Source of the DNA: an uncultured Planctomycetaceae bacterium
GTDB taxonomy: Bacteria; Planctomycetota; Planctomycetia; Planctomycetales; Planctomycetaceae
DNA length: 64,000 nt
Direction of reading: 5' to 3'
NCBI GenBank assembly: GCA_963815195.1
Contig: CAWFGE010000005.1
Span: 19,774-83,773, forward strand
Positions 1 through 64,000 of the stretch are shown here, one piece after another; the first letter of the stretch is position 1, and each line of letters starts with the position of its first letter. The notes beneath the pieces were generated by a model. The model ran no database searches. It had not been told where the DNA came from and saw only the letters and a list, made by a program, of their open reading frames with translations. The translations under genes were made by a program, and so were the position numbers.

Positions 1-1579
1 GCTTTCGGCGAACCGCTGCCAGGTGCCCTCCGGCAAGGGGCACCAGCAGAGCGATTGCAGCCGGCCGGTGCGGCGTTTTTCCTGATATTCGCAGTTGAGT
101 TCCTGGAGGTTTCGGTCGGTGTGGTCGGCCAATGTCTGGCCGAGCGCGGGCGAGAGGATGTCCCGCTCCTCGCCGAGCAACTGATACCGCGGCGGCTCGT
201 CCCACACCGGACAGACCGTGAAATGCCGAAGCTGCAAGCGCATCCGCTCCAGGCCGTTTCGCACGGCCTGGACGACTTGCGATTCGGACACCTTCTCGCC
301 CGTGAGGTTCGAGATGTGCGCTCCCTTGTGCAGGAACTCCAACAGCGGCGTCGTGTGCAAGAATCCGGTGCAGCGGACCACATCGCAGATGTCGTAGCGA
401 TACAGCCCCGACGAGGTCGTCAGCAAAATGTAATAACTCCGCCCCGCTTCGAGTTCGTGGGCTTCCAAGACGGTGGGGGATTCGGTCTCGTACTCTTCGA
501 CCGGAATGAACTCGAAGAAATGGCTGCTGATGTCCAGAACGCCGTCGCTACAGTTTTCGCGGAGCGGGATCGTCATGCGGCCTTCGCTGGCGGACAGGCC
601 ATGATCGCGGATCGGCGTTTCGCCGTAGTATTTTTTGAGCGAACCCAGATACACCCCCGCGCTCCCGCCGGTCCACACCGCGACGGTCGCGAGTTCCGGC
701 CAATAATCCTTGGGGTGCAAATGCCCGGTGCGCTCCAGAATGTGTTCCAGTTCGCGGGCCCGCCGGGGGTTCTTTTTGGTGATCCGGCGGCCGAGCCCCA
801 TTTTGACCACCGGCGGGATGGGGATGTTCGTCGTCAGCGTGCCCTCGGCGATGTCGCGGATGAGGTTCGCAGCGTGGCTCTCGGCAAATTGTGCGAGCGA
901 AATCAACGTGCTGGGATTGGCCGTCGTCACCAGTGCCGCCGACCGCTCGGCGAGAGCCAGGCGGAGCGTCGTGTACTGCTTGCTTTCCGCGTCGGGAATC
1001 TTCGCGACCAGCGCGGGCACGGCGTACATCTGGCGGACGATCCGCTTTTGCATCGCGGCGACGAGGCCGCTGATGTTCCCGCAGGGAATCCCGCCGTCTG
1101 TGCGGAAGCGGTCGTGATCGCTGCTGAACTGCACGATCGACCGGCTGTTGATTTCCGGATGGGCGTCCAGAGTTTCGATGCCCCAAATCTGCCAGCCCCG
1201 GCGGTAGTCGTCGAGAAACTGCTGCGTGATCGGAATGAACTTCGACTGCGATGTGGTCCCGCTGCTGAGCGAGAACATGAGCAGCCGGTTTTTGGGGCCC
1301 AGAAGCGCCCCGTGCCGGCCTTGCTTGAGTTCTTCGATGACGGGCCGGAAGACTTCGTAATCGGACACGGGAAACCGCCCGCGGAAGTCGGCCACGCTTT
1401 GGACCGTGTCCAAATGGTGCTGCCTGCTGAACCCGCTCTCCGCATTGAGGGCCAAGAGCCGTTTGAGCACATCCCGCTGGGTCTCGCGGCAATCTCTCGT
1501 GGCGCGGACAAACCGCCGGGCCTGACGGCGAACCGTCGCCCGAGGCAACGCCCCCACGATTGCGCAAAGTATTCAGCAT
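1..1579 (-). CDS. GH3 (auxin-responsive promoter / acyl-acid amido synthetase) family protein, 3'-partial
   Basis: Reverse frame of the spurious 55..1581 + ORF reads ...LMFSLSSGTTSQSKFIP...GLSASEGRMTIP...FFEFIP...YYILLTTSSGLYRYDICDVVR...GEKVSE, which are GH3 motifs. It runs off the window end. The ATG at 1579 needs a 1-nt correction near 1562; the alternative is an in-frame GTG at 1557. Confidence 0.85.
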
Positions 1580-2031
1580 GACCATCGGTTTTGATCGCCC
1601 CTTGGGTGAGCCCCGGTTGCGGGGACCAGTTCTTCCATCGTCAAGGATCGCACCCGTCGCGTGGCATTTTTCGGAAATTCCGGTTAGGCGGAATGTCGAA
1701 AGTCCTCTCCCGAACTGCCAATGGGCCTTGGTGAGCGGAGGGTTCGTTCAGCGGGGATGTTGCGAAACCTCAACGCAGAAATTATGGCATCCAAATGAAT
1801 CACGGATGGGCGGAACTTGCCGAGCGTCCCGCCGCATCCGTGATTGGGGTGGCAATTGTAGGGCCAAACCCGATTAGTGCGGCTCCTCCAGGGGTCGAGC
1901 CAGAATCTTCGCACCAGGGCGTCAGCGCGAAAACGCGCGATGTCGGAAGATAGAGGATGGAAAATGCCGGCCGCGGTTCAATTCGGTATCGCTGAGACCG
2001 CATCGGACGATTCGATACGCGCTCCGAAGCA

Positions 2032-2238
2032 CTACTTCTCCTCGTCTTCCTTGGCTTTCTTTTTCTTCTTTTTGCCGACGACGGTTTTGATCACGCGGAC
2101 CTTGGGCAGCCCGAGCGGACTTTGGCCGTCTTCCCAGCGGTCCTGGGCTTTCAGCTGCAAAATGCGTTCTTCCCGCTTCAAAACGTTTCGCGAACGGGAC
2201 AAGCGGCCTTTGCGGCGTAAACTTTTGTCGATGGTCAT
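2032..2238 (-). CDS. PVC-superphylum small basic protein (Chlamydiae/Verrucomicrobia/Planctomycetes signature protein)
   Basis: [30 protein letters not shown]...W...[10 protein letters not shown] followed by a poly-Lys tail. Confidence 0.9.
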
Positions 2239-2400
2239 TGGAGATTCCTGGAAAACCAACCGGGAGATTGGGCGATTATTTGAGAAGCCCGAATTGTAGG
2301 AGGTAAGCCCGAGCCTTGCAACCAGACGCATGGTATTTCCGTCCGTCGTATTCTATGCTCAATTTTCGCCCCTGTGTGACCTTCTGAAGCGAGGCCGACG

Positions 2401-3318
2401 ATGTCCGGCGAGTTTGAATTCATCGAATGGATCCGTTCCCAAGCCGCGGCCTATCCGCGGGTGCCCTTGGGCATCGGCGACGATGCGGCGATCCTCCGCT
2501 TTCCAGAGCCCGCGGATTGTCTGGTGGCGGTCGATACCTTGATGGAGGGCGTGCATTTCAATTACCCCGAAATGTCGGCGGCGCAAATCGGGCGGAAAGC
2601 CCTCGCGGTCAATCTTAGCGACATCGCGGCGATGGCGGGAAAACCGTTGGCGGCCGTCGTGGGGATTGTTTTCAACCGCGGAGAGGGCCAGCACTTCGCC
2701 CGCGAACTCCAAAAGGGAATGCTCGACCTCGCGGAGACAGTTGACGTCGCGCTCATCGGCGGCGACACGAACACCTGGGACGGCCCCTGCGTGGTCAGCG
2801 TCACCGTGCTCGGCGAAGCCACCGGCCGGGGCGCGGTCCGCCGGAGCGGGGCGCAGGTCGGTGATTGGATCCTGGCGACGGGCGGTTTCGGCGGCAGCCT
2901 GGGCAAAAAACATTTCGCGTTTACGCCCCGTGTGAAAGAAGCCCTGGCGATTCATGAAGCCGCCCAACTGCACGCAATGATCGATGTCAGCGACGGCCTC
3001 GCGGCGGATCTCTATCACATCCTGGACGAGAGCCAGGTCGGGGCCTCTTTGCAGGCTGATCACATACCGATCAGCCGAGAGGCTTATGACATAACGGATG
3101 AGCGTTCGCCTTTGGAACATGCCTTGGGCGACGGGGAGGATTTTGAGCTGCTCTTTACCGTCTCGCCCGAAGACGGAGATCGGCTGCTCAAAAATCCGCC
3201 GGTGGCGGTGCCGATTTCCAAAATCGGCGTGATCGTTCCCGCAGGGACGTATGAACTCATCGATGAAACCGGCAAAACGAAACCGCTGGAACGCTCGGGT
3301 TGGGTGCATGGGTTTTGA
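2401..3318 (+). CDS. thiL: Thiamine-monophosphate kinase
   Basis: GIGDDAA, VNLSDIAAM, IGGDT, IDVSDGL, GEDFELLFT and C-terminal GWVHGF motifs. Confidence 0.95.
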   Translation: MSGEFEFIEWIRSQAAAYPRVPLGIGDDAAILRFPEPADCLVAVDTLMEGVHFNYPEMSAAQIGRKALAVNLSDIAAMAGKPLAAVVGIVFNRGEGQHFARELQKGMLDLAETVDVALIGGDTNTWDGPCVVSVTVLGEATGRGAVRRSGAQVGDWILATGGFGGSLGKKHFAFTPRVKEALAIHEAAQLHAMIDVSDGLAADLYHILDESQVGASLQADHIPISREAYDITDERSPLEHALGDGEDFELLFTVSPEDGDRLLKNPPVAVPISKIGVIVPAGTYELIDETGKTKPLERSGWVHGF

Positions 3319-3329
3319 TGCGAAGCCCA

Positions 3330-3391
3330 AGGAGCCGCGCACGAAGTAAGCGGTCGCCCCTTTTCGACCGCTTACTTCGTGCGCGGCTCCT
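3330..3391. repeat. REP-like perfect inverted repeat (family A, GAGCCGCGCACGAAGTAAGCGG); possible bidirectional terminator between convergent thiL and rpoN
   Basis: 27-bp perfect arms with an 8-nt loop; the same arm sequence recurs at 36442-36511. Confidence 0.85.
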
Positions 3392-3416
3392 ATTCATAGC
3401 GTGACGGGACAGCCGC

Positions 3417-4906
<1,490 letters not shown>

Positions 4907-5060
4907 ATTGGGTTCTCTTTATGAGAACAAATCCGATCGCCGGCGGTTTTCATCAGGCAGTGCCTGACACGAACGCGAAGCGTCAGAAAAGGGTAAAACA
5001 GGCGAAGAGCCGAACCGATCGTCTGGCTCTTTGCACTCCGCTCTTGGCTCTCCGCTTTCA

Positions 5061-5687
5061 TCAAAATTGCTGACGCCCGCGGAGGGCGTCCGCGAGCATT
5101 TCCTTATTGGCAAACTCTAGCACGCTCCCCGAGGCGATGCCGCGGGCGAGCCGGGTGATTTGAACATCTTCGTTTTCGAGGAGGTTCGAGATATACAGGG
5201 CCGTCCCGTCGCCTTCGAGCGTGGGATTGGTGGCCATGATGATTTCCTTGACCCCGTCGTGACGGACCCGGCGGATAAGTTGGTTGAGCGTCAAATCCTC
5301 CGGCCCCACGCCTTCCAGCGGAGAAATCCGCCCGCCTAGAACGTGATACACTCCCTGATAAACCCCCGCCGCCTCCAGCGAGACCACATCGCGGGGCTGC
5401 TCGACGACGCAGACGACTTCTTTATTCCGCTGCGGATTCCGGCAGATCGAGCAGACATCGTTTTCGGTCAAATTGAAACAAATCGAGCACGGCCGGACCG
5501 ATGTTTTGACCTGGCGGATCGCCGACGCCAATTCCTCGGCTTCCGCTTCGCTCGATCTCAGGATGTGATGCGCCAGCCGCTCCGCCGACTTTTGCCCGAT
5601 CCCCGGCAGCTTGGCTAATTCCTCGATCAGATGGCTCATGGCGCGGCCGAAGGGATGCGGATTGGCAGGACGGGAGGAAGCGGTCAT
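5061..5687 (-). CDS. recR: Recombination mediator RecR
   Basis: [14 protein letters not shown]4 zinc finger CSICFN..CSIC, Toprim [12 protein letters not shown]; downstream of dnaX-ybaB. Confidence 0.95.
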
Positions 5688-5754
5688 ATTCGCGAGGACT
5701 TCGTCGGTGTGAGTTTCAACAGGATTGATAAGGAAACGGCGGTCTGCCAATGAC

Positions 5755-6144
5755 TTACGGCGTCTCGTCGTCGTCCGGCGACTGCACGCCGAACTTGGAC
5801 ATCATTTCGCTCATGCCGGGCATGTTCCCGGTGAGCTTGGTCATTTCCTCGCCGGCGGCGGCTTTGGATTTTTCCAAGGCCTGGTTGACCGCGGCCACGA
5901 GAAGATCCTCGAGCATTTCCTTGTCGCCGTCGGCCAGCAGGGACGAATCGACGTTCACGCCGATGATTTTCTGCTGCCCGGTCGCCGTGGCGGTCACCAA
6001 GCCCCCGCCCGCGGTGCCTTCGACGTGCAGCTTGCTCAGCCGCTCTTGGACCTCCGCCATTCGGCCCTGCATTTCCTGGGCCTGCCGCATGATTTCCGGG
6101 GCTTGCTTGAGAAGCGACGCAATGTCGCCGAATTTGCCAAACAT
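5755..6144 (-). CDS. ybaB: YbaB/EbfC nucleoid-associated protein
   Basis: [24 protein letters not shown]; conserved dnaX-ybaB-recR order. Confidence 0.92.
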
Positions 6145-6162
6145 AATCGATTGACCCTTGTG

Positions 6163-7965
6163 TTATTCCGTTAAATCGACTTCGCCCGCTTCCTCGCGCG
6201 GCGCGGCGGCGGGTTTTATGAGGGACTCCACGTTCACCAGCGAGGCCCCAAACACTTCCATCACCCGGTTGACGAAAGGATGATCTTCCGGACTGGGCGA
6301 GGCGATGTTCCGTTGTTTCGGGCGATCCGATGGTGGCGGGGATGTTTTCGGTTCTTCGGGCAAAAAGCTGATCGAAATCTCAACCGGCCGGCCCGCGATT
6401 TGCGAAAGCACCCGCTTGAGTTGATCGCGGTTTTCCGGCTTCTCACAAATCCTCTTGGAGAAATCATAGCCTTTTGAGAACCGTAAATCCAGACGATTTG
6501 GCCCGGAAATTGCTATTGCACCCAAGGTTTTTACGTGGGTTTTGAGCCTATCTCCAATAGAATCAATAAGTTGCGGCAAAAGATTCTTCTGGAGATCTTC
6601 GGGAGATTTGCTCAAATCTTGGACAGATCCGCCGGAATCGGCGTGGGATGGCAGTGATTGTTCAGCGTTTTCGTTTTTTTTTTCGGGTGCCGGAGATTCT
6701 GACGGCGCGGTTTTTGCTTCCTGGGAGGCCGGGGTTTTGCGGACCGGGGCTGGGGCGGATTCGGGGACCCCGGCCGGGAGATTGGCGGAGCCGGCGACGG
6801 GCAGCGTCAGTTTTCCGTTGGTCCCCGTGAGGGCTTTGATGACCTGCTGCAGTTCTTCCAGGTTTTCCAAGAGTGAAATCCGCACGAGCGCCATTTCCGC
6901 CAGGACCCGGCCGTAGGTCACGCGGGCCATTTGGCTGCGGGTTTCGGAAAGAATCTGCAGAGCCGCCATCACGGTGCTCAATCCCCACCGCCGGGCGTGC
7001 TCGGCTACCGCGTCGCGGTGATCGCCCGAGACGCTGCTGAAGTTCACGCCTTCCGCGCCGACCGCGATCACCATCACATCCCGCAGGTAGCGCAAAACCT
7101 GGTCGACCAACTCCCCCAACTGCACGCCTTCCGCGAGCGATTCGTCGAGTTGTTTGAGGGCGAAATCGCTTCGCCGATCGATCAAGGCGCCCACAAGACC
7201 AATCAGCCGATCGTCGCTGGCGGTGCCCAACAGCCGGTGCACATCGTCCGCGGTGATTTTTCCATCGGAAAACGCGAGCAGTTGATCGAACAGCGATTGG
7301 CTGTCCCGCATCGAGCCGTCGGCCCGGCGGGCGACGAGTTCGAGCGCCTCGCTCGAAACTTCAAAGCCTTCCGTTTTGGCGATTTCCGCGAGCCGGGCCA
7401 TGATGTTCGCGGTCTCGATCGTGGCAAAATCGAACCGCTGGCAGCGGGAGAGAATCGTATCCAAGAGCTTATGCGGCTCGGTCGTGCAGAACACGAACTT
7501 GACGTTCGGCGGCGGTTCCTCCAATGTTTTCAGAAGTGCATTGAATGCGTCCGTGGTCAGCATGTGGACTTCGTCGATGATGTAAATCTTCTGCTTGGCC
7601 CGCATGGGTTTGACGTTGACGTTGGCCCGCAGCGAGCGGATGTCGTCGATCCCGCGGTTGGAGGCCCCATCGATTTCCAGCACGTCCACATCGTGCCCGG
7701 CCGAGATGCTTTGGCAAATGTCGCATTCGTTGCAGGGCACGCCATCTTTGACGTAGGGACAGTTGAGGGCCTTCGCAAGAATCCGGGCCATCGAGGTTTT
7801 GCCCACGCCCCGGGCCCCGGTGAAGAGGTAGGCGTGCGCCACCCGCCCGTGGCGGATCGCGTTTTGCAGAGCCTGAGCCACCGGCTGCTGGCCGATGACT
7901 TCATCAAACGCCTGCGGCCGAAACCGCCGGGCTAAAACGGTGTAATGGGCATTCAGTTCGGGCAT
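6163..7965 (-). CDS. dnaX: DNA polymerase III subunit tau/gamma
   Basis: LARRFRPQ, Walker A GARGVGKT, IIDEVHML, SRC motif; acidic/Pro linker with an A10 run at 6674-6683. Confidence 0.96.
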   Translation of the reverse strand: MPELNAHYTVLARRFRPQAFDEVIGQQPVAQALQNAIRHGRVAHAYLFTGARGVGKTSMARILAKALNCPYVKDGVPCNECDICQSISAGHDVDVLEIDGASNRGIDDIRSLRANVNVKPMRAKQKIYIIDEVHMLTTDAFNALLKTLEEPPPNVKFVFCTTEPHKLLDTILSRCQRFDFATIETANIMARLAEIAKTEGFEVSSEALELVARRADGSMRDSQSLFDQLLAFSDGKITADDVHRLLGTASDDRLIGLVGALIDRRSDFALKQLDESLAEGVQLGELVDQVLRYLRDVMVIAVGAEGVNFSSVSGDHRDAVAEHARRWGLSTVMAALQILSETRSQMARVTYGRVLAEMALVRISLLENLEELQQVIKALTGTNGKLTLPVAGSANLPAGVPESAPAPVRKTPASQEAKTAPSESPAPEKKNENAEQSLPSHADSGGSVQDLSKSPEDLQKNLLPQLIDSIGDRLKTHVKTLGAIAISGPNRLDLRFSKGYDFSKRICEKPENRDQLKRVLSQIAGRPVEISISFLPEEPKTSPPPSDRPKQRNIASPSPEDHPFVNRVMEVFGASLVNVESLIKPAAAPREEAGEVDLTE

Positions 7966-8162
7966 CGAAGAATTCTTCCGCAGTGGCATACCATCAGCAG
8001 GGGACAGCGAGACTTCGCCGCCCATCATATCAACTCGGGAAGTGAGCGTTTAGCCGCCTGGCAGGATTTCTGGCGGAAAGAGGATGTGATGAAGAAGAGA
8101 ACCCGGCGAACCCAGGAAGATTGCCGATTCTGGGGCCAGCGAATCGACCCGGCCCGGGAAAG

Positions 8163-8282
8163 TGGAGAGTGGGACGCCACCCCCGCAGGCACCTGAGAGC
8201 GCGATGCGAGAGCTGCTCCGGTTAAGGCCTGACTCGGTTGACACGGCCCCCACCGCCATTGGAGGTGGCGTCTCACTCTCCA
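8163..8282 (-). ncRNA. ffs: Signal recognition particle RNA (4.5S)
   Basis: Long terminal helix (GGAGAGUGAGACGCCACC...GGUGGCGUCCCACUCUCC) enclosing the helix-8 motif GUCAGG-CC-UUAACC-GG-AGCAGC; directly upstream of dnaX as is usual for ffs. Confidence 0.85.
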
Positions 8283-8536
8283 CGAATAGACTGGATTCCT
8301 CAGCCGAAATGCGAGGATGAATCTTAGGGGAACGGGATGACCGCGGTCAAGGGCTTGCACGCCAACTCGGGCTTTGGTGCGGATGTTTAGAGAAGTCGCT
8401 ACCCTCGTGGGGTGAAAACGTCGTTTCGCAATGCCGACGAATCCAGGAAGCGGCTCGCCGCACAGGGGGCAAGTCTTTCGGGTCTCCCATTCCAATGGCC
8501 GCACATGGGGCAAATCGCCATGTGGAGGCCCTCCCG

Positions 8537-9655
8537 TCAAGACTTGTCCGCCGGTCCGCATTGCGATTGCCACCTGAGCCAGTGGTCGGCGAGGGTGATG
8601 GCGATCATCGCTTCGGCCATCGGGATGAAGCGAGGCAACAGGCACGGGTCGTGGCGGCCTTTGGTTTGGATGGTCGTCGCTTCGCCGGCGCTTGTGACCG
8701 TGCGCTGCTCGATGGGCAGGCTGCTCGTGGGTTTGACGGCGGCCCTTAACACGATCGGCCGGCCGCTGGTGATGCCGCCGAGCATGCCGCCGTGCCGATT
8801 GGTGCGGGTGGTGATGTTCGGGTCGCCCGGTTCGAAGATGTCGTTGTTCTGGCTGCCCCGGAGTGCCGCGCAGCCGAAGCCGATGCCGTATTCCACGCCC
8901 ATCACCGCCGGGAGGCTGAACAGGGCCTTGGCGAAGTCGGCTTTGATCTTATCGAACACCGGCTCGCCCAAGCCGGCGGGAACACCCGTCGCCACGATCT
9001 CCGCCACGCCGCCAATGGAATCGCCCGCTTTGCGGACGTCTTCGATGAGGGCGATCATGTTTTCCGCGGCGGCCGGGTCGGGGCAGCGGATGATGTTCGG
9101 CTCGCCGGCGGGCGTCGTTTCGACTTGTTCCAGCGTCACCGATTCCGGATGAGGAATCTCCGCGCGCACGTCGCCGACTTGGACGACATAACCCACAACC
9201 TTACCGCCGAACGCGGCCGCGATGAGTTTTTTCGCGACTACGCCTGCCGCGACGCGCACCGTCGTTTCCCGGGCGCTGGATCGGCCGCCGCCGCGGTAAT
9301 CGCGCACGCCGTACTTGGCGTCGAAGGTGTAATCCGCGTGGCCGGGGCGGTATTTGTCTTTGATGTCGGTGTAATCCCGGCTGCGCTGGTCTTGGTTTCG
9401 GATCAAAATCGCCAGGCTCGTGCCGGTGGTTTTGCCCTCGAACACGCCGGAGAGAATCTCGGGCTCGTCGGCTTCCTGGCGCTGCGTGACGATTTTCGAT
9501 TGCCCGGGCCGGCGGCGGTTCAAGTCGGCGAGCAAATCCTCCGCGCACAAAGGAAGGCCCGGCGGGACCCCATCAATAATAACGACGTTCCCCGGTCCGT
9601 GGCTCTCGCCCGCGGTGGTAATTCGAAATGCTTGTCCAAAAGTGTTCCCGGCCAT
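8537..9655 (-). CDS. aroC: Chorismate synthase
   Basis: GESHG, RPGHAD, RGGGRSSARET, GRHDPC motifs. Confidence 0.97.
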   Translation of the reverse strand: MAGNTFGQAFRITTAGESHGPGNVVIIDGVPPGLPLCAEDLLADLNRRRPGQSKIVTQRQEADEPEILSGVFEGKTTGTSLAILIRNQDQRSRDYTDIKDKYRPGHADYTFDAKYGVRDYRGGGRSSARETTVRVAAGVVAKKLIAAAFGGKVVGYVVQVGDVRAEIPHPESVTLEQVETTPAGEPNIIRCPDPAAAENMIALIEDVRKAGDSIGGVAEIVATGVPAGLGEPVFDKIKADFAKALFSLPAVMGVEYGIGFGCAALRGSQNNDIFEPGDPNITTRTNRHGGMLGGITSGRPIVLRAAVKPTSSLPIEQRTVTSAGEATTIQTKGRHDPCLLPRFIPMAEAMIAITLADHWLRWQSQCGPADKS

Positions 9656-9740
9656 TTTCCAATTCTAGCAGATTTCCCCTTTGGACAAACATTTCGAAAA
9701 ATGAGTTCGGTGACTCGAGAGCCCGAACGCTGCCCGAACG

Positions 9741-10385
9741 TTATTGGTTTTGATTTTGATTCCGCCGGCCGCGCTGCGGGAATTCGAACTTGTCGCCTTT
9801 CATCTTCTCGAAGTTTTCCTTCTGAGCGGGCGTCAAGACGGCGAGAAGCGCTGTTTCCGTTTTTTCCCGGCGCTCGCGGGCCTCGGCGAAATATTTTTGG
9901 CGCTCTTCCTGCGTTGCATTTTGGAAATCGAGCCGCTCGGCCGGCTGATTGTCCGCGTCAATCTTCTTGATCTTTTCCTTTTGCGCATCGTCGAGACTCA
10001 ATTTCTTGGCGACTTCCGGCCGGGTGATCGCACTGGCTCCTTCGCGCTGCAGGCGCAACTCGGCGAGCCGTTTTTGCTGTTGTTCCGTCAGCACGCTCTT
10101 GACGGTTTCAGCCGTCTTCTTGGCCAATTCCTCAATCCGCTTTTGCCGCTCTTCCTGGCTGAGATTCTGAAAGCTGCCCCGATCGGGACGCAGAGCCACC
10201 AGTTTCTCTTTTTGTTCGCTCGTCAGGTCCAATTCCTTCTGCACGGCCTCCATCTGCAAGAGCGCCGCATCGCCGCCGCGGCCAAACCCAAAACCCCGTC
10301 CTCCGCGCTGGCGCTGAGCCAGCGCCGTCGAACTGAACGAACTTAGCACCACCGCCGCCGCCATCGTTACGCAGAACCATTTCAT
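9741..10385 (-). CDS. Secreted helical protein, Spy/CpxP-like repeats
   Basis: Signal peptide MKWFCVTMAAAVVLSSFSSTALA; repeated LTxEQ motifs; ends KGDKFEFP, as in a common planctomycete family. Confidence 0.7.
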   Translation of the reverse strand: MKWFCVTMAAAVVLSSFSSTALAQRQRGGRGFGFGRGGDAALLQMEAVQKELDLTSEQKEKLVALRPDRGSFQNLSQEERQKRIEELAKKTAETVKSVLTEQQQKRLAELRLQREGASAITRPEVAKKLSLDDAQKEKIKKIDADNQPAERLDFQNATQEERQKYFAEARERREKTETALLAVLTPAQKENFEKMKGDKFEFPQRGRRNQNQNQ

Positions 10386-10597
10386 CAGCCGTCCCCTTTT
10401 TTGCGTGGACCCATTCGTTGCGAGCGCCGCACGACCATCGCGCGCCGTTATTGCCGGATTGAGCGGAATCGAAGCATCCGCCAGAATAACGCGCGGCGGG
10501 GGTGGGGTAAAGCACGCGGAAAGAAACGCCTTGAGCATGAGGCGGGCGGGAAGAACTCGCGACGACGAGCGGCCGATTCGGGCGCGAGAGAAGCAAG

Positions 10598-10685
10598 CGG
10601 AAGGCATGGGATTCGAACCCACATCTCCGATGTCGGAGGCACGCATTAGCAGTGCGGCCCGGCCAACCCTATCCGGCTACCTTCC
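10598..10685 (-). tRNA. tRNA-Ser(GCT)
   Basis: GGAAGGU acceptor, anticodon loop CU-GCU-AA, long variable arm, GGUUCGAAUCC; no CCA encoded. Confidence 0.85.
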
Positions 10686-10698
10686 AGTCTGTTTTCAA

Positions 10699-10774
10699 TC
10701 ACCGAGGCGGGATTCGAACCCACAAAAATCCCAGGTTCTCGGCCTCTTCGCGTTTCCAGTTTGCGTCCCCGGTC
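10699..10774 (-). tRNA. tRNA-Leu(GAG), degenerate
   Basis: T arm GGGUUCGAAUCCC, loop CC-GAG-AA (C33), weak anticodon stem, G1.G72 mismatch. Confidence 0.6.
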
Positions 10775-10785
10775 AGAAGAAAAAG

Positions 10786-10854
10786 TAGCGGGTCCAGGGG
10801 TTGCACCCGGCGGGTGTGGCTTATGAGACCTCACTGAGCACTGGCTCACCCGCG
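10786..10854 (-). tRNA. tRNA-Met(CAT), atypical
   Basis: GCGGGU/ACCCGC acceptor with C1.U72, short D arm GAGC-CAGU-GCUC, loop CU-CAU-AA, T loop UGCAA. Confidence 0.65.
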
Positions 10855-10931
10855 TCAAGTTTTTGAGTTTGCGCGTTTCGGCTTCACACGCTGAGAGGCT
10901 CTGTCAGAGCAAAAATTTGGGTTGAAAAAAT

Positions 10932-10993
10932 TAGCCGCAGGGGGGGCACCGCCCGCAGGGGGGCACCGCCCGCAGGGTGGTCCGCCCCGGTTT
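10932..10993. repeat. REP-like element (resembles family B) with internal tandem duplication, in a tRNA spacer
   Basis: TAGCCGCAGGG...GCCCCGGTT ends match 23645-23670; the unit CCGCAGGGGGG(G)CACCGC is repeated about 2.5 times. Confidence 0.55.
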
Positions 10994-11084
10994 TCCTTGG
11001 GTTAGAGCGAGTCCGACCGAAAAGGTTCGCGCTCGCGCTTCGATTTCGTGGCGTGGAACGCTTGAGCCCTTTTCAACAATCGAG

Positions 11085-11165
11085 TGACCAAGGGGAGAGT
11101 TGAACTCCCACGCCCGAAGGCACGGCGTTCTGAGCGCCGCGTGTCTGCCATTCCACCACTTGGCC
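11085..11165 (-). tRNA. tRNA-Leu(CAG)
   Basis: GGCCAAG acceptor, GGUGGAAUGGCAGACAC D arm, loop CU-CAG-AA, variable arm GCC-UUCG-GGC. Confidence 0.9.
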
Positions 11166-11173
11166 GAGAATAA

Positions 11174-11245
11174 TGACCCGTATGGGAATCGAACCCATGC
11201 CGCGAGATTGAGGGCCTCGCATCCTAGCCGCTAGAAGAACGGGCC
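11174..11245 (-). tRNA. tRNA-Glu(CTC)
   Basis: GGCCCGU/ACGGGUC acceptor, Glu-type D arm UUCUAGCGGCUAGGA, loop CC-CUC-AA. Confidence 0.85.
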
Positions 11246-11285
11246 GAGTTGTTATCAGGATCAGCAATGACGGAGCGACGCGGAG

Positions 11286-11360
11286 TTGCGGGGGCAGGAA
11301 TCGAACCTGCGGACGCGTGGTTCAAAGCCACGTATTTCTACCAGCAGAAACTACCCCGCA
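11286..11360 (-). tRNA. tRNA-Gln(TTG)
   Basis: U1-A72 acceptor UGCGGGG, stem CGUGG/CCACG, loop CU-UUG-AA, GGUUCGAUUCC. Confidence 0.88.
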
Positions 11361-11403
11361 TTCTGACTTCACACGCTGCTCGATTCGGCACGCCAATTTA
11401 TTG

Positions 11404-11503
11404 AAATCCGAAGCACGAAATCCGAAATCTCAAACAAATTGGGATTTGAAGATTTCCGAACATTGGAATTTGTTTCGGATTTTGGGATTCGGATTTCGGA
11501 TTT
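11404..11503. repeat. Inverted repeat of AAATCCG heptamers (family F) in a tRNA spacer
   Basis: AAATCCGAAGCACGAAATCCGAAATCTCAAACAAAT ... ATTTGTTTCGGATTTTGGGATTCGGATTTCGGATTT; a single arm recurs at 52536-52557. Confidence 0.75.
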
Positions 11504-11547
11504 TGCCGCACGGTGTTCGATGGACGAATTCACGCCCGGTTTATGAG

Positions 11548-11619
11548 AGGGACGGGCGGGACTCGAACCCGTGCGCTGGTGCTTAACAGGCACCCGCTCT
11601 GCCGCTAAGCTACCGACCC
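11548..11619 (-). tRNA. tRNA-Asn(GTT)
   Basis: GGGUCGG acceptor (one U.U mismatch), stem GGUGC/GCACC, loop CU-GUU-AA. Confidence 0.85.
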
Positions 11620-11650
11620 AAACAATTAAACTGTAAGTCGACAGTGGAGG

Positions 11651-11790
11651 GGGTGGCTGGGTGCAAAGGAATGTTCCAAGACAAAAGGAGATTTGAAGCC
11701 TGGGGCCGTGTGAGATTTTTCTCGCCCGGCCACAGCCCCAGCATTCGCAGTTCAAGCCTTATTCCAAGGGGATTTGCGCCCCAGCCACCC
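11651..11790. repeat. MITE/REPIN-like element (family E) in a tRNA spacer
   Basis: Terminal inverted arms GGGTGGCTGGGTGCAAA / TTTGCGCCCCAGCCACCC with a nested CTGGGGC...GCCCCAG hairpin. Confidence 0.7.
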
Positions 11791-11829
11791 AAACGCTTGG
11801 CGTTTGAGTCATCGTCCGTTGGCGAAAAG

Positions 11830-11904
11830 TTGCGGTGGCAGGAATCGAACCCGCGTCAAGACGGTTCAGAGCCGCCGGCCCGTACCAACACAGGCCCCAC
11901 CGCA
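11830..11904 (-). tRNA. tRNA-Gln(CTG)
   Basis: UGCGGUG acceptor, loop CU-CUG-AA, GGUUCGAUUCC; clearly related to the Gln(TTG) gene. Confidence 0.85.
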
Positions 11905-11908
11905 ATAG

Positions 11909-11980
11909 AGCACCCGGTGGGACTCGAACCCACGTTGCCGCATTACGAGTGCGGTGTCCTCGCCGCTGGACGACAAGTGC
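11909..11980 (-). tRNA. tRNA-Thr(CGT)
   Basis: GCACUUG/CGGGUGC acceptor, stem CCGCA/UGCGG, loop CU-CGU-AA. Confidence 0.85.
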
Positions 11981-12011
11981 CGGTTTTGGTGGAAAATCCA
12001 TCCACCCGAAG

Positions 12012-12084
12012 CGCCTCGTAGGGGAATCGAACCCCTGTCTGCGGATTGAAAGCCCGCTATCCTATGCCGTTAGAAGAACGAGGC
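12012..12084 (-). tRNA. tRNA-Glu(TTC)
   Basis: GCCUCGU/ACGAGGC acceptor, loop CU-UUC-AA, GGUUCGAUUCC. Confidence 0.9.
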
Positions 12085-12102
12085 AAGTTGTCGAGTTTTG
12101 AG

Positions 12103-12174
12103 TGGGTTGAGAGGTGCTCGAACCCTCGTCTGCGGCTTTTCAGGCCGCCGCTTTACCGTCTAAGCTATCAACCC
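12103..12174 (-). tRNA. tRNA-Phe(GAA), first gene of the array
   Basis: GGGUUGA/UCAACCC acceptor, stem GCGGC/GCCGC, loop CU-GAA-AA. Confidence 0.85.
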
Positions 12175-12177
12175 AAT

Positions 12178-12207
12178 AAAAAGGCCCGATGCCAGATGAC
12201 ACCGGGC
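12178..12207 (-). terminator. Intrinsic terminator immediately 5' of the tRNA array (putative attenuator)
   Basis: RNA GCCCGGUGUC-AUCU-GGCAUCGGGC-CUUUUU, ending 3 nt before tRNA-Phe. Confidence 0.7.
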
Positions 12208-12238
12208 TGCGATGAGGATTCGCAAAAATGCCAAAGTG

Positions 12239-12340
12239 TCACCGAACCCCAGCACCGTTCAGCCGCGGTTGGCCGCAAAACGGTGCGGGTTCTTGGCTTT
12301 CGAGCCGCGCTTCAGGTTGAAAGAATTGAAATCGCAACAT
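12239..12340 (-). CDS. Putative 33-aa leader peptide of the tRNA array (MLRFQFFQPEARLESQEPAPFCGQPRLNGAGVR)
   Basis: ATG at 12340 to TGA at 12239, lying between a candidate promoter and the terminator; no clear Shine-Dalgarno. Confidence 0.5.
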   Translation of the reverse strand: MLRFQFFQPEARLESQEPAPFCGQPRLNGAGVR

Positions 12341-12383
12341 GGGATTTGGTTTGAGTGAGAGATCGTTGTGGGTTGCTGGTGTT

Positions 12384-12410
12384 TTAGACGCCCTTGGCCG
12401 GGGGAGGTTC
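12384..12410 (-). promoter_or_regulatory. Candidate ECF sigma promoter for the tRNA array
   Basis: GAAC-N16-CGTCTAA on the minus strand, matching the general ECF (G)AAC/CGT architecture. Confidence 0.45.
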
Positions 12411-12600
12411 GCGCCCGTTTGCGTTTTTCTGTACGTTGGCCGGGTCGGAGATTTTCAGCGTTTTCAAGTTTCGGATGAGTTTTCGAGCCGGGCTCCCACG
12501 GGAAGCGAACCGCCCCGCGACCGCCGCGCTAGTTCTTCGCGGGGCATTGATTTACCATGCGCTTCAGCCAATGCAATCCCATCAATCCAAGGGCATTCTC

Positions 12601-14645
12601 ATGCGATGGTTATTTTGTTCGTTGAGTGTTTTGCTCGCCGGGCCTGTTTTGGGCGATGATTTGACGGTGCTGGAAAAGCCCCGGCCGCAGATGCTGCGGG
12701 ATGTGCTCCGGGTCCAGGTGCATCAAGCGCTCGCTGCGAGACGGGCGGCTTATGAAGGTCGCACCGAGCCCGCGGCGATCCCCGAATGGCAGCGAGACTT
12801 GCGGGCCAGGTTCGTGGAAAGTCTCGGCGGATACCCCGAGCGCACGCCGCTCAAACCCCAAATCGTCGGGCGGTTCGAGTCCGATGGCTACCGCGTGGAG
12901 AAGCTCATTTATGAAAGCCGGCCCGAGTTTCACGTGACGGCCACGCTCTATCTGCCCAACGCGAAGCCGCCCTGTCCGGCGGTGCTCTTGCCCTGTGGCC
13001 ATACGGAAAACGGCAAGGCCGCCGGGACCTATCAGCGCGTGGCCATTCTGCTGGCGAAGAACGGGATCGCGGTGCTGTGTTACGACCCCGTCGGCCAGGG
13101 CGAACGAAAGCAAATTCTCAAAACCAACAAAGCCGGCGAGCCTCTCGCCGCCGGGCAATTTTCATCGACCAGCGAGCATTCCATCACGGGAGTCGCACCG
13201 ATTCTCTTGGGGCAGTGCCTGGCGAGCTATCGTATCTGGGACGGCATCCGGAGCATCGATTATCTTTGCTCCCGGCCGGATATTGATGCGAAGCGCATCG
13301 GCTGCACGGGGAACTCCGGCGGCGGTTTAATGACGAGCTATCTGGCCGCGCTCGATGAGCGGATCCAGGCCGCGGCCCCAGGGTGTTTCATCACCACGAC
13401 CCGCATCAAAAACGAACGGCCCGGCCCCGGCGATGCGGAGCAGAACATCTTCGCCCAGACCGCCTATGGTTTGGACCACGCGGATTATCTGATGCTCGCC
13501 GCCCCGCGTCCGGTGCTGATTTGCTCCGCCACCGAGGATTTCGTGCCCGTCGAAGGCGCGTGGAATTCCTTCCGCCAGGCCAAGCGGCTCTACACGCGGT
13601 TGGGCGTTCCGGAACGGGTCGACCTGGTCGAGGCCGATGAAAAGCACGGCTTCTCGAAGCCACTCCGCCTCGCCGTCCTCCAATGGATGAGGCGGTGGCT
13701 GCTCAATGTCGATGAACCCGCGGACGAACAAGAGTTCGAGGTGCATACCGAACAGCAACTCACATGCACGCCCCGCGGGCAGGTACTTCTGCTCAAGGGC
13801 GCGAAATCCCTCAACGATCTGTACCGCGAACAGGCGCGGGAACTGAAGAGCCAGCGCGAGAAGTGGAACCGGGAAATTCCCGCCGCGGCGCGGATCGCCA
13901 AGATTTGCGAACTCATCCGCGCCAAGGGTTGGGATCAGCTTCCGCCGCCCAAGGCCCGCACCGCCGGAAGGCTCGACCGCAACAGTTGCCAAATCGAAAA
14001 ACTGATTCTCGCACCCGCCGAGGGCATCGTTCTGCCCGCTTTGTTATTCGAACCTCCGGACGCGGGGAATAAGATCGTGTTGTATGTTCACGGTGAGGGA
14101 AAACACGCTGATGCGCAGGTGGGGGGCAGAATTGAACAGCTCGATGAAAAAAGGCCGGAGGGTGTTCGCGGTCGACCTGAGGGGTTACGGCGAAACCGAA
14201 TCTCCCGCCTGGCGGTTCAACAAGACCTACATGGGCACGAATGCCGCGGAGTATTTCATCTCGTATATGCTGGGGCGATCGCTGGTCGGCGCGGGCGGAG
14301 GATGTTCTTTCCGCCGCCAAGTATTTGAAGCAGCGGTTTCCGAATGCCGACCTGGAACTCGTTGCGGTGAGCCGGGCCGGAATACCGGCTCTGCATGCGG
14401 CCGCGATTTCGCCGAATGCCTTTGTGGCGGTGCATCTCGATCAAACGCTGGACTCCTGGAGCCGCGTGATCGAAACTCCTGTCACAATCGACCAATTGGA
14501 AAACACCGTCCACGGCGCACTGCGGTTTTTCGACTTGCCGGATCTCGTGGACCTCGCGGGCCCCGGCAAGGTGACGATCACGAATCCTCAGGACGCCGCC
14601 GGCCAGCCCATTCGGTCCGAGCCGGCGGAAGCGTCGCAGCGATAA
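12601..14645 (+). CDS. Secreted two-domain alpha/beta hydrolase (acetylxylan esterase-like), frameshifts near 14148 and 14292
   Basis: Signal peptide, LPCGH, YDPVGQGER, nucleophile motif GCTGNSGGG, DAEQN; second domain VDLRGYGET continues in other frames. Confidence 0.8.
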
Positions 14646-14647
14646 CC

Positions 14648-15788
14648 TCACGTCTCCAAGGCTTGCCGCATGTCGGCGACGAGGTCGTCGGGATGCTCGA
14701 TACCCACCGAGACGCGAATCGTCCGCTCCGAAATCCCCGCGTTCCGGCGGGCTTCCAAAGTCATCGAAGCGTGGCTCATGGTTTCGGGATATTCCACGAG
14801 CGACTCCACGCCGCCCAGCGATTCCGCGAGTTGGAACACTTTAAACCGCTCCAAGACCCGCTCGGCGAACGCCCCGTCGCCCTTCACATCGAAACTCAGC
14901 ATCGCCCCGAAGCCGTCCTGCTGGCGCTTGGCGAGTTCGTACTGGGGATGCGATTCCAAACCGGGATAATAGACGCGATCGACCTGGGGATGTTCCGCGA
15001 GCATCCGGGCGACCGCCATCGCCGCCCGCTGATGGGCCTCCATTCGCGGGCCCCAAAGTCTTGATGCCCCGCAGCACCAGCCAGGCATCGAACGGCGAGC
15101 ATCCCAGGCCGAGAGCGTTCACGATATACGCCACGCGCTCGGCGTGCTCTTGCTCCTTGGTGACGACGCAACCGCCCACCACGTCCGAATGGCCGTTCAG
15201 ATATTTTGTGGTGGAGTGAATCACAACATCCACGCCATGCTCGAACGGCCGCTGGAGATAGGGGGACAGGAACGTGTTGTCGGCAATGCTGATCGCCCCC
15301 TGCTCTTTGGCGATCTTGGTGATTGTGAGAATCTCCACGATGTTCAACAGCGGATTCGAAGGCGTTTCGATCCAGATTCCCTTGGTTTCGGGAGTAACGG
15401 CGGACTGCACGTTCTTGGGGTTCCCCATGTTCACGAAGGAAAACATCAAACCCATTCGCGTGAAGACATCCGCAAACAGCCGATAGGTGCCGCCGTAAAT
15501 ATCATGTCCCGCAATGATGTGGTCGCCCGGCTCGAACAGGTGCATCACCGCGGTGATCGCCGCCATCCCGGTGCAGGTGGCCCGGCACCCGATGCCGCCT
15601 TCGAGCGAGGCGATGTTCTCTTCGAGAGCCGCCCGCGTGGGGTTGCCGCTGCGGGTGTAATCGAACCCCCGATTCGTCCGCAGATCGTCCCAGCGAAACG
15701 TCGACGTGGGATAAATCGGGGTCGTGGCGCTGTTATAAGCGGCATCTTTATTCACGCCTTCGTGGACGCAACGCGTTTGAAACTTCAT
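14648..15788 (-). CDS. metB: Cystathionine gamma-synthase / trans-sulfuration PLP enzyme (frameshift near 15052)
   Basis: YTRSGNPTR, ETPSNP, DNTF, HSTTKYLNGHSDV (PLP lysine), ESLGGVESL, RVSVGIE. Confidence 0.88.
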
Positions 15789-16117
15789 GGCAGTTCGACG
15801 GGCTCCGTAAAGCAAGAGGAAAATACAACCAACCGCGAAACCAGAGCCGTACCAGGCGGGGTTGGTTCGCGATCGATTGTCTTTTGAGGGGTGGATCTTT
15901 GTTGTGCTGATAAGCATCGGCATTGATCGCGTAGAGTGTACGGGACGCTTCGGGCAGATACAACGATCTCTTCGCATCAATTTCGACGGCCGACCGTTCT
16001 GGCGGGCACGATTGGAATGCCGGGCGAAACGGATATACTGAAAAGCATGCGAACACCGGAAGGACGTTTCCCCGACGCCTACCTTTTGCCGCCGACTTCT
16101 CCAATAGGAACCTTGGC

Positions 16118-17545
16118 ATGAACGCTTGTTGCAACCGACTGGCTGTGTGCGCGGGAGTGCTGGTTTTGATCGCGGCGGCGCCGGCGTTCGCTGCGGATCC
16201 GCTTCGGGAACAGGCCGAGCAAACGTTGAAAAAAGCTGCGACCTATTACCGTACCCAAGTGGCTTCGCACGGAGGATATGTTTACCACTACAGTCCCGAC
16301 CTCAGCCGCCGCTGGGGCGAAGGCGTGGCGACGGCGGATCAAATCTGGGTCCAGCCGCCCGGCACGCCGACGGTGGGGCTGGCCTATCTCGCGGCCTACA
16401 ACGCCACGGGCGACACGTTCTACTTGGAAGCCGCCACCGCCGCCGCGGAGGCTTTGATCTACGGCCAACTCGAATCCGGCGGCTGGACCAACAGCGTGGA
16501 CTTTAATCCGCAAGGCAGCCACGTGGCCCAATACCGCAACGGCAAAGGCCGGGGCAAAAACTATTCCTCGCTCGACGACGGCCAGACACAGTCGGCTTTG
16601 AGGTTTTTGTTTCACATCGATCAGGCGCACAAGTTCCAAAACGCCGCCATCCACGAAGCTGCGCTCACGGGACTGAAAGCCTTGTTGAACGCCCAGTTCC
16701 CCAACGGTGCCTTTCCGCAAGTCTGGGCGGGCCCGGTTTCCGCAGAGCCCATGTTGAAGGCCAACTATCCGGATTATGACTGGCGCACGGAAGGCAGAAT
16801 CAAAGAGTACTGGAACATGTACACATTGAACGACGATCTGGCAGGATATGTCTCCGACACCTTGATCGGTGCTCATACGATCTACGACGATAAAAAACCG
16901 CTCGATGCGCTGTTGCGGTTGGGGGATTTTTTGCTCATTGCCCAAATGCCCGAACCGCAGCCGGCGTGGGCGCAGCAATATAACTATCAAATGCAACCCA
17001 TTTGGGCGAGGAAATTCGAGCCGCCGGGCGTTTCGGGCAGGGAATCGCAGGATGCGATGGACACGCTCCTCAAGATCACTCGCTATACCAATAACCCGAA
17101 ATACCTCGAACCGATCCCGCGGGCGCTCGCCTACCTGAAAAAATCGCAACTCCCCGACGGCCGATTGGCCCGCTACTATGCGCTAAAAACCAACCGCCCG
17201 CTGTATATGTTCCGCCGCGGCAAGGTCTATAGCCTGACCTATGATGACAGCGATTTGCCGGACCACTATGGCTGGAAAACCGAATCGCGTTTGGATCAAA
17301 TCGCCCGACAATACCAGGCGGCGAAACAGAATAAACCATTAGAGGTAAAGACGGCCAAAAACCTCGAACCGGAGGTCCGGAAGATTATTAAGGCCCTCGA
17401 TGACCAAGGCCGTTGGATGAGCCACTACACCGGCGAACGCCTCGTCGGTCAGCCCAAATTCAAGAAGGGCGAAGCGTATTTGTCGAGTGCTGTTTTCAGC
17501 CATAATATGACGACGCTCAGCGAGTATCTTATAAAGACAAAATAG
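16118..17545 (+). CDS. Secreted pectate lyase, PL10-like (pectic acid lyase)
   Basis: Signal peptide; [51 protein letters not shown]. Confidence 0.8.
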
Positions 17546-17574
17546 CGACCGCCGCGAAGAGCGCCTTTGAAAAG

Positions 17575-17656
17575 GTGAGCGGTAGGCGCTAGCCTCCGGT
17601 TTCGTTGAACGGAGACACTTGAATCCAAGGCCGGCGGCTAGCGCCGTCCCGCTCAC
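17575..17656. repeat. REP-like inverted repeat (family B, GGCGCTAGCC)
   Basis: GTGAGCGGTAGGCGCTAGCCTCCGG ... CCGGCGGCTAGCGCCGTCCCGCTCAC. Confidence 0.7.
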
Positions 17657-17720
17657 TTTGATGGAATGCACATTTTTGCCCACGTATCAGGTTGAGAACG
17701 AATCTCGCCCAGGTTTTTTT

Positions 17721-20693
17721 ATGAATCGACACATAATACGAGACACTCTCCTATTTCTTTCCGCCTTTATGACTACGACGGCACCGGGGGCGGAGGTGCA
17801 CGATGTGCCCGAACCGTTGCCGGCCAAGGAAGCGGCCCAGAAGATGATTGTGCCGGAAGGATTTCACGTGACGCTGTTCGCGGGCGAACCCGCGGTGCGT
17901 CAGCCGATCGCGTTTTGCATCGACGACCGCGGGCGGCTGTGGGTCGCGGAGGCTTATAACTATCCCCATCACGGCACCCGGCCCGGCGACCGGATTTTGA
18001 TACTTGAGGATACAAACGGCGACGGGGCATTCGACAAACGCACCGTATTCTATGATAAGCTCAACTATGTGACGGGGATTGAAGTCGGTTTCGGCGGGGC
18101 CTGGGTCATGTCGCCACCTTACTTCTATTTCATCCCCGACCGCGACGGCGACGATCGGCCGGATGCAGCTCCTAAAATCCTGCTCGACGGCTTCGGAAAT
18201 CACGCCAACGCGCATAACCTCGCCAACGGGTTTGCCTGGGGGCCGGACGGTTGGCTCTATGGCACGCACGGCCGCACGAACTGGTCGCTGCTGGGAAAGC
18301 CCGGCACGCCGGATGACGAGCGCATTCGCTTCGACGGCGGGGTCTATCGCTATCATCCCACCCGCCATGTGTGGGAACCGTTTGCCGACGGCACGACCAA
18401 TCCCTGGGGCATCGACTGGAACGACTACGGCGACGCCTTCGTGTGCAACTGCGTGAACCCGCATTTGTTTCAAGTGATCCAGGGCGCCGATTACGAGCCT
18501 TGGCGAAACCGCGAGTCCAGCCGGTATGCCTACGAACGCATCCCGACGATTGCCGACCATCTGCATTTCGTGGGCGCGAGGAACGTGCGAGATGGTCTCG
18601 GCTCCCGCGAGGAAGATCTGGCCGGGGGCGGGCACGCGCATTGCGGCACGATGATTTACCTCGGCGACAACTGGCCCAAGAGCTATCGCAACACCCTGTT
18701 TACCAATAACATCCACGGGCGGCGGATCAATAACGACATTCTCCACCGCGAAGGCTCCGGGTATCGCGCTTCGCACGGCCACGATCTGATGCAGGCGCGC
18801 GACCCGTGGTACATGGGCGTCACATTGGCTTATGGGCCGGACGGAGCCGTCTATGCCAGCGACTGGTCGGACACCGGCGAATGCCACAGCGTCCGCAACA
18901 CCCGGCGGGAGACCGGGCGGATCTATAAGATCGCCTATAAAAAGCCCGAACCCGTCCAAGTCAACCTGGCGCAATCGAGCAACGAGGAGTTAGTCAAACT
19001 CCAACTCCACGAAAACGATTGGTACGTCCGCCACGCGCGACGGCTTTTAGAAGAGCGGGCGTTTCAGAAGCAGGATATGTCAGCGGTTCACCGGCAACTG
19101 GCCGCGATATTTCGCGAGCAAGCGGACGTGCCTCGGAAGCTCCGCGCGCTCTGGGCACTGTATGTCACGGGCGGCGCGACCGACGAATTCTTAATCCGCG
19201 CCTTGGATCACGAAAATCAATATCTCCAGGGCTGGGCGATCCGCCTGTTGTGCGAGACCCGGCGGGTTTCGGATCAGGCGGTCTCTCGCTTCGTGGAACT
19301 CGCCGGCCCGGGAAGTTCGTCTTATGTGCGTTTGCAGCTCGCGTGCGCCCTCCAAAGACTGGAACCGAAACAGCGCTGGCCGATCGCGGAAGTTCTCGTC
19401 GCAAATCAAGAAGACGTTGCCGATGCGAATTTGCCTTTGATGATTTGGTATGGAGTCGAGCCGCTCGTCCACGCGGATCGAAAGCGGTTTATTCAACTGG
19501 CGGCCAAGGCGGAGATTCCGCGGATTCGCCGGCACATCGCCCGCCGGGTGCTGGCGAATCCCAAGGAAACCGCGGGTCTCGATCTTTTGGTGCAGTTGTT
19601 GGGGGAAGCCGGTGGAAATCAACGTCTCGAAGATGTGCTCTCGGGCATGCTCACCGGTCTTGAAGGCTCGCGCACGGTGAAGATGCCCAAGTCCTGGCCG
19701 GGAATCTATGAAAAACTCCATCAAAATCAAGACGGCGAAGTCCGCCGAGGCGCTTTGAGGCTCGCGTTGAAATTCGATGATCCCGCGGCCTACGCCACGC
19801 TGCGGAAAATCGCAGAGGATGCCGGCGAAGCCAAGGCGAACCGGACCGAAGCCATCCAGGCGCTGGTGCAGAAGAAGCCGAACGATCTGCCGGACGTGCT
19901 CTTGAAACTCATCCGCGACCCCGCGACGCAGGATGCAGCGCTTCGCGGATTGGCGGAATATACCGATCCGAAAATCGGCAAGACGATCCTGGCTCTCTAT
20001 TCCTCTCTGAATGAAACCGGCCGGCAGAATGCCCTGTTGACCTTGGCGTCCCGCGGCGACTGGGCGATGGCGATGCTCGATCGCGTTGAGGCCAAAACCA
20101 TCGCCGCCAGCGATTTGACCGCTTATACCGCCCGGCAGCTTGAGAACCTGGACGATCCCAAGATCACCGCCCGGTTGAAATCCTTGTGGGGCAACGTGCG
20201 GCCGACCCCGGCGGAGAAAGCCCAACTCATCGCCAGGTTCAAAAAACGCTTGACTCCCGACACGTTGAGCGGGGCGGATCGCCAGGCGGGGCGGGCGCTT
20301 TTTCAAAAGACCTGTGCCAACTGCCATAAGCTGTTCGGCGAAGGCGGCAAGATCGGCCCGGATATTACGGGGGCCCAGCGGACGAACCTGGATTATCTGT
20401 TGGAAACTCTGATCGATCCGAGCGCTTTGGTTGCGAAGGATTATCAGATGGAAAAAATCGCCACCACGAGCGGGCGGACGATTACGGGACTCGTGGTGGA
20501 GGAAACCGAAGCCGCGGTGACCGTGCAAACCGTCAACGAGAAAGTCATTATTCCGCTCGGCGAAATCGAACAGCGGGCGACCTCGCAGGTTTCGATGATG
20601 CCTGACGGATTATTGGAAAAGCTCTCGGCGGACCAAATCCGAGATTTGATGGGTTACGTGTCGGGATTAGATCAGGTGCCGTTAAAGAACTAA
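17721..20693 (+). CDS. PVC-type haem-binding CxxCH membrane-bound dehydrogenase-like protein
   Basis: Beta-propeller (VPEGFHVTLFAGEP, DDRGRLWVAE, WGPDGWLY), HEAT repeats, CANCH, SMMPDGL. Confidence 0.9.
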   Translation: MNRHIIRDTLLFLSAFMTTTAPGAEVHDVPEPLPAKEAAQKMIVPEGFHVTLFAGEPAVRQPIAFCIDDRGRLWVAEAYNYPHHGTRPGDRILILEDTNGDGAFDKRTVFYDKLNYVTGIEVGFGGAWVMSPPYFYFIPDRDGDDRPDAAPKILLDGFGNHANAHNLANGFAWGPDGWLYGTHGRTNWSLLGKPGTPDDERIRFDGGVYRYHPTRHVWEPFADGTTNPWGIDWNDYGDAFVCNCVNPHLFQVIQGADYEPWRNRESSRYAYERIPTIADHLHFVGARNVRDGLGSREEDLAGGGHAHCGTMIYLGDNWPKSYRNTLFTNNIHGRRINNDILHREGSGYRASHGHDLMQARDPWYMGVTLAYGPDGAVYASDWSDTGECHSVRNTRRETGRIYKIAYKKPEPVQVNLAQSSNEELVKLQLHENDWYVRHARRLLEERAFQKQDMSAVHRQLAAIFREQADVPRKLRALWALYVTGGATDEFLIRALDHENQYLQGWAIRLLCETRRVSDQAVSRFVELAGPGSSSYVRLQLACALQRLEPKQRWPIAEVLVANQEDVADANLPLMIWYGVEPLVHADRKRFIQLAAKAEIPRIRRHIARRVLANPKETAGLDLLVQLLGEAGGNQRLEDVLSGMLTGLEGSRTVKMPKSWPGIYEKLHQNQDGEVRRGALRLALKFDDPAAYATLRKIAEDAGEAKANRTEAIQALVQKKPNDLPDVLLKLIRDPATQDAALRGLAEYTDPKIGKTILALYSSLNETGRQNALLTLASRGDWAMAMLDRVEAKTIAASDLTAYTARQLENLDDPKITARLKSLWGNVRPTPAEKAQLIARFKKRLTPDTLSGADRQAGRALFQKTCANCHKLFGEGGKIGPDITGAQRTNLDYLLETLIDPSALVAKDYQMEKIATTSGRTITGLVVEETEAAVTVQTVNEKVIIPLGEIEQRATSQVSMMPDGLLEKLSADQIRDLMGYVSGLDQVPLKN

Positions 20694-20784
20694 CCCGGCC
20701 GATCGAGGGATGACTGTCTCGTTTCCGATCATTCAAAAACTCGCGATCAAAACGAGATTTGCGAACGGGCTTCGTGGGCGTCTT

Positions 20785-21833
20785 TTATCCCGGGAGGGTG
20801 ATGACGAACTCCGCCCCTCGTTTCCGCCGTTGCCGACTTCGATCGTGCCGCGGTGGGCTTCGGCGATTCGCTTGACGATCGCCATGCCCAGGCCCATGCC
20901 TTGCGACTTGGTTGTGTAGAAGGCCTCGAACACCTTGCGTTTTTGTTCTTGGGTCAGGCCGGGGCCGTTGTCGCGAACGGCGATCCGGAGAGCCGAGCTG
21001 CCTGCGAGCGTCGTCTCCGCGCAGTGAATTTCAATCCGCACCGGATCCGTGCAGGCGGCGAGGGCGTTCTCGAACAGATTCCGAAACACCTGCTCCAACC
21101 GGGCGGCATCGATGGCGCGGTTCAAGTCCACGCCGTTCGGGAATTCCTGAAATTCCACCATTCGCGTTTTCCAGGTCGCGTTGAGATTCTGCCAGGCCTC
21201 CCGCCAAACGGCGGACACGTCGGCGAGTTTCGGTTCGAGCTTGACCGGAGCCGAGAATCCGCGGACCTCCTCAAAATGGCTTTGAATCTCGTGGCTGGCC
21301 GCATGGATGCGTTCGAGGATATTCACGAGGTCCGGCGTTTGGCCGAGGCTCAGCCGCAAGACCTCGAGGCCCGCTTGAATCCGCTGAAGGGCGTTGCGGT
21401 TTTCGTGGGTGATGGCGGCGACCATCTGGCCGATCGCGGCGAGCCGTTCGGATTGCAGCACTCGCTTCTCGGCTTCCTGCAGCTTCATCACGCGGGCCAG
21501 GCTCATCCGCAGGGCCTCGGGGTGGATGGGCTTTAGGATATAATCAGCCGCCCCATGCCTAAGGGCCGAGATCGTCCCGTCCATGTCCGCATAGCCTGTG
21601 ACGATAATCACCGCCGCTTCGGGCGCGAGTTGTTTCAGCCGCGGCAAAAACTCGTCGGCGGTCCCATCCGGCAGGTTGCGATCCAAAAGAATCGCCGCAT
21701 ATTCGGACCAGCATTCGCGAGCCAAGGCCTCCTGGAGCGTGGTCGCGGCATCGACGCGGAAGCCGTCCAGTTCCAAGATGTCTAAGAGGTTGGCTTGCGT
21801 ATCGCGATCGTCTTCGATGGAGAGAATGTGCAT
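20785..21833 (-). CDS. Hybrid response regulator-histidine kinase (1-nt error near 20815 extends the ORF to 20733)
   Basis: Receiver IEDD/LLDRNLPD/ILKP; H box THENRN, N box NLFEN, DNGPG, GMGLG; corrected end GAEFVITLPG*. Confidence 0.88.
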
Positions 21834-22091
21834 AATGGTCCCCAGCATCTCGTCGGGCCAACGATTCCAGCCTTTTTAACCCACGGCAGTAGCCCCTGGA
21901 TGCGGCGCGGGCATTATAGATGCCGGGAAACGCCCCCTGCAACCGCCGAAACCCCTGCAAATCCTCGCGTTCAAGAATCCAGGATTTGACAGTTCCCGCT
22001 CTTCATTGCGAGAATGCCTTGGACGGACGGCCAGAAAAACCATTTCAAGAAGCGGGCACAAAACAGAGGCACTCACAAGGATGGCGGGATG

Positions 22092-23603
22092 TCAAAAACA
22101 TGAATCACAACGCGATTTCTCGGCTTTCGGAATGTAGTTCAGCGTGTAATAGCCGACGTTGTGCAAGAGCGGCAGGCCGGTTTTGGAGCGGACGCCCGCC
22201 ATGTGGAGTTCGTGGACGTGGCCTTCCTGAAGGCCTTCGATCACGAGCCGGGCGGATTTGCCGTCTTCGCCTAGGCGGATGTCTTTGATCTTGGGCGTGG
22301 TGTGATCGACTTCGGGGCTGCCGTAGCTGGCTTGGAAGATATAGCAGTACGTTTCGAGCTTGTAGGATGCGGGATCCTTCGCCGTCGCGGGATCGATCGG
22401 CTCTGTGAAGGTCAGTTCAAAGCCGTCGGGCTTCGCGCGCATTTCGTGGACTTCAAACGGCGTCTTGCCGGTCCAAACCAGGCGTTCCAAAGCGAACGGC
22501 TTATGGCCGCGCGAGCCCCAACCGCGATTGGTGCCGCCGACGATGAGCGATCCATCGTGGGCGAACTCGAGCACGAGATTCCCCGAGGCCCCGCCTTCCC
22601 GGAGCAGGAAGCAGGCGCCTTGATAATGGCCTTGGATTTTTTCGAGATAGCAGCGCATCACCGTGCTGAAGCTCTGGTCGGTGACCAGCATCTGCCCGGC
22701 GAAGGGGCCGAACTTCCCGCCGGTGAGGTCGCAGGCAATCCCCGCGGCCGACTTGCCCATCTTGTCATACGGGAACAACACGGCGGGCGGTTCGTATTCG
22801 GGGATTTTTTTGGCTTCGGTCATAATCCGGCTGCCGCTTTCGGGCTCCTGGGGTTTTTCGCCCATCGCCTTTTTGACTTCCGGGAGATCGTACCAGCGGT
22901 TGCCGGCGGGATGGCCTTGGAACGAACCGGGCCGCAGCCATTTGAGACTGCACGTGCCGTTCCAGGGGCCTTGGTTGTCGGTGAAGAACATATCGCCCTC
23001 GGCGTTCATGCCGATGCCGCCGGGCGAGCGAATCCCGCTGCAGGTGGGAATGGCGTGGCCGTCTTTGTCGATCCTGAGACACCAGCCGCGGTACTTGCTA
23101 TTGCTGTTGAACGATCCCGTTAAACACAGCACGACCCAGGCATGGCCGTTTTTGTCGAAGGGTGAGCCGAAGGCGTATTCGTGATAGTCGCCGTTGATCT
23201 CCCAGGCATCGCTGACGGTCTCCACGATGTCGGCCTTGTCGTCGCCGTTGGTGTCTTTGAGGCGGGACAGTTCGCACCGCTGCGTCGCGTACAGCCAGCC
23301 GTCTTTTTCCAGCGAAAGGCCCAACACTTCATGCAGGCCCCCGGCGAATTTGGTGAACTTGACCTTCTCCGGCGGATCGGCGAAGGCGCCTTCGATAACA
23401 TAAATATCCCCCCGCCGAGTAGAGACGGCGATCTTCTTGCCGGGCAGTTCCTCAATCCCCCCGGCTTCCAGCACGATGCCTTTGGGAATCGGAATGTTGA
23501 TCCACTTGAAATAGTCCTCTTCCGTCGGGGCTTTGTCCGCAGCGCAAAGACCGTTGGAAACGAGACAGACCGACGCCAACACCAAAAAGAAAAAACGATG
23601 CAT
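22092..23603 (-). CDS. Secreted beta-propeller (glucose/sorbosone dehydrogenase-like, PVC family) protein
   Basis: Signal peptide; [45 protein letters not shown]. Confidence 0.75.
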
Positions 23604-23644
23604 GCTGAGTCCCATTTAATAACTAATAGTATCGTCGCACTTAT

Positions 23645-23701
23645 TAGCCGCAGGGCGCTAGCCCCGGTTCGCCGAACAACCAGACGCTACCGCGTTCCGG
23701 C
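23645..23701. repeat. Degenerate REP-like hairpin (family B)
   Basis: TAGCCGCAGGGCGCTAGCCCCGGTT...AACCAGACGCTACCGCGTTCCGGC, downstream of the PFK stop. Confidence 0.5.
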
Positions 23702-23707
23702 CGAAAA

Positions 23708-25024
23708 TCAATCGTTGACATGCGTTTCCAGGAAGCGGGCGAGTTTGTGGAAGTCGGATTCGATCTTGATGTACCGCACCACCGTCACGAGGTTTTCCGG
23801 GTTGACGAGTTTCTCGAACGGGACGTAGTGCAGATCGAGTTGGCCGGAGACCGAGACCATCACGCCGTTGAGCCGCTCTTCGACCAAAGCCCGAAAAGCT
23901 CCGACGCCGAGCTGGCTGCCGAGCATCACATCGAACGCCTGCGGGCGGGAGCAGCGGGACTCGTACCCCAACTGAATTCCTTTCACTCGGCGTTTGACGC
24001 CCGTTTGCCGCTGGTATTCTTTCTGCACGAGCCTCGCGAACATTTTTCCGAGATCGACGTGCGAGACGGAAATGTGCCCGTGGTCGTCGCGGGGGATGCC
24101 GTCGAGCATGTCGTCGGAAAGCAGCTCGGCGAGGCCTTCCGCGAGGACGATCACGCCGTATTCCTTGCCTTCCCGCTCTTCGCGGGCCCGCATTGTGCGG
24201 ACAATCCGCCCCACGACTTCCTCGAATTTCATAATCGTGCGGGTTTCGCCTTGGTTGTTGGTCTCCTGCTGGGCATATTTGCCGCGGATGTCCTCCACGC
24301 TGATGACGAGGCTGGCTTCGCTGGCGATCGCCGCCCCATAGGCCAGCCAGCCCGCGCTTCGGCCCATTGTCTCCACGACGAAGTAGCTGCGGTCGGACTC
24401 GGCATCGGCCAGGAGGTTTCGCATCTCGCCGGCCAACTGCTCGACCGCGGTGAAATAACCGAAGGTGAAATCGATGCCCATGTAGTCGTTGTCGATGGTT
24501 TTGGGCACGTGGACGATCGGGATCGGATGGCTGCCTGCGGGCAGTTTCTCTTGAAAGAGCTTGAACTTGTTGGCGGTCTTGAGCGTGTCGTCCCCGCCGA
24601 TGGACACGAGCAAATCGACATCCAAAGATTTCAAGGCTTCGTACACGGTGCTCAAGGGAGCGACGGCTTCGGGGTTGTTCAGATCGGCGGGCGAGCTGAC
24701 GAATTTCCCCGGATTCGCGCGGGCGGTGCCGATCATAATTCCCGCGGTGTTGCGGGTCCGCTGCAGGCGACCTTGGTCGAGGATCACATAATCGTGGCCT
24801 TCCTGCATGGGATGGCCGGGGGAAAATTCCATCAAGCGGGAATAGCCGTAGCGAATGCCCAACACTTCGATGTTGTTGCGGCGGAAGGACGCGGCGGCGG
24901 TGGAGATCACGGCATTCGCGGCGGGGGCCGGCCCGCCGGAAAACAAGATGGCGGCCCGGCGGAAATTGTGCGCGACCGAAGGCGGCGCGCCGATGGGAGA
25001 TTGTTCAATCGAATCGGAAGACAT
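23708..25024 (-). CDS. pfp: 6-phosphofructokinase, probably pyrophosphate-dependent
   Basis: SGGPAPAAN, GGDDT (Asp at the phosphoryl-donor position), PKTIDND (Lys), ETMGRSAGW, LGYESR. Confidence 0.85.
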   Translation of the reverse strand: MSSDSIEQSPIGAPPSVAHNFRRAAILFSGGPAPAANAVISTAAASFRRNNIEVLGIRYGYSRLMEFSPGHPMQEGHDYVILDQGRLQRTRNTAGIMIGTARANPGKFVSSPADLNNPEAVAPLSTVYEALKSLDVDLLVSIGGDDTLKTANKFKLFQEKLPAGSHPIPIVHVPKTIDNDYMGIDFTFGYFTAVEQLAGEMRNLLADAESDRSYFVVETMGRSAGWLAYGAAIASEASLVISVEDIRGKYAQQETNNQGETRTIMKFEEVVGRIVRTMRAREEREGKEYGVIVLAEGLAELLSDDMLDGIPRDDHGHISVSHVDLGKMFARLVQKEYQRQTGVKRRVKGIQLGYESRCSRPQAFDVMLGSQLGVGAFRALVEERLNGVMVSVSGQLDLHYVPFEKLVNPENLVTVVRYIKIESDFHKLARFLETHVND

Positions 25025-25466
25025 GGCAGATCATCAGCGGCAAAGTGGTACAAGAAACTCGGGAACATTCCACCAGAGGGTTGTTGTTCCCACAAGGATT
25101 GATGGTAGTTCTTCCGCACGGCCGGTTCCAGGCAGAACGCCCCGACCCCGTGATCTGAGCAGCAATCGTGCTCCCGCACCGTAAGCGCTGCCGGATTCCA
25201 CTTTCTCACTTTGGGCATCATCCCACCACGCAGACCAACGGGAAGAAGAATTCCGCTCCGCAATGATCCGCATTGGCTGCCGCTCCCTTGCGTTCGAGGA
25301 AATCGGCGGTTTTTTGTCGTGATTCAAATGAAAACACGGTCCCCGGGAATTCTCGGGGGAATACGCTGAACCGGAAATGTCAGCTTTTGTCACAGAGGGC
25401 AATTTCTCGCCACAGGGCCGGCATACCTACAAAGCGGGAGCCGCGCTGCCCGGCGGTTCGCCTGTT

Positions 25467-25883
25467 TCATGAACTTGGCAATGCGGATACTTCGAATTTC
25501 GTGGACCAAATTCGTTGAATCCAGATGATCACCATGATGGAAGCGGTCATGGTGGTCGCCCCCGCGGCAATCAGGCTTATTGTTAGGGCGGAATACAGGC
25601 AGTGGGAGGGTTCCGGCCGACGTTCTTTTTCGAACCGAATTTGTTTGGGTTCCGTCCAATTTGACTCAGGCTGTTTGAGCACCAACTCGACACGGTCCAA
25701 CCCGATGGAGCTTAAGTCCGGTTTGAATTGTTCCAGGCGAAACCCCTGATCACAGTTTTCGAGCAACCGGTTAACCGCCTCAAGTGGGGACGTGCCCTTG
25801 CCGCCGAATCCGCGAGGCGAGCCCCCGTCGAACCGGGCCAGCCAGTTTTTGCTGCTTTGCTTTTCACAGATGATTCGGACCAT
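25467..25883 (-). CDS. Hypothetical protein with a C-terminal hydrophobic segment
   Basis: 138-aa ORF from ATG 25883, divergent from the RTX gene; no recognised motif. Confidence 0.45.
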   Translation of the reverse strand: MVRIICEKQSSKNWLARFDGGSPRGFGGKGTSPLEAVNRLLENCDQGFRLEQFKPDLSSIGLDRVELVLKQPESNWTEPKQIRFEKERRPEPSHCLYSALTISLIAAGATTMTASIMVIIWIQRIWSTKFEVSALPSS

Positions 25884-26313
25884 CGTTGGCACCTTTCTGG
25901 ATCGCAAAGTTAAATTGCATCCCCGCAAAAAAACCCTACAACACGCGGAAGCGGTGATCCGATTTTTTTCCTACAACTGGATCAATTTCCCAGTCTTATC
26001 GGTTGATCGCGCGGAGCCTACTGCTTTTTCTGGATGCGCCGCGGTGCCGGATTCCTCGCGCCCACGTGTCCCGAGTTGCTCGGTCCGCGTACTCTCGGTG
26101 ACGGCGGTACGCCCGACGGATAAAGTCTTTCTCCAAAACCGATAGGTTGTTTCTCGCGATTTCGATTTCCGGAATTCCCGCGAATCCTGTCCGCATTCTT
26201 TGGACGAGCGACATCTAATTGGCGGTGGGCCCCTCCTGTCGCAGGACAGGTTGGGCCTTTTTTTCGTCATGATCGGTCGAATGGCACGCCGTGCCGCCTC
26301 AAGGAGAGAAGTC

Positions 26314-29300
26314 ATGTTGCTGATCGAATGGCTGTCGGGTCTTCGCAATCGTCGAGTCGTATCCTCTTCTCGCAACTCGCGCCGCCGGAGGCGTTCCAAA
26401 CCGTTGGCGGTCCCGGCAGCAGCAGAACTGCTTGAAAACCGTACACTCCTGTCGGCGCAGACCATTTTGCTTTCTCCCGAGGGGCAGCTAACGCTCACCG
26501 GCACCGAACAGGCCGACACGGTCAACGTGGAGATCGGAGACGACGGCCGGCTGCAGGCTTCGATCAAGACGGGGCTGGCCACGGAATCCGCCGACTTTGC
26601 CGCCGGCGATGTTTCGAGTATTCAATTCATCGGACTGGGCGGAGACGACATCTTCCGCAACAAGACCAATATCGCCACGACCGCGGACGGCGGACTGGGC
26701 GACGATCTGATTATCGGCGGCGGCGGCAACGACAACCTCGTCGGCGGCGACGGGAATGATGTCATCATCGGCGGCGGCGGAAATGATGCGATCCACGGAG
26801 ACGCCGGTGCCGACAGGCTCTACGGCTCGCAGGGCGAGGACGCCATTGACGGCGGCATTGGCAATGATTTTCTCTCAGGTGGAGCGGGGCTGGATTCGCT
26901 CTCCGGAGGCGACGGTGACGATGAACTCCGAGCCGGTCTCGGGGACGATCTCCTCGACGGCGGAGCGGGAAACAATAAACTGGTCGCCGCGATCACTGTC
27001 ACCACGCCGATCGCCGATTCATCCGTCGGGACGACCGAAGGCTCGGCTCTCAGTGACATTCTCTCCGCCGAGAACAAACAAGCCATTCGTGACGGCTTGA
27101 ACTCTCTCGTGGCGAAGCTCACCGAGACCACGGAGAACGGCACGGGCGCAGCTCGATCGGCTTTGGCGTTCACCCTTTCGGAAGGCCTTGTGGAAAATGT
27201 CAACACTTACCTCGACGATGCCAACGCCACAGCCGAGGGCCTCGCGAACGTGCTCCGCAACCTGAGCAGCACCTCGCCCGATGGCCTGTTCAGCGTCAAC
27301 GTCGATGCGGACAACGTCAGCGTCACCGCGAACACTCAGGAGATTCGTTTCGCGTTGCGGGTCCAGGCGACGCGGATCGACTCGGCTTCCCTCGCCGACC
27401 TGACCAACGGGGTCGTTCAGGAAGTCAGCGACAATGTTTCGGTGGGCGGCCAACTGCAGGTGACAAACCAGATCGACTTGCAGCTGGCGTTCGGCGTCGA
27501 TCTGACCGTTGCTGCGGAAACGCCCGCGGACCGGTTCTTCGTGGAACTCACGAATGCCGCCGTCGACACGCGGATCGAAGCGGAAGATCTGGACGTCCCC
27601 ATTTCGATCAGTTTCATCGGTGCGGAAGCTTTCGACGGCTTTGTCCGCGTGAACTCCCGCGCGGCGGTGAACGCAACCAATTCCACCGGCGGCGCGCGGA
27701 TTTACCGGAACCAGTTGGCGAGCGCGAATATCTCCGCGAGCCTCACCGGGGCTTATCATGTGGAATTGCCGGTGAGCGTGAATGTGGGCAGCTTCTCGAA
27801 ACAGACCGTGATCACGGCCATCAATGACGACCTCTCCCTCAGCGATCTTCCGGACATCAACTTCGGCGATCTGAATCCGTTCGGCGGCGGGGCTTCCAGC
27901 TTCAGTTTCAGCTCGATCAACAAGGAGGCGATTCTCAATGCGCTGAAAAAGCTGAAAAACAAGCTGGCCGACGTTGCCAAGAATGCCTTGCTCGATACGC
28001 CTCTGCCTTTTGCCAAGAGTATCAGCGTGGCGGATGCGATTCGCATCGGTGACGCCTTCAGCGATCAAATTCTCGATCAATTGTCGAAGCCCGGTGCGAA
28101 CGGGGACCTGGTTCCCGACTTCAACACCGCTCAGGAGTTCGCCGAGAAGCTGGCGACCGCCCTCGGCGTCGATCCTTCCGAATACAGCGGCGACATCTAC
28201 AATCCCGAGACCCAGGAACTGACGTTTGATATCAATTTCTCGAAAGCCTTCCAGCAAACGATCGATCTGGCGTTCGAAGCGGACATCGCCGGCGTTACGG
28301 ACTTTCAACTGGGGAGCGCCGCGTCTCCGAATCCTCAATTGGTGCTGACGTCAAATGTGTCGGGCAGCTTTGTGTTCAAGGTCAACCTGGCCGCCGACGC
28401 CGAGACTCCGTTCGCGGTGGAGCAGGCCGACTTTCAAATCACCGTAAGCGCCGTCGCCGACGACATCGATGGATCGGCCCGCATCGGGGCGTTCGGAATC
28501 GACTTGGTCGACGGCAGTGCTTCGGTGAATCTCAGCGTCGGCGTGTCCGCGCAGAATCTGACCGATCTCGATCAACTCAGTCTGACTCCGACCTTGAGCG
28601 GCTCCGCCTCGGCGAGCGTTCCGGTGCAACTGGCCGCGGACATCGGTGGCATCGCGCTGCCCACGGGCACATCTTTGGCCTTTAGTTTAAGCGACGTCAC
28701 AAATCCCGGCGGTCTGGTCGCGAACTTGACCTCGCAAGTTGAGGGCGAACTCGACGGACTCGTGGATTCCTTGGAAGCCGTTGCCGTCGCCCATGTGATC
28801 GATGGGATCGAGCAGCTTGTCGATTTCTTGAGAGACGTTCAATCCGGCGGCGTGTTCCAGCAGAAGATCCCCATCGTGGGGCAAAGCCTGTCGGACCTTC
28901 TGGACATTTCCGAACGGCTCGATGCCCTGGCCCAGGAACTCGATCAGAACCCGCCCGCAACGATTGATGAAGCCTTGGACCGCATCAATCAGCTTTTGGA
29001 CTCTGTCTCTGTAAACTTCAGCGTGCCCGACCGGATACTGGAGTTCGATCTGAACTATGCCTTCGACAAGTCCGCGCAGGTGGATTTGAGCTTCGACCTC
29101 GACGATTCCCTGAATGCCGGCGTTCTGGAGGATTTTGTGACGGTCTCGGCGTCGGCACCGATCGAAGTCGGGATCAGCGGCACGGCGGCTTTGGGGCTGG
29201 TGATCGATCTGGGCGGCGCGGGGCCGGTGTTCGCGATCAAGGATTCCAGCCAGGTTCAGCTCGGGGCCTTGATCGACGCCCCGGACATCGACCTGGAAGC

Positions 29301-32300
29301 CTCGATCGGGCCCTTGGGCATCTTCGTGGAAAACGGCCAGTTGCATTTGGACAACGGCACCACCGGCCAGGCGGCGACGTTGACGGTGGGTCTCGAAAAC
29401 GGCATCGATTCCCGCCACACGCTCGGCTCGGCCATCGATGCCGTGGATGTGAACTTCACCGGCCGCTTGGAAGCCGATCTGCCCGTTGCGTTCCCGACCC
29501 GGGACAACGCCCTGGGACCCATCGGCCTGTCGGTGGGGAATCTGGAGCAGATCGTCGCGACAACGACTCTCACGCAGCCCGACTTCAGCCAGATCATTGC
29601 CAGCTTCGATCTGTCGAACGCCCTCGACCTGATCGTCGAAGGCTTCGATCAGATTCTGGGACGGGTGGAGCAGGGTCTCGAAGGCCGGGATTTGCCGTTA
29701 ATCGGCAAGAATCTCTCCGAAGTGACGGGATTCCTCAAGGACATCCGCGAGAAGTTCGTCACCACGCTGGAAAACGTGGACACGTTGACTCAGGAGACAA
29801 TCCAGCAGGCGATCTTCGACGCCTTCGGTCCGGCCGGCCTCGACATCCTCAAAGAACGGCTGGACGATCTGGACGATGCGTTGACCGTGGATGATGTGAA
29901 GCTGGATTTGATCACGGAGGCGGGGCTGTTGGAGGACATCACGTACGACTTTGACCTCGCCGGCGATTACACCGTCTCGCAGCCGATCAATCTGGACCTG
30001 GGCCTCGACGGATTGGGGCTCGATGTCGATGCGGACCTGCATCTCGACGTGGACTACGAGATTTCCGTGGGCTTCGGCATCAGCCGGGATTCTGGGTTCT
30101 TCATCAAGACCGAGACGCCTGACGGCGATCCCGAGTTTCAAATCGACGTCGATGCCACGCTCTCCGATCCCAATTCCCCGACTCCCGCGCAAGTGACGGC
30201 GGACTTGTTCTTCCTGAAGTTCACCGCGACCGATCAGCAGGTGACAAGGCCCGACGGCTCGACGTCGGGCAGCTATTTTGCGGGGACCTTTTCGATCGAT
30301 CTCACCGATCCCGGCCAGGACGACGGCCGATTGACGCTCTCGGAACTCAGCTCCTTCGCCGATGCGATCGATGTGGATCTGGAGGCAACCGCCCATGTGG
30401 CGTTGGGGCTCGAAGCGGGCGTCGGCAATAGCACCGGTTTTCCACGGCTGGCGGCGGATTTCGAACTCCTTTGGCAGTTCGACACCAGCGATCCGAACCT
30501 CGACGGCTCGATCCAGCGGTTGGGATTCAACAACGTCCGGCTGAACCTGAACGATTTCGTGACCAACACGCTCAATCCGGTGCTTGAGAAGATCGATGAC
30601 ATCCTGTCGCCGATCGAGCCCATCGCCAACGCGCTCGGCACGAACATCCCGTTCCTGGCGACGCTCCGGGGCACCAGCACCTATACGCTCCTCGACCTCG
30701 CCCGAGATATTGCCACGAACGATGCCATCAAGGAACTCTTCGGCGGAACGGGCGAATTCAGCGAGTCCACACTCGAGTTCGTGGACAGGATTCGCACCCT
30801 GAGCGACTTCCATACGCAGGTCGAGGACTTGTTCAACACGATCGGCAGCGGTTTTGTGAGCTTCGGCGACCTGAAACTCGACGCGGCGGCGGCACTCGAC
30901 GCCAACAACCTCGGCAAGTTGACGGCGGCGGCGGGTTCCGGTGCCGGCAGCGAATTGGATGCGGCGGATCAACAGAAAGTCGAGGACTTCAAAGATCAGA
31001 CCGGTTTCTCGCTGCCGGTCTTGGAGAACCCCGGGCAGTTGTTCGGGCTGCTTTTGGGGCAGGACATCGACCTGGCGACTTTCGATCTGCCGAAGTTGGA
31101 CTTTGAATTCGGCTTCGACAAATTCTTCCCGATTGTGGGTCCCTTAGGTGTGCACGTTGCGGGCGACATTGGGGCGACCGCCGATTTGCAGTTCGGCTTC
31201 AACACGGCGGGACTGCGGCAGTTCGCCGACGGCGGCTATGAATCGCCCGAGCTGATCCTGAACGGCCTTTATATCAGCGATACGCTGAACGGCCAAAAGG
31301 GGGCCAAGGATATCCCCGAGCTCCAGGTCTTCGGCCAACTGTCGGCTTCGGCGGAACTCAATGCGGGCATCTTTTCCATCGGCGGCGGCGGAGCTTTGGT
31401 CGCGACGTTCACGGCCGACCTCCACGACCCCAACCAGGACGGCCGGTTGTACCTCCAGGAGCTGGTGGGCGGATTTGACAGCGGCGGCCTCACGGGGTTG
31501 TTCGATTTGAGCGGCAACGTGACCGCGGAACTCAAGGTCTACGCGAAGGCCTTGTTTGTGACGTACGAACGGACGCTCGCCGACTTTGAATTGTTCAGCT
31601 TTTCCGACACGCCCGATCCCGTGCCCGCGCTTGGAACGGTGACCGGGGGAACGCTGACGTTGAACCTGAATGACGGGGCGGATGACACCATCGTCGTCAC
31701 CCAAGGCCAGCAGCCGGGCGATGTGGTCGTGACGAGTTACTCAGGCGGCACGACGGTCTCGGAAAGCTTCACGGGCGTGACGCACATCGTCGGGAACGCC
31801 GGAGCCGGCAATGACAGCATCCGCATCGACGGCACGGTGACTGCGACTGTCGATTTGAGCGGCGGCTTGGGCAACGACACGCTCGAAGCCGGCGGCGGCG
31901 AGGCAACGCTCCACGGCAATGACGGCAACGATACCCTGATCGCCACCATTACCAAGGCCAGCCTGTTCGGAGATGATGGGGACGATGTTCTGAAAGGCGG
32001 CTTGGGCGACGATACGCTCGAAGGCGGCAACGACAGCGACATGTTGGACGGCGGCGCGGGAAATGACACTCTCCGCGGCAGACAAGGAAACGACATCCTC
32101 CTTGGCGGGGCCGGGAATGATCGGCTCGAGGGCGAAGAAAATGACGACACGCTCGACGGTGGAGCCGGTAACGACCTTCTCATTGGCGGCGACGGCAACG
32201 ACCTGCTGAAAGGCGGTGACGGAAATGACACGCTGCAAGGCGACGCCGGCAACGATCTGCTGCAAGGCGACGCCGGCAACGATCTCCTGCACGGCGGGAT

Positions 32301-35300
32301 CGGCGATGACACCCTCGAAGGCGGCCGGGAGGATGACCGGCTTGAAGGCGACGACGGCCTCGATCAACTCTTCGGCGGGCTTGGGGCCGACCTCCTGTTC
32401 GGCGGTCTCGACAACGACCGCCTCGACGGCGGTCTGGGCAATGACAAGCTGTTCGGCGGCGACGGCGACGATTCCCTCCAAGGGAGCGCAGGGAACGATA
32501 AACTCTCCGGCGAGGACGGTTCGGACATCCTCTCAGGCGGCGACGGCGACGATCTTCTCTTCGGCTACCTGGCGGCGATCGCCGCCGACGGACAGATCAC
32601 CGGCGATAACGTCTCGCCTGACGGCGATGATCAACTCGATGGCGACGCAGGCAACGACCGTTTGTTCGGCGGCCAAGGGAACGACCGGCTCGAAGGCGGC
32701 ACCGGTTCGGATGTGTTGAGAGGCCAGCAAGGCCAGGATCGCATTGTCTACAACGTCACATTGAACGACCCGACCGGTGTGGACGACCTCTCCGGCGGCA
32801 CGGATTTCGACACGATCGAGATCGAGGGGACCGACGCCGACGATGATTTGCAGGTTCGGGAATTGGAACCGGGACGTTTCGTCGTCGAACGCCGGGAACC
32901 CGGCACCGACAACGTGACCCACTCCTACGAAATCACCCTGCCGGCGGACTTCCTCGACCGCGACATCGAAGTCTTGCAGATCAGCGGCCTCGGTGGAAAC
33001 GACGTGATCCAGGCCTTTGGGAAATTCACTGTCAACGAACTGAAGATCGACGGCGGAGCCGGGGATGACACCATCATCGGCAGCGACCGGGGCGATCTGC
33101 TATTCGGCTCGGGCGGCGACGACGTGATCCACGGCGGCCTGGGCGAGGATGAACTCCAGGGCGGCGAAGGCAACGATGAACTCTTCGGCGAAGAAGGCAC
33201 CGATGCCCTCTTCGGCGGCGATGGCAACGATTCGCTCTACGGCGGCGAAGGCTTCGACATTGTCTACGGCGGCCTGGGACAGGATTATCTCGAAGCGGGG
33301 GATGACCTCCTCGGCGACCTCCTTTACGGCGATACGGACGATGAAAGCATCGGCGATAACGACATCATCAAGGGCGGCGCCGGGATCGACTTCATCTTCG
33401 GCGGCGGCGGTGATGACGATATCGACGGCGGCGGCCTGGGCGATGTGATTCATGGCAACGGTGGGAATGATACGATCGTCGGCGGCGGGGCGCGACTTCA
33501 TCGATGGCGGCGCAGGCGACGACTACCTGTACGCCAACACCACCGATCCGCTAGCCGAAAGCGTTCCTTCAACGATCAACTATCTTGAAATCCTGACCGA
33601 ACTCAATAATCGCGAAAACGCATTGATCGATGAGTTGGTCGATCTGGATGATCCCGACGACCCGAACGATCCCAACGATTTCGTCGGCCGGATCCACCGG
33701 TTGGAGCAGCAAATTGCGGTGCTGACGGACCTGGATCCGAATCATCCCGATCTGCCCGCACTTGAGGAACAATTAGCCGCGCTGATCGTGCAGAGAACGA
33801 CGATCAGCAACTCGATCGTTTTCATCAACAAAGCGAAGGAAGATGTGCTGCCTTACCAGACCATCAGCACCGATGTGCTGATCGGCCAGGAAGGGAACGA
33901 TTTCCTGTTCGGCAGCTCGAACGTCGATCGGCTTATCGGCGGCAGTGGCAATGACACGATCGTGCACTCGGCCGGCGATGACTTCGTCTTCGGCGGAACC
34001 GACCCGATCAAAGACGGCACCAGCATCGACAGCGAACGCGACGAATACCGCGTCCTCGGCACCCAGGGAGACGATGTGATCGTGGTTGAACTCCGACAAG
34101 GCGCTGACGGTTCGCCGGAAGTGTTCGTAACGGTCAACGGCGTTTCAACATTGGCGTCGCGGCTGGGAATTGAAGTCGCGGGCGTTGATGCCCTCGGTGG
34201 AAATGACCAGGTGACGGTCGAGTTCGGCAAGAATGCCGGACTGCCGGGTGGAATCGATATTCACGGCGGCGCGGGGAATGACACCCTCATCGCCGGCCCA
34301 GCGGCGGACGTCCCCGACAGTGAGTTGGCTCAAACGCCTGTCGTGATTTTTGGCGATGACGGCAACGACGCCATCACCGGCGGCAAGAGCAAGAACTTCC
34401 TCGACGGCGGCGCAGGCAATGACCTCATCACCGGCGGGGAGATCGATGATTCGATCTTCGGCGGCGACGGCGACGACACCCTCATCGGCGGCGCCGGGAT
34501 CGATAACATCGACGGCGGCGCCGGCAACGACTCGCTCGATGGCGGAGACCAGGACGATACGCTCACCGGCGGCGCCGGCAACGATTCGCTCGCAGGCGGA
34601 ATCCGGGAATGACACGCTCGACGGCGGTGCGGATGACGACCTCCTCGTCGGCGGGGACGGGGTGGACTCCTTCATCGGAGGCACCGGCATCGACCGCATC
34701 GTGGAGACCGCGACCTACAGCTATACCACCCTGACGGATACGGTGCTCGAACAAAGGATTCTCTCGTTCCTGGCACCGGCCGTGAGCGAGTCGCTCAGCG
34801 GAATCGAACAGGCCGAGTTGACCGCGCCGGCGGCGTCGCAGACCTCGATCAATGCGGGCGCCTTCTCCGGCTATGTCAAGCTCGACGGCAGCCGCGCGAC
34901 GTACAGCACCGACCTGAGGGCCGGCCACGGCGGTTCGCTGCTCATCGGCAGTAACGGCAGCGACCAGCTTTACGGAGGCGACGGCGACGATGTCATCGAG
35001 GCAGGCAATGCCGGCGATATCGTCAGCGGCGGCCTGGGCTTCAATACCATCAATGCCGGTGACGACGGTGCGAGCGACCTGCTCGTCGAAATTCTGGATG
35101 TCAACTTCACGTTGTACGACACGGTGCTCTATATCACGGGCGGCCAGACGCTTTTGAACGGAATCGAACGCGCTTCGCTTACCGGCGGGGCCGGTAATAA
35201 CATCATCAACGCCTACTACTTCTCCGGCGAGACGACCCTCAACGGAGGGGACGGCAACGACACAATCTACGGCTCCAACACAGCCCGCGATAACATCAAC

Positions 35301-36122
35301 GGCGGCAATGGAGACGATTATCTCTACGGCTACGGAGGCGACGATTACCTCTACGGCGACGGAGGAAGCGACCGGATCTACGGGGGCAACGGCAACGACT
35401 ACCTCCATAGCGGGATCGGATTCGTGACCGATTACCTTTACGGCGGAGCCGGCAACGACGCACTCTACGCGGCCGCCATCATCAACTACCTTTACGGCGA
35501 AGACGGGGATGATACGCTGCAAGCCCTCGACAACACCGTCGATAACCACTTCTACGGCGGGTACGGAAACGACTACCTCTACGGCAGTTACTATGCCGAT
35601 TACCTCGACGGAGGCGAAGGATACGACCGGCTCTACGGCTACGGCGGAAATGACACCCTCTACGGCCAGGGCGGCAATGATTACCTCTATGGCGGAGACG
35701 GGGACGACTACCTCAACGGCGGGGCCGACAACGACTTCATCTATGGGGAGTACGGCAATGACACGCTCGTGAGCGGAGGCGGCTCCTACGATTACCTCAT
35801 CGGCAGCTACGGCAACGATCGCCTGTACGGCGGCTATTACACAACCAATTACCTCTACGGAGACGACGGAAATGACTACCTCTACGGCGGCAACTACAAT
35901 GACTACCTCTACGGAGGGTCCGGCACGGACTATCTCTACGGCTACGGCGGCAATGACTATCTGCACGCAGGCTACGACAACGTCGCCGACTACCTCTACG
36001 GCGGCGACGGATACGACACCTATGTGACGTACTACTACGTCTATGGTTACTTCAACATCCGAATTCGTCCGGACTCCATCAGCGACAGCACGATCGGCAG
36101 TCACTACGAGTATCAGTATTGA
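26314..36122 (+). CDS. Giant (~3270 aa) RTX/haemolysin-type Ca-binding repeat surface protein with planctomycete LEPR-XLL signal; frameshifts near 33490 and 34606
   Basis: AAGGAG RBS at 26301; MLLIEWLSGLR..RRRRR..ELLENRTLLS; many GGxGxDxL nonapeptides continuing across ORFs 26200..33588, 33452..34612 and 34350..36122. Confidence 0.88.
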
Positions 36123-36153
36123 TTGGCCGATCCGAGCCGGCGTTGACCACGTC

Positions 36154-36193
36154 CCCCGCAGCGGCACCAAAAGCCGTTGCGGGGCTTTGTTTG
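36154..36193 (+). terminator. Intrinsic terminator after the RTX gene
   Basis: CCCCGCAGCGGC-ACCAAAA-GCCGTTGCGGGG followed by CTTTGTTT. Confidence 0.65.
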
Positions 36194-36441
36194 TTCGCTA
36201 GGCAGAGAGACAAGTCGCCGGCCACCATCCCCGTACAAAAATGAAACCGGTAGCCAGCCCGTGGAAATGCGGTTTTGTCACTGCATGAGGGAATTGCGGT
36301 GCAACGCGAGAGAAAAGACTGATTTCGGCCGATTTGGCTCGGTCAAGCACGGACTACTACGGGCGCAGTAAAAAGGAACCAGAGCTTTGATGCCGTCAGG
36401 CCGCTCGCCGCTCGCAATGCTTCAGGAATCGGCCCGGGCCT

Positions 36442-36511
36442 GAGCCGCGCACGAAGTAAACGGCCTTGCGTTGTCGGAGTTCCTGAAAACCGCTTACTTC
36501 GTGCGCGGCTC
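36442..36511. repeat. REP-like inverted repeat (family A), second copy
   Basis: GAGCCGCGCACGAAGTAAACGG ... CCGCTTACTTCGTGCGCGGCTC with a different spacer from the 3330 copy. Confidence 0.85.
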
Positions 36512-36816
36512 TTGAAACCAAACCAATTTCCTGAGCTTTTTTGGAACTACGGAAATCGTAAAGCCTTGAATACGGCACTCTGAATGACTTTTGGCGACCG
36601 ACCCCCTTCGGCAGAAGATGTTTCGATGTTTCCTTCTCGATTTGACACCTTGGACTTGACTGCTTAAAATGCAACTGAACCGGTTGATGAACGACGGTCA
36701 AAACTCGGTCGTGACGGCCCCAGGTGCCATGTTGCATCCAGGGGCTTTTTTCATGCGCTGGTCGGTTGAAATGAATGTTGTCCCCAGATCCCCATTAGCA
36801 CAAAGGAGTCCAAACC

Positions 36817-37401
36817 ATGCAAGTCCCCCTCGAAATCAGTTTTCGCAACATGGAGCATTCCCCGGAACTCGAAGCCGATGTTCGCGAGAAGGCGGCCAAA
36901 TTGGATGAGTTTTACGACCGCATCACGGCGTGCCGGGTCGTCGTTGAAGCTCCGCATCAACATCATCAGCAGGGCAACGTGTATCATGTGCGGGTTTATC
37001 TTTCGGTGCCGGAGCACGATATTACCGTGGACCGGGATCCGGGAGCCCATCACGCTCATGAAGACGTGCACGTGGCGATCCGCGATGCCTTCGACGCGGC
37101 CCGCAGGCAACTCCAGGACGTGGCCCGCAAGCTGCGAGGCGATACCAAGTCCCACGAAACGCCTGCGCACGGTCGGATTAAGGAAATCTTCCCGTCGGCG
37201 ATCGATTCCGAAGAAGGCTACGGTTTCATTACGGCTCCCGATGGCCGCGAAATCTATTTTAATGCCCACAGTCTGTTGGACGCAAAACTAACGGATCTGG
37301 CTCCCGAAACCGAAGTCCGTTTCGTGGAAGAGGCCGGGGAAAAAGGCCCGCAGGCGAGTTCGGTCCGCTTAATCGGCCAACATCATCACATTGTTGATTG
37401 A
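36817..37401 (+). CDS. HPF/RaiA family ribosome-associated protein fused to a cold-shock domain
   Basis: MQVPLEISFRNM..ITACRVVVEAPH..VAIRDAFDAARRQL; C-terminal GYGFI..IYFNAHS..EEAGEKGPQASSV; AAGGAG RBS. Confidence 0.9.
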   Translation: MQVPLEISFRNMEHSPELEADVREKAAKLDEFYDRITACRVVVEAPHQHHQQGNVYHVRVYLSVPEHDITVDRDPGAHHAHEDVHVAIRDAFDAARRQLQDVARKLRGDTKSHETPAHGRIKEIFPSAIDSEEGYGFITAPDGREIYFNAHSLLDAKLTDLAPETEVRFVEEAGEKGPQASSVRLIGQHHHIVD

Positions 37402-37407
37402 TCGGCC

Positions 37408-37871
37408 ATGTCGCGTTTTAAGACATTGATCCTCGTGAAATCCTGCCATCACGGGAACACCGCGAGAGTTGCGGAGGCCTTGGCCGGGCCGCTGGAAGCG
37501 ACCGTGATGGATGCCGACGAGGTTTCTCCCGACCGCATCGGGGAGTTCGATTTGATCGGATTCGGTTCGGGGATTTACTTCGGCATGTTTCATCCCGCGT
37601 TGAAGCGCTGCCTTCGGAACTTGCCCGCCGGCCAGACGCCGCGCCGAGCCTTTGTCTATTCCACCTCGGGGCTGCCGTTCCTGAGCCGGCTTTGGCACCT
37701 CCCGCTCAAACGCCGGTTGCGGAAGAAGGGATTTGAGGTGATCGGCGAGTTTCGGTGTGCGGGGTATGACACGTTCGGCCCGCTCGGGTGGATCGGCGGA
37801 ATCCACCGTGGCCGGCCGAATGATCGTGATCTATCCCGCGCCGCGCATTCGCCCAAAGCCTGCGGCATTAA
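37408..37871 (+). CDS. Flavodoxin family protein (1-nt error near 37848)
   Basis: KSCHHGNTARVA, DLIGFGSGIYFG, YSTSG, GEFRCAGYDT, GRPN; corrected end FAQSLRH*. Confidence 0.82.
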
Positions 37872-37953
37872 GTTTTGGAACGAGAAGGTACTTCTTGGCA
37901 ATCAGGCCGTCGCGACGCGATTTTCCTCCAAGTCGGAGTCCAGTCATGGCGGA

Positions 37954-38196
37954 TCAGTCTTCCGTTTCGTATCGTCCTTCCAGCGCCTGCGTGCCGGGAA
38001 CGTCGCTTTCTTCGCTGGAATCGAGTTCCGCTTGCAGGGCCTCCAGAGCCTCGGAGGCATCTTCGTAGGAATCGAAGGGACCGGGATCGATCACTGTCCC
38101 GCCGAGACGATGGGCCGCATCTTCCGCCGTCCCGGCCTGGGGATGTTCGGCGATTGTCCAACCGTCGTCCGTTTCGATGATGCAATACATAGGCAT
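37954..38196 (-). CDS. Small acidic hypothetical protein
   Basis: MPMYCIIETDDGWTIAEHP..IDPGPFDSYEDASEAL; GC3-biased codons. Confidence 0.6.
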   Translation of the reverse strand: MPMYCIIETDDGWTIAEHPQAGTAEDAAHRLGGTVIDPGPFDSYEDASEALEALQAELDSSEESDVPGTQALEGRYETED

Positions 38197-38339
38197 GGCA
38201 TTTTTCCTTCCAGTAAAAAAGAAAACCCCCGAAGCGAAAAAACGCAATCGGGGGCACTCATAGCCGTCAATTCCATCCACCCATCAGAGGTGGAACTCAA
38301 CCCATCATATCCACGGACCAGACATTCGTCAAAAGCATT

Positions 38340-39201
38340 TACGAGGATTCTCAGTTCATTGTTGGAGCTTTCCAGTTCATCAATCGTACTCTGCCGATCC
38401 TCGCGGGAGGTGTTCAGTTCGTATTCCAACTGCTGGACCAATGCGGATTCCTCTTTTTCCCGGCCTCCGCTTCGGTGATGCCTTCGGTCGCCGGATCCGT
38501 TTTCCGGTCCCGAAAAGTCACCAGCAGCAGCCCGTCGGCCTCGCGGGATTCGCTGACGGGCTTGACGGTGATCAGGCACGGCACATACTTGCCGTCGCGC
38601 AGCACGCGGGCTGGGGCCTCGGCAACCGTTTCGCCGCGAAGGATTCGATGACACGCCGCTCGGACCTTGATGCGCAATCCCTGCCGGGCCATCACCGTCA
38701 GGTCCTTGGTTGGCTCGCCGGTGGGGAACGCCAGATAATCCGACGTGGGACCCAAAAAAATACAGCACCTCATACTTGCGGTTGATGAGCACGGCCGCGG
38801 GCGCGTAGTCGGCCAGCAGCAGCTTCTGCGTCAACTCAGCGAGTCCCTGAGGGGAGCGAGGCGTCGGCTCAACGGTCGGAACCTGAAAGCGGCGTTCCTC
38901 GGTGGCAAGGATCGGAATATCGACCAGATCCCGCCGCGTAGGCCCTAGCCGCCGGTAAATCCGCCATTTCTTGAAATCGCATCGAAGAGTTCGGCCCGGC
39001 CGCCGATCGACTCCGATAGTCCCAGAAACAAGAAGCCTTCTTTGTTGAGGGCAAAATGAAACAGCGAGATGATCTTTTCCTGGAGCTCCCGTTCCAGATA
39101 GATGAGCGGATCTCTGCAACTGATGAGATCGAGCTTGGAGAACGGGGCGTCGCTGATGATGTTCTGCGGAGCAAACACGACCGGCTCGCGGAGTTGCTTT
39201 C
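38340..39201 (-). pseudogene. Remnant of a CheB/CheR-PAS chemotaxis-like protein (CheR C-terminus, PAS, coiled coil)
   Basis: QLREPVVFAPQNIISDAPFSKLDLISCR..FHFALNKEGFLFLG..KKWRIYRR..YAPAAVLIN..LEYELNTSREDRQSTIDELESSNNEL over several frames; no N-terminus or kinase C-terminus. Confidence 0.8.
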
Positions 39202-39204
39202 ATC

Positions 39205-39492
39205 GTGCAGGAATTCCTTCCCGACGAACAGGGCCTCGAAGCCGTGAAGCACTTCGCCGGCGGGACCGCCATCCCCGCGATCGTAATCATCGACCGGCAC
39301 AACGGCCAGTTGTTCGAGCACCCAGAATCCGGTAACGTGTTGGCTGTGCTTCAGGAACCCGTGCGGTATTCGGGCCTGCTCCCAATCATCCCGCTCGCCA
39401 TCCCGCAGTTCCAAAGGCTGAAGTCTCTCCGCGAAAGTCTGAAACAACTCAACGAGGAACTCGGCACGGCTGAATCCGACGACCAAAGTTGA
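39205..39492 (+). pseudogene. Probable 5'-truncated, degenerate receiver-domain/coiled-coil protein (AmiR/NasT-like)
   Basis: LPDEQGLEAVK..PAIVII..VLAVLQEPV..IPLAIPQFQRLKSLRE resembles the second half of a receiver domain plus linker. Confidence 0.4.
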
Positions 39493-39565
39493 ACCATTTC
39501 TCCGTTTCGCCGATCCCAGCGAAGCGGAAACTCGCGACGTTGCATTTGAGAGGACGAGATCGAAG

Positions 39566-40408
39566 TTGAGCGGCGTCTATTTTGCCTATGACGGTTCGAT
39601 CCACGGTGACTGGGTGTCGCACTACGCGGTTCGGCTGGCAGCGGGGCACGCGGAGAAGATTTTGCATCTCGTGCATGTTGCCGAGGAACAGCCCGCCGAA
39701 GTGCCTTTTGAGAAAATCGATCGTATCCGCGGGGAATGCCGACGGTTGGACGTCAACTTGGAATGGCATGCTCCCTCGCCGAGGGCAACATGGCTTCAAA
39801 CACTTTTCTCGGCGGTTGCCCGAGGCCCCGACAGCTATCTTGTGTGCGGCATGCGCAGCCGGGAACGCAAACGCGGATTGCTAAGCGGCAGTGTTGCCGA
39901 ACAACTGCTGCGATCCCGGTACTGCCATGTGCTCGCGATCCGCGTCGTTCAGCCGGGACTCCTCGGCCTGCCGAGACAGTTTTTGCTGCCCGTGTCGGGG
40001 CATCCGCGCGGGTTTCGTTCCGGGCTGCCCTTCCTCAAACTCTTTACGGGAGGGCTCTCGCAGTTACATCTCCTGCATGTCCAATTGGTCAGCCGTTGGC
40101 GGTTTCGGATGCTCTCGCACGATGCCGCGGAAAAACTGCAGCGGCCAGGCCAAGCCTATTGCGAGCGGATTAAACGAGAAATCCGCGATCAGATCCCTTG
40201 GGAACCGGGCCTCCTCGATGCCCAAGTCGTCGTTTCGGACGACATACCCAAGGAGATTATCATTGCGGCGAACAAGACGAAATCGCGGCTGATCTACATG
40301 GGCGCATCGGAGCGGAATCTGACCAAGCGGTTCTTCTTCGGGAATCCCATCGAGCAAGTGCTTCGCAAGACGACATGCGATGTGGCGGTTTATCGGGGGC
40401 TCGAATGA
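39566..40408 (+). CDS. Tandem-domain universal stress protein
   Basis: FAYDGS, LLSGSVAEQLLR, LIYMGAS, FFGNPIEQVLRKTTCDVAVYR. Confidence 0.85.
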   Translation: MSGVYFAYDGSIHGDWVSHYAVRLAAGHAEKILHLVHVAEEQPAEVPFEKIDRIRGECRRLDVNLEWHAPSPRATWLQTLFSAVARGPDSYLVCGMRSRERKRGLLSGSVAEQLLRSRYCHVLAIRVVQPGLLGLPRQFLLPVSGHPRGFRSGLPFLKLFTGGLSQLHLLHVQLVSRWRFRMLSHDAAEKLQRPGQAYCERIKREIRDQIPWEPGLLDAQVVVSDDIPKEIIIAANKTKSRLIYMGASERNLTKRFFFGNPIEQVLRKTTCDVAVYRGLE

Positions 40409-43146
40409 CGGCCGCGCCGGGACAGATTCACGAAGTCGCCGCCGAGGACGTTTTCGACCTGCTCCGCAGCCGGAAATCGGGACTGACAGACGAGGAGGCG
40501 GCGGCCCGCCGTCGCGAGGTCGGTTTGAATGAATTGGAGCCTCCCTCGCCGTTGCGCTGGGCTAAAGTGCTGGTCAAGCATTTGGTCAACTTTTTCAGCA
40601 TCCTATTGGACATTGCGGCCATTGCCTGTTTTATCGCCGAGACGATTCAGCCCGGCGAGGGCATGGGAGTCTTGGGCTGGACACTGTCGACGGTCTCCGT
40701 TCTGAATGCCCTGTTTGCGTTTGCTCAGGAAATTCGGGCCGAGCGGGCGATGGAGGAACTTGGCAAATTCCTGCCTCGAATGGTTCGCGTCCGGCGGGCC
40801 CGTCGTGAACGGAAGATTTCCGTCGATCAATTGGTGCCCGGCGATGTGGTGCTGCTCTCTGAAGGCGACCGCATTCCGGCCGATACCCGTGTGGTGGATT
40901 CAGAAGACCTGTTGGCCAACAATGCTCCGCTGACGGGAGAATCTCGCTCTCAGCCTCTGGTCAGCACAGCCGCCAAAGGCCGATTGGTGGACAGCCCCAA
41001 CATCGCATTTGCCGGCTGCTCCGTACTCAGGGGTAGCGGGACCGCCGTGGTCTTCGCGACGGGACTCCGCACAGAGTTCGGCAAGATCGCGGCCCTGTCC
41101 CATGATGTGCGCCGCCCGCCTTCGCCCATAGAGCGGGAAACGACCCGCATGATCCGCGTGCTGACGGGGATTGCCGTCGTGATGGGTGTTTTGTTCTTTG
41201 CCTATGGCGTAGCAACGGGCCGCTCGTTGTGGGTCAACATCGTCTTCATGCTCGGGATCATTGTTGCCAACGTCCCCGAGGGCCTTTTGCCCACATTTAC
41301 CTTGGCGCTCTCGATGGCGAGCCTGCGAATGGCCAGAAAACAGGTGCTGGTGAAAAGCCTCGATGCCGTGGAGGCGTTGGGCGCGGTGCATGTGATTTGT
41401 ACGGACAAGACAGGAACGCTGACAAAAAACGAACTCGCGATCGCGGGGATCGTGGCTCCCCTTTCCGGAGAACGCTTGATTGAATCAGAACAGTTGCGAG
41501 CGTTTCTCAAAGCCGCTGTGGTCGCGTCGGAAGTCCGCAAGACGGCGGAATCCCCTTCACGAGCCGAAGCTTTACCGCATGGAGGCCGCCGGTCGCGCTG
41601 GTCGGGCGATCCGTTGGATGTCGCGGTGGTGGAGCGCTATGTCGAGCTATTCGGAGAACCGACAAACCTTTTGGCCAAGACGCAGCGTCACTACCCCTTC
41701 GACTTGCAGAAACGGCGAGAAGCCGGCCTTTATGCCGGCGAGGGCGACATTCTGTTTTGCGTCAAAGGAGCCTGGGAATCGCTGCGAGCGCTGATTGCGT
41801 TTGTCGAAACACCGGCGGGAGGTGAAATCGTACCGGCGGACTTTCATGTGCTGGCAAATTGTGACAATGTCGTCCATCAATTATCCTCTCGCGGGGAGCG
41901 CGTGATCGCGGTCGCCTGCCGCAAATTCGAGGCCATGCCCGGAACAGCCCTCAAGGAAGACTCGCTGGAACAGGCATTGGTGCTTAAAGGGTTTCTGGCC
42001 TTTGACGATCCCATCCGCGAGGAAGTTCCTGCCGCCGTCGGCCGTTGCCGCGCGGCCGGCGTCCGGATCATGCTGATCACAGGGGACCATCCGGTCACGG
42101 CCGACGCCGTCGCGCGGAAATGCGGGGTCCTCACGGAAGACGAATCGACGGAAAACCAAATTCTGCTTGGCGCGGAACTGGACAGCCTGGATGAAGCCCA
42201 ATTGGTCGAGCGACTTCAATCCGGGACCACGGTTTTCGCGCGGACCACCCCTGAGCAGAAAATGAAAATTGTGTCCGCTTTGAAACGTTTGGGACATGTT
42301 GTGGCGATGACCGGCGACGGCGTCAATGATGCCCCCGCGCTGAAAGCGGCGGACGTGGGAGTCGCGATGGGAGTGAGCGGCACCGATGTGGCCCGCGAAG
42401 CCGCCGATATTGTTCTGCTGGACGATAACTTTGCTTCGATCGTGGCCGGCATTGAAGAAGGCCGGGCCGTCTTCGCCAACATTCAAAAATTCACCACTTA
42501 TGTGCTGACCAGCAACATTCCGGAGATCGTGCCGTTTCTTTTGTACGTCATGTTGCCTATTCCTTTGGCGCTGACGGTGATTCAGATTCTGTCCGTTGAT
42601 CTGGGGACCGACCTGCTGCCCGCCATCGGGTTAGGCCAGGAACCTCCAGAACGCGATGTCATGTCCAGGCCTCCTCGCCGGGCCAACGAACGGCTGCTCT
42701 CCGCTCGGGTGATGGCGACGGCCTATCTGTTTCTCGGCCTGATTCAAGCGGGATGGTCCCTGTTCCTGTATTTTGTGGTACTCTTTCAGGGAGGCTGGGT
42801 CTGGGGGCAAGATCTGCCGGAGAACAGTCCGCTCTACCGCTCGGCCACGGGCATTACCTTGGCGAGTGTTGTGCTGATGCAGATCGGCAATGTCGTTGGC
42901 CGACGTTCGCTCGCGTTTTCAGGCCTCGATGCCGGGTTAATTCGGAACAAACTGATTCTGCTAGGGGTCGCCGTTGAAATCGCGTTCTCCTGGGCCATCC
43001 TTTATTTCCCGCCGCTGCAAGGATTTCTAAAAACCGGCCCGGTGGCCTGGCAGATCTATGCCCTGGCCTGGCTGGGAATTCCATTGCTGTTCCTCGTCGA
43101 TTTTGCACGGAAGAAAGCCATGAGATTCACGGAAGGTATGAAATAG
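40405..43146 (+). CDS. Cation-transporting P-type ATPase, P2C (Na,K/H,K-ATPase)-like
   Basis: TGES, IVANVPEGLLPT, DKTGT, KGAWE, TGDH, TGDGVNDAPAL, LTSNIPE, DLGTD; ATGA overlap with the USP gene. Confidence 0.93.
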   Translation: MTAAPGQIHEVAAEDVFDLLRSRKSGLTDEEAAARRREVGLNELEPPSPLRWAKVLVKHLVNFFSILLDIAAIACFIAETIQPGEGMGVLGWTLSTVSVLNALFAFAQEIRAERAMEELGKFLPRMVRVRRARRERKISVDQLVPGDVVLLSEGDRIPADTRVVDSEDLLANNAPLTGESRSQPLVSTAAKGRLVDSPNIAFAGCSVLRGSGTAVVFATGLRTEFGKIAALSHDVRRPPSPIERETTRMIRVLTGIAVVMGVLFFAYGVATGRSLWVNIVFMLGIIVANVPEGLLPTFTLALSMASLRMARKQVLVKSLDAVEALGAVHVICTDKTGTLTKNELAIAGIVAPLSGERLIESEQLRAFLKAAVVASEVRKTAESPSRAEALPHGGRRSRWSGDPLDVAVVERYVELFGEPTNLLAKTQRHYPFDLQKRREAGLYAGEGDILFCVKGAWESLRALIAFVETPAGGEIVPADFHVLANCDNVVHQLSSRGERVIAVACRKFEAMPGTALKEDSLEQALVLKGFLAFDDPIREEVPAAVGRCRAAGVRIMLITGDHPVTADAVARKCGVLTEDESTENQILLGAELDSLDEAQLVERLQSGTTVFARTTPEQKMKIVSALKRLGHVVAMTGDGVNDAPALKAADVGVAMGVSGTDVAREAADIVLLDDNFASIVAGIEEGRAVFANIQKFTTYVLTSNIPEIVPFLLYVMLPIPLALTVIQILSVDLGTDLLPAIGLGQEPPERDVMSRPPRRANERLLSARVMATAYLFLGLIQAGWSLFLYFVVLFQGGWVWGQDLPENSPLYRSATGITLASVVLMQIGNVVGRRSLAFSGLDAGLIRNKLILLGVAVEIAFSWAILYFPPLQGFLKTGPVAWQIYALAWLGIPLLFLVDFARKKAMRFTEGMK

Positions 43147-43404
43147 AATCCGCCTGGTTTGCTACAATATTGCAGCCGTCGTTTCAGATGATGTCAGGGG
43201 GCGGGCGGTATCGCCCTAGATGTTTATTTCGTAAGTTTCTCGGCAGCTTTATTAGCCCGAAGCGCCAGCGGGTAGTCTGGCATGGAACTCAACTTAGCCA
43301 ACCCTCAATCCCGCGCGAACCGGCTCATCACCTATCACCCATTTCGGAATGCGGCCGCAATCGAATCGCGCTCAGGGGATTAGATAAAAGAAAGACCCAT
43401 CGGC

Positions 43405-44531
43405 ATGTTTGAACCGCTGGTGAATTGGTGGACGGAAACGGCGAATCCCTGGATCGACCGCGTTCTGCCGGACCGCGAGATCTTCGGCAACGGCGTCGAA
43501 CGCTGGCTGACGGCGTTCGGGGTCCTGTTGGGATTGTGGCTTGTGCTCCGCATTCTCAAAGGGATCGTTCACCTGCCGCGCAAAAGCTGGCCGAGCGGTT
43601 CCAATCGCAATGGGCGCAGGCCGTCGCGGATCTGGCCGTGGCGACCAGGTGGTGGTTTATCCTGGGCCTGGCGGTTTATCTGTCATCGCTGATTCTGGCG
43701 CTCGATGCCCGCGCGATCGCCGCCGTGCGCTCGCTGGCCGCGATCGTGCTGATCCTGCAGGCGGCGATTTGGGGCAACGTGCTGATCGCCTTCGGGATCA
43801 CCTGGTATGCCAAGGACAACCGCATCGAAGACGCGGCCAGCGTGACCACGATGAGCGCCCTCGCGTTCCTCGCGAAACTCGTCCTGTGGACCATCGCGTT
43901 TCTGTTGGTGCTCGACAACATGGGCGTGGATGTCACCGCGCTCATCGCCGGCTTGGGCGTGGGCGGCATCGCGGTGGCGCTCGCGGCCCAGAACGTCCTG
44001 GGCGACCTGTTCGCCTCGCTGTCCATCGTGTTGGACAAGCCCTTCGTGCTCGGCGACTTTATTGTCGTCGGCGACTACATGGGCACCGTGGAGCACATCG
44101 GCCTCAAGACGACCCGCGTCCGCAGCCTCTCCGGGGAGCAGTTGGTGATTCCCAATCACGACCTCCTCACCAGCCGAATTCGAAATTACAAGCTCATGCA
44201 GGAACGGCGGGTCGTGTTCGGCATCGGCGTGACCTATGAGACCCCCGTTGCCCAGCTGCGCGAGATTCCCCAGATCATCAAGGAGGCCATCACGTCGCAG
44301 GACCAAACGCGGTTCGACCGCGCCCACTTCAAAGGGTTTGGCGATTCGGCTCTCACCTACGAAGCCGTCTATTATGTGCTCGTTGCGGATTACAATATCT
44401 ATATGGACATCCAGCAGCGGATCAACTTTTTCCTCTTCGACAAGTTCGCCGAGCTGGGAATTGATTTTGCCTATCCTACGCAGATGGTGTATCTAAATCC
44501 CGTCGAGCCCGATTCGCGGCCCGCGACCTAA
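43405..44531 (+). CDS. Small-conductance mechanosensitive channel MscS family (frameshift near 43575)
   Basis: ALIAGLGVGGIAVALAAQNVLGDLFAS, DKPFVLGDFI, IGLKTTR, GIDFAYPTQ. Confidence 0.9.
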
Positions 44532-44665
44532 AATTTGCAAATTGCTTTACAGATTATGGAAGAGTCCGCACAGGTCTTTCCCCCAAAGCGTCGATAATAA
44601 AACCCAGGAGCGGGCGGTATGGAGCCGCCCCAAAATGGAATGGAATTCAACTGGGGATGATTTCG

Positions 44666-45055
44666 ATGCAAAAACTAGGAAAGCTGGGCTTAGCCATTCT
44701 CTTCACGAGCACGTTGACATTGGGTTGCACGCAAAACAGGTGGCTTTCCGGCGGACGGTGCTCGCAGGGCAATTGTCAGAACGGGGCCTGCCAGGTGACG
44801 CCAATGCCCAACGCCCACGCGCAACTCAATAATCCCAATATGCCACAGTACACCAACATGCCGCAGAACGCCAACGCTCCGCAGACCGCCAACCAATCGC
44901 TGTCGAACGAATTCTACAACGTGCAAAACGGCGGCCAGGCGCCGGTCTCTTCGGCCGCGCCCAACCGATTGCCGCAGGTTCCTCCAGCCCCCGCACCCAA
45001 CTACAACGGGTCCACCCCGCCTTTGACGAGTTTGGGCAATCTGGGAAGTTATTGA
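44666..45055 (+). CDS. Small Gln/Asn/Pro-rich putative lipoprotein
   Basis: Lipobox-like LTLGC after a basic/hydrophobic leader; CSQGNCQNGACQ. Confidence 0.6.
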   Translation: MQKLGKLGLAILFTSTLTLGCTQNRWLSGGRCSQGNCQNGACQVTPMPNAHAQLNNPNMPQYTNMPQNANAPQTANQSLSNEFYNVQNGGQAPVSSAAPNRLPQVPPAPAPNYNGSTPPLTSLGNLGSY

Positions 45056-45636
45056 GCCCATTGTTTCGCGTTTTCCACATCCCACCCTCTTTTTGTTGTC
45101 GCCCTGCCACGCAGTGTTGCCATCTCCAGGCAACACGTTTCGTGGAAGGGCGAGACCATTTTTCGCCTTTGAAAATCCGATTCCGGCCAGGTCTGCGGGA
45201 AACCCCCACAGCGGGGATCTTTTCGTGATCGGCCGCGGAAAGAATCGGCACGCGACTTCGCTTTAGCCCTCCGCGACACGTGGACTGGAAAATGCCTGCG
45301 CAAACGGAATCGCAAACGACAGGCTGGGGAATTCCCCGGGCTGGCTTTCCGCTTTCGCCCGAAACCTCCCTTACCCGGAAGACCGGTCTGACATCGTTTC
45401 CTTCGAAAAAAGGGCAAACTCTCCGCTTGGGCTTTGACTAAGCCGCACGATCCTTCACATCTCTCACGCGGGATGGGAATCCGGATTTTCCAAGGACGAT
45501 CGCGGCAGTTCCCGCCGATTCGGGACGGCGGAGAACCTAGGGTTTTTAATGCGGGCAACGGCAGGCCGGCGGCATGTTGTGTTCGGTCAACGATCCGTTC
45601 TTCCTTCCGACAATTCAGAAACTATGAGGGGGTCCC

Positions 45637-46461
45637 ATGCTTCGTAACTCTCCCAAAACGTTTGGCGTCTTGGCCGCTTTGGTTGGCTGCTTGATGGGCT
45701 CCCTGTCCGAGGCCGGCGAAGTCCGTTGGAACAACGAGTTCAAAAAAGCCGCGGAGAAGGCGACCGCCGAAAACAAGCCTTTGATGGTGATGGTCTCGGC
45801 CAAGTGGTGCGGCTACTGTCAGAAGATGCTCCAGACCACGTTCCGCGACGAGAAATTGATCGAGCACATCAACGGCTGCTTCATCCCGGTGTATCTCGAC
45901 GCCGACCACAATGAAGAACTCGTCGAGAAACTCCAAATCGACGGCCTGCCGACGACGCTGATTATCTCGCCGGAGTTAAAAGTCGTGAAGCGGTTGTCGG
46001 GTTATCAATCGGCCGGGGCGCTCGGCGGGGAAATCGCCAAAGTTTGCGACCACGCCAAACCCGCCCAACCCGCCAAACCAGCGAAGACATTTCCCGTGTC
46101 CCACACCAAACCGCTTCCCGCATTTGACGGCACCTGCCTGGTGAGTCTGCGGGACGACGGCCGGCTCGCCAAGGGGCAGGCCCAGTGGTCGAGCACCTAC
46201 AATGGCCGGCCGGTCTGGTTTGCATCGGCGGAGCACAAGCAAAAGTTCGACGCGAACCCGCAAGCCTATTGGCCTGTGGCGGACGGCATCTGCCTGGTCA
46301 GCGACCGCCTGGAGCAAACGCCCCGCCCGGGTGAACCGGTGCTGGCGATGATCTACGCCGACCGCCTGTGGTTCTTCGCGGACGAAACCCGCCAGCAGGA
46401 ATTCGCCAAAAACCCCAAACCCTATGCCGCCCACGCGGCAAGAATCGCGTCCCGGCAATAG
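45637..46461 (+). CDS. Secreted thioredoxin-like protein with C-terminal YHS-like domains
   Basis: Signal peptide, WCGYC, LPTT; FDGTCLVSL..YNGRPVWFAS..FDANPQAY repeated. Confidence 0.8.
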   Translation: MLRNSPKTFGVLAALVGCLMGSLSEAGEVRWNNEFKKAAEKATAENKPLMVMVSAKWCGYCQKMLQTTFRDEKLIEHINGCFIPVYLDADHNEELVEKLQIDGLPTTLIISPELKVVKRLSGYQSAGALGGEIAKVCDHAKPAQPAKPAKTFPVSHTKPLPAFDGTCLVSLRDDGRLAKGQAQWSSTYNGRPVWFASAEHKQKFDANPQAYWPVADGICLVSDRLEQTPRPGEPVLAMIYADRLWFFADETRQQEFAKNPKPYAAHAARIASRQ

Positions 46462-46512
46462 ATTCCCGCAGAGGTATTTTTGGTTTTCGGCGCGGCCGGT
46501 TCGCTTCCTTGT

Positions 46513-46827
46513 CTAGGACGTGACGTCGGAATCGAACACGCGAACCTGCTTCCAGTTGGCCTTGTTTTCTTCGATGAACGTCATATGGTCCTCAGCGACC
46601 TGGTAGGCATCCTGCGAAGCGCGGTCCTGGAAGATGACATGGAGCGCCACGTGAAAGCCGCGGTCGTTGACTTCGCGGGCCAGGTCCGGATTGAGCGTCC
46701 CCGCCGCGAAGAACACGACGCCGGGATGATCTTTCAAGTATTTGTGGCACGCCGCGACAAGTTTCTGCTGGGCCTCGGGCGAATCGTCGTTCAAAGTGAA
46801 GAACACGTTATGGGCAAGCATGGGCAT
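46513..46827 (-). CDS. Dabb (stress-responsive alpha/beta barrel) protein
   Basis: LAHNVFFTL..FHVALHVIF..YQVAEDH..VRVFDS. Confidence 0.85.
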   Translation of the reverse strand: MPMLAHNVFFTLNDDSPEAQQKLVAACHKYLKDHPGVVFFAAGTLNPDLAREVNDRGFHVALHVIFQDRASQDAYQVAEDHMTFIEENKANWKQVRVFDSDVTS

Positions 46828-46961
46828 TCGCGGAACCTTCAATCCAAGGGGGAAAACGACGCCGACCGGACAATGTTTGCATTCGGGCTTTCCAGTCGTC
46901 ATGCTGACGGTTTCCTCGCGAAACGTCAATCAAGCGGATTTGAGATTCTGGAGAGTCAGCC

Positions 46962-48755
46962 ATGCGCCGGTTCGGTGGGATTCTGGCAGTCGTTTTGGTC
47001 GTGACCGGATCGCAGCCTCTTCTTGCGGAAGAGACTTTGCCCGTGGCGGAGCTTCGGCAAGCGCTTAAGGCGACGAAGAATTGGCCGGGCGTGATTCGTT
47101 CCGATTTGGGCGTCACCCGGAAAGGGACGGCGATTCCCTGCGTGTACCCGGCCGAGGATTTGGACCTGCACACGTCCAAAACCCGCGTGCTGATCGTGGC
47201 GGGCTTTGAAGGGGAGCCGGCGGCGGTTTCCACGACCCTCGATGCCCTCGAATGGTTTTACACGAGCGAGGACGCCAAACCGCTTCGCGAGACGATGACC
47301 CTCTCGGCGGTGCCGATGCTGAACCCCGATCGCAACCCGCCCGCGAGTTTCCCACCCGGTGGGGAAGCGTATTCTGATAAGCCGCATCCCGAAGCCGAGT
47401 ATCTCTGGCGGTGGATCGGCATGCTCGCCCCGGACCTGGTGGTGTGTCTATCCTTTGGGGAAACGGAACAATGGTGGACTCCGGCCGATGCAAAGCATGC
47501 CGTCGGACCATTGGCAAAGAGCTTGGGAAGTAGATCGGACACGAGACCGGCCGGGATTTCGGCCCCGTCCTTGACCGACGCGCTCATGAAAATCGCCCCC
47601 TGCCAAACGGCAACGATTCCCGCGATCACCGCGGTTCGAAAATCAAATGCCCCGGAGCCGGCGCAATTCTTGAAAGACTTGCTCGAGGGGATCAAGCCAA
47701 CGAAGTTCGCCGGCCCTTCGCCCGCCCGCAAGGAACTCCAAAGCCGGGCGGACCGCGAACCTGTTCAAATCGCCCGGCAGCTCGCGAAGGTGTACGGGCA
47801 CGAGTTGTCTTCGGTGCAATACATCCCCGCGCTCGCGCTCGCCGGGCGGATTTGGCTGGGCGAGCTCACGAACGATCCCTCCCAGCGGGCGGACGTCAAG
47901 CGGATTGTCGCCCCCTATGTTTCCGGCGGCAAACCGTCTTTGCCTAAGAACTTCGGCGGCAGCCATCTCGCGGGGCATTTGATCTTTGCGGAGCTGGCGA
48001 AATCGGCCACGGATCCCGACGAAAAAGCCCAATACCTGAAGCTCGTCCGCGTCGCGGCGGATACGGGGTTCAATCCGAAAGGTGACATGAAAGACGCCAT
48101 GCCCGCGCATAGCGAAATGAGCGATGCCGTGTTCATGGGCTGCCCGATTCTCGTCGAAGCCGGCCGGCAGACCGGCCAAAAAAAATACACCCAAATGGCC
48201 CTCCGGCATTTTCGCTTTATGCGGGAACGCGTGCTGCGGGACGATGGGATTTATCGGCATTCGCCCTTGTGCGAAGCCGCGTGGGGCCGGGGCAACGGCT
48301 TCCCCGCGTTGGGGTTGGCCTGGAGCTTGTCCGCGTTGGACAAAGACGATCCCGCGTTTCCCATTCTGCTCAAAGAGTTTCAAAACCACATGGCGGCTCT
48401 CGTGAAACATCAAGACCCCACCGGCATGTGGCATCAGGTGATCGATGACCCCGGCAGCTACCGCGAAATGAGTTCGACCTGCATGATCACCTTCGCCATG
48501 ATTCGCGGCGTCCGCTCCGGCTGGCTGGACGAAGCCACATTCGGCCCGGTGATCGACAAAGCGTTCCGCGCGATCAAGGCCCGCATCGCCGCCGACGGCA
48601 CGCTGGTCGATGTGTGCACCGGCACCGGGAAACAAAAAACGCTCCGCGACTATTACGACCGCAAAGCAATTTTAGGCCGCGACCCCCGCGGCGGAGCGAT
48701 GGCCCTCCTGGTGACCACCGAAATGGCGAGATACGCTCCACAAAAAAGTCCATGA
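46962..48755 (+). CDS. Secreted protein: degenerate M14 carboxypeptidase-like domain fused to a GH88/GH105 unsaturated glycuronyl hydrolase
   Basis: N-terminal LGVTRKG..VLIVAG..VPMLNPD..PEA..PDLVV; C-terminal SDAVFM, WGRGNG, GMWHQV, YREMSSTCM, VCTGTG, DPRGG. Confidence 0.72.
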   Translation: MRRFGGILAVVLVVTGSQPLLAEETLPVAELRQALKATKNWPGVIRSDLGVTRKGTAIPCVYPAEDLDLHTSKTRVLIVAGFEGEPAAVSTTLDALEWFYTSEDAKPLRETMTLSAVPMLNPDRNPPASFPPGGEAYSDKPHPEAEYLWRWIGMLAPDLVVCLSFGETEQWWTPADAKHAVGPLAKSLGSRSDTRPAGISAPSLTDALMKIAPCQTATIPAITAVRKSNAPEPAQFLKDLLEGIKPTKFAGPSPARKELQSRADREPVQIARQLAKVYGHELSSVQYIPALALAGRIWLGELTNDPSQRADVKRIVAPYVSGGKPSLPKNFGGSHLAGHLIFAELAKSATDPDEKAQYLKLVRVAADTGFNPKGDMKDAMPAHSEMSDAVFMGCPILVEAGRQTGQKKYTQMALRHFRFMRERVLRDDGIYRHSPLCEAAWGRGNGFPALGLAWSLSALDKDDPAFPILLKEFQNHMAALVKHQDPTGMWHQVIDDPGSYREMSSTCMITFAMIRGVRSGWLDEATFGPVIDKAFRAIKARIAADGTLVDVCTGTGKQKTLRDYYDRKAILGRDPRGGAMALLVTTEMARYAPQKSP

Positions 48756-48869
48756 CCGCATGACCGCCTATCCGGGGCAAATGGCCTGGGCAAGGGATTG
48801 GAGATTCTGCTAAAGTTGCCCTTGCCTCGCAAATTTCCCAATTCCGCCGGTGAGACCGTTTTCAGGCCG

Positions 48870-50120
48870 ATGATCTGGTTCAATCTGCTGATCTTTCTCA
48901 TCCTCATTGCCGGCCATGCCGAAGTGCAGGTGATGCTGATCAACCGCGTGCATTCGCAGCGGGTGCGGTGGAACACGCTTCGCCATCTGGAACATTTGCA
49001 CGAGGTGTTGATTTTAATTTTTCCGGGGCTGCTCGTATGGTTCGCGGGGTTCCAGGGGCCGATGCTTTTGGCGGGCGGATCGTGGGCCGACGTGTCCGTC
49101 GGTTGGTGGGGGCTGTTTGTCGTCTGCGGTTTGGGGTTTGTTGGCCAAGCGGTTTGCGCGGTCCGCTGGCAGACCCGCCGAGACCCCGATGTGTTGACCC
49201 GCGAGCAATTGCAGGTGTGGGACATGGCCGAACGCTTCGGCGAACCGCCCGCGGGCGCGGGGTTCCTCGCGGTACTCGCCAAACTGCCCGGCAACGAAGT
49301 GTTCCAGGTCGAACTCGCCGAGAAACAGTTCCATCTGCCCGCGCTGCCCGCGGCTTGGGACGGGCTGACGATTTTGCATTTGACGGACTGGCATTTCCAC
49401 GGCACTCCGGATCGGCGGTATTTTGAAGAGATCGTCCGCGAAGCCGGGCCGCTCGAGCCGGATTTGATTTGCTTCACCGGCGATCTCTTGGACGAGATGG
49501 ACTGCATGGATTGGCTGCCAGAGACGTTGGGCCGATTGCAGGCGCCGCTCGGGCGGTTTTATATCCTGGGCAATCACGATTGGCGTCTTGACGCGCCGCC
49601 CATCCGCCAAAAGATGAAGGAGATGGGCTGGCAAGATGCGGCCGGTCGGATGCTGACGGTTTCGCACAACGGTTTGACTTTGCTCATCGGCGGGACCGAG
49701 CTGCCGTGGATGGGGCATCATCCCGATCTCGCCGTCGGCCCTGACGCCGCGTTCCGATTGTTGCTCAGCCATACGCCGGACCATTTCGATTGGGCCAAAC
49801 AGCAAGGCGTGGATCTGGTGCTCGCCGGCCACAACCACGGCGGGCAGATCGTATTCCCGGTCGTCGGCCCCTTGTATTCGCCGAGCCGCTTTGGCGTCCG
49901 CTATGCCGCCGGGTGCTGGTACGAAGAGGGCACGCTGATGTACGTGTCGCGGGGTTTGTCGGGTGGTCATCCCGTCCGCTACAATTGCCGGCCGGAGATC
50001 ACGCTGCTCACGTTATTCTCGCGCCCGGCGTCTCAATCTCTGGACGACGAACGGTGCGCTCAGCAACCCGTCGCGCTGAGTCAGGCCCATGAAGAAGCTG
50101 CCATCCATGACGACGAATAA
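48870..50120 (+). CDS. Membrane-anchored metallophosphoesterase (YkuE/YaeI-like)
   Basis: N-terminal TM helices; LTDWH, TGD, LGNHD, SHTPD, AGHNHGGQ, SRG, PEIT. Confidence 0.88.
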   Translation: MIWFNLLIFLILIAGHAEVQVMLINRVHSQRVRWNTLRHLEHLHEVLILIFPGLLVWFAGFQGPMLLAGGSWADVSVGWWGLFVVCGLGFVGQAVCAVRWQTRRDPDVLTREQLQVWDMAERFGEPPAGAGFLAVLAKLPGNEVFQVELAEKQFHLPALPAAWDGLTILHLTDWHFHGTPDRRYFEEIVREAGPLEPDLICFTGDLLDEMDCMDWLPETLGRLQAPLGRFYILGNHDWRLDAPPIRQKMKEMGWQDAAGRMLTVSHNGLTLLIGGTELPWMGHHPDLAVGPDAAFRLLLSHTPDHFDWAKQQGVDLVLAGHNHGGQIVFPVVGPLYSPSRFGVRYAAGCWYEEGTLMYVSRGLSGGHPVRYNCRPEITLLTLFSRPASQSLDDERCAQQPVALSQAHEEAAIHDDE

Positions 50121-50304
50121 CTCATTCATCAGCTGCAGGGCGCTGGCCCACGGTTTGTTTTTGAAACGGACACACTGAGGCCTGAAAATCCCGGGTGGAT
50201 TTTTCGTGCATCGGGTCGCGTCCGGCGATAGGATGGCATTACCCAAAAGCTGTAGGCGCCGATGGGCTGAATGATTTCGGTCGTTTCGTGGAGAAGGGAA
50301 TCGC

Positions 50305-51117
50305 ATGACGTTTGAAACCACGCCTTCCGTTTCGCTGTCCGAGTTCCGGACGCTGTTGCACACCACGCGTTTGCCCGCGCCGGAAATCTCGCTCCGCACG
50401 CGGGCGATTTATGAAGCGATGCTCGCCGAGTCGCGCTGCCTCCGCGGCGGGAATTTCACCGCGATCGAAACCGCGGACCTCCGCCGGCTGTTCGACAAAT
50501 ACGACCAGGCGTTTTTCGACGGGAAATGCGGGGAACTCGCCCGGACCAATAATACGCTCCGGTTTCGGCTCTCCAAACGCATGACGAGCGCGGCGGGCAA
50601 AACCTTTCAGCGAAGGCCCAGGCATCGGCAAACCCGCGCGGCCGACTATGAAATCGCCATCTCGACGACGCTCCTCTTTGAAACCTTCAACGAGGAACTC
50701 CGCCCGATCACCGTCAGCGGCGTTTCGTGCAGCGACCGGCTCGAAGCGCTCCAGCGAATCTTCGAGCACGAGATCCTGCACCTGTTGGAGATGCTCTTAT
50801 GGGATCAATCGAGCTGCTCGGCCGACCGCTTCCGCTCGATGGCCCACCGGCTCTTCGGCCATTTGCAAAGTACGCATCAGCTCATCACGCCCCGCGAAAT
50901 CGCCCAGACGAAATACGGCATCGGCCCCGGGCAGCGGGTGAAGTTCACCTTCGAGGGCCGGCGGTACGTGGGCGTCGTCAACCGCGTCACCAAGCGCGCC
51001 ACCGTCCTCGTCCCCGACCGCACCGGCGAACCCTACTCCGACGGCCGGCGGTATCTCAAGTTCTATATCCCGCTGCCGATGCTGACGCCGCTCAGCGAGA
51101 ATGAGATCGAACGCTAA
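50305..51117 (+). CDS. SprT-like zinc metalloprotease-family protein with SH3/KOW-like C-terminus
   Basis: FDKYDQAFF, RLSKRMTSAAGKT, HEILH (HExxH), GVVNRVTKRATVLV. Confidence 0.65.
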   Translation: MTFETTPSVSLSEFRTLLHTTRLPAPEISLRTRAIYEAMLAESRCLRGGNFTAIETADLRRLFDKYDQAFFDGKCGELARTNNTLRFRLSKRMTSAAGKTFQRRPRHRQTRAADYEIAISTTLLFETFNEELRPITVSGVSCSDRLEALQRIFEHEILHLLEMLLWDQSSCSADRFRSMAHRLFGHLQSTHQLITPREIAQTKYGIGPGQRVKFTFEGRRYVGVVNRVTKRATVLVPDRTGEPYSDGRRYLKFYIPLPMLTPLSENEIER

Positions 51118-51131
51118 CGGCTTGAAACGGT

Positions 51132-52465
51132 CTATTTCGTCCCGTCCACCGGAACCAGGCCGATGCCGGAGTAATAGAAGCCCTGCTCCGCCAGGAGGAC
51201 GGGGTTATACAGGTTCCGGCCGTCGAAGACGACGGGGGACTTCATCTTCTCTTTCATGTACTCGAAGTCGGGGTTTCGGAACTCGTTCCACTCGGTGACG
51301 ATCGCCAGGGCGTCGGTGTTTTCCAGCGTCTCGTAGCGGTCGTTGCAGAAGGTCACGCGGTCCAGGCGGGGATGGCCTTTGAGCTCCTTCTGCACGTTCT
51401 CCCGCGCGACCGGGTCGTGCACGCGCAGGTTCGCGCCGGCTTCCAGGAGTTGATTGATGAGCACCAGCGACGGGGCTTCGCGGATGTCGTCGGTCTTGGG
51501 TTTAAAGGACAACCCCCAGAGCGCGATGGTCCGCCCCTCCAGTTTTCCGTCGAAGTATTTGTGGACCTTCCCGAACAGGATCGTCTTTTGATGATGGTTC
51601 ACGTCGTGCACGGTTTTGAGCAGGCTGGGCTCGACGCCGTTGTGCTCGGCGACGTAGATCAAAGCCTGCACATCTTTGGGAAAGCAGGATCCGCCGTAGC
51701 CCACGCCAGGGAACAAGAACGAAAACCCGATGCGGGCGTCGTGCCCGATGCCCCGGCGGACATCGTTGATGTCGGCCCCCACGTTCTCGCAGATGTTGGC
51801 CATCTCGTTGATGAAGCTGATCTTCGTCGCCAGCATGCAGTTCGCGACGTATTTCGTCATCTCCGCGCTTTCCAGGCTCATCGCGAGAAACGGATGCTCC
51901 GTGCGGAGGAAGGGTTTATAGAGCTCGTTCAACACCCGCACGACCGTTTCGCTGTCGGCGCCGACGACCACGCGGTCGGGTTTGGTGAAGTCGTCGATCG
52001 CGGCCCCTTCCTTGAGGAACTCGGGATTGGAGGCCACGTGCACATCCCGCCCCGTCAGCTCTTTGAGCCGGTTCGCGACCTTGCGGTTCGTGCCCACCGG
52101 CACGGTGCTTTTTATGACCACGATCGTCTTTTCGGAAAGATGCGGTGCGAGCGATTCGGTGACTTTGAACACGCCGGAGAGGTTGGCGGCCCCGTCATCG
52201 CTTTGGGGCGTGCCCACCGCGATGAACACGCAGCGGGCCTTGGGGACGGCGTCGGGGTAGCTCGTCGTGAAATGCAACCGCCCCGCCTGGCTGTTGCGGA
52301 GCACGAGTTCCTTCAGCCCCGGCTCGTAAATCGGAATCTCCCCGCGCTTGAGCGCTCGATTTTGTCCTCGTCGATATTGACGCAGGTCACATCGTTTCCG
52401 CTTTCGGCGAAACAGGTCCCGGTCACCAGCCCCACATAGCCGGTCCCAATCATCACAACTTTCAT
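51132..52465 (-). CDS. ugd: UDP-glucose 6-dehydrogenase (frameshift near 52358)
   Basis: [16 protein letters not shown] in one frame; [40 protein letters not shown]. Confidence 0.93.
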
Positions 52466-52535
52466 CAATGACTCCTTCCGAAACGCGCGGAGGCCTTAAT
52501 GGCCCCTTTGACCCGCAACGACATGATGGCAGAGA

Positions 52536-52626
52536 AAATCCGAAATCCGAAACAAATGGAAAACTCAAAATTCCAATCAAAGACCAAAATCTTTCCTCGT
52601 TCCCAAGCTGGAGCTTGGGAACGAGG
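52536..52626. repeat. Composite intergenic repeat: family F arm plus family C palindrome
   Basis: AAATCCGAAATCCGAAACAAAT (52536-52557) and the perfect palindrome CCTCGTTCCCAAGCT-GG-AGCTTGGGAACGAGG (52595-52626). Confidence 0.75.
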
Positions 52627-52712
52627 GGTGGTTAATGCTTCGTCGAAAACGCGCTTGCGGAAAACCGCGCTCCCGAAATCTAGCAAGAATGGAAAAGATG
52701 ATAAAGAGATGT

Positions 52713-55517
52713 TTACTCCGGCGATTCCTCTTCGGTCGGCGGTTCGGTGGATTCAGGAGGTTCGGTTTCCGCCGGCGATGATTCCTGGACTTCGGCTTGC
52801 GGCTGGGCTGCGCGGGGCGGGCCTTCGAGTTCCGTTTCGTCCATGACTTCCGCGGGGATGCGGGCGATGGAGACGAGCTTGTCATCCTCGTCCAAGCGGA
52901 TGATCCGCACGCCTTGCGTGTTGCGGCCGACCTGGCTGATGTCCCGCGCCCTGAGCCGCTGGATTTTGCCGAAGCCGGTGACCATCAAGACTTCATCATC
53001 ATCGCTGACGGCGAGAATGTCGATCACCTGGCCGTTGCGCTTCGTGGTTTTGATGTCCCGGAGGCCTTTGCCGCCGCGGTTCTGCCGGCGGTAGCGCATG
53101 TTGCCCGAATACTTCGCGACTTCTTCTTCGGGGGCGTTTTCATCGACCTCGGCTTCCTCGTCGGTCTCGGGCTCTTCGCCGACTTCGCCGGGACCGAAGG
53201 GCGTGCGTTTTCCGTAACCGTTTTCGCAGACGGTTAAGAGCGTGCCTTCCGGCTCGACCACGACCATGCCCACCACTTTGTCGTCGCCCACGAGCTTGAT
53301 GCCTTTCACGCCCCGCGTGGCCCGTCCCATCGCGCGGGCATCCTCGGCGGCGAAGCGAATCGACATCCCGTTCCGCGTGGCGAGCACCACGTCATCATCT
53401 TTGGAGACGATCCGCACATCGATCAGCTCGTCGTCATCGTCCAGGTTGATCGCGATGAGTCCGCCTTTGAGCGGCCGGCTGTACGCCGAGAGCACGGTCT
53501 TTTTCACCAGGCCCTTGCGGGTGGCTTTGATGAGAAAATGATCCTCGTCGAAATCCATCACGGCCAGGCATTGCGAGACGCGTTCGTTCTCGTCCAGTTG
53601 CAACAGGTTGACCAAGGCCCGGCCCTTCGCGGTCCGGCTGCCCAGGGGCAGGTCGTACACCTTCTGCCAATAGACTTTCCCGCGGTCGGTGAAGAACAAC
53701 AGATAGGCGTGCGTCGAGGACACGAAGACGTGCTCGACGGGATCTTCCTCGTCGATTTTGACGCCGGTGATGCCTTTGCCGCCGCGGTTCTGGGCCTGGT
53801 ACACGCTCAGCTGCGTGCGTTTGATATAGCCCCGGCGAGACAGCACGACGACCATGGGCTCTTCGGTGATCAAGTCGTCGCGGTCTACGTCGCCGAGTTC
53901 TTCCTCGCTGATCTCGGTCCGCCGGGAGTCGCCGTATTTCTTTTTGAGGTCCTCCATCTCCCCGCGAATGACCGCGAGGATGTTCGCCTCGTCGGAGAGC
54001 AGCTGCATGTATTCGGAGATGTCGTCGAGCAGCTTTTTATGCTCGCCGCTGAGTTGCTCGCGCTCCAGGTTGGCGAGCGAGCCCAGCTGCATGGACACGA
54101 TCGCCTCGGCTTGCCGGGACGTGAGCGTGTAGCTTTCGTGCAGGCCGTTCTCGTCCTGGAAGATTTGAAACCCGTCCGCTCCCAAGGCCCGCGCGACCAT
54201 CTCGGCGGGGACTTGGATTTCCTGCAGGCGGTCGCGGGCTTCGGTTCGGCTGGAGGAACTGCGGATCGTGTCGATGATCTGGTCGATGTCGAGTTGGGCG
54301 ATCAACAGGCCTTCCACGGTGTGCTTACGCTTGCGGGCCTCGGCGAGCAGGAACTCCGTCCGCCGGCGGAGCACATCCACCCGATGCCTTAAGAACTCGG
54401 CGAGCAGTTCCTTGACCGTCAGCGTCTGCGGCCGGTTGGCGACCAAAGCCAAGAGGATCATGCTCACCGTCGTTTGCAGCGTCGAATAGCGGTAAAGCTG
54501 GTTGAGCACCACCTCTTTATCGGCGTCGCGTTTGAGCACGATGTGCAACCGCACCTGCCAGGACGGGACTTTGCGGTCGGTGAGGTCGATCACGCGGGCG
54601 ATGCCTTTGACGCGGTCTTCCTTGGCGAGTTGCTCCAGTTTTTCGCGGATGCGGTCGCGGGTTTCGAGATAGGGAATCTCGGTGACGACGATCACGTCGG
54701 CCTTGCCTTCGGTCTCGAAATGCGTGCGGGCCCGGAGCGTGATTGTCGATCGCCCCGTCATGTAGCCTTGGCGGATTCCGTATCGCCCGCAGATGATTCC
54801 CCCGGTGGGAAAATCGGGGCCGGGCAACACGTCGAGAATCTCGTCGATCGTGCAATCCGGGTTGTCGATCAACAGCATCACCGCATCGCAGACTTCGACG
54901 AGGTTGTGCGGCGGCACGCTGGTCGCCATGCCCACGGCAATCCCGGTGGAGCCGTTGACGAGCAGGTTCGGAAACCGCGCCGGCAAAACGACCGGTTCGG
55001 TCATCCGCTGGTCGTAGGTCGGGACGAAATCGACCGTATCTCGCTTGATGTCCTGAAGCATCTCCGACGCGACCGCCGAGAGCCGGGCTTCGGTGTAACG
55101 CTGGGCGGCGGGCGGCAGGCCGGCGAGCGAACCGAAGTTGCCCTGCTTGTCCACAAGCACCGAGCGCATCACCCAATCCTGGGCGAGGCGGACGAGCGTG
55201 GGGTACAGGCCTTCGCTGCCGTGCGGGTGGTAGTTCCCGCTGGTGTCGCCTGTGATCTTGGCGCACTTGATCCGGCCGCTGCCCGGGCCGAGGTTCAGGT
55301 CGTTCATCGCGACCAGGATCCGCCGCTGCGAGGGTTTCAGCCCATCCCGCGCATCGGGGAGCGCCCGGCTGACGATGACCGACATCGCGTAGGTGAGATA
55401 GCTCGTCCGCATCTCATCCTGGATGTCGAGTTGTTGAATGCGGCCGTTGCCGCCCGCAGGTTGAATTGGCTCCGTCCCATCACCGATGGGGAAGTCTCCG
55501 CTATCACCGTTTGACAA
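52713..55517 (-). CDS. gyrA: DNA gyrase subunit A
   Basis: [18 protein letters not shown], catalytic [15 protein letters not shown], GyrA-box QNRGGKG, C-terminal pinwheel repeats; TTG start with AAGGAG RBS. Confidence 0.96.
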
Positions 55518-56492
55518 ACTTCCTGCTCCTTGTAAGAACCTTCAACACAAACTCTTCCGCGACGGTTTTCCACCGGGCTCTTCCGGAAACGAGGCGATCT
55601 CGCTCGCAAAGACAGACCTCCCTCCAAGATGGGGACGATCGGTGGACGATGCGGATCAGCACGAAATCGTTGGGGGACCCGGTGGGAGAATTGGGTCCGC
55701 TGGGAGTGGGAAAACCATGCTGCCGTTCGTGCTGGGAAAGAGGCTGAGACAACAAAAACCGGGCGCGATTTTTTGCGGAAATCGCTCGGCGAAATTCACA
55801 ACGCAAGTGTACCAAATTCCGCCTGAAATCGCAACTCTGCCGGCCCGGTTTCAGGACGCTAAAAGTCCTAAAAAATAAGGCACTTCCGGCGGTTGATCGA
55901 AAGCAGCGGCCCGGCGAGTTTGGGAGGCGGAATTGCGCCGGTTTTGCGGATCGTAGACCTCGTCGCGGCCTGCTCGGAATTCCCCGCGGGCTTTTTGCAG
56001 TCACAGCCGGCACGGCCGGTTTCTATGGCCTAGGTTTCCTCAAGCCACCCCGCGTTAAATCCGCACGTTTTCCGAGAGTTGACCGCATGCCTCTTTCCGC
56101 AATGCCCGCCCCGCCTGTGACTCCCGCCGAAATGAATCTCACCCAAGAAGAATCGGCGTTGTCTCGTTCCAATCCTCTCCGCCGCGAGCCGGTGCAGTTA
56201 TCTTCGGCGCACGGGAACGCTTGGAAGTGATCCATCGCGTATTGGAATTCGGAATGGCTCCGCGCGGCGATTCCATCGAGAAGGAACGGGGCGAGTTTCC
56301 AGACGCCCGCGAACGGGAGCAACCCGAAACAGCCTTGGCAAGCGAAAATTGACCTTCGACCGCTACGAAAAAATTGCCGGAAAAAACTGCCAAATGGGAC
56401 TTTCCCCATCTGGAGTTTTCTGCTTAAATCGAATTCAGTGGATAAGAGCGATTGCTGTTACCATCCCTTGTCTTGGGAAGGATTCGATTCTC

Positions 56493-56795
56493 ATGCTGCA
56501 CTTTACGTGCGACCTTTGCGGGCGGCGTTTGGATGAAGGACGGCGTTTTATCGCCAAGGTGGAAGTTTACCCGGCGTTCGATCCGGACGAGATTGACGAA
56601 GACGATCTGGATGCCGACAACCTGCAGGAACTCGCCGCCGCCATCGAGGCTGCGGAAGCGGGCGAAGGGTCTCCGCTGGAAGACCAGGGCCCCCAGGATT
56701 TCCGCTTCGACTTGTGCCCCCATTGCCACCAGCGGTATCTGAAAGACCCGCTCGGCCGCGACGCCCTGCGCCGCTTGAACTTCAGCGAGAACTAA
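56493..56795 (+). CDS. Small acidic zinc-ribbon hypothetical protein
   Basis: MLHFTCDLCG...FDLCPHCHQRYLKDPL (two CxxC motifs). Confidence 0.75.
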   Translation: MLHFTCDLCGRRLDEGRRFIAKVEVYPAFDPDEIDEDDLDADNLQELAAAIEAAEAGEGSPLEDQGPQDFRFDLCPHCHQRYLKDPLGRDALRRLNFSEN

Positions 56796-56904
56796 ACGGC
56801 GAGCGGACCAACCTCCGGTCGGTGCCCGCGTCAGCCCCATGATTGTTTTGAATTTGGGCATTTTTGTTGGTCGTAACTCATCAGCTCACGCCGGCCGCTC
56901 GCCT

Positions 56905-59077
56905 TTAGTCCCGGTAAATCGGTTGATGCCGGTAGGGCATTTCCAGGATGAGTAGGCACAGGGCCGTGATGTAGAGCCGGCCCGCTTGCTCCGCGTATTC
57001 GTAGGGAGCGCCTTTCGGATTGTTGGGCGACCAACTGCCGCGGTATTCGCCGCCGGCCCCCTGCTGCTTGGCGATGATTTCGTCTTTCACGGCGTTGTAC
57101 CAATCGGTCCATTCCTCGTCGTTGATGTTGTGGAGCACGTGGCCGACGTAGTACCACTCATACACGTTTCGCCGGCCTTCCGACCATTGGGGCTTGAACT
57201 TTTCATCCAGCAGAAACTCCACGCCCTCCCGCAGCTGCGGCTGCGTTCGCGGCCAGCCCAAAAACTGCCGGCACAAGAGGCCCTCGGCCGTCATCGACCG
57301 GCTGACGTCCCAACCCGGCCGAGGCTCGTATTTGTAGAGGGCCCCGTTTTTCTCCTGCACCGAGTTCAAGAACTTGGACGCCCGCTGGAACGGCTCTTCG
57401 GGAACTTCGATCCCGGCCGCGCGGGCGGAGTGCAACGCCATGAGCGCCCAACCGGTCACCGACAGATCGCCCACCGACCGGGCATCCTGCGGCTGATACT
57501 TCCAGCCGCCTTCGTTGGGCTGCTGCGAGTTTAAGAGAAACTCCACGCCGCGGGCCGCCGGTTCGTAAAGCGAGCGGTCTTTGGTCATCGCGTAGGCTTC
57601 GCACATCACGATCGTGGCTTGCGAATGGGCATAGTAGGCGGTCTGCCGGCCGAGTTCCGTGTGGTCGTGAAAGTCGCCGTTGGTTTTCTGGATGCCCTTG
57701 AGCCAATCCAAGCCTTTTTGCACGATCTCCTGCGTGTTTTTGTCCTTGGCGTTTTGGTGCGTTTGCCCGTTGCCCAGGAACGCCAAGAGAGCCAAAGCCG
57801 TGGCCCCGGTGTCGGTGCGGAGCACGCGCTCGCCCGCATCGGGATAGCCTTCGTGCAACCGCCAGTTGCCGGCCGACTGCTGCTGGCGCCCGAACCAGGA
57901 CAGCCCCTGCGAAATCGCCGACTCGATCCGCGGGCCGTTATCCACTTCCGCCAGAATCCGCCGGCGGGCCTCTTCGGTCCGGCCTTCAAAAAGTCCGCCG
58001 ACTTCCACGGGCTTGACGGGCACGGCCTCTTCGGGGCGGGGGCCGAGCGGTTGGAGCGGTTTTTTCTCCGGCTCCGGTTTGGGGGCGGGCTGATGAAGCT
58101 CGACGGCCTGGAGCGTGAGGTTCCGCTTCTCCGGAGTGACCACCGCCGTCTGTTCTTGGGGCGAAATCCAACTGAACTCCAGCCCAACCTCGTCCGCGCG
58201 GGGAAACTGCATTCGCACGAACCAGAACCCCAACAATAGCAAGGCATGCACGACCAAACTCATCGCCAAGCCCGGCACGCTCCGCCGGGCTTCTTCTTCG
58301 ATCTTTTCCCCGAACGAGTCCTCGATGCGTTCCAGGTCGTCGGGATCGAGCGACAACTCCACGCGCGCTGAGGAATCGGCCGCGGTTTCCTCCTCCGTCG
58401 CGGCGAGTGCCTTTCGGAAATCGCGGTTGGAAACCGGAGCGGCGGAAAACCGGCCGGGGTTTAAGCGGGCGAGGTCGGTGGCGGCCGTGTCCTGGCCCAA
58501 GCCCCGGGAGACCATCGTCCAGCCCAGGATGATCAACGCCCCCGGAATCAGCCCCGCCCCAAAGCTCACCCAGGAAAAAAACGTGGACCCGAACCGCACG
58601 GGCGATTCGCCGAGGAGCATGACCCACACGACCGCCATCACCGCGACGTAAATCGCGGAGACATCTCGTCCCAAACACGCGGCCGGGTAGCCCATCGCCG
58701 CGGACAATAAAAACAGAACCAGGACGAGCCCGCCCGAAACCGGCCCGAGTCTCAACAGGCACGCCCCCGCCACCACCAACGCGACCACGACCAACAGCAG
58801 CACGCCCAAGGCAAACTGGCTTCCGCGGGACGAGACCACCCCGGTGAGGGCTTCCCCGGCGATCGAGGGCGGCGCGGCCGGTTCCTCCTCGGGATCCGTT
58901 TCTTCGCCGGAGACATTCAGTCCGGAGACCTCGGCGGCCGATTTCCAGCCGCTTTTTGTCGGAACTGATTTCGTGGCGGGACGTAAGCTTTCCCTCGTCC
59001 GCCAGTTGGCGGATTTGCGCCGCGGAAAACGGCCCGCGGACTTCCGGACCTTTTCGGACCCAAATCTGCTTCGACAT
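56905..59077 (-). CDS. Membrane protein: N-terminal GYF_2-like domain, TM region, C-terminal prenyltransferase/squalene-cyclase repeat domain (frameshift near 58955)
   Basis: MSKQIWVRKGPEVRGPFSAAQIRQLADEGKL..EISSDK-W; TGATALALLAFLG, QxxxGGWKY repeats, DLSVTGW, GRLYITAL. Confidence 0.8.
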
Positions 59078-59393
59078 GAACCGCCGGTTCGCGAGGAAAG
59101 ACTCAAAAAGAACAACGCGTCCCTCCAGCATAGCACGTTCCCCCGCCAATTGGCACAACGCGAGCGGACCGCGCAGCGCTAGCGCGCAAACAAACTTCCG
59201 CCGTCCGGAACCGGCGGCAAAGTTCGCCGAGTTTGCGCGGTTTAACTTTCGGCCCGCCCAGTTCCTGTGCGGATTGGGGAAGATTTGAGTTTTATTGTAG
59301 TTCTCGCAATTCGTGCGACGATACCGAAGTTACCGTGCGAGAGGATTGTGCGGCCATATCGTTTCAGGGATGAAACACTTGGGGGGACCACGG

Positions 59394-61005
59394 ATGGTTC
59401 GTTTACGACGTGAACCGGCGGGCAAGGACGGCAACCGTTCCCGGCGGTACGGACTGTGGATTGTTGCTTTCCTGGCCATGAGCCGATGGGGGCTCGGCCA
59501 GGTGGCACCGCCCAGCGCGGGGACGTTTGCCCCTCCGACCTTCGCGTCGCCCAACAGCGTGTTTAGCGGACCGCCCCCCGCCGGGCTCTCCGGACCAGGC
59601 CCGGACGCCGGAATGCTTCCGATCAACGGCAGCCAGGAACAAGGGGCTTTGCAAAACCTGTCCTTCAACCAGACGGTCGGGAACCTCGGAACAGTCAACG
59701 TTTACGGCTCGCCCAACGCCGGCAGCTACGGAGGCGGCGGCAGCTTCAGCTTGAACCCATCTCCGCCCGGCTCGTCCTTCATGTACTTCCGCAGTTTGCA
59801 GTCGGCCGTTTACGTGAACCCCCAGCAAACAGTCGTCAATGCCGGCTCGACCTTCACCTTATTTTCCAACGACCACGTCGGCATCGGCGGCCGGGCGCTC
59901 TTGGGGGCGACGATCGACGACAATTTGCACGACAACTTCCACTTCGCGGGCGACGCCTTTGCGGGCGTGAGACTGCCCGGCGAAATCTGGCTCAAAGGCG
60001 GTTTGCTCTACGACCGGCAGAACGATTTCTACAAAATCGGCCCCACGTTCGGAGCCGTGTTCCTAGCTGATGCCCCGCATCCCATCACGCTGGACTTTGC
60101 CTACGGGATCGGGCGCGGATCGCCTCGGCTTAACCTGCTCAAAAACGGACAAATCGCCGTCGCCGACGACGACGTGCAACTTCGCATCGGTTCGTACCTT
60201 TCGCCGATGATGCAGCTTGGCTTGTCGGGCAACTGGGCGCGGTGGGACGATCCGCGATTCACGGACGACTCCGGGATCGGGGGGTTCACGCGGATCAACG
60301 TCGCCGACTTGCAAATCACCGTGGATGTCACCAGCGGCAACCTGGGAACACGCGGGTTCGTCAACTTGGCGTATGTCTTCGGCGGGCCGCAGCGGCGCTG
60401 CCGGCAGCGTCCAGAGGGCCGAGTCTTCGTCGACTGCCCCGAAGACTGGTTGACGCGGCCGGTGATTCGCGATGTCTCGTTGCGGGTCCAGCAAGTCGTT
60501 GGTGTGCCCGGTGCGAATGCGGCGACGCCTCCCGGCGGCGGAGCGACGCCCTCGCCGAATCCGCTTCCGAGCCAGCCCCTCGTGGGGAACGTCACCCAGA
60601 TTCTGTGCCGCTTGCAGGTTGACCCCGCCCAGGATCAGATCAATCCCGGCGTGATTGATCCCGGCGACGGCTTTAACCTGATTGTCCAATTCGGAAATGG
60701 AACGTCGCAAACCGTGGCGAACGTCTCGACGACGAACCTCACGTCGACCGCCGCGTTTGTTGTGTTCAATAGCCCGACCAATGAAGTCATCACGTCCGGC
60801 AGCCTGCCGCCCGGCACCATCGTCTCCAATGTCATTGCCAGCAGCAACATGGGGATCGATCCCACCGCGCCGGACAAATTCGCAGTTTTTCCTCGACTTT
60901 GATGTGACGGCGGACGGGCAAACCCGGCGGTTCCGCTGCGGCGCGATCACGCTGGGCGTCTCCGGCAACGCCACCCCGGCCTCGCCGGCAATTCCTTTGA
61001 ATTAG
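59394..61005 (+). CDS. Secreted outer-membrane beta-barrel protein, inverse-autotransporter-like, paralogue 1 (frameshift near 60880)
   Basis: Signal peptide, Pro-rich segment, amphipathic beta strands ending RGFVNLAYVFGG..DWLTRPVIRDVSL, Pro linker, Ig-like C-terminal domain. Confidence 0.65.
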
Positions 61006-61098
61006 TTTTCGTGATTGGCGAACCACGTAAGGTTCGAATGCGGAATGACGGTCCCATCTCGGATCATTAACAGAGCATCACCCAAACGAGAATGGCTC

Positions 61099-61256
61099 AG
61101 CCGCGAAGCGGCGACCGCAATCGATTTCTGGGGAAATGGAATCAGGTTCAATGCGACTCTTGAAGCACGGCGGCCGCCGCTTCGCGGCTCGTGATATTTT
61201 GGTGGACTTGGACCAGCAGGCTGACGCCCGCAGCGATCTGCCGCCGCTTCGCGGCT
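61099..61256. repeat. REP cluster (family D, AGCCGCGAAGCGGCG): one forward and two inverted arms
   Basis: AGCCGCGAAGCGGCG at 61099; CGCCGCTTCGCGGCT at 61175 and 61242. Confidence 0.8.
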
Positions 61257-61443
61257 AAGACGACTCGGGTGACATCGCCCAGAAGAGATGACAAAACAAA
61301 CATTGCAAACTTTCAGCCAGGATCAGCGCAGCGGGAGTTTCCACCCGACTTTGCGTGAAGCTGTAGGGATTCTTTCGACGATAACCAATCTGCCGCGCGA
61401 ATGGATTGTGCGGTCTCTGATGAGAACTTTGGGGGATTCACGG

Positions 61444-63102
61444 ATGGACTTTAGGCGACAATCCTCGCTTCGGACCGAGGGGATGCTCCTCCGAGTTTGG
61501 GGGATGTGCTGGGTGACTTGTCTCGCCGCCGTTCAAGCGGCCCTGGGGCAAAGTTATGCACCGCAAACCTTCGCCCCCATGACCGGCGGCTCCTCCGCAC
61601 CGGTCTACGGCGAGCCGGACACCAGCACGCTGTATTCCCCCGCCGGACCGCAATCGGCTTTCGGGTCCCCGCAATCGGCATTCGGCCCGCCGGCCAACGC
61701 CTATTATCCCGGGGCACCGGGGGCGATGGATCCCAACATGTCCATGTCCCAAGCCAACGGCATGGCCCAGCCCGGCGAACTCTCGTCGCTCAACTACTCC
61801 CAAGGCTTGGGAAACATGGGCAATATGCAGTTGACCGGCTCGCCCGCGGGCGGCTCGGGCTTTGGAGCGAACTTCCAAGCCAATCCCGCCACCTGGGGCC
61901 ACGTTAAGAATCTGCAAATGGGCGTTTACACCAACGACCAGCAAACCGTCATCAACGGTGGTAGCACGTTCGAGTTCTACGTCAACAACCGCTTCGGCAT
62001 GGCCGGCCGGATTTTGCTCGGCGGCGCCAACAACCGCCAGGCAAACCTCTCCGACCAGTTCCACTTCACCGGCGATTTGTATGCCGGCACCACGGCCGTC
62101 GGCGAGCATTGGCTCAAAGGCGGGGTGCTCTACGACGTGCAAGACAACTTCAGCAAAGTCGGCCCCGTGTTCGGAGCTTTGCTGTTCGCCGACCACAAGC
62201 ATCCCATCAGCATCGATCTGGCCTACGGCATCGGCTACGGCGACCCGGTCATCAACCGGGTGCAAAGCACGATCCTCCGCGTGGCCGACGACGACACCCA
62301 GTTGCGGGCCGGTGCCTATCTCACGCCCAACCTCCGCGTCGGGTTTTCGGGGAACTGGGTCAACTACGCCGACGGGCGATTCCGAGATTACAACACCTAC
62401 GGGGGCTTCGCGACCTTGAACCTGGGCACGTTGAACCTGAAGGTTGACGTGACCAACGGCGACGGATTCACGCGGGGCTTCGTCAACGTGGCCTATGTCT
62501 TCGGCGGCCGCCGACTCCGGCCGCGGAACAACCTCGGCCAGGTCTGCGTTGTTGAGCATCCGCGCGACTGGCTCACCGCGCCGGTCCTGCGGGATGTCTC
62601 GCTGCAGCTGCAAAAGCAAACCGTCGCGAATCTGCCGCCGTTGCCGACGACGACCACCACGCCGCCGCCGACTCCGGCACCGACCACGATGGTGGGCAAT
62701 GTGACGCAAGTCAACGTCCGCCTCGCCGCGGGCAGCGGAGGCGTGGACGGAACGATCCAAGGCGGGGAAACGTTCTCCCTGTCCGTGCAACTGTTTAACG
62801 GATCGTCCGCCACCGCCAATCTGATCTTCACCGGCAACGTCACGAGCACCTCCAACCTCGGCGTCGTCACCGGCGGCACGAACTTTGTGACGGTCGGCAC
62901 GTTGATCCCCGGCCAGCAAACGGTCGTGAATCTTCCCAGCGGCGGTACGATCAGTGTTCCCGCGACGGCCCAGCCCGGCGATCAGTTCTTCATCGACTTC
63001 GACGTGACCGCCGACGGCCAGGCCCGCCGGTTCCGCTTCCCCATTATTGTGGGCTTCACCAACACGATCACCGGATTCTCGCCGGCCACGCCGATCAACT
63101 GA
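61444..63102 (+). CDS. Secreted outer-membrane beta-barrel protein, inverse-autotransporter-like, paralogue 2
   Basis: Collinear with paralogue 1: WLKGGVLYD, VADDDTQLR, RGFVNVAYVFGG, DWLTAPVLRDVSL, VGNVTQ, FDVTADGQARRFR. Confidence 0.7.
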   Translation: MDFRRQSSLRTEGMLLRVWGMCWVTCLAAVQAALGQSYAPQTFAPMTGGSSAPVYGEPDTSTLYSPAGPQSAFGSPQSAFGPPANAYYPGAPGAMDPNMSMSQANGMAQPGELSSLNYSQGLGNMGNMQLTGSPAGGSGFGANFQANPATWGHVKNLQMGVYTNDQQTVINGGSTFEFYVNNRFGMAGRILLGGANNRQANLSDQFHFTGDLYAGTTAVGEHWLKGGVLYDVQDNFSKVGPVFGALLFADHKHPISIDLAYGIGYGDPVINRVQSTILRVADDDTQLRAGAYLTPNLRVGFSGNWVNYADGRFRDYNTYGGFATLNLGTLNLKVDVTNGDGFTRGFVNVAYVFGGRRLRPRNNLGQVCVVEHPRDWLTAPVLRDVSLQLQKQTVANLPPLPTTTTTPPPTPAPTTMVGNVTQVNVRLAAGSGGVDGTIQGGETFSLSVQLFNGSSATANLIFTGNVTSTSNLGVVTGGTNFVTVGTLIPGQQTVVNLPSGGTISVPATAQPGDQFFIDFDVTADGQARRFRFPIIVGFTNTITGFSPATPIN

Positions 63103-63143
63103 GAACCGCGTAGAAGCGAACTCCTCAAAAACTCGTCACAAAT

Positions 63144-63181
63144 CGGCTTCGCCGGGCGTCTCGCTCGGCGAAGCCGTTTTT
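63144..63181. terminator. Terminator hairpin between convergent genes
   Basis: CGGCTTCGCCGGGCG-TCT-CGCTCGGCGAAGCCG followed by TTTTT. Confidence 0.7.
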
Positions 63182-63935
63182 ATTCCGAGTCGGAGTCGGG
63201 AAGCACGCCGGTTTCGACGGCGGTGCGAAGCTCTTCCGGAAGAGCCGCCCAGGTCGTTTGATAGGTCGGCTCGAGCGGCACCTTGACGTGTAACGCTTCG
63301 GTGAGAAACAAAGGCATCGCCGGCAGCACGTCGCCCACTGCCACCGGTTCGATGTAGGCCACACGCTCCGCCCCGGCATTGTATGACACGATAATCCGGT
63401 CTTTGCCCGCAGGGAACTGGAAATCCTCTTCCTCGATCTCATCCCAGATGACTTTATGGATGCCCTGCGGATCGCGAGGCGTCGGCGGGAACAGATCGAC
63501 AATCAACACATGAATTCCTTCGCGGAGGAATTCGATCGTCTTGTCCACGAAATCCCGGAGGGCCGAGCGGGAGTCCTTATTGCCCGGCGAGACGATTTCG
63601 ATGATCGCCACGATCCGCCCCAGGTGATGCCGAATCACAATCCGATTCGCCCGTCCGGAATAAATCTCCTTGGAACTGCGTCGGATGATTTGTGCCGCGG
63701 GAGCGTCCGCCGTCGCCACGCCGCCCTCGGTCTCAGACGTCGAGCTTCCGCCTCGGCCCCGGCTTTCGATGGCCAAAACGTCCGGTTCCCTGAGTCCAGC
63801 CCGCTGCTCGACCAGGGCCGCCAAACCCTTCGGAAGTTGACCGCGATTCAGGGTCCGGGCAATTTCAATCGACCAGTCTTGATGGAAATGATGAAACAGC
63901 CCCGCCGGAACGCGGGTCCAATCGTGAATCGGCAT
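63180..63935 (-). CDS. DUF4058 family protein (Uma2-like restriction-endonuclease fold)
   Basis: MPIHDWTRVPAGLFHHFHQDW, EPDV, IEIVSPGNK, HVLIVDLFPP, LPAMPLFL, VPLEPTY. Confidence 0.82.
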   Translation of the reverse strand: MPIHDWTRVPAGLFHHFHQDWSIEIARTLNRGQLPKGLAALVEQRAGLREPDVLAIESRGRGGSSTSETEGGVATADAPAAQIIRRSSKEIYSGRANRIVIRHHLGRIVAIIEIVSPGNKDSRSALRDFVDKTIEFLREGIHVLIVDLFPPTPRDPQGIHKVIWDEIEEEDFQFPAGKDRIIVSYNAGAERVAYIEPVAVGDVLPAMPLFLTEALHVKVPLEPTYQTTWAALPEELRTAVETGVLPDSDSE

Positions 63936-64000
63936 GCGATTTCCCCCGGAAACGTGTCTTTCCTCTGACGTTCCATGTTATCAAAACTCGAAACCCTGTG

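What the first reader, a model, noticed from the sequence alone, without database searches (positions are those of the whole stretch)
12175..12410. Candidate ribosome-sensing attenuator controlling a tRNA array
Seen on the minus strand, in order: GAAC-N16-CGTCTAA (12410-12384); a 33-codon ORF (12340-12239); and a terminator GCCCGGUGUC-AUCU-GGCAUCGGGC-CUUUUU ending 3 nt before tRNA-Phe. The leader stop and following bases, UGACAC (12241-12236), are perfectly complementary to GUGUCA in the terminator 5' arm (12202-12197), and a small UGCGA/UCGCA hairpin brings them close. Established: leader-peptide attenuation works by such mutually exclusive pairings, and the tRNA (trn) operon of Anabaena/Nostoc PCC 7120 is induced by translational stress. 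Inference: a ribosome reaching the UGA masks UGACAC, so the terminator forms and the array stays off. A stalled or absent ribosome frees the anti-terminator and the tRNAs are transcribed. I do not know of attenuation being described for such arrays.
Basis: partly seen in the sequence, partly recalled or inferred. Interest (0 to 1): 0.85.

Follow-up and report, generated by a model that had tools for sequence, protein, structure and literature searches.

The report
Leader-peptide attenuator gating spare tRNA array
A tiny translated gene wired to a stop-or-go RNA switch sits in front of a spare cluster of tRNA genes in many planctomycete bacteria, so these cells probably make extra tRNA only when ribosomes read slowly, a control I could not find described for tRNA genes.

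Summary

A covariance model of the stop-to-terminator segment hits 88 of 151 genomes of the same family (61 of 92 genera). I studied 76 of these copies.
- In 74, the TGA inside the conserved GUGACAC strand ends an ATG-started ORF of 15 or more codons. The other two frames reach this in 11 and 13 copies.
- In 70, a tRNA follows within 300 nt.
- The terminator (98% of cells paired) and the antiterminator (93%) are mutually exclusive.
- Masking the stop region, as a terminating ribosome would, gives the terminator in 73 of 75 folds.

Many relatives also pair codons 5-11 with the stop region. This is a trp-like 1:2 helix that the window's own copy lacks.

The leader's amino acids match the tRNAs of the array behind it (z 9.5 in frame, about 0 out of frame). 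Within genomes the match holds in 12 of 15 pairs.

A conserved GAACC-N15/16-CGTCT box precedes the leaders.

All of this evidence is computational; I found no RNA data. Six literature searches found no attenuation of tRNA arrays. Earlier AI notes of this scan describe analogous switches before phage tRNA arrays on other DNA.

The parts
12384..12410 (-). Promoter-like box, GAACC (12410-12406), 15-nt spacer to GCGTCTAA; resembles the -35 AAC / -10 CGT type of ECF sigma factors (the resemblance is recalled, not tested)
   Evidence: for the sequence. A relaxed pattern finds the box in 61 of 74 homologous leaders, with spacer 16 in 39 and 15 in 20. A weight matrix built only from other genomes ranks this site 2nd in the whole 8.9-Mb genome. 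The 1st-ranked site precedes another tRNA array and the 6th precedes the second leader copy.
12341..12383 (-). 5' untranslated leader between the promoter-like box and the ATG
   Evidence: Across leaders, the distance from the end of the box to the ATG is mostly 45-96 nt. SD-like tetramers occur at -20..-4 of the ATG in 25 of 74 leaders, against 3 of 74 in a control window. I saw none by eye in the window's own copy.
12239..12340 (-). Leader ORF, 33 codons plus TGA (MLRFQFFQPEARLESQEPAPFCGQPRLNGAGVR*)
   Evidence: The frame ending at this TGA holds an ATG ORF in 74 of 76 homologues, and in 9 of 9 further loci. In the window's copy, 14 of 32 codons are read by the nine tRNAs of the array behind it, against a genome share of 0.244 (P 0.013, one post hoc test).
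12235..12243 (-). Region 2: 5' strand of the antiterminator (GGUGACACU), containing the stop codon
   Evidence: Present in the minimum-energy fold. On 78 aligned copies, 8 aligned pairs are 93.3% paired, with A-U to G-C and C-G to U-A exchanges.
12208..12224 (-). Small spacer hairpin UGCGA/UCGCA between regions 2 and 3
   Evidence: A hairpin of 4 or more pairs forms in this segment in 49 of 75 homologues, with median z -0.9 (weak).
12184..12207 (-). Intrinsic terminator stem-loop. Its 5' arm (region 3, 12207-12198; its 12203-12198 part plus loop bases 12197-12195 form the partner of region 2) is shared with the antiterminator; region 4 is 12193-12184
   Evidence: 10 pairs. On the alignment, 98.1% of cells are paired, with 15 double-change cells against 2.1 in shuffles (0 of 500).
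12175..12183 (-). U-rich tail of the terminator (CUUUUUAUU), ending one base before tRNA-Phe
12300..12306 (-). GGCUCGA inside the ORF. In the window's own fold it pairs with UCGGGCC (12189-12183), which is the terminator 3' arm and first tail base, and so adds a second anti-terminating helix
   Evidence: Seen only in the minimum-energy folds of this copy. Its conservation was not tested.
10597..12174 (-). Array of nine tRNA genes: Phe-GAA, Glu-UUC, Thr-CGU, Gln-CUG, Asn-GUU, Gln-UUG, Glu-CUC, Leu-CAG, Ser-GCU. This is the presumed regulated unit
   Evidence: Every anticodon also has a stand-alone gene elsewhere in the genome, and the array genes are only 51-76% identical to those.

Best explanation
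This is a ribosome-dependent (leader-peptide) transcription attenuator that gates a spare tRNA gene array.

Proposed sequence of events:
1. Transcription starts at a conserved GAACC-N15/16-CGTCT promoter-like box.
2. The 33-codon leader ORF is translated while RNA polymerase moves on.
3. If decoding is fast, the ribosome reaches the UGA. That stop lies inside the 5' strand of the antiterminator, and the ribosome covers the strand. The terminator then forms one base before tRNA-Phe and transcription stops.
4. If the ribosome lags or stalls inside the ORF, the stop region is free. It pairs with the terminator's 5' arm, the terminator cannot form, and the nine tRNAs are transcribed.

In many relatives, codons 5-11 also pair with the stop region, as in the trp 1:2 helix. 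Untranslated RNA should therefore terminate too, and only a stalled ribosome switches the array on. The window's copy lacks that helix, and its two states are nearly iso-energetic.

Leader peptides are enriched in the amino acids whose tRNAs lie in the array behind them. The likely signal is therefore a shortage of usable tRNA of those species, which would make a negative feedback on tRNA supply.

Shown by computation: the anatomy, its conservation, the mutually exclusive pairings, the frame conservation and the codon match. Inferred: translation of the ORF, conditional termination, the nature of the signal and the sigma factor.
For: - Anatomy in the window.
- Distribution: the model R1 hits 88 of 151 family genomes (61 of 92 genera) at E<=0.01, and 72 of 151 at E<=1e-4 in a second sample.
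- ORF: of 76 copies, 74 have an in-frame ATG ORF of 15 or more codons and 72 one of 25 or more. The other frames reach 25 codons in 4 and 7 copies. Of the two exceptions, one has a GTG start that gives 33 codons and one looks frameshifted in a C run (read by eye). All 9 further loci have the ORF.
- Link to tRNA genes: a tRNA follows on the same strand within 300 nt in 70 of 76 copies, and Phe is the first tRNA in 38. The gap is 31 nt or less in 41 of 71. No promoter-like box lies in any of the 25 gaps of 60 nt or more.
- Terminator: 98.1% of cells paired, with 15 double changes against 2.1 in shuffles (0 of 500).
- Antiterminator: 93.3% paired against 15-55% when slid, with 9 double changes against 4.0 (6 of 500).
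- Folding: masking the stop region gives the terminator in 73 of 75. Before the 3' arm exists, the 5' arm pairs with the stop region in 50 of 75.
- 1:2 helix: 66.2% paired against 33-44% when slid, with 24 double changes against 13.3 (0 of 500).
- SD-like motif: 25 of 74 against 3 of 74 in the control window.
- Codon match: own array 0.343 against 0.265 for permuted arrays (z 9.5) in frame, and z -0.4 and -0.6 out of frame. It is strongest in the middle codons (z 7.9). Of 15 within-genome pairs, 12 are positive, 1 negative and 2 zero; the other frames give 4/9/2 and 6/7/2.
- Promoter box: it ranks 1st, 2nd and 6th genome-wide at three tRNA loci.
Against: - There is no expression, 3'-end or ribosome data of any kind.
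- Antiterminator covariation is modest because both strands are highly conserved. Shuffle controls ignore relatedness, and the alignment was fitted to a model built from this family.
- Peptide-level constraint is weak: pN/pS is 0.70 against 0.81 and 0.97 in shifted frames. Codon periodicity is almost flat at 0.568/0.535/0.586.
- An SD-like motif is seen in only 25 of 74 leaders.
- The 1:2 helix is not universal. Duplex z is below -2 in 20 of 60, and the window's copy lacks the helix.
- In 66 of 75 copies the free full-length RNA prefers the terminator, so read-through depends on kinetics that cannot be computed here.
- The codon match acts at the amino-acid level only. At the synonymous level, 745 codons are read by an array tRNA against 730 expected.
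- The codon match was not clearly repeated in 8 hold-out loci with short visible arrays: 2 higher, 1 equal, 5 lower, not normalised for array size.
- The genomes are kin and not independent.
Confidence: 0.78

Rival explanations
1. The switch is the same, but the signal is general translation stress: any slowing of ribosomes, for instance by ribosome-targeting antibiotics, as for the wblC/whiB7, bmrCD and toiL leaders. Under this reading the match between leader amino acids and array tRNAs is a by-product of shared descent.
For: The Anabaena long tRNA array is induced by translation inhibitors (PMC8421152 passages; PMC10272220 abstract). The architecture would respond to any delay. The codon match has no synonymous component and was not clearly repeated in the hold-out loci.
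Against: The match is frame-specific. It holds between paralogous leaders inside one genome, in 12 of 15 pairs. It is strongest in the codons least tied to RNA pairing.
Confidence: 0.3
2. The ORF is an ordinary small-protein gene with its own terminator that happens to sit upstream of the arrays. The tRNAs are made by constitutive leak-through or from an unrecognised promoter, and the stop/terminator complementarity has no regulatory role.
For: A loosely conserved peptide pattern exists: M-x-F/S-L-R-S-S-F ... FADQPAN ... PLRL. pN/pS is below 1.
Against: Peptide constraint is weak. The conserved N- and C-terminal codons are the two strands of the 1:2 helix. The stop is TGA inside the pairing strand in all 76 copies. 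The gap to the first tRNA is too short for a promoter in most copies, and no promoter-like box lies in the longer gaps.
Confidence: 0.07
3. It is an RNA-only switch read by a protein, a small ligand or a tRNA (T-box-like), and the open frame is incidental.
For: The leader is highly structured (z -4.56), and the strands are conserved at the nucleotide level.
Against: No Rfam family, T-box included, matches 12175-12600 at E<=1. The frame is kept open with an ATG in 74 of 76 copies despite indels, against 11 and 13 in the other frames. The codon match is frame-specific. No conserved neighbouring regulator gene was found.
Confidence: 0.07
4. The hairpin and leader serve as a 5' processing or stability element of the pre-tRNA transcript, or the leader is a separate small RNA, and there is no conditional termination.
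For: The hairpin abuts the 5' end of tRNA-Phe.
Against: The hairpin has a U tract in nearly all copies. Its distance to the first tRNA varies from 0 to 276 nt. This reading does not explain the conserved competing strand or the ORF.
Confidence: 0.05

Closest known systems
Leader-peptide attenuators of amino-acid operons (trpL, hisL, pheL, leuL, thrL of E. coli and Salmonella)
   Same: A short translated ORF in the leader. Three competing helices 1:2, 2:3 and 3:4, with an intrinsic terminator as 3:4. Ribosome position decides the fold. The leader is enriched in the residues whose supply the controlled genes serve. The general scheme is recalled from textbook knowledge and from the abstract of PMC1183508 in the listing.
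   Different: The output is tRNA genes, not biosynthetic enzymes. The leader is longer (30-39 codons) and multivalent. The stop codon itself lies inside region 2. The window's own copy lacks region 1. There is no sequence relation (no Rfam hit).
uORF-mediated attenuation of wblC/whiB7 in actinobacteria (PMC7157823, passages read)
   Same: An upstream ORF and transcription attenuation switch on a response to translation-targeting antibiotics. The WblC regulon is reported there to include six tRNA genes.
   Different: The attenuator there controls a transcription factor, not tRNA genes directly. It occurs in a different phylum, and I made no comparison of structure.
bmrB-bmrCD of Bacillus subtilis (PMC4191407) and toiL of E. 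coli (PMC12121999); abstracts seen in listings only
   Same: Regulatory leader ORFs that sense ribosome stalling.
   Different: Their outputs are an ABC transporter and a toxin-antitoxin system. As I recall, not from a call, toiL acts through Rho rather than an intrinsic terminator.
Anabaena sp. PCC 7120 trn operon, a long tRNA array (L-array), and its repressor TrcR (PMC8421152 passages; PMC10272220 abstract and outline)
   Same: A second, divergent set of tRNA genes in a long array beside stand-alone housekeeping genes. Planctomycetes are listed there among the phyla with such arrays. The array is reported silent unless translation is impaired.
   Different: Control there is by a ribbon-helix-helix repressor binding direct repeats over a sigma-70-type promoter. 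The words 'attenuat', 'terminator' and 'leader' do not occur in the main text of PMC8421152. Here I see a different promoter type and an attenuator, and no conserved neighbouring regulator.
Leader-ORF switches before phage tRNA arrays, noted earlier by this scan (AI notes, unchecked)
   Same: A small ORF whose stop touches a terminator/antiterminator switch just ahead of a tRNA array. Some notes describe a codon match.
   Different: Those are on phage DNA of other lineages, and a sequence look-up found no shared sequence. The family studied here was not found in viral contigs: 0 of 68 pattern matches fit the model.

Membership tests
Ribosome-mediated (leader-peptide) transcription attenuator | Short ORF in the 5' leader, upstream of the regulated genes | tested here: met
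   The ORF lies at 12340-12239. An in-frame ATG ORF of 15 or more codons is present in 74 of 76 homologues, against 11 and 13 in the other frames. It is also present in 9 of 9 further loci.
Ribosome-mediated (leader-peptide) transcription attenuator | Intrinsic terminator between the leader ORF and the regulated genes | tested here: met
   for the window. On the alignment, 98.1% of cells are paired with compensatory changes.
Ribosome-mediated (leader-peptide) transcription attenuator | Antiterminator that shares a strand with the terminator | tested here: met
   The two states of the window's leader lie at -69.9 and -68.2 kcal/mol.
Ribosome-mediated (leader-peptide) transcription attenuator | ORF placed so that ribosome position selects the fold | tested here: met
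   The stop codon is bases 2-4 of the antiterminator strand in all 76 copies. Masking stop-15 to stop+12 gives the terminator in 73 of 75 folds.
Ribosome-mediated (leader-peptide) transcription attenuator | Region 1 pairing with region 2 (trp-type anti-antiterminator) | tested here: inconclusive
   The helix is supported in the 32-34-codon class: 66.2% paired, with 24 double changes against 13.3. Duplex z is below -2 in only 20 of 60. The helix is absent from the window's own fold.
Ribosome-mediated (leader-peptide) transcription attenuator | Regulatory codons related to what the controlled genes supply | tested here: met
   There is a frame-specific match of leader codons to the own array. 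The window's leader has 14 of 32 codons matched (P 0.013). The hold-out loci were not clear.
Ribosome-mediated (leader-peptide) transcription attenuator | Translation of the ORF and conditional read-through shown experimentally | not testable with these tools
   No RNA holder is listed for this DNA.
Long tRNA gene array (L-array, PMC8421152) | Many tRNA genes in one dense array, additional to stand-alone housekeeping genes | tested here: met
   The window holds 9 genes in 1.6 kb. The genome has 97 tRNA genes with two further arrays of 11 and 21. Every anticodon of this array also has a stand-alone copy. Relatives show 15 genes in 2.2 kb. I did not check the paper's numeric definition.
Long tRNA gene array (L-array, PMC8421152) | Induction under translational stress | not testable with these tools
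   There are no RNA data.
TrcR-type repression of tRNA arrays (PMC10272220) | Direct repeats over a sigma-70-type -10 box bound by an RHH repressor | not tested
   No sigma-70-like promoter was found on the minus strand at 12175-12800. I did not search for TrcR homologues or its operator.
T-box riboswitch | Match to the T-box covariance model | tested here: not met
   No Rfam match of any family lies in 12175-12600 at E<=1.
ECF (group 4) sigma-factor promoter | -35 with AAC and -10 with CGT, about 16 nt apart, plus a cognate sigma factor | tested here: inconclusive
   The motif and spacing are conserved and specific to tRNA loci in this genome. No cognate sigma factor was identified and no conserved neighbour gene exists. 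The consensus for the class is recalled, not taken from a call.

The most novel reading that the evidence does not exclude
Each spare tRNA array carries its own 'test ORF', whose amino-acid content mirrors the tRNAs encoded behind it. Every array or sub-array would then be a self-contained homeostat: shortage, damage or non-charging of exactly those tRNAs stalls the leader ribosome and switches on their replacement. A dedicated ECF-type sigma factor would add a second input. Together with the phage cases in the scan's earlier notes, this would be a general and so far undescribed rule for how accessory tRNA arrays are controlled.
Probability: 0.45. Interest if true: 0.9.

Novelty: new variant of a known kind. 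Interest (0 to 1): 0.8.

Why it matters
Long spare tRNA arrays occur in several phyla. Their only studied example, in Anabaena, is controlled by a repressor.

Here a whole bacterial family seems to use the classic trp-style device, with tRNA genes as the output. The translation machinery would then measure its own decoding speed and order more tRNA directly.

This gives a concrete and testable mechanism for how such arrays are kept silent and then induced. It extends leader-peptide attenuation beyond protein-coding operons and into Planctomycetota. It also offers a compact natural sensor of tRNA supply.

The family is large: at least 88 genomes, often with several copies each. This allows mutational and comparative tests.

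Tried and rejected
- Pattern scan of genome contigs. The pattern was too unspecific.
- Viral contigs. 68 pattern matches, none of which fits model R1.
- Sequencing runs. No RNA holder is listed, only one DNA holder from a soil metagenome.
- RNAalifold on a MAFFT alignment of 22 full leaders. It predicted only the terminator, so I counted the 1:2 helix on a structure that I wrote myself.
- Coding signatures. Codon-position variability is almost flat and pN/pS is only weakly below the shifted frames. I dropped the idea of a strongly conserved peptide.
- Rare-codon idea. The two leaders of this genome lie at the 19th-21st percentile of codon adaptation, which is not significant. The family-wide figure uses this genome's usage as a proxy and is unreliable.
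- Regulon search with the promoter matrix. Apart from tRNA loci, the hits look like chance sites inside genes.
- Conserved regulator or sigma gene next to the leaders. Pfam on 30 upstream ORFs shows unrelated genes; one is a full-length sigma-70 type and two are transposases.
- Hold-out check of the codon match on 8 new loci. It is inconclusive because the visible arrays are short.
- Single-linkage clustering at 60% identity collapsed to 5 clusters and was not usable, so I used 70% and 80% instead.

Full report
**1. Observation**

On the minus strand the window reads, in order:
- GAAC-N16-CGTCTAA at 12410-12384;
- an ATG ORF of 33 codons at 12340-12239;
- TGACAC at 12241-12236;
- a small hairpin at 12224-12208;
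- a 10-bp G+C-rich hairpin at 12207-12184 with the tail CUUUUUAUU;
- tRNA-Phe starting at 12174.

ARAGORN finds nine tRNA genes from 12174 down to 10597. The terminator scan reports the same hairpin, and it finds no sigma-70-like promoter on this strand.

Rfam has no match in the leader at E<=1.

The leader folds far better than shuffles: -74.2 kcal/mol, z -4.56, with 0 of 200 shuffles as good.

**2. Context**

The genome holds 97 tRNA genes. They form a scattered set plus three arrays of 9, 11 and 21 genes.

Each anticodon of the window's array also has a stand-alone gene elsewhere. The array copies are only 51-76% identical to those genes. This is therefore a second, divergent tRNA set, like the long arrays described for several phyla including Planctomycetes (PMC8421152, passages).

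A second full copy of the leader lies before a tRNA-Glu on another contig. The 21-gene array has the same promoter-like box directly abutting its first tRNA, with no leader.

**3. Relatives**

BLAST in 61 related genomes already showed the terminator and the leader before Phe-led arrays.

I built a covariance model from 10 copies, with only the terminator as structure. Its hits were:
- 88 of 151 genomes of the family (61 of 92 genera) at E<=0.01;
- 72 of 151 in a second sample at E<=1e-4;
- in a phylum-wide sample, 4 of 6 genomes of the family and 0 of 144 genomes of other families.

Two copies outside the family are known: one in another family of the class (L006), and one in a record titled Thermoguttaceae (L024). 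None of 68 pattern matches in viral contigs fits the model.

I studied 76 copies from 76 loci. Of the roughly 160 matches listed, these are the 30 that came with loci, 40 further matches taken from the top of the list, and 6 loci already held from earlier calls. Lower-scoring matches were not examined.

**4. The ORF**

The TGA inside the conserved GUGACAC ends an ATG-started ORF as follows:

| Minimum ORF length | In frame | Frame +1 | Frame +2 |
|---|---|---|---|
| 15 codons | 74 of 76 | 11 | 13 |
| 25 codons | 72 of 76 | 4 | 7 |

- Of the two exceptions, one has a GTG start giving 33 codons and one looks frameshifted in a C run (read by eye).
- The commonest ORF lengths are 33 codons (19 copies) and 39 codons (16 copies).
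- Nine further loci all have the ORF.
- SD-like tetramers precede the ATG in 25 of 74, against 3 of 74 in a control window.
- The peptides align loosely, but selection on the peptide is weak: pN/pS is 0.70, against 0.81 and 0.97 in shifted frames.

What is kept is the act of translation and its end point, as expected for a leader peptide.

**5. The RNA switch**

- The terminator is 98.1% paired, with 15 double-change cells against 2.1 in shuffles (0 of 500).
- The antiterminator is 93.3% paired, against 15-55% when the partner is slid. Its exchanges include A-U to G-C and C-G to U-A, with 9 double-change cells against 4.0 (6 of 500).
- Before the terminator's 3' arm exists, its 5' arm pairs with the stop region in 50 of 75 folds.
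- With the stop region masked as by a terminating ribosome, the terminator forms in 73 of 75.
- In the free full-length RNA the terminator wins in 66 of 75. The reason is that codons 5-11 pair with the last codons, the stop and the bases after it.
- That 1:2 helix is 66.2% paired on 22 leaders, against 33-44% when slid, with 24 double changes against 13.3 (0 of 500). It is not universal.
- The 1:2 helix explains why the N- and C-terminal codons look conserved.
- The window's copy lacks the 1:2 helix. Its two states lie at -69.9 (antiterminated) and -68.2 kcal/mol.

**6. Link to the tRNAs**

A tRNA follows on the same strand within 300 nt in 70 of 76 copies, and Phe is first in 38. The gap is 31 nt or less in 41 of 71, and none of the 25 gaps of 60 nt or more holds a promoter-like box. 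The arrays are therefore most simply transcribed through the leader.

Genes upstream of the leaders are unrelated from locus to locus. The leader and its array form a unit.

**7. Promoter-like box**

GAACC-N15/16-(G)CGTCT(A) is found in 61 of 74 leaders. A matrix built without this genome's own sites ranks the 21-gene array 1st, the window's leader 2nd and the second leader 6th in the whole genome. Weaker sites precede a tRNA-Cys, a tRNA-like gene, and the tRNA-Ser inside the window's array.

The motif resembles ECF sigma promoters. That resemblance is recalled, and no sigma factor was identified.

**8. Codon match**

- In the window's leader, 14 of 32 codons are read by its nine array tRNAs, against a genome share of 0.244 (P 0.013, post hoc).
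- Over 60 loci, the share of leader codons served by the own array is 0.343, against 0.265 with arrays permuted (z 9.5). The two other frames give z -0.4 and -0.6.
- With one leader per cluster (37 clusters) the figures are 0.356 against 0.251.
- The effect is strongest in the middle codons (z 7.9). It is at the amino-acid level (0.498 against 0.406) and not at the synonymous level (745 against 730 expected).
- Among leaders of one genome, own-minus-cross matching is positive in 12, negative in 1 and zero in 2 of 15 pairs. The other frames give 4/9/2 and 6/7/2. Two of those pairs come from sister species.
- Eight hold-out loci with short visible arrays were not clear.

**9. Reading**

This is a trp-style attenuator whose output is tRNA. 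Fast decoding parks the ribosome on the stop, inside region 2, and transcription ends. Slow decoding of the leader frees region 2, which traps the terminator arm, and the array is made. The amino-acid match suggests that the sensed quantity is the usable pool of the same tRNA species.

**10. Literature**

I ran six searches. Their terms were combinations of: tRNA array, tRNA operon, tRNA gene arrays, attenuation, leader peptide, antiterminator, uORF, translational stress, Planctomycetes and L-arrays. None returned a paper on attenuation of tRNA genes.
- PMC8421152 and PMC4758250 do not contain 'attenuat' or 'leader' in their main text.
- The Anabaena array is controlled by the repressor TrcR (PMC10272220, abstract).
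- The nearest functional analogue is the uORF attenuator of wblC/whiB7 (PMC7157823, passages).
- Subscription-only papers and supplements were not searched.
- Earlier AI notes of this scan describe similar switches before phage tRNA arrays on other DNA. They share no sequence with this one, and they are leads, not support.

**11. Limits**

Everything here is computational. Related genomes are not independent. The alignments come from a model of this family, and the shuffle controls ignore phylogeny. No RNA data exist for this organism in the runs served.

Noticed in passing
window about 11001-11033, minus strand: A second, weaker promoter-like box (GAACC ... CGCTCTAAC) lies inside the array. 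It sits in the 400-nt spacer between tRNA-Leu and tRNA-Ser, so the last tRNA may have its own start. It scores 15.4 with the matrix, against 25.3 for the main box. A weak tRNA-like Rfam hit lies at 10762-10852 (E 0.11).
   Followed up: partly
window 11395-11508: A long A+T-rich inverted repeat lies between tRNA-Asn and tRNA-Gln. It shows up only as weak plant-miRNA-like Rfam hits, which indicates a long hairpin. Its role is unknown.
   Followed up: no
G000 contig C12:573174-573209 (locus L137): The genome's 21-gene tRNA array has the best-scoring GAACC/CGTCT box about 8 nt before its first tRNA, with no leader ORF or terminator. The same promoter type thus occurs with and without the attenuator.
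   Followed up: partly
L011 (G001, second array), upstream of tRNA-Phe: This looks like a decayed leader. The promoter-like box and the start of the ORF are present, but an in-frame TAG follows after three codons. There is no terminator before tRNA-Phe (read by eye).
   Followed up: no
L015 (G003:C12), about 1504-1555 minus: An orphan copy of the terminator half of the motif has no tRNA gene in the 3-kb locus.
   Followed up: no
L176 and L192 (G166): The model also matches the opposite strand of the same hairpins, which have A runs on the other side. These copies may act as two-way terminators.
   Followed up: no
L008 (G036), 250 nt upstream of tRNA-Phe: A terminator-like hairpin is followed by three tandem repeats of about 60 nt instead of the usual leader (read by eye).
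   Followed up: no
window 12601-14328, plus strand: The divergent neighbour gene encodes an alpha/beta hydrolase (Peptidase_S9 / acetyl xylan esterase matches). It appears unrelated to the array. The 425-nt intergenic region must also hold its promoter.
   Followed up: partly
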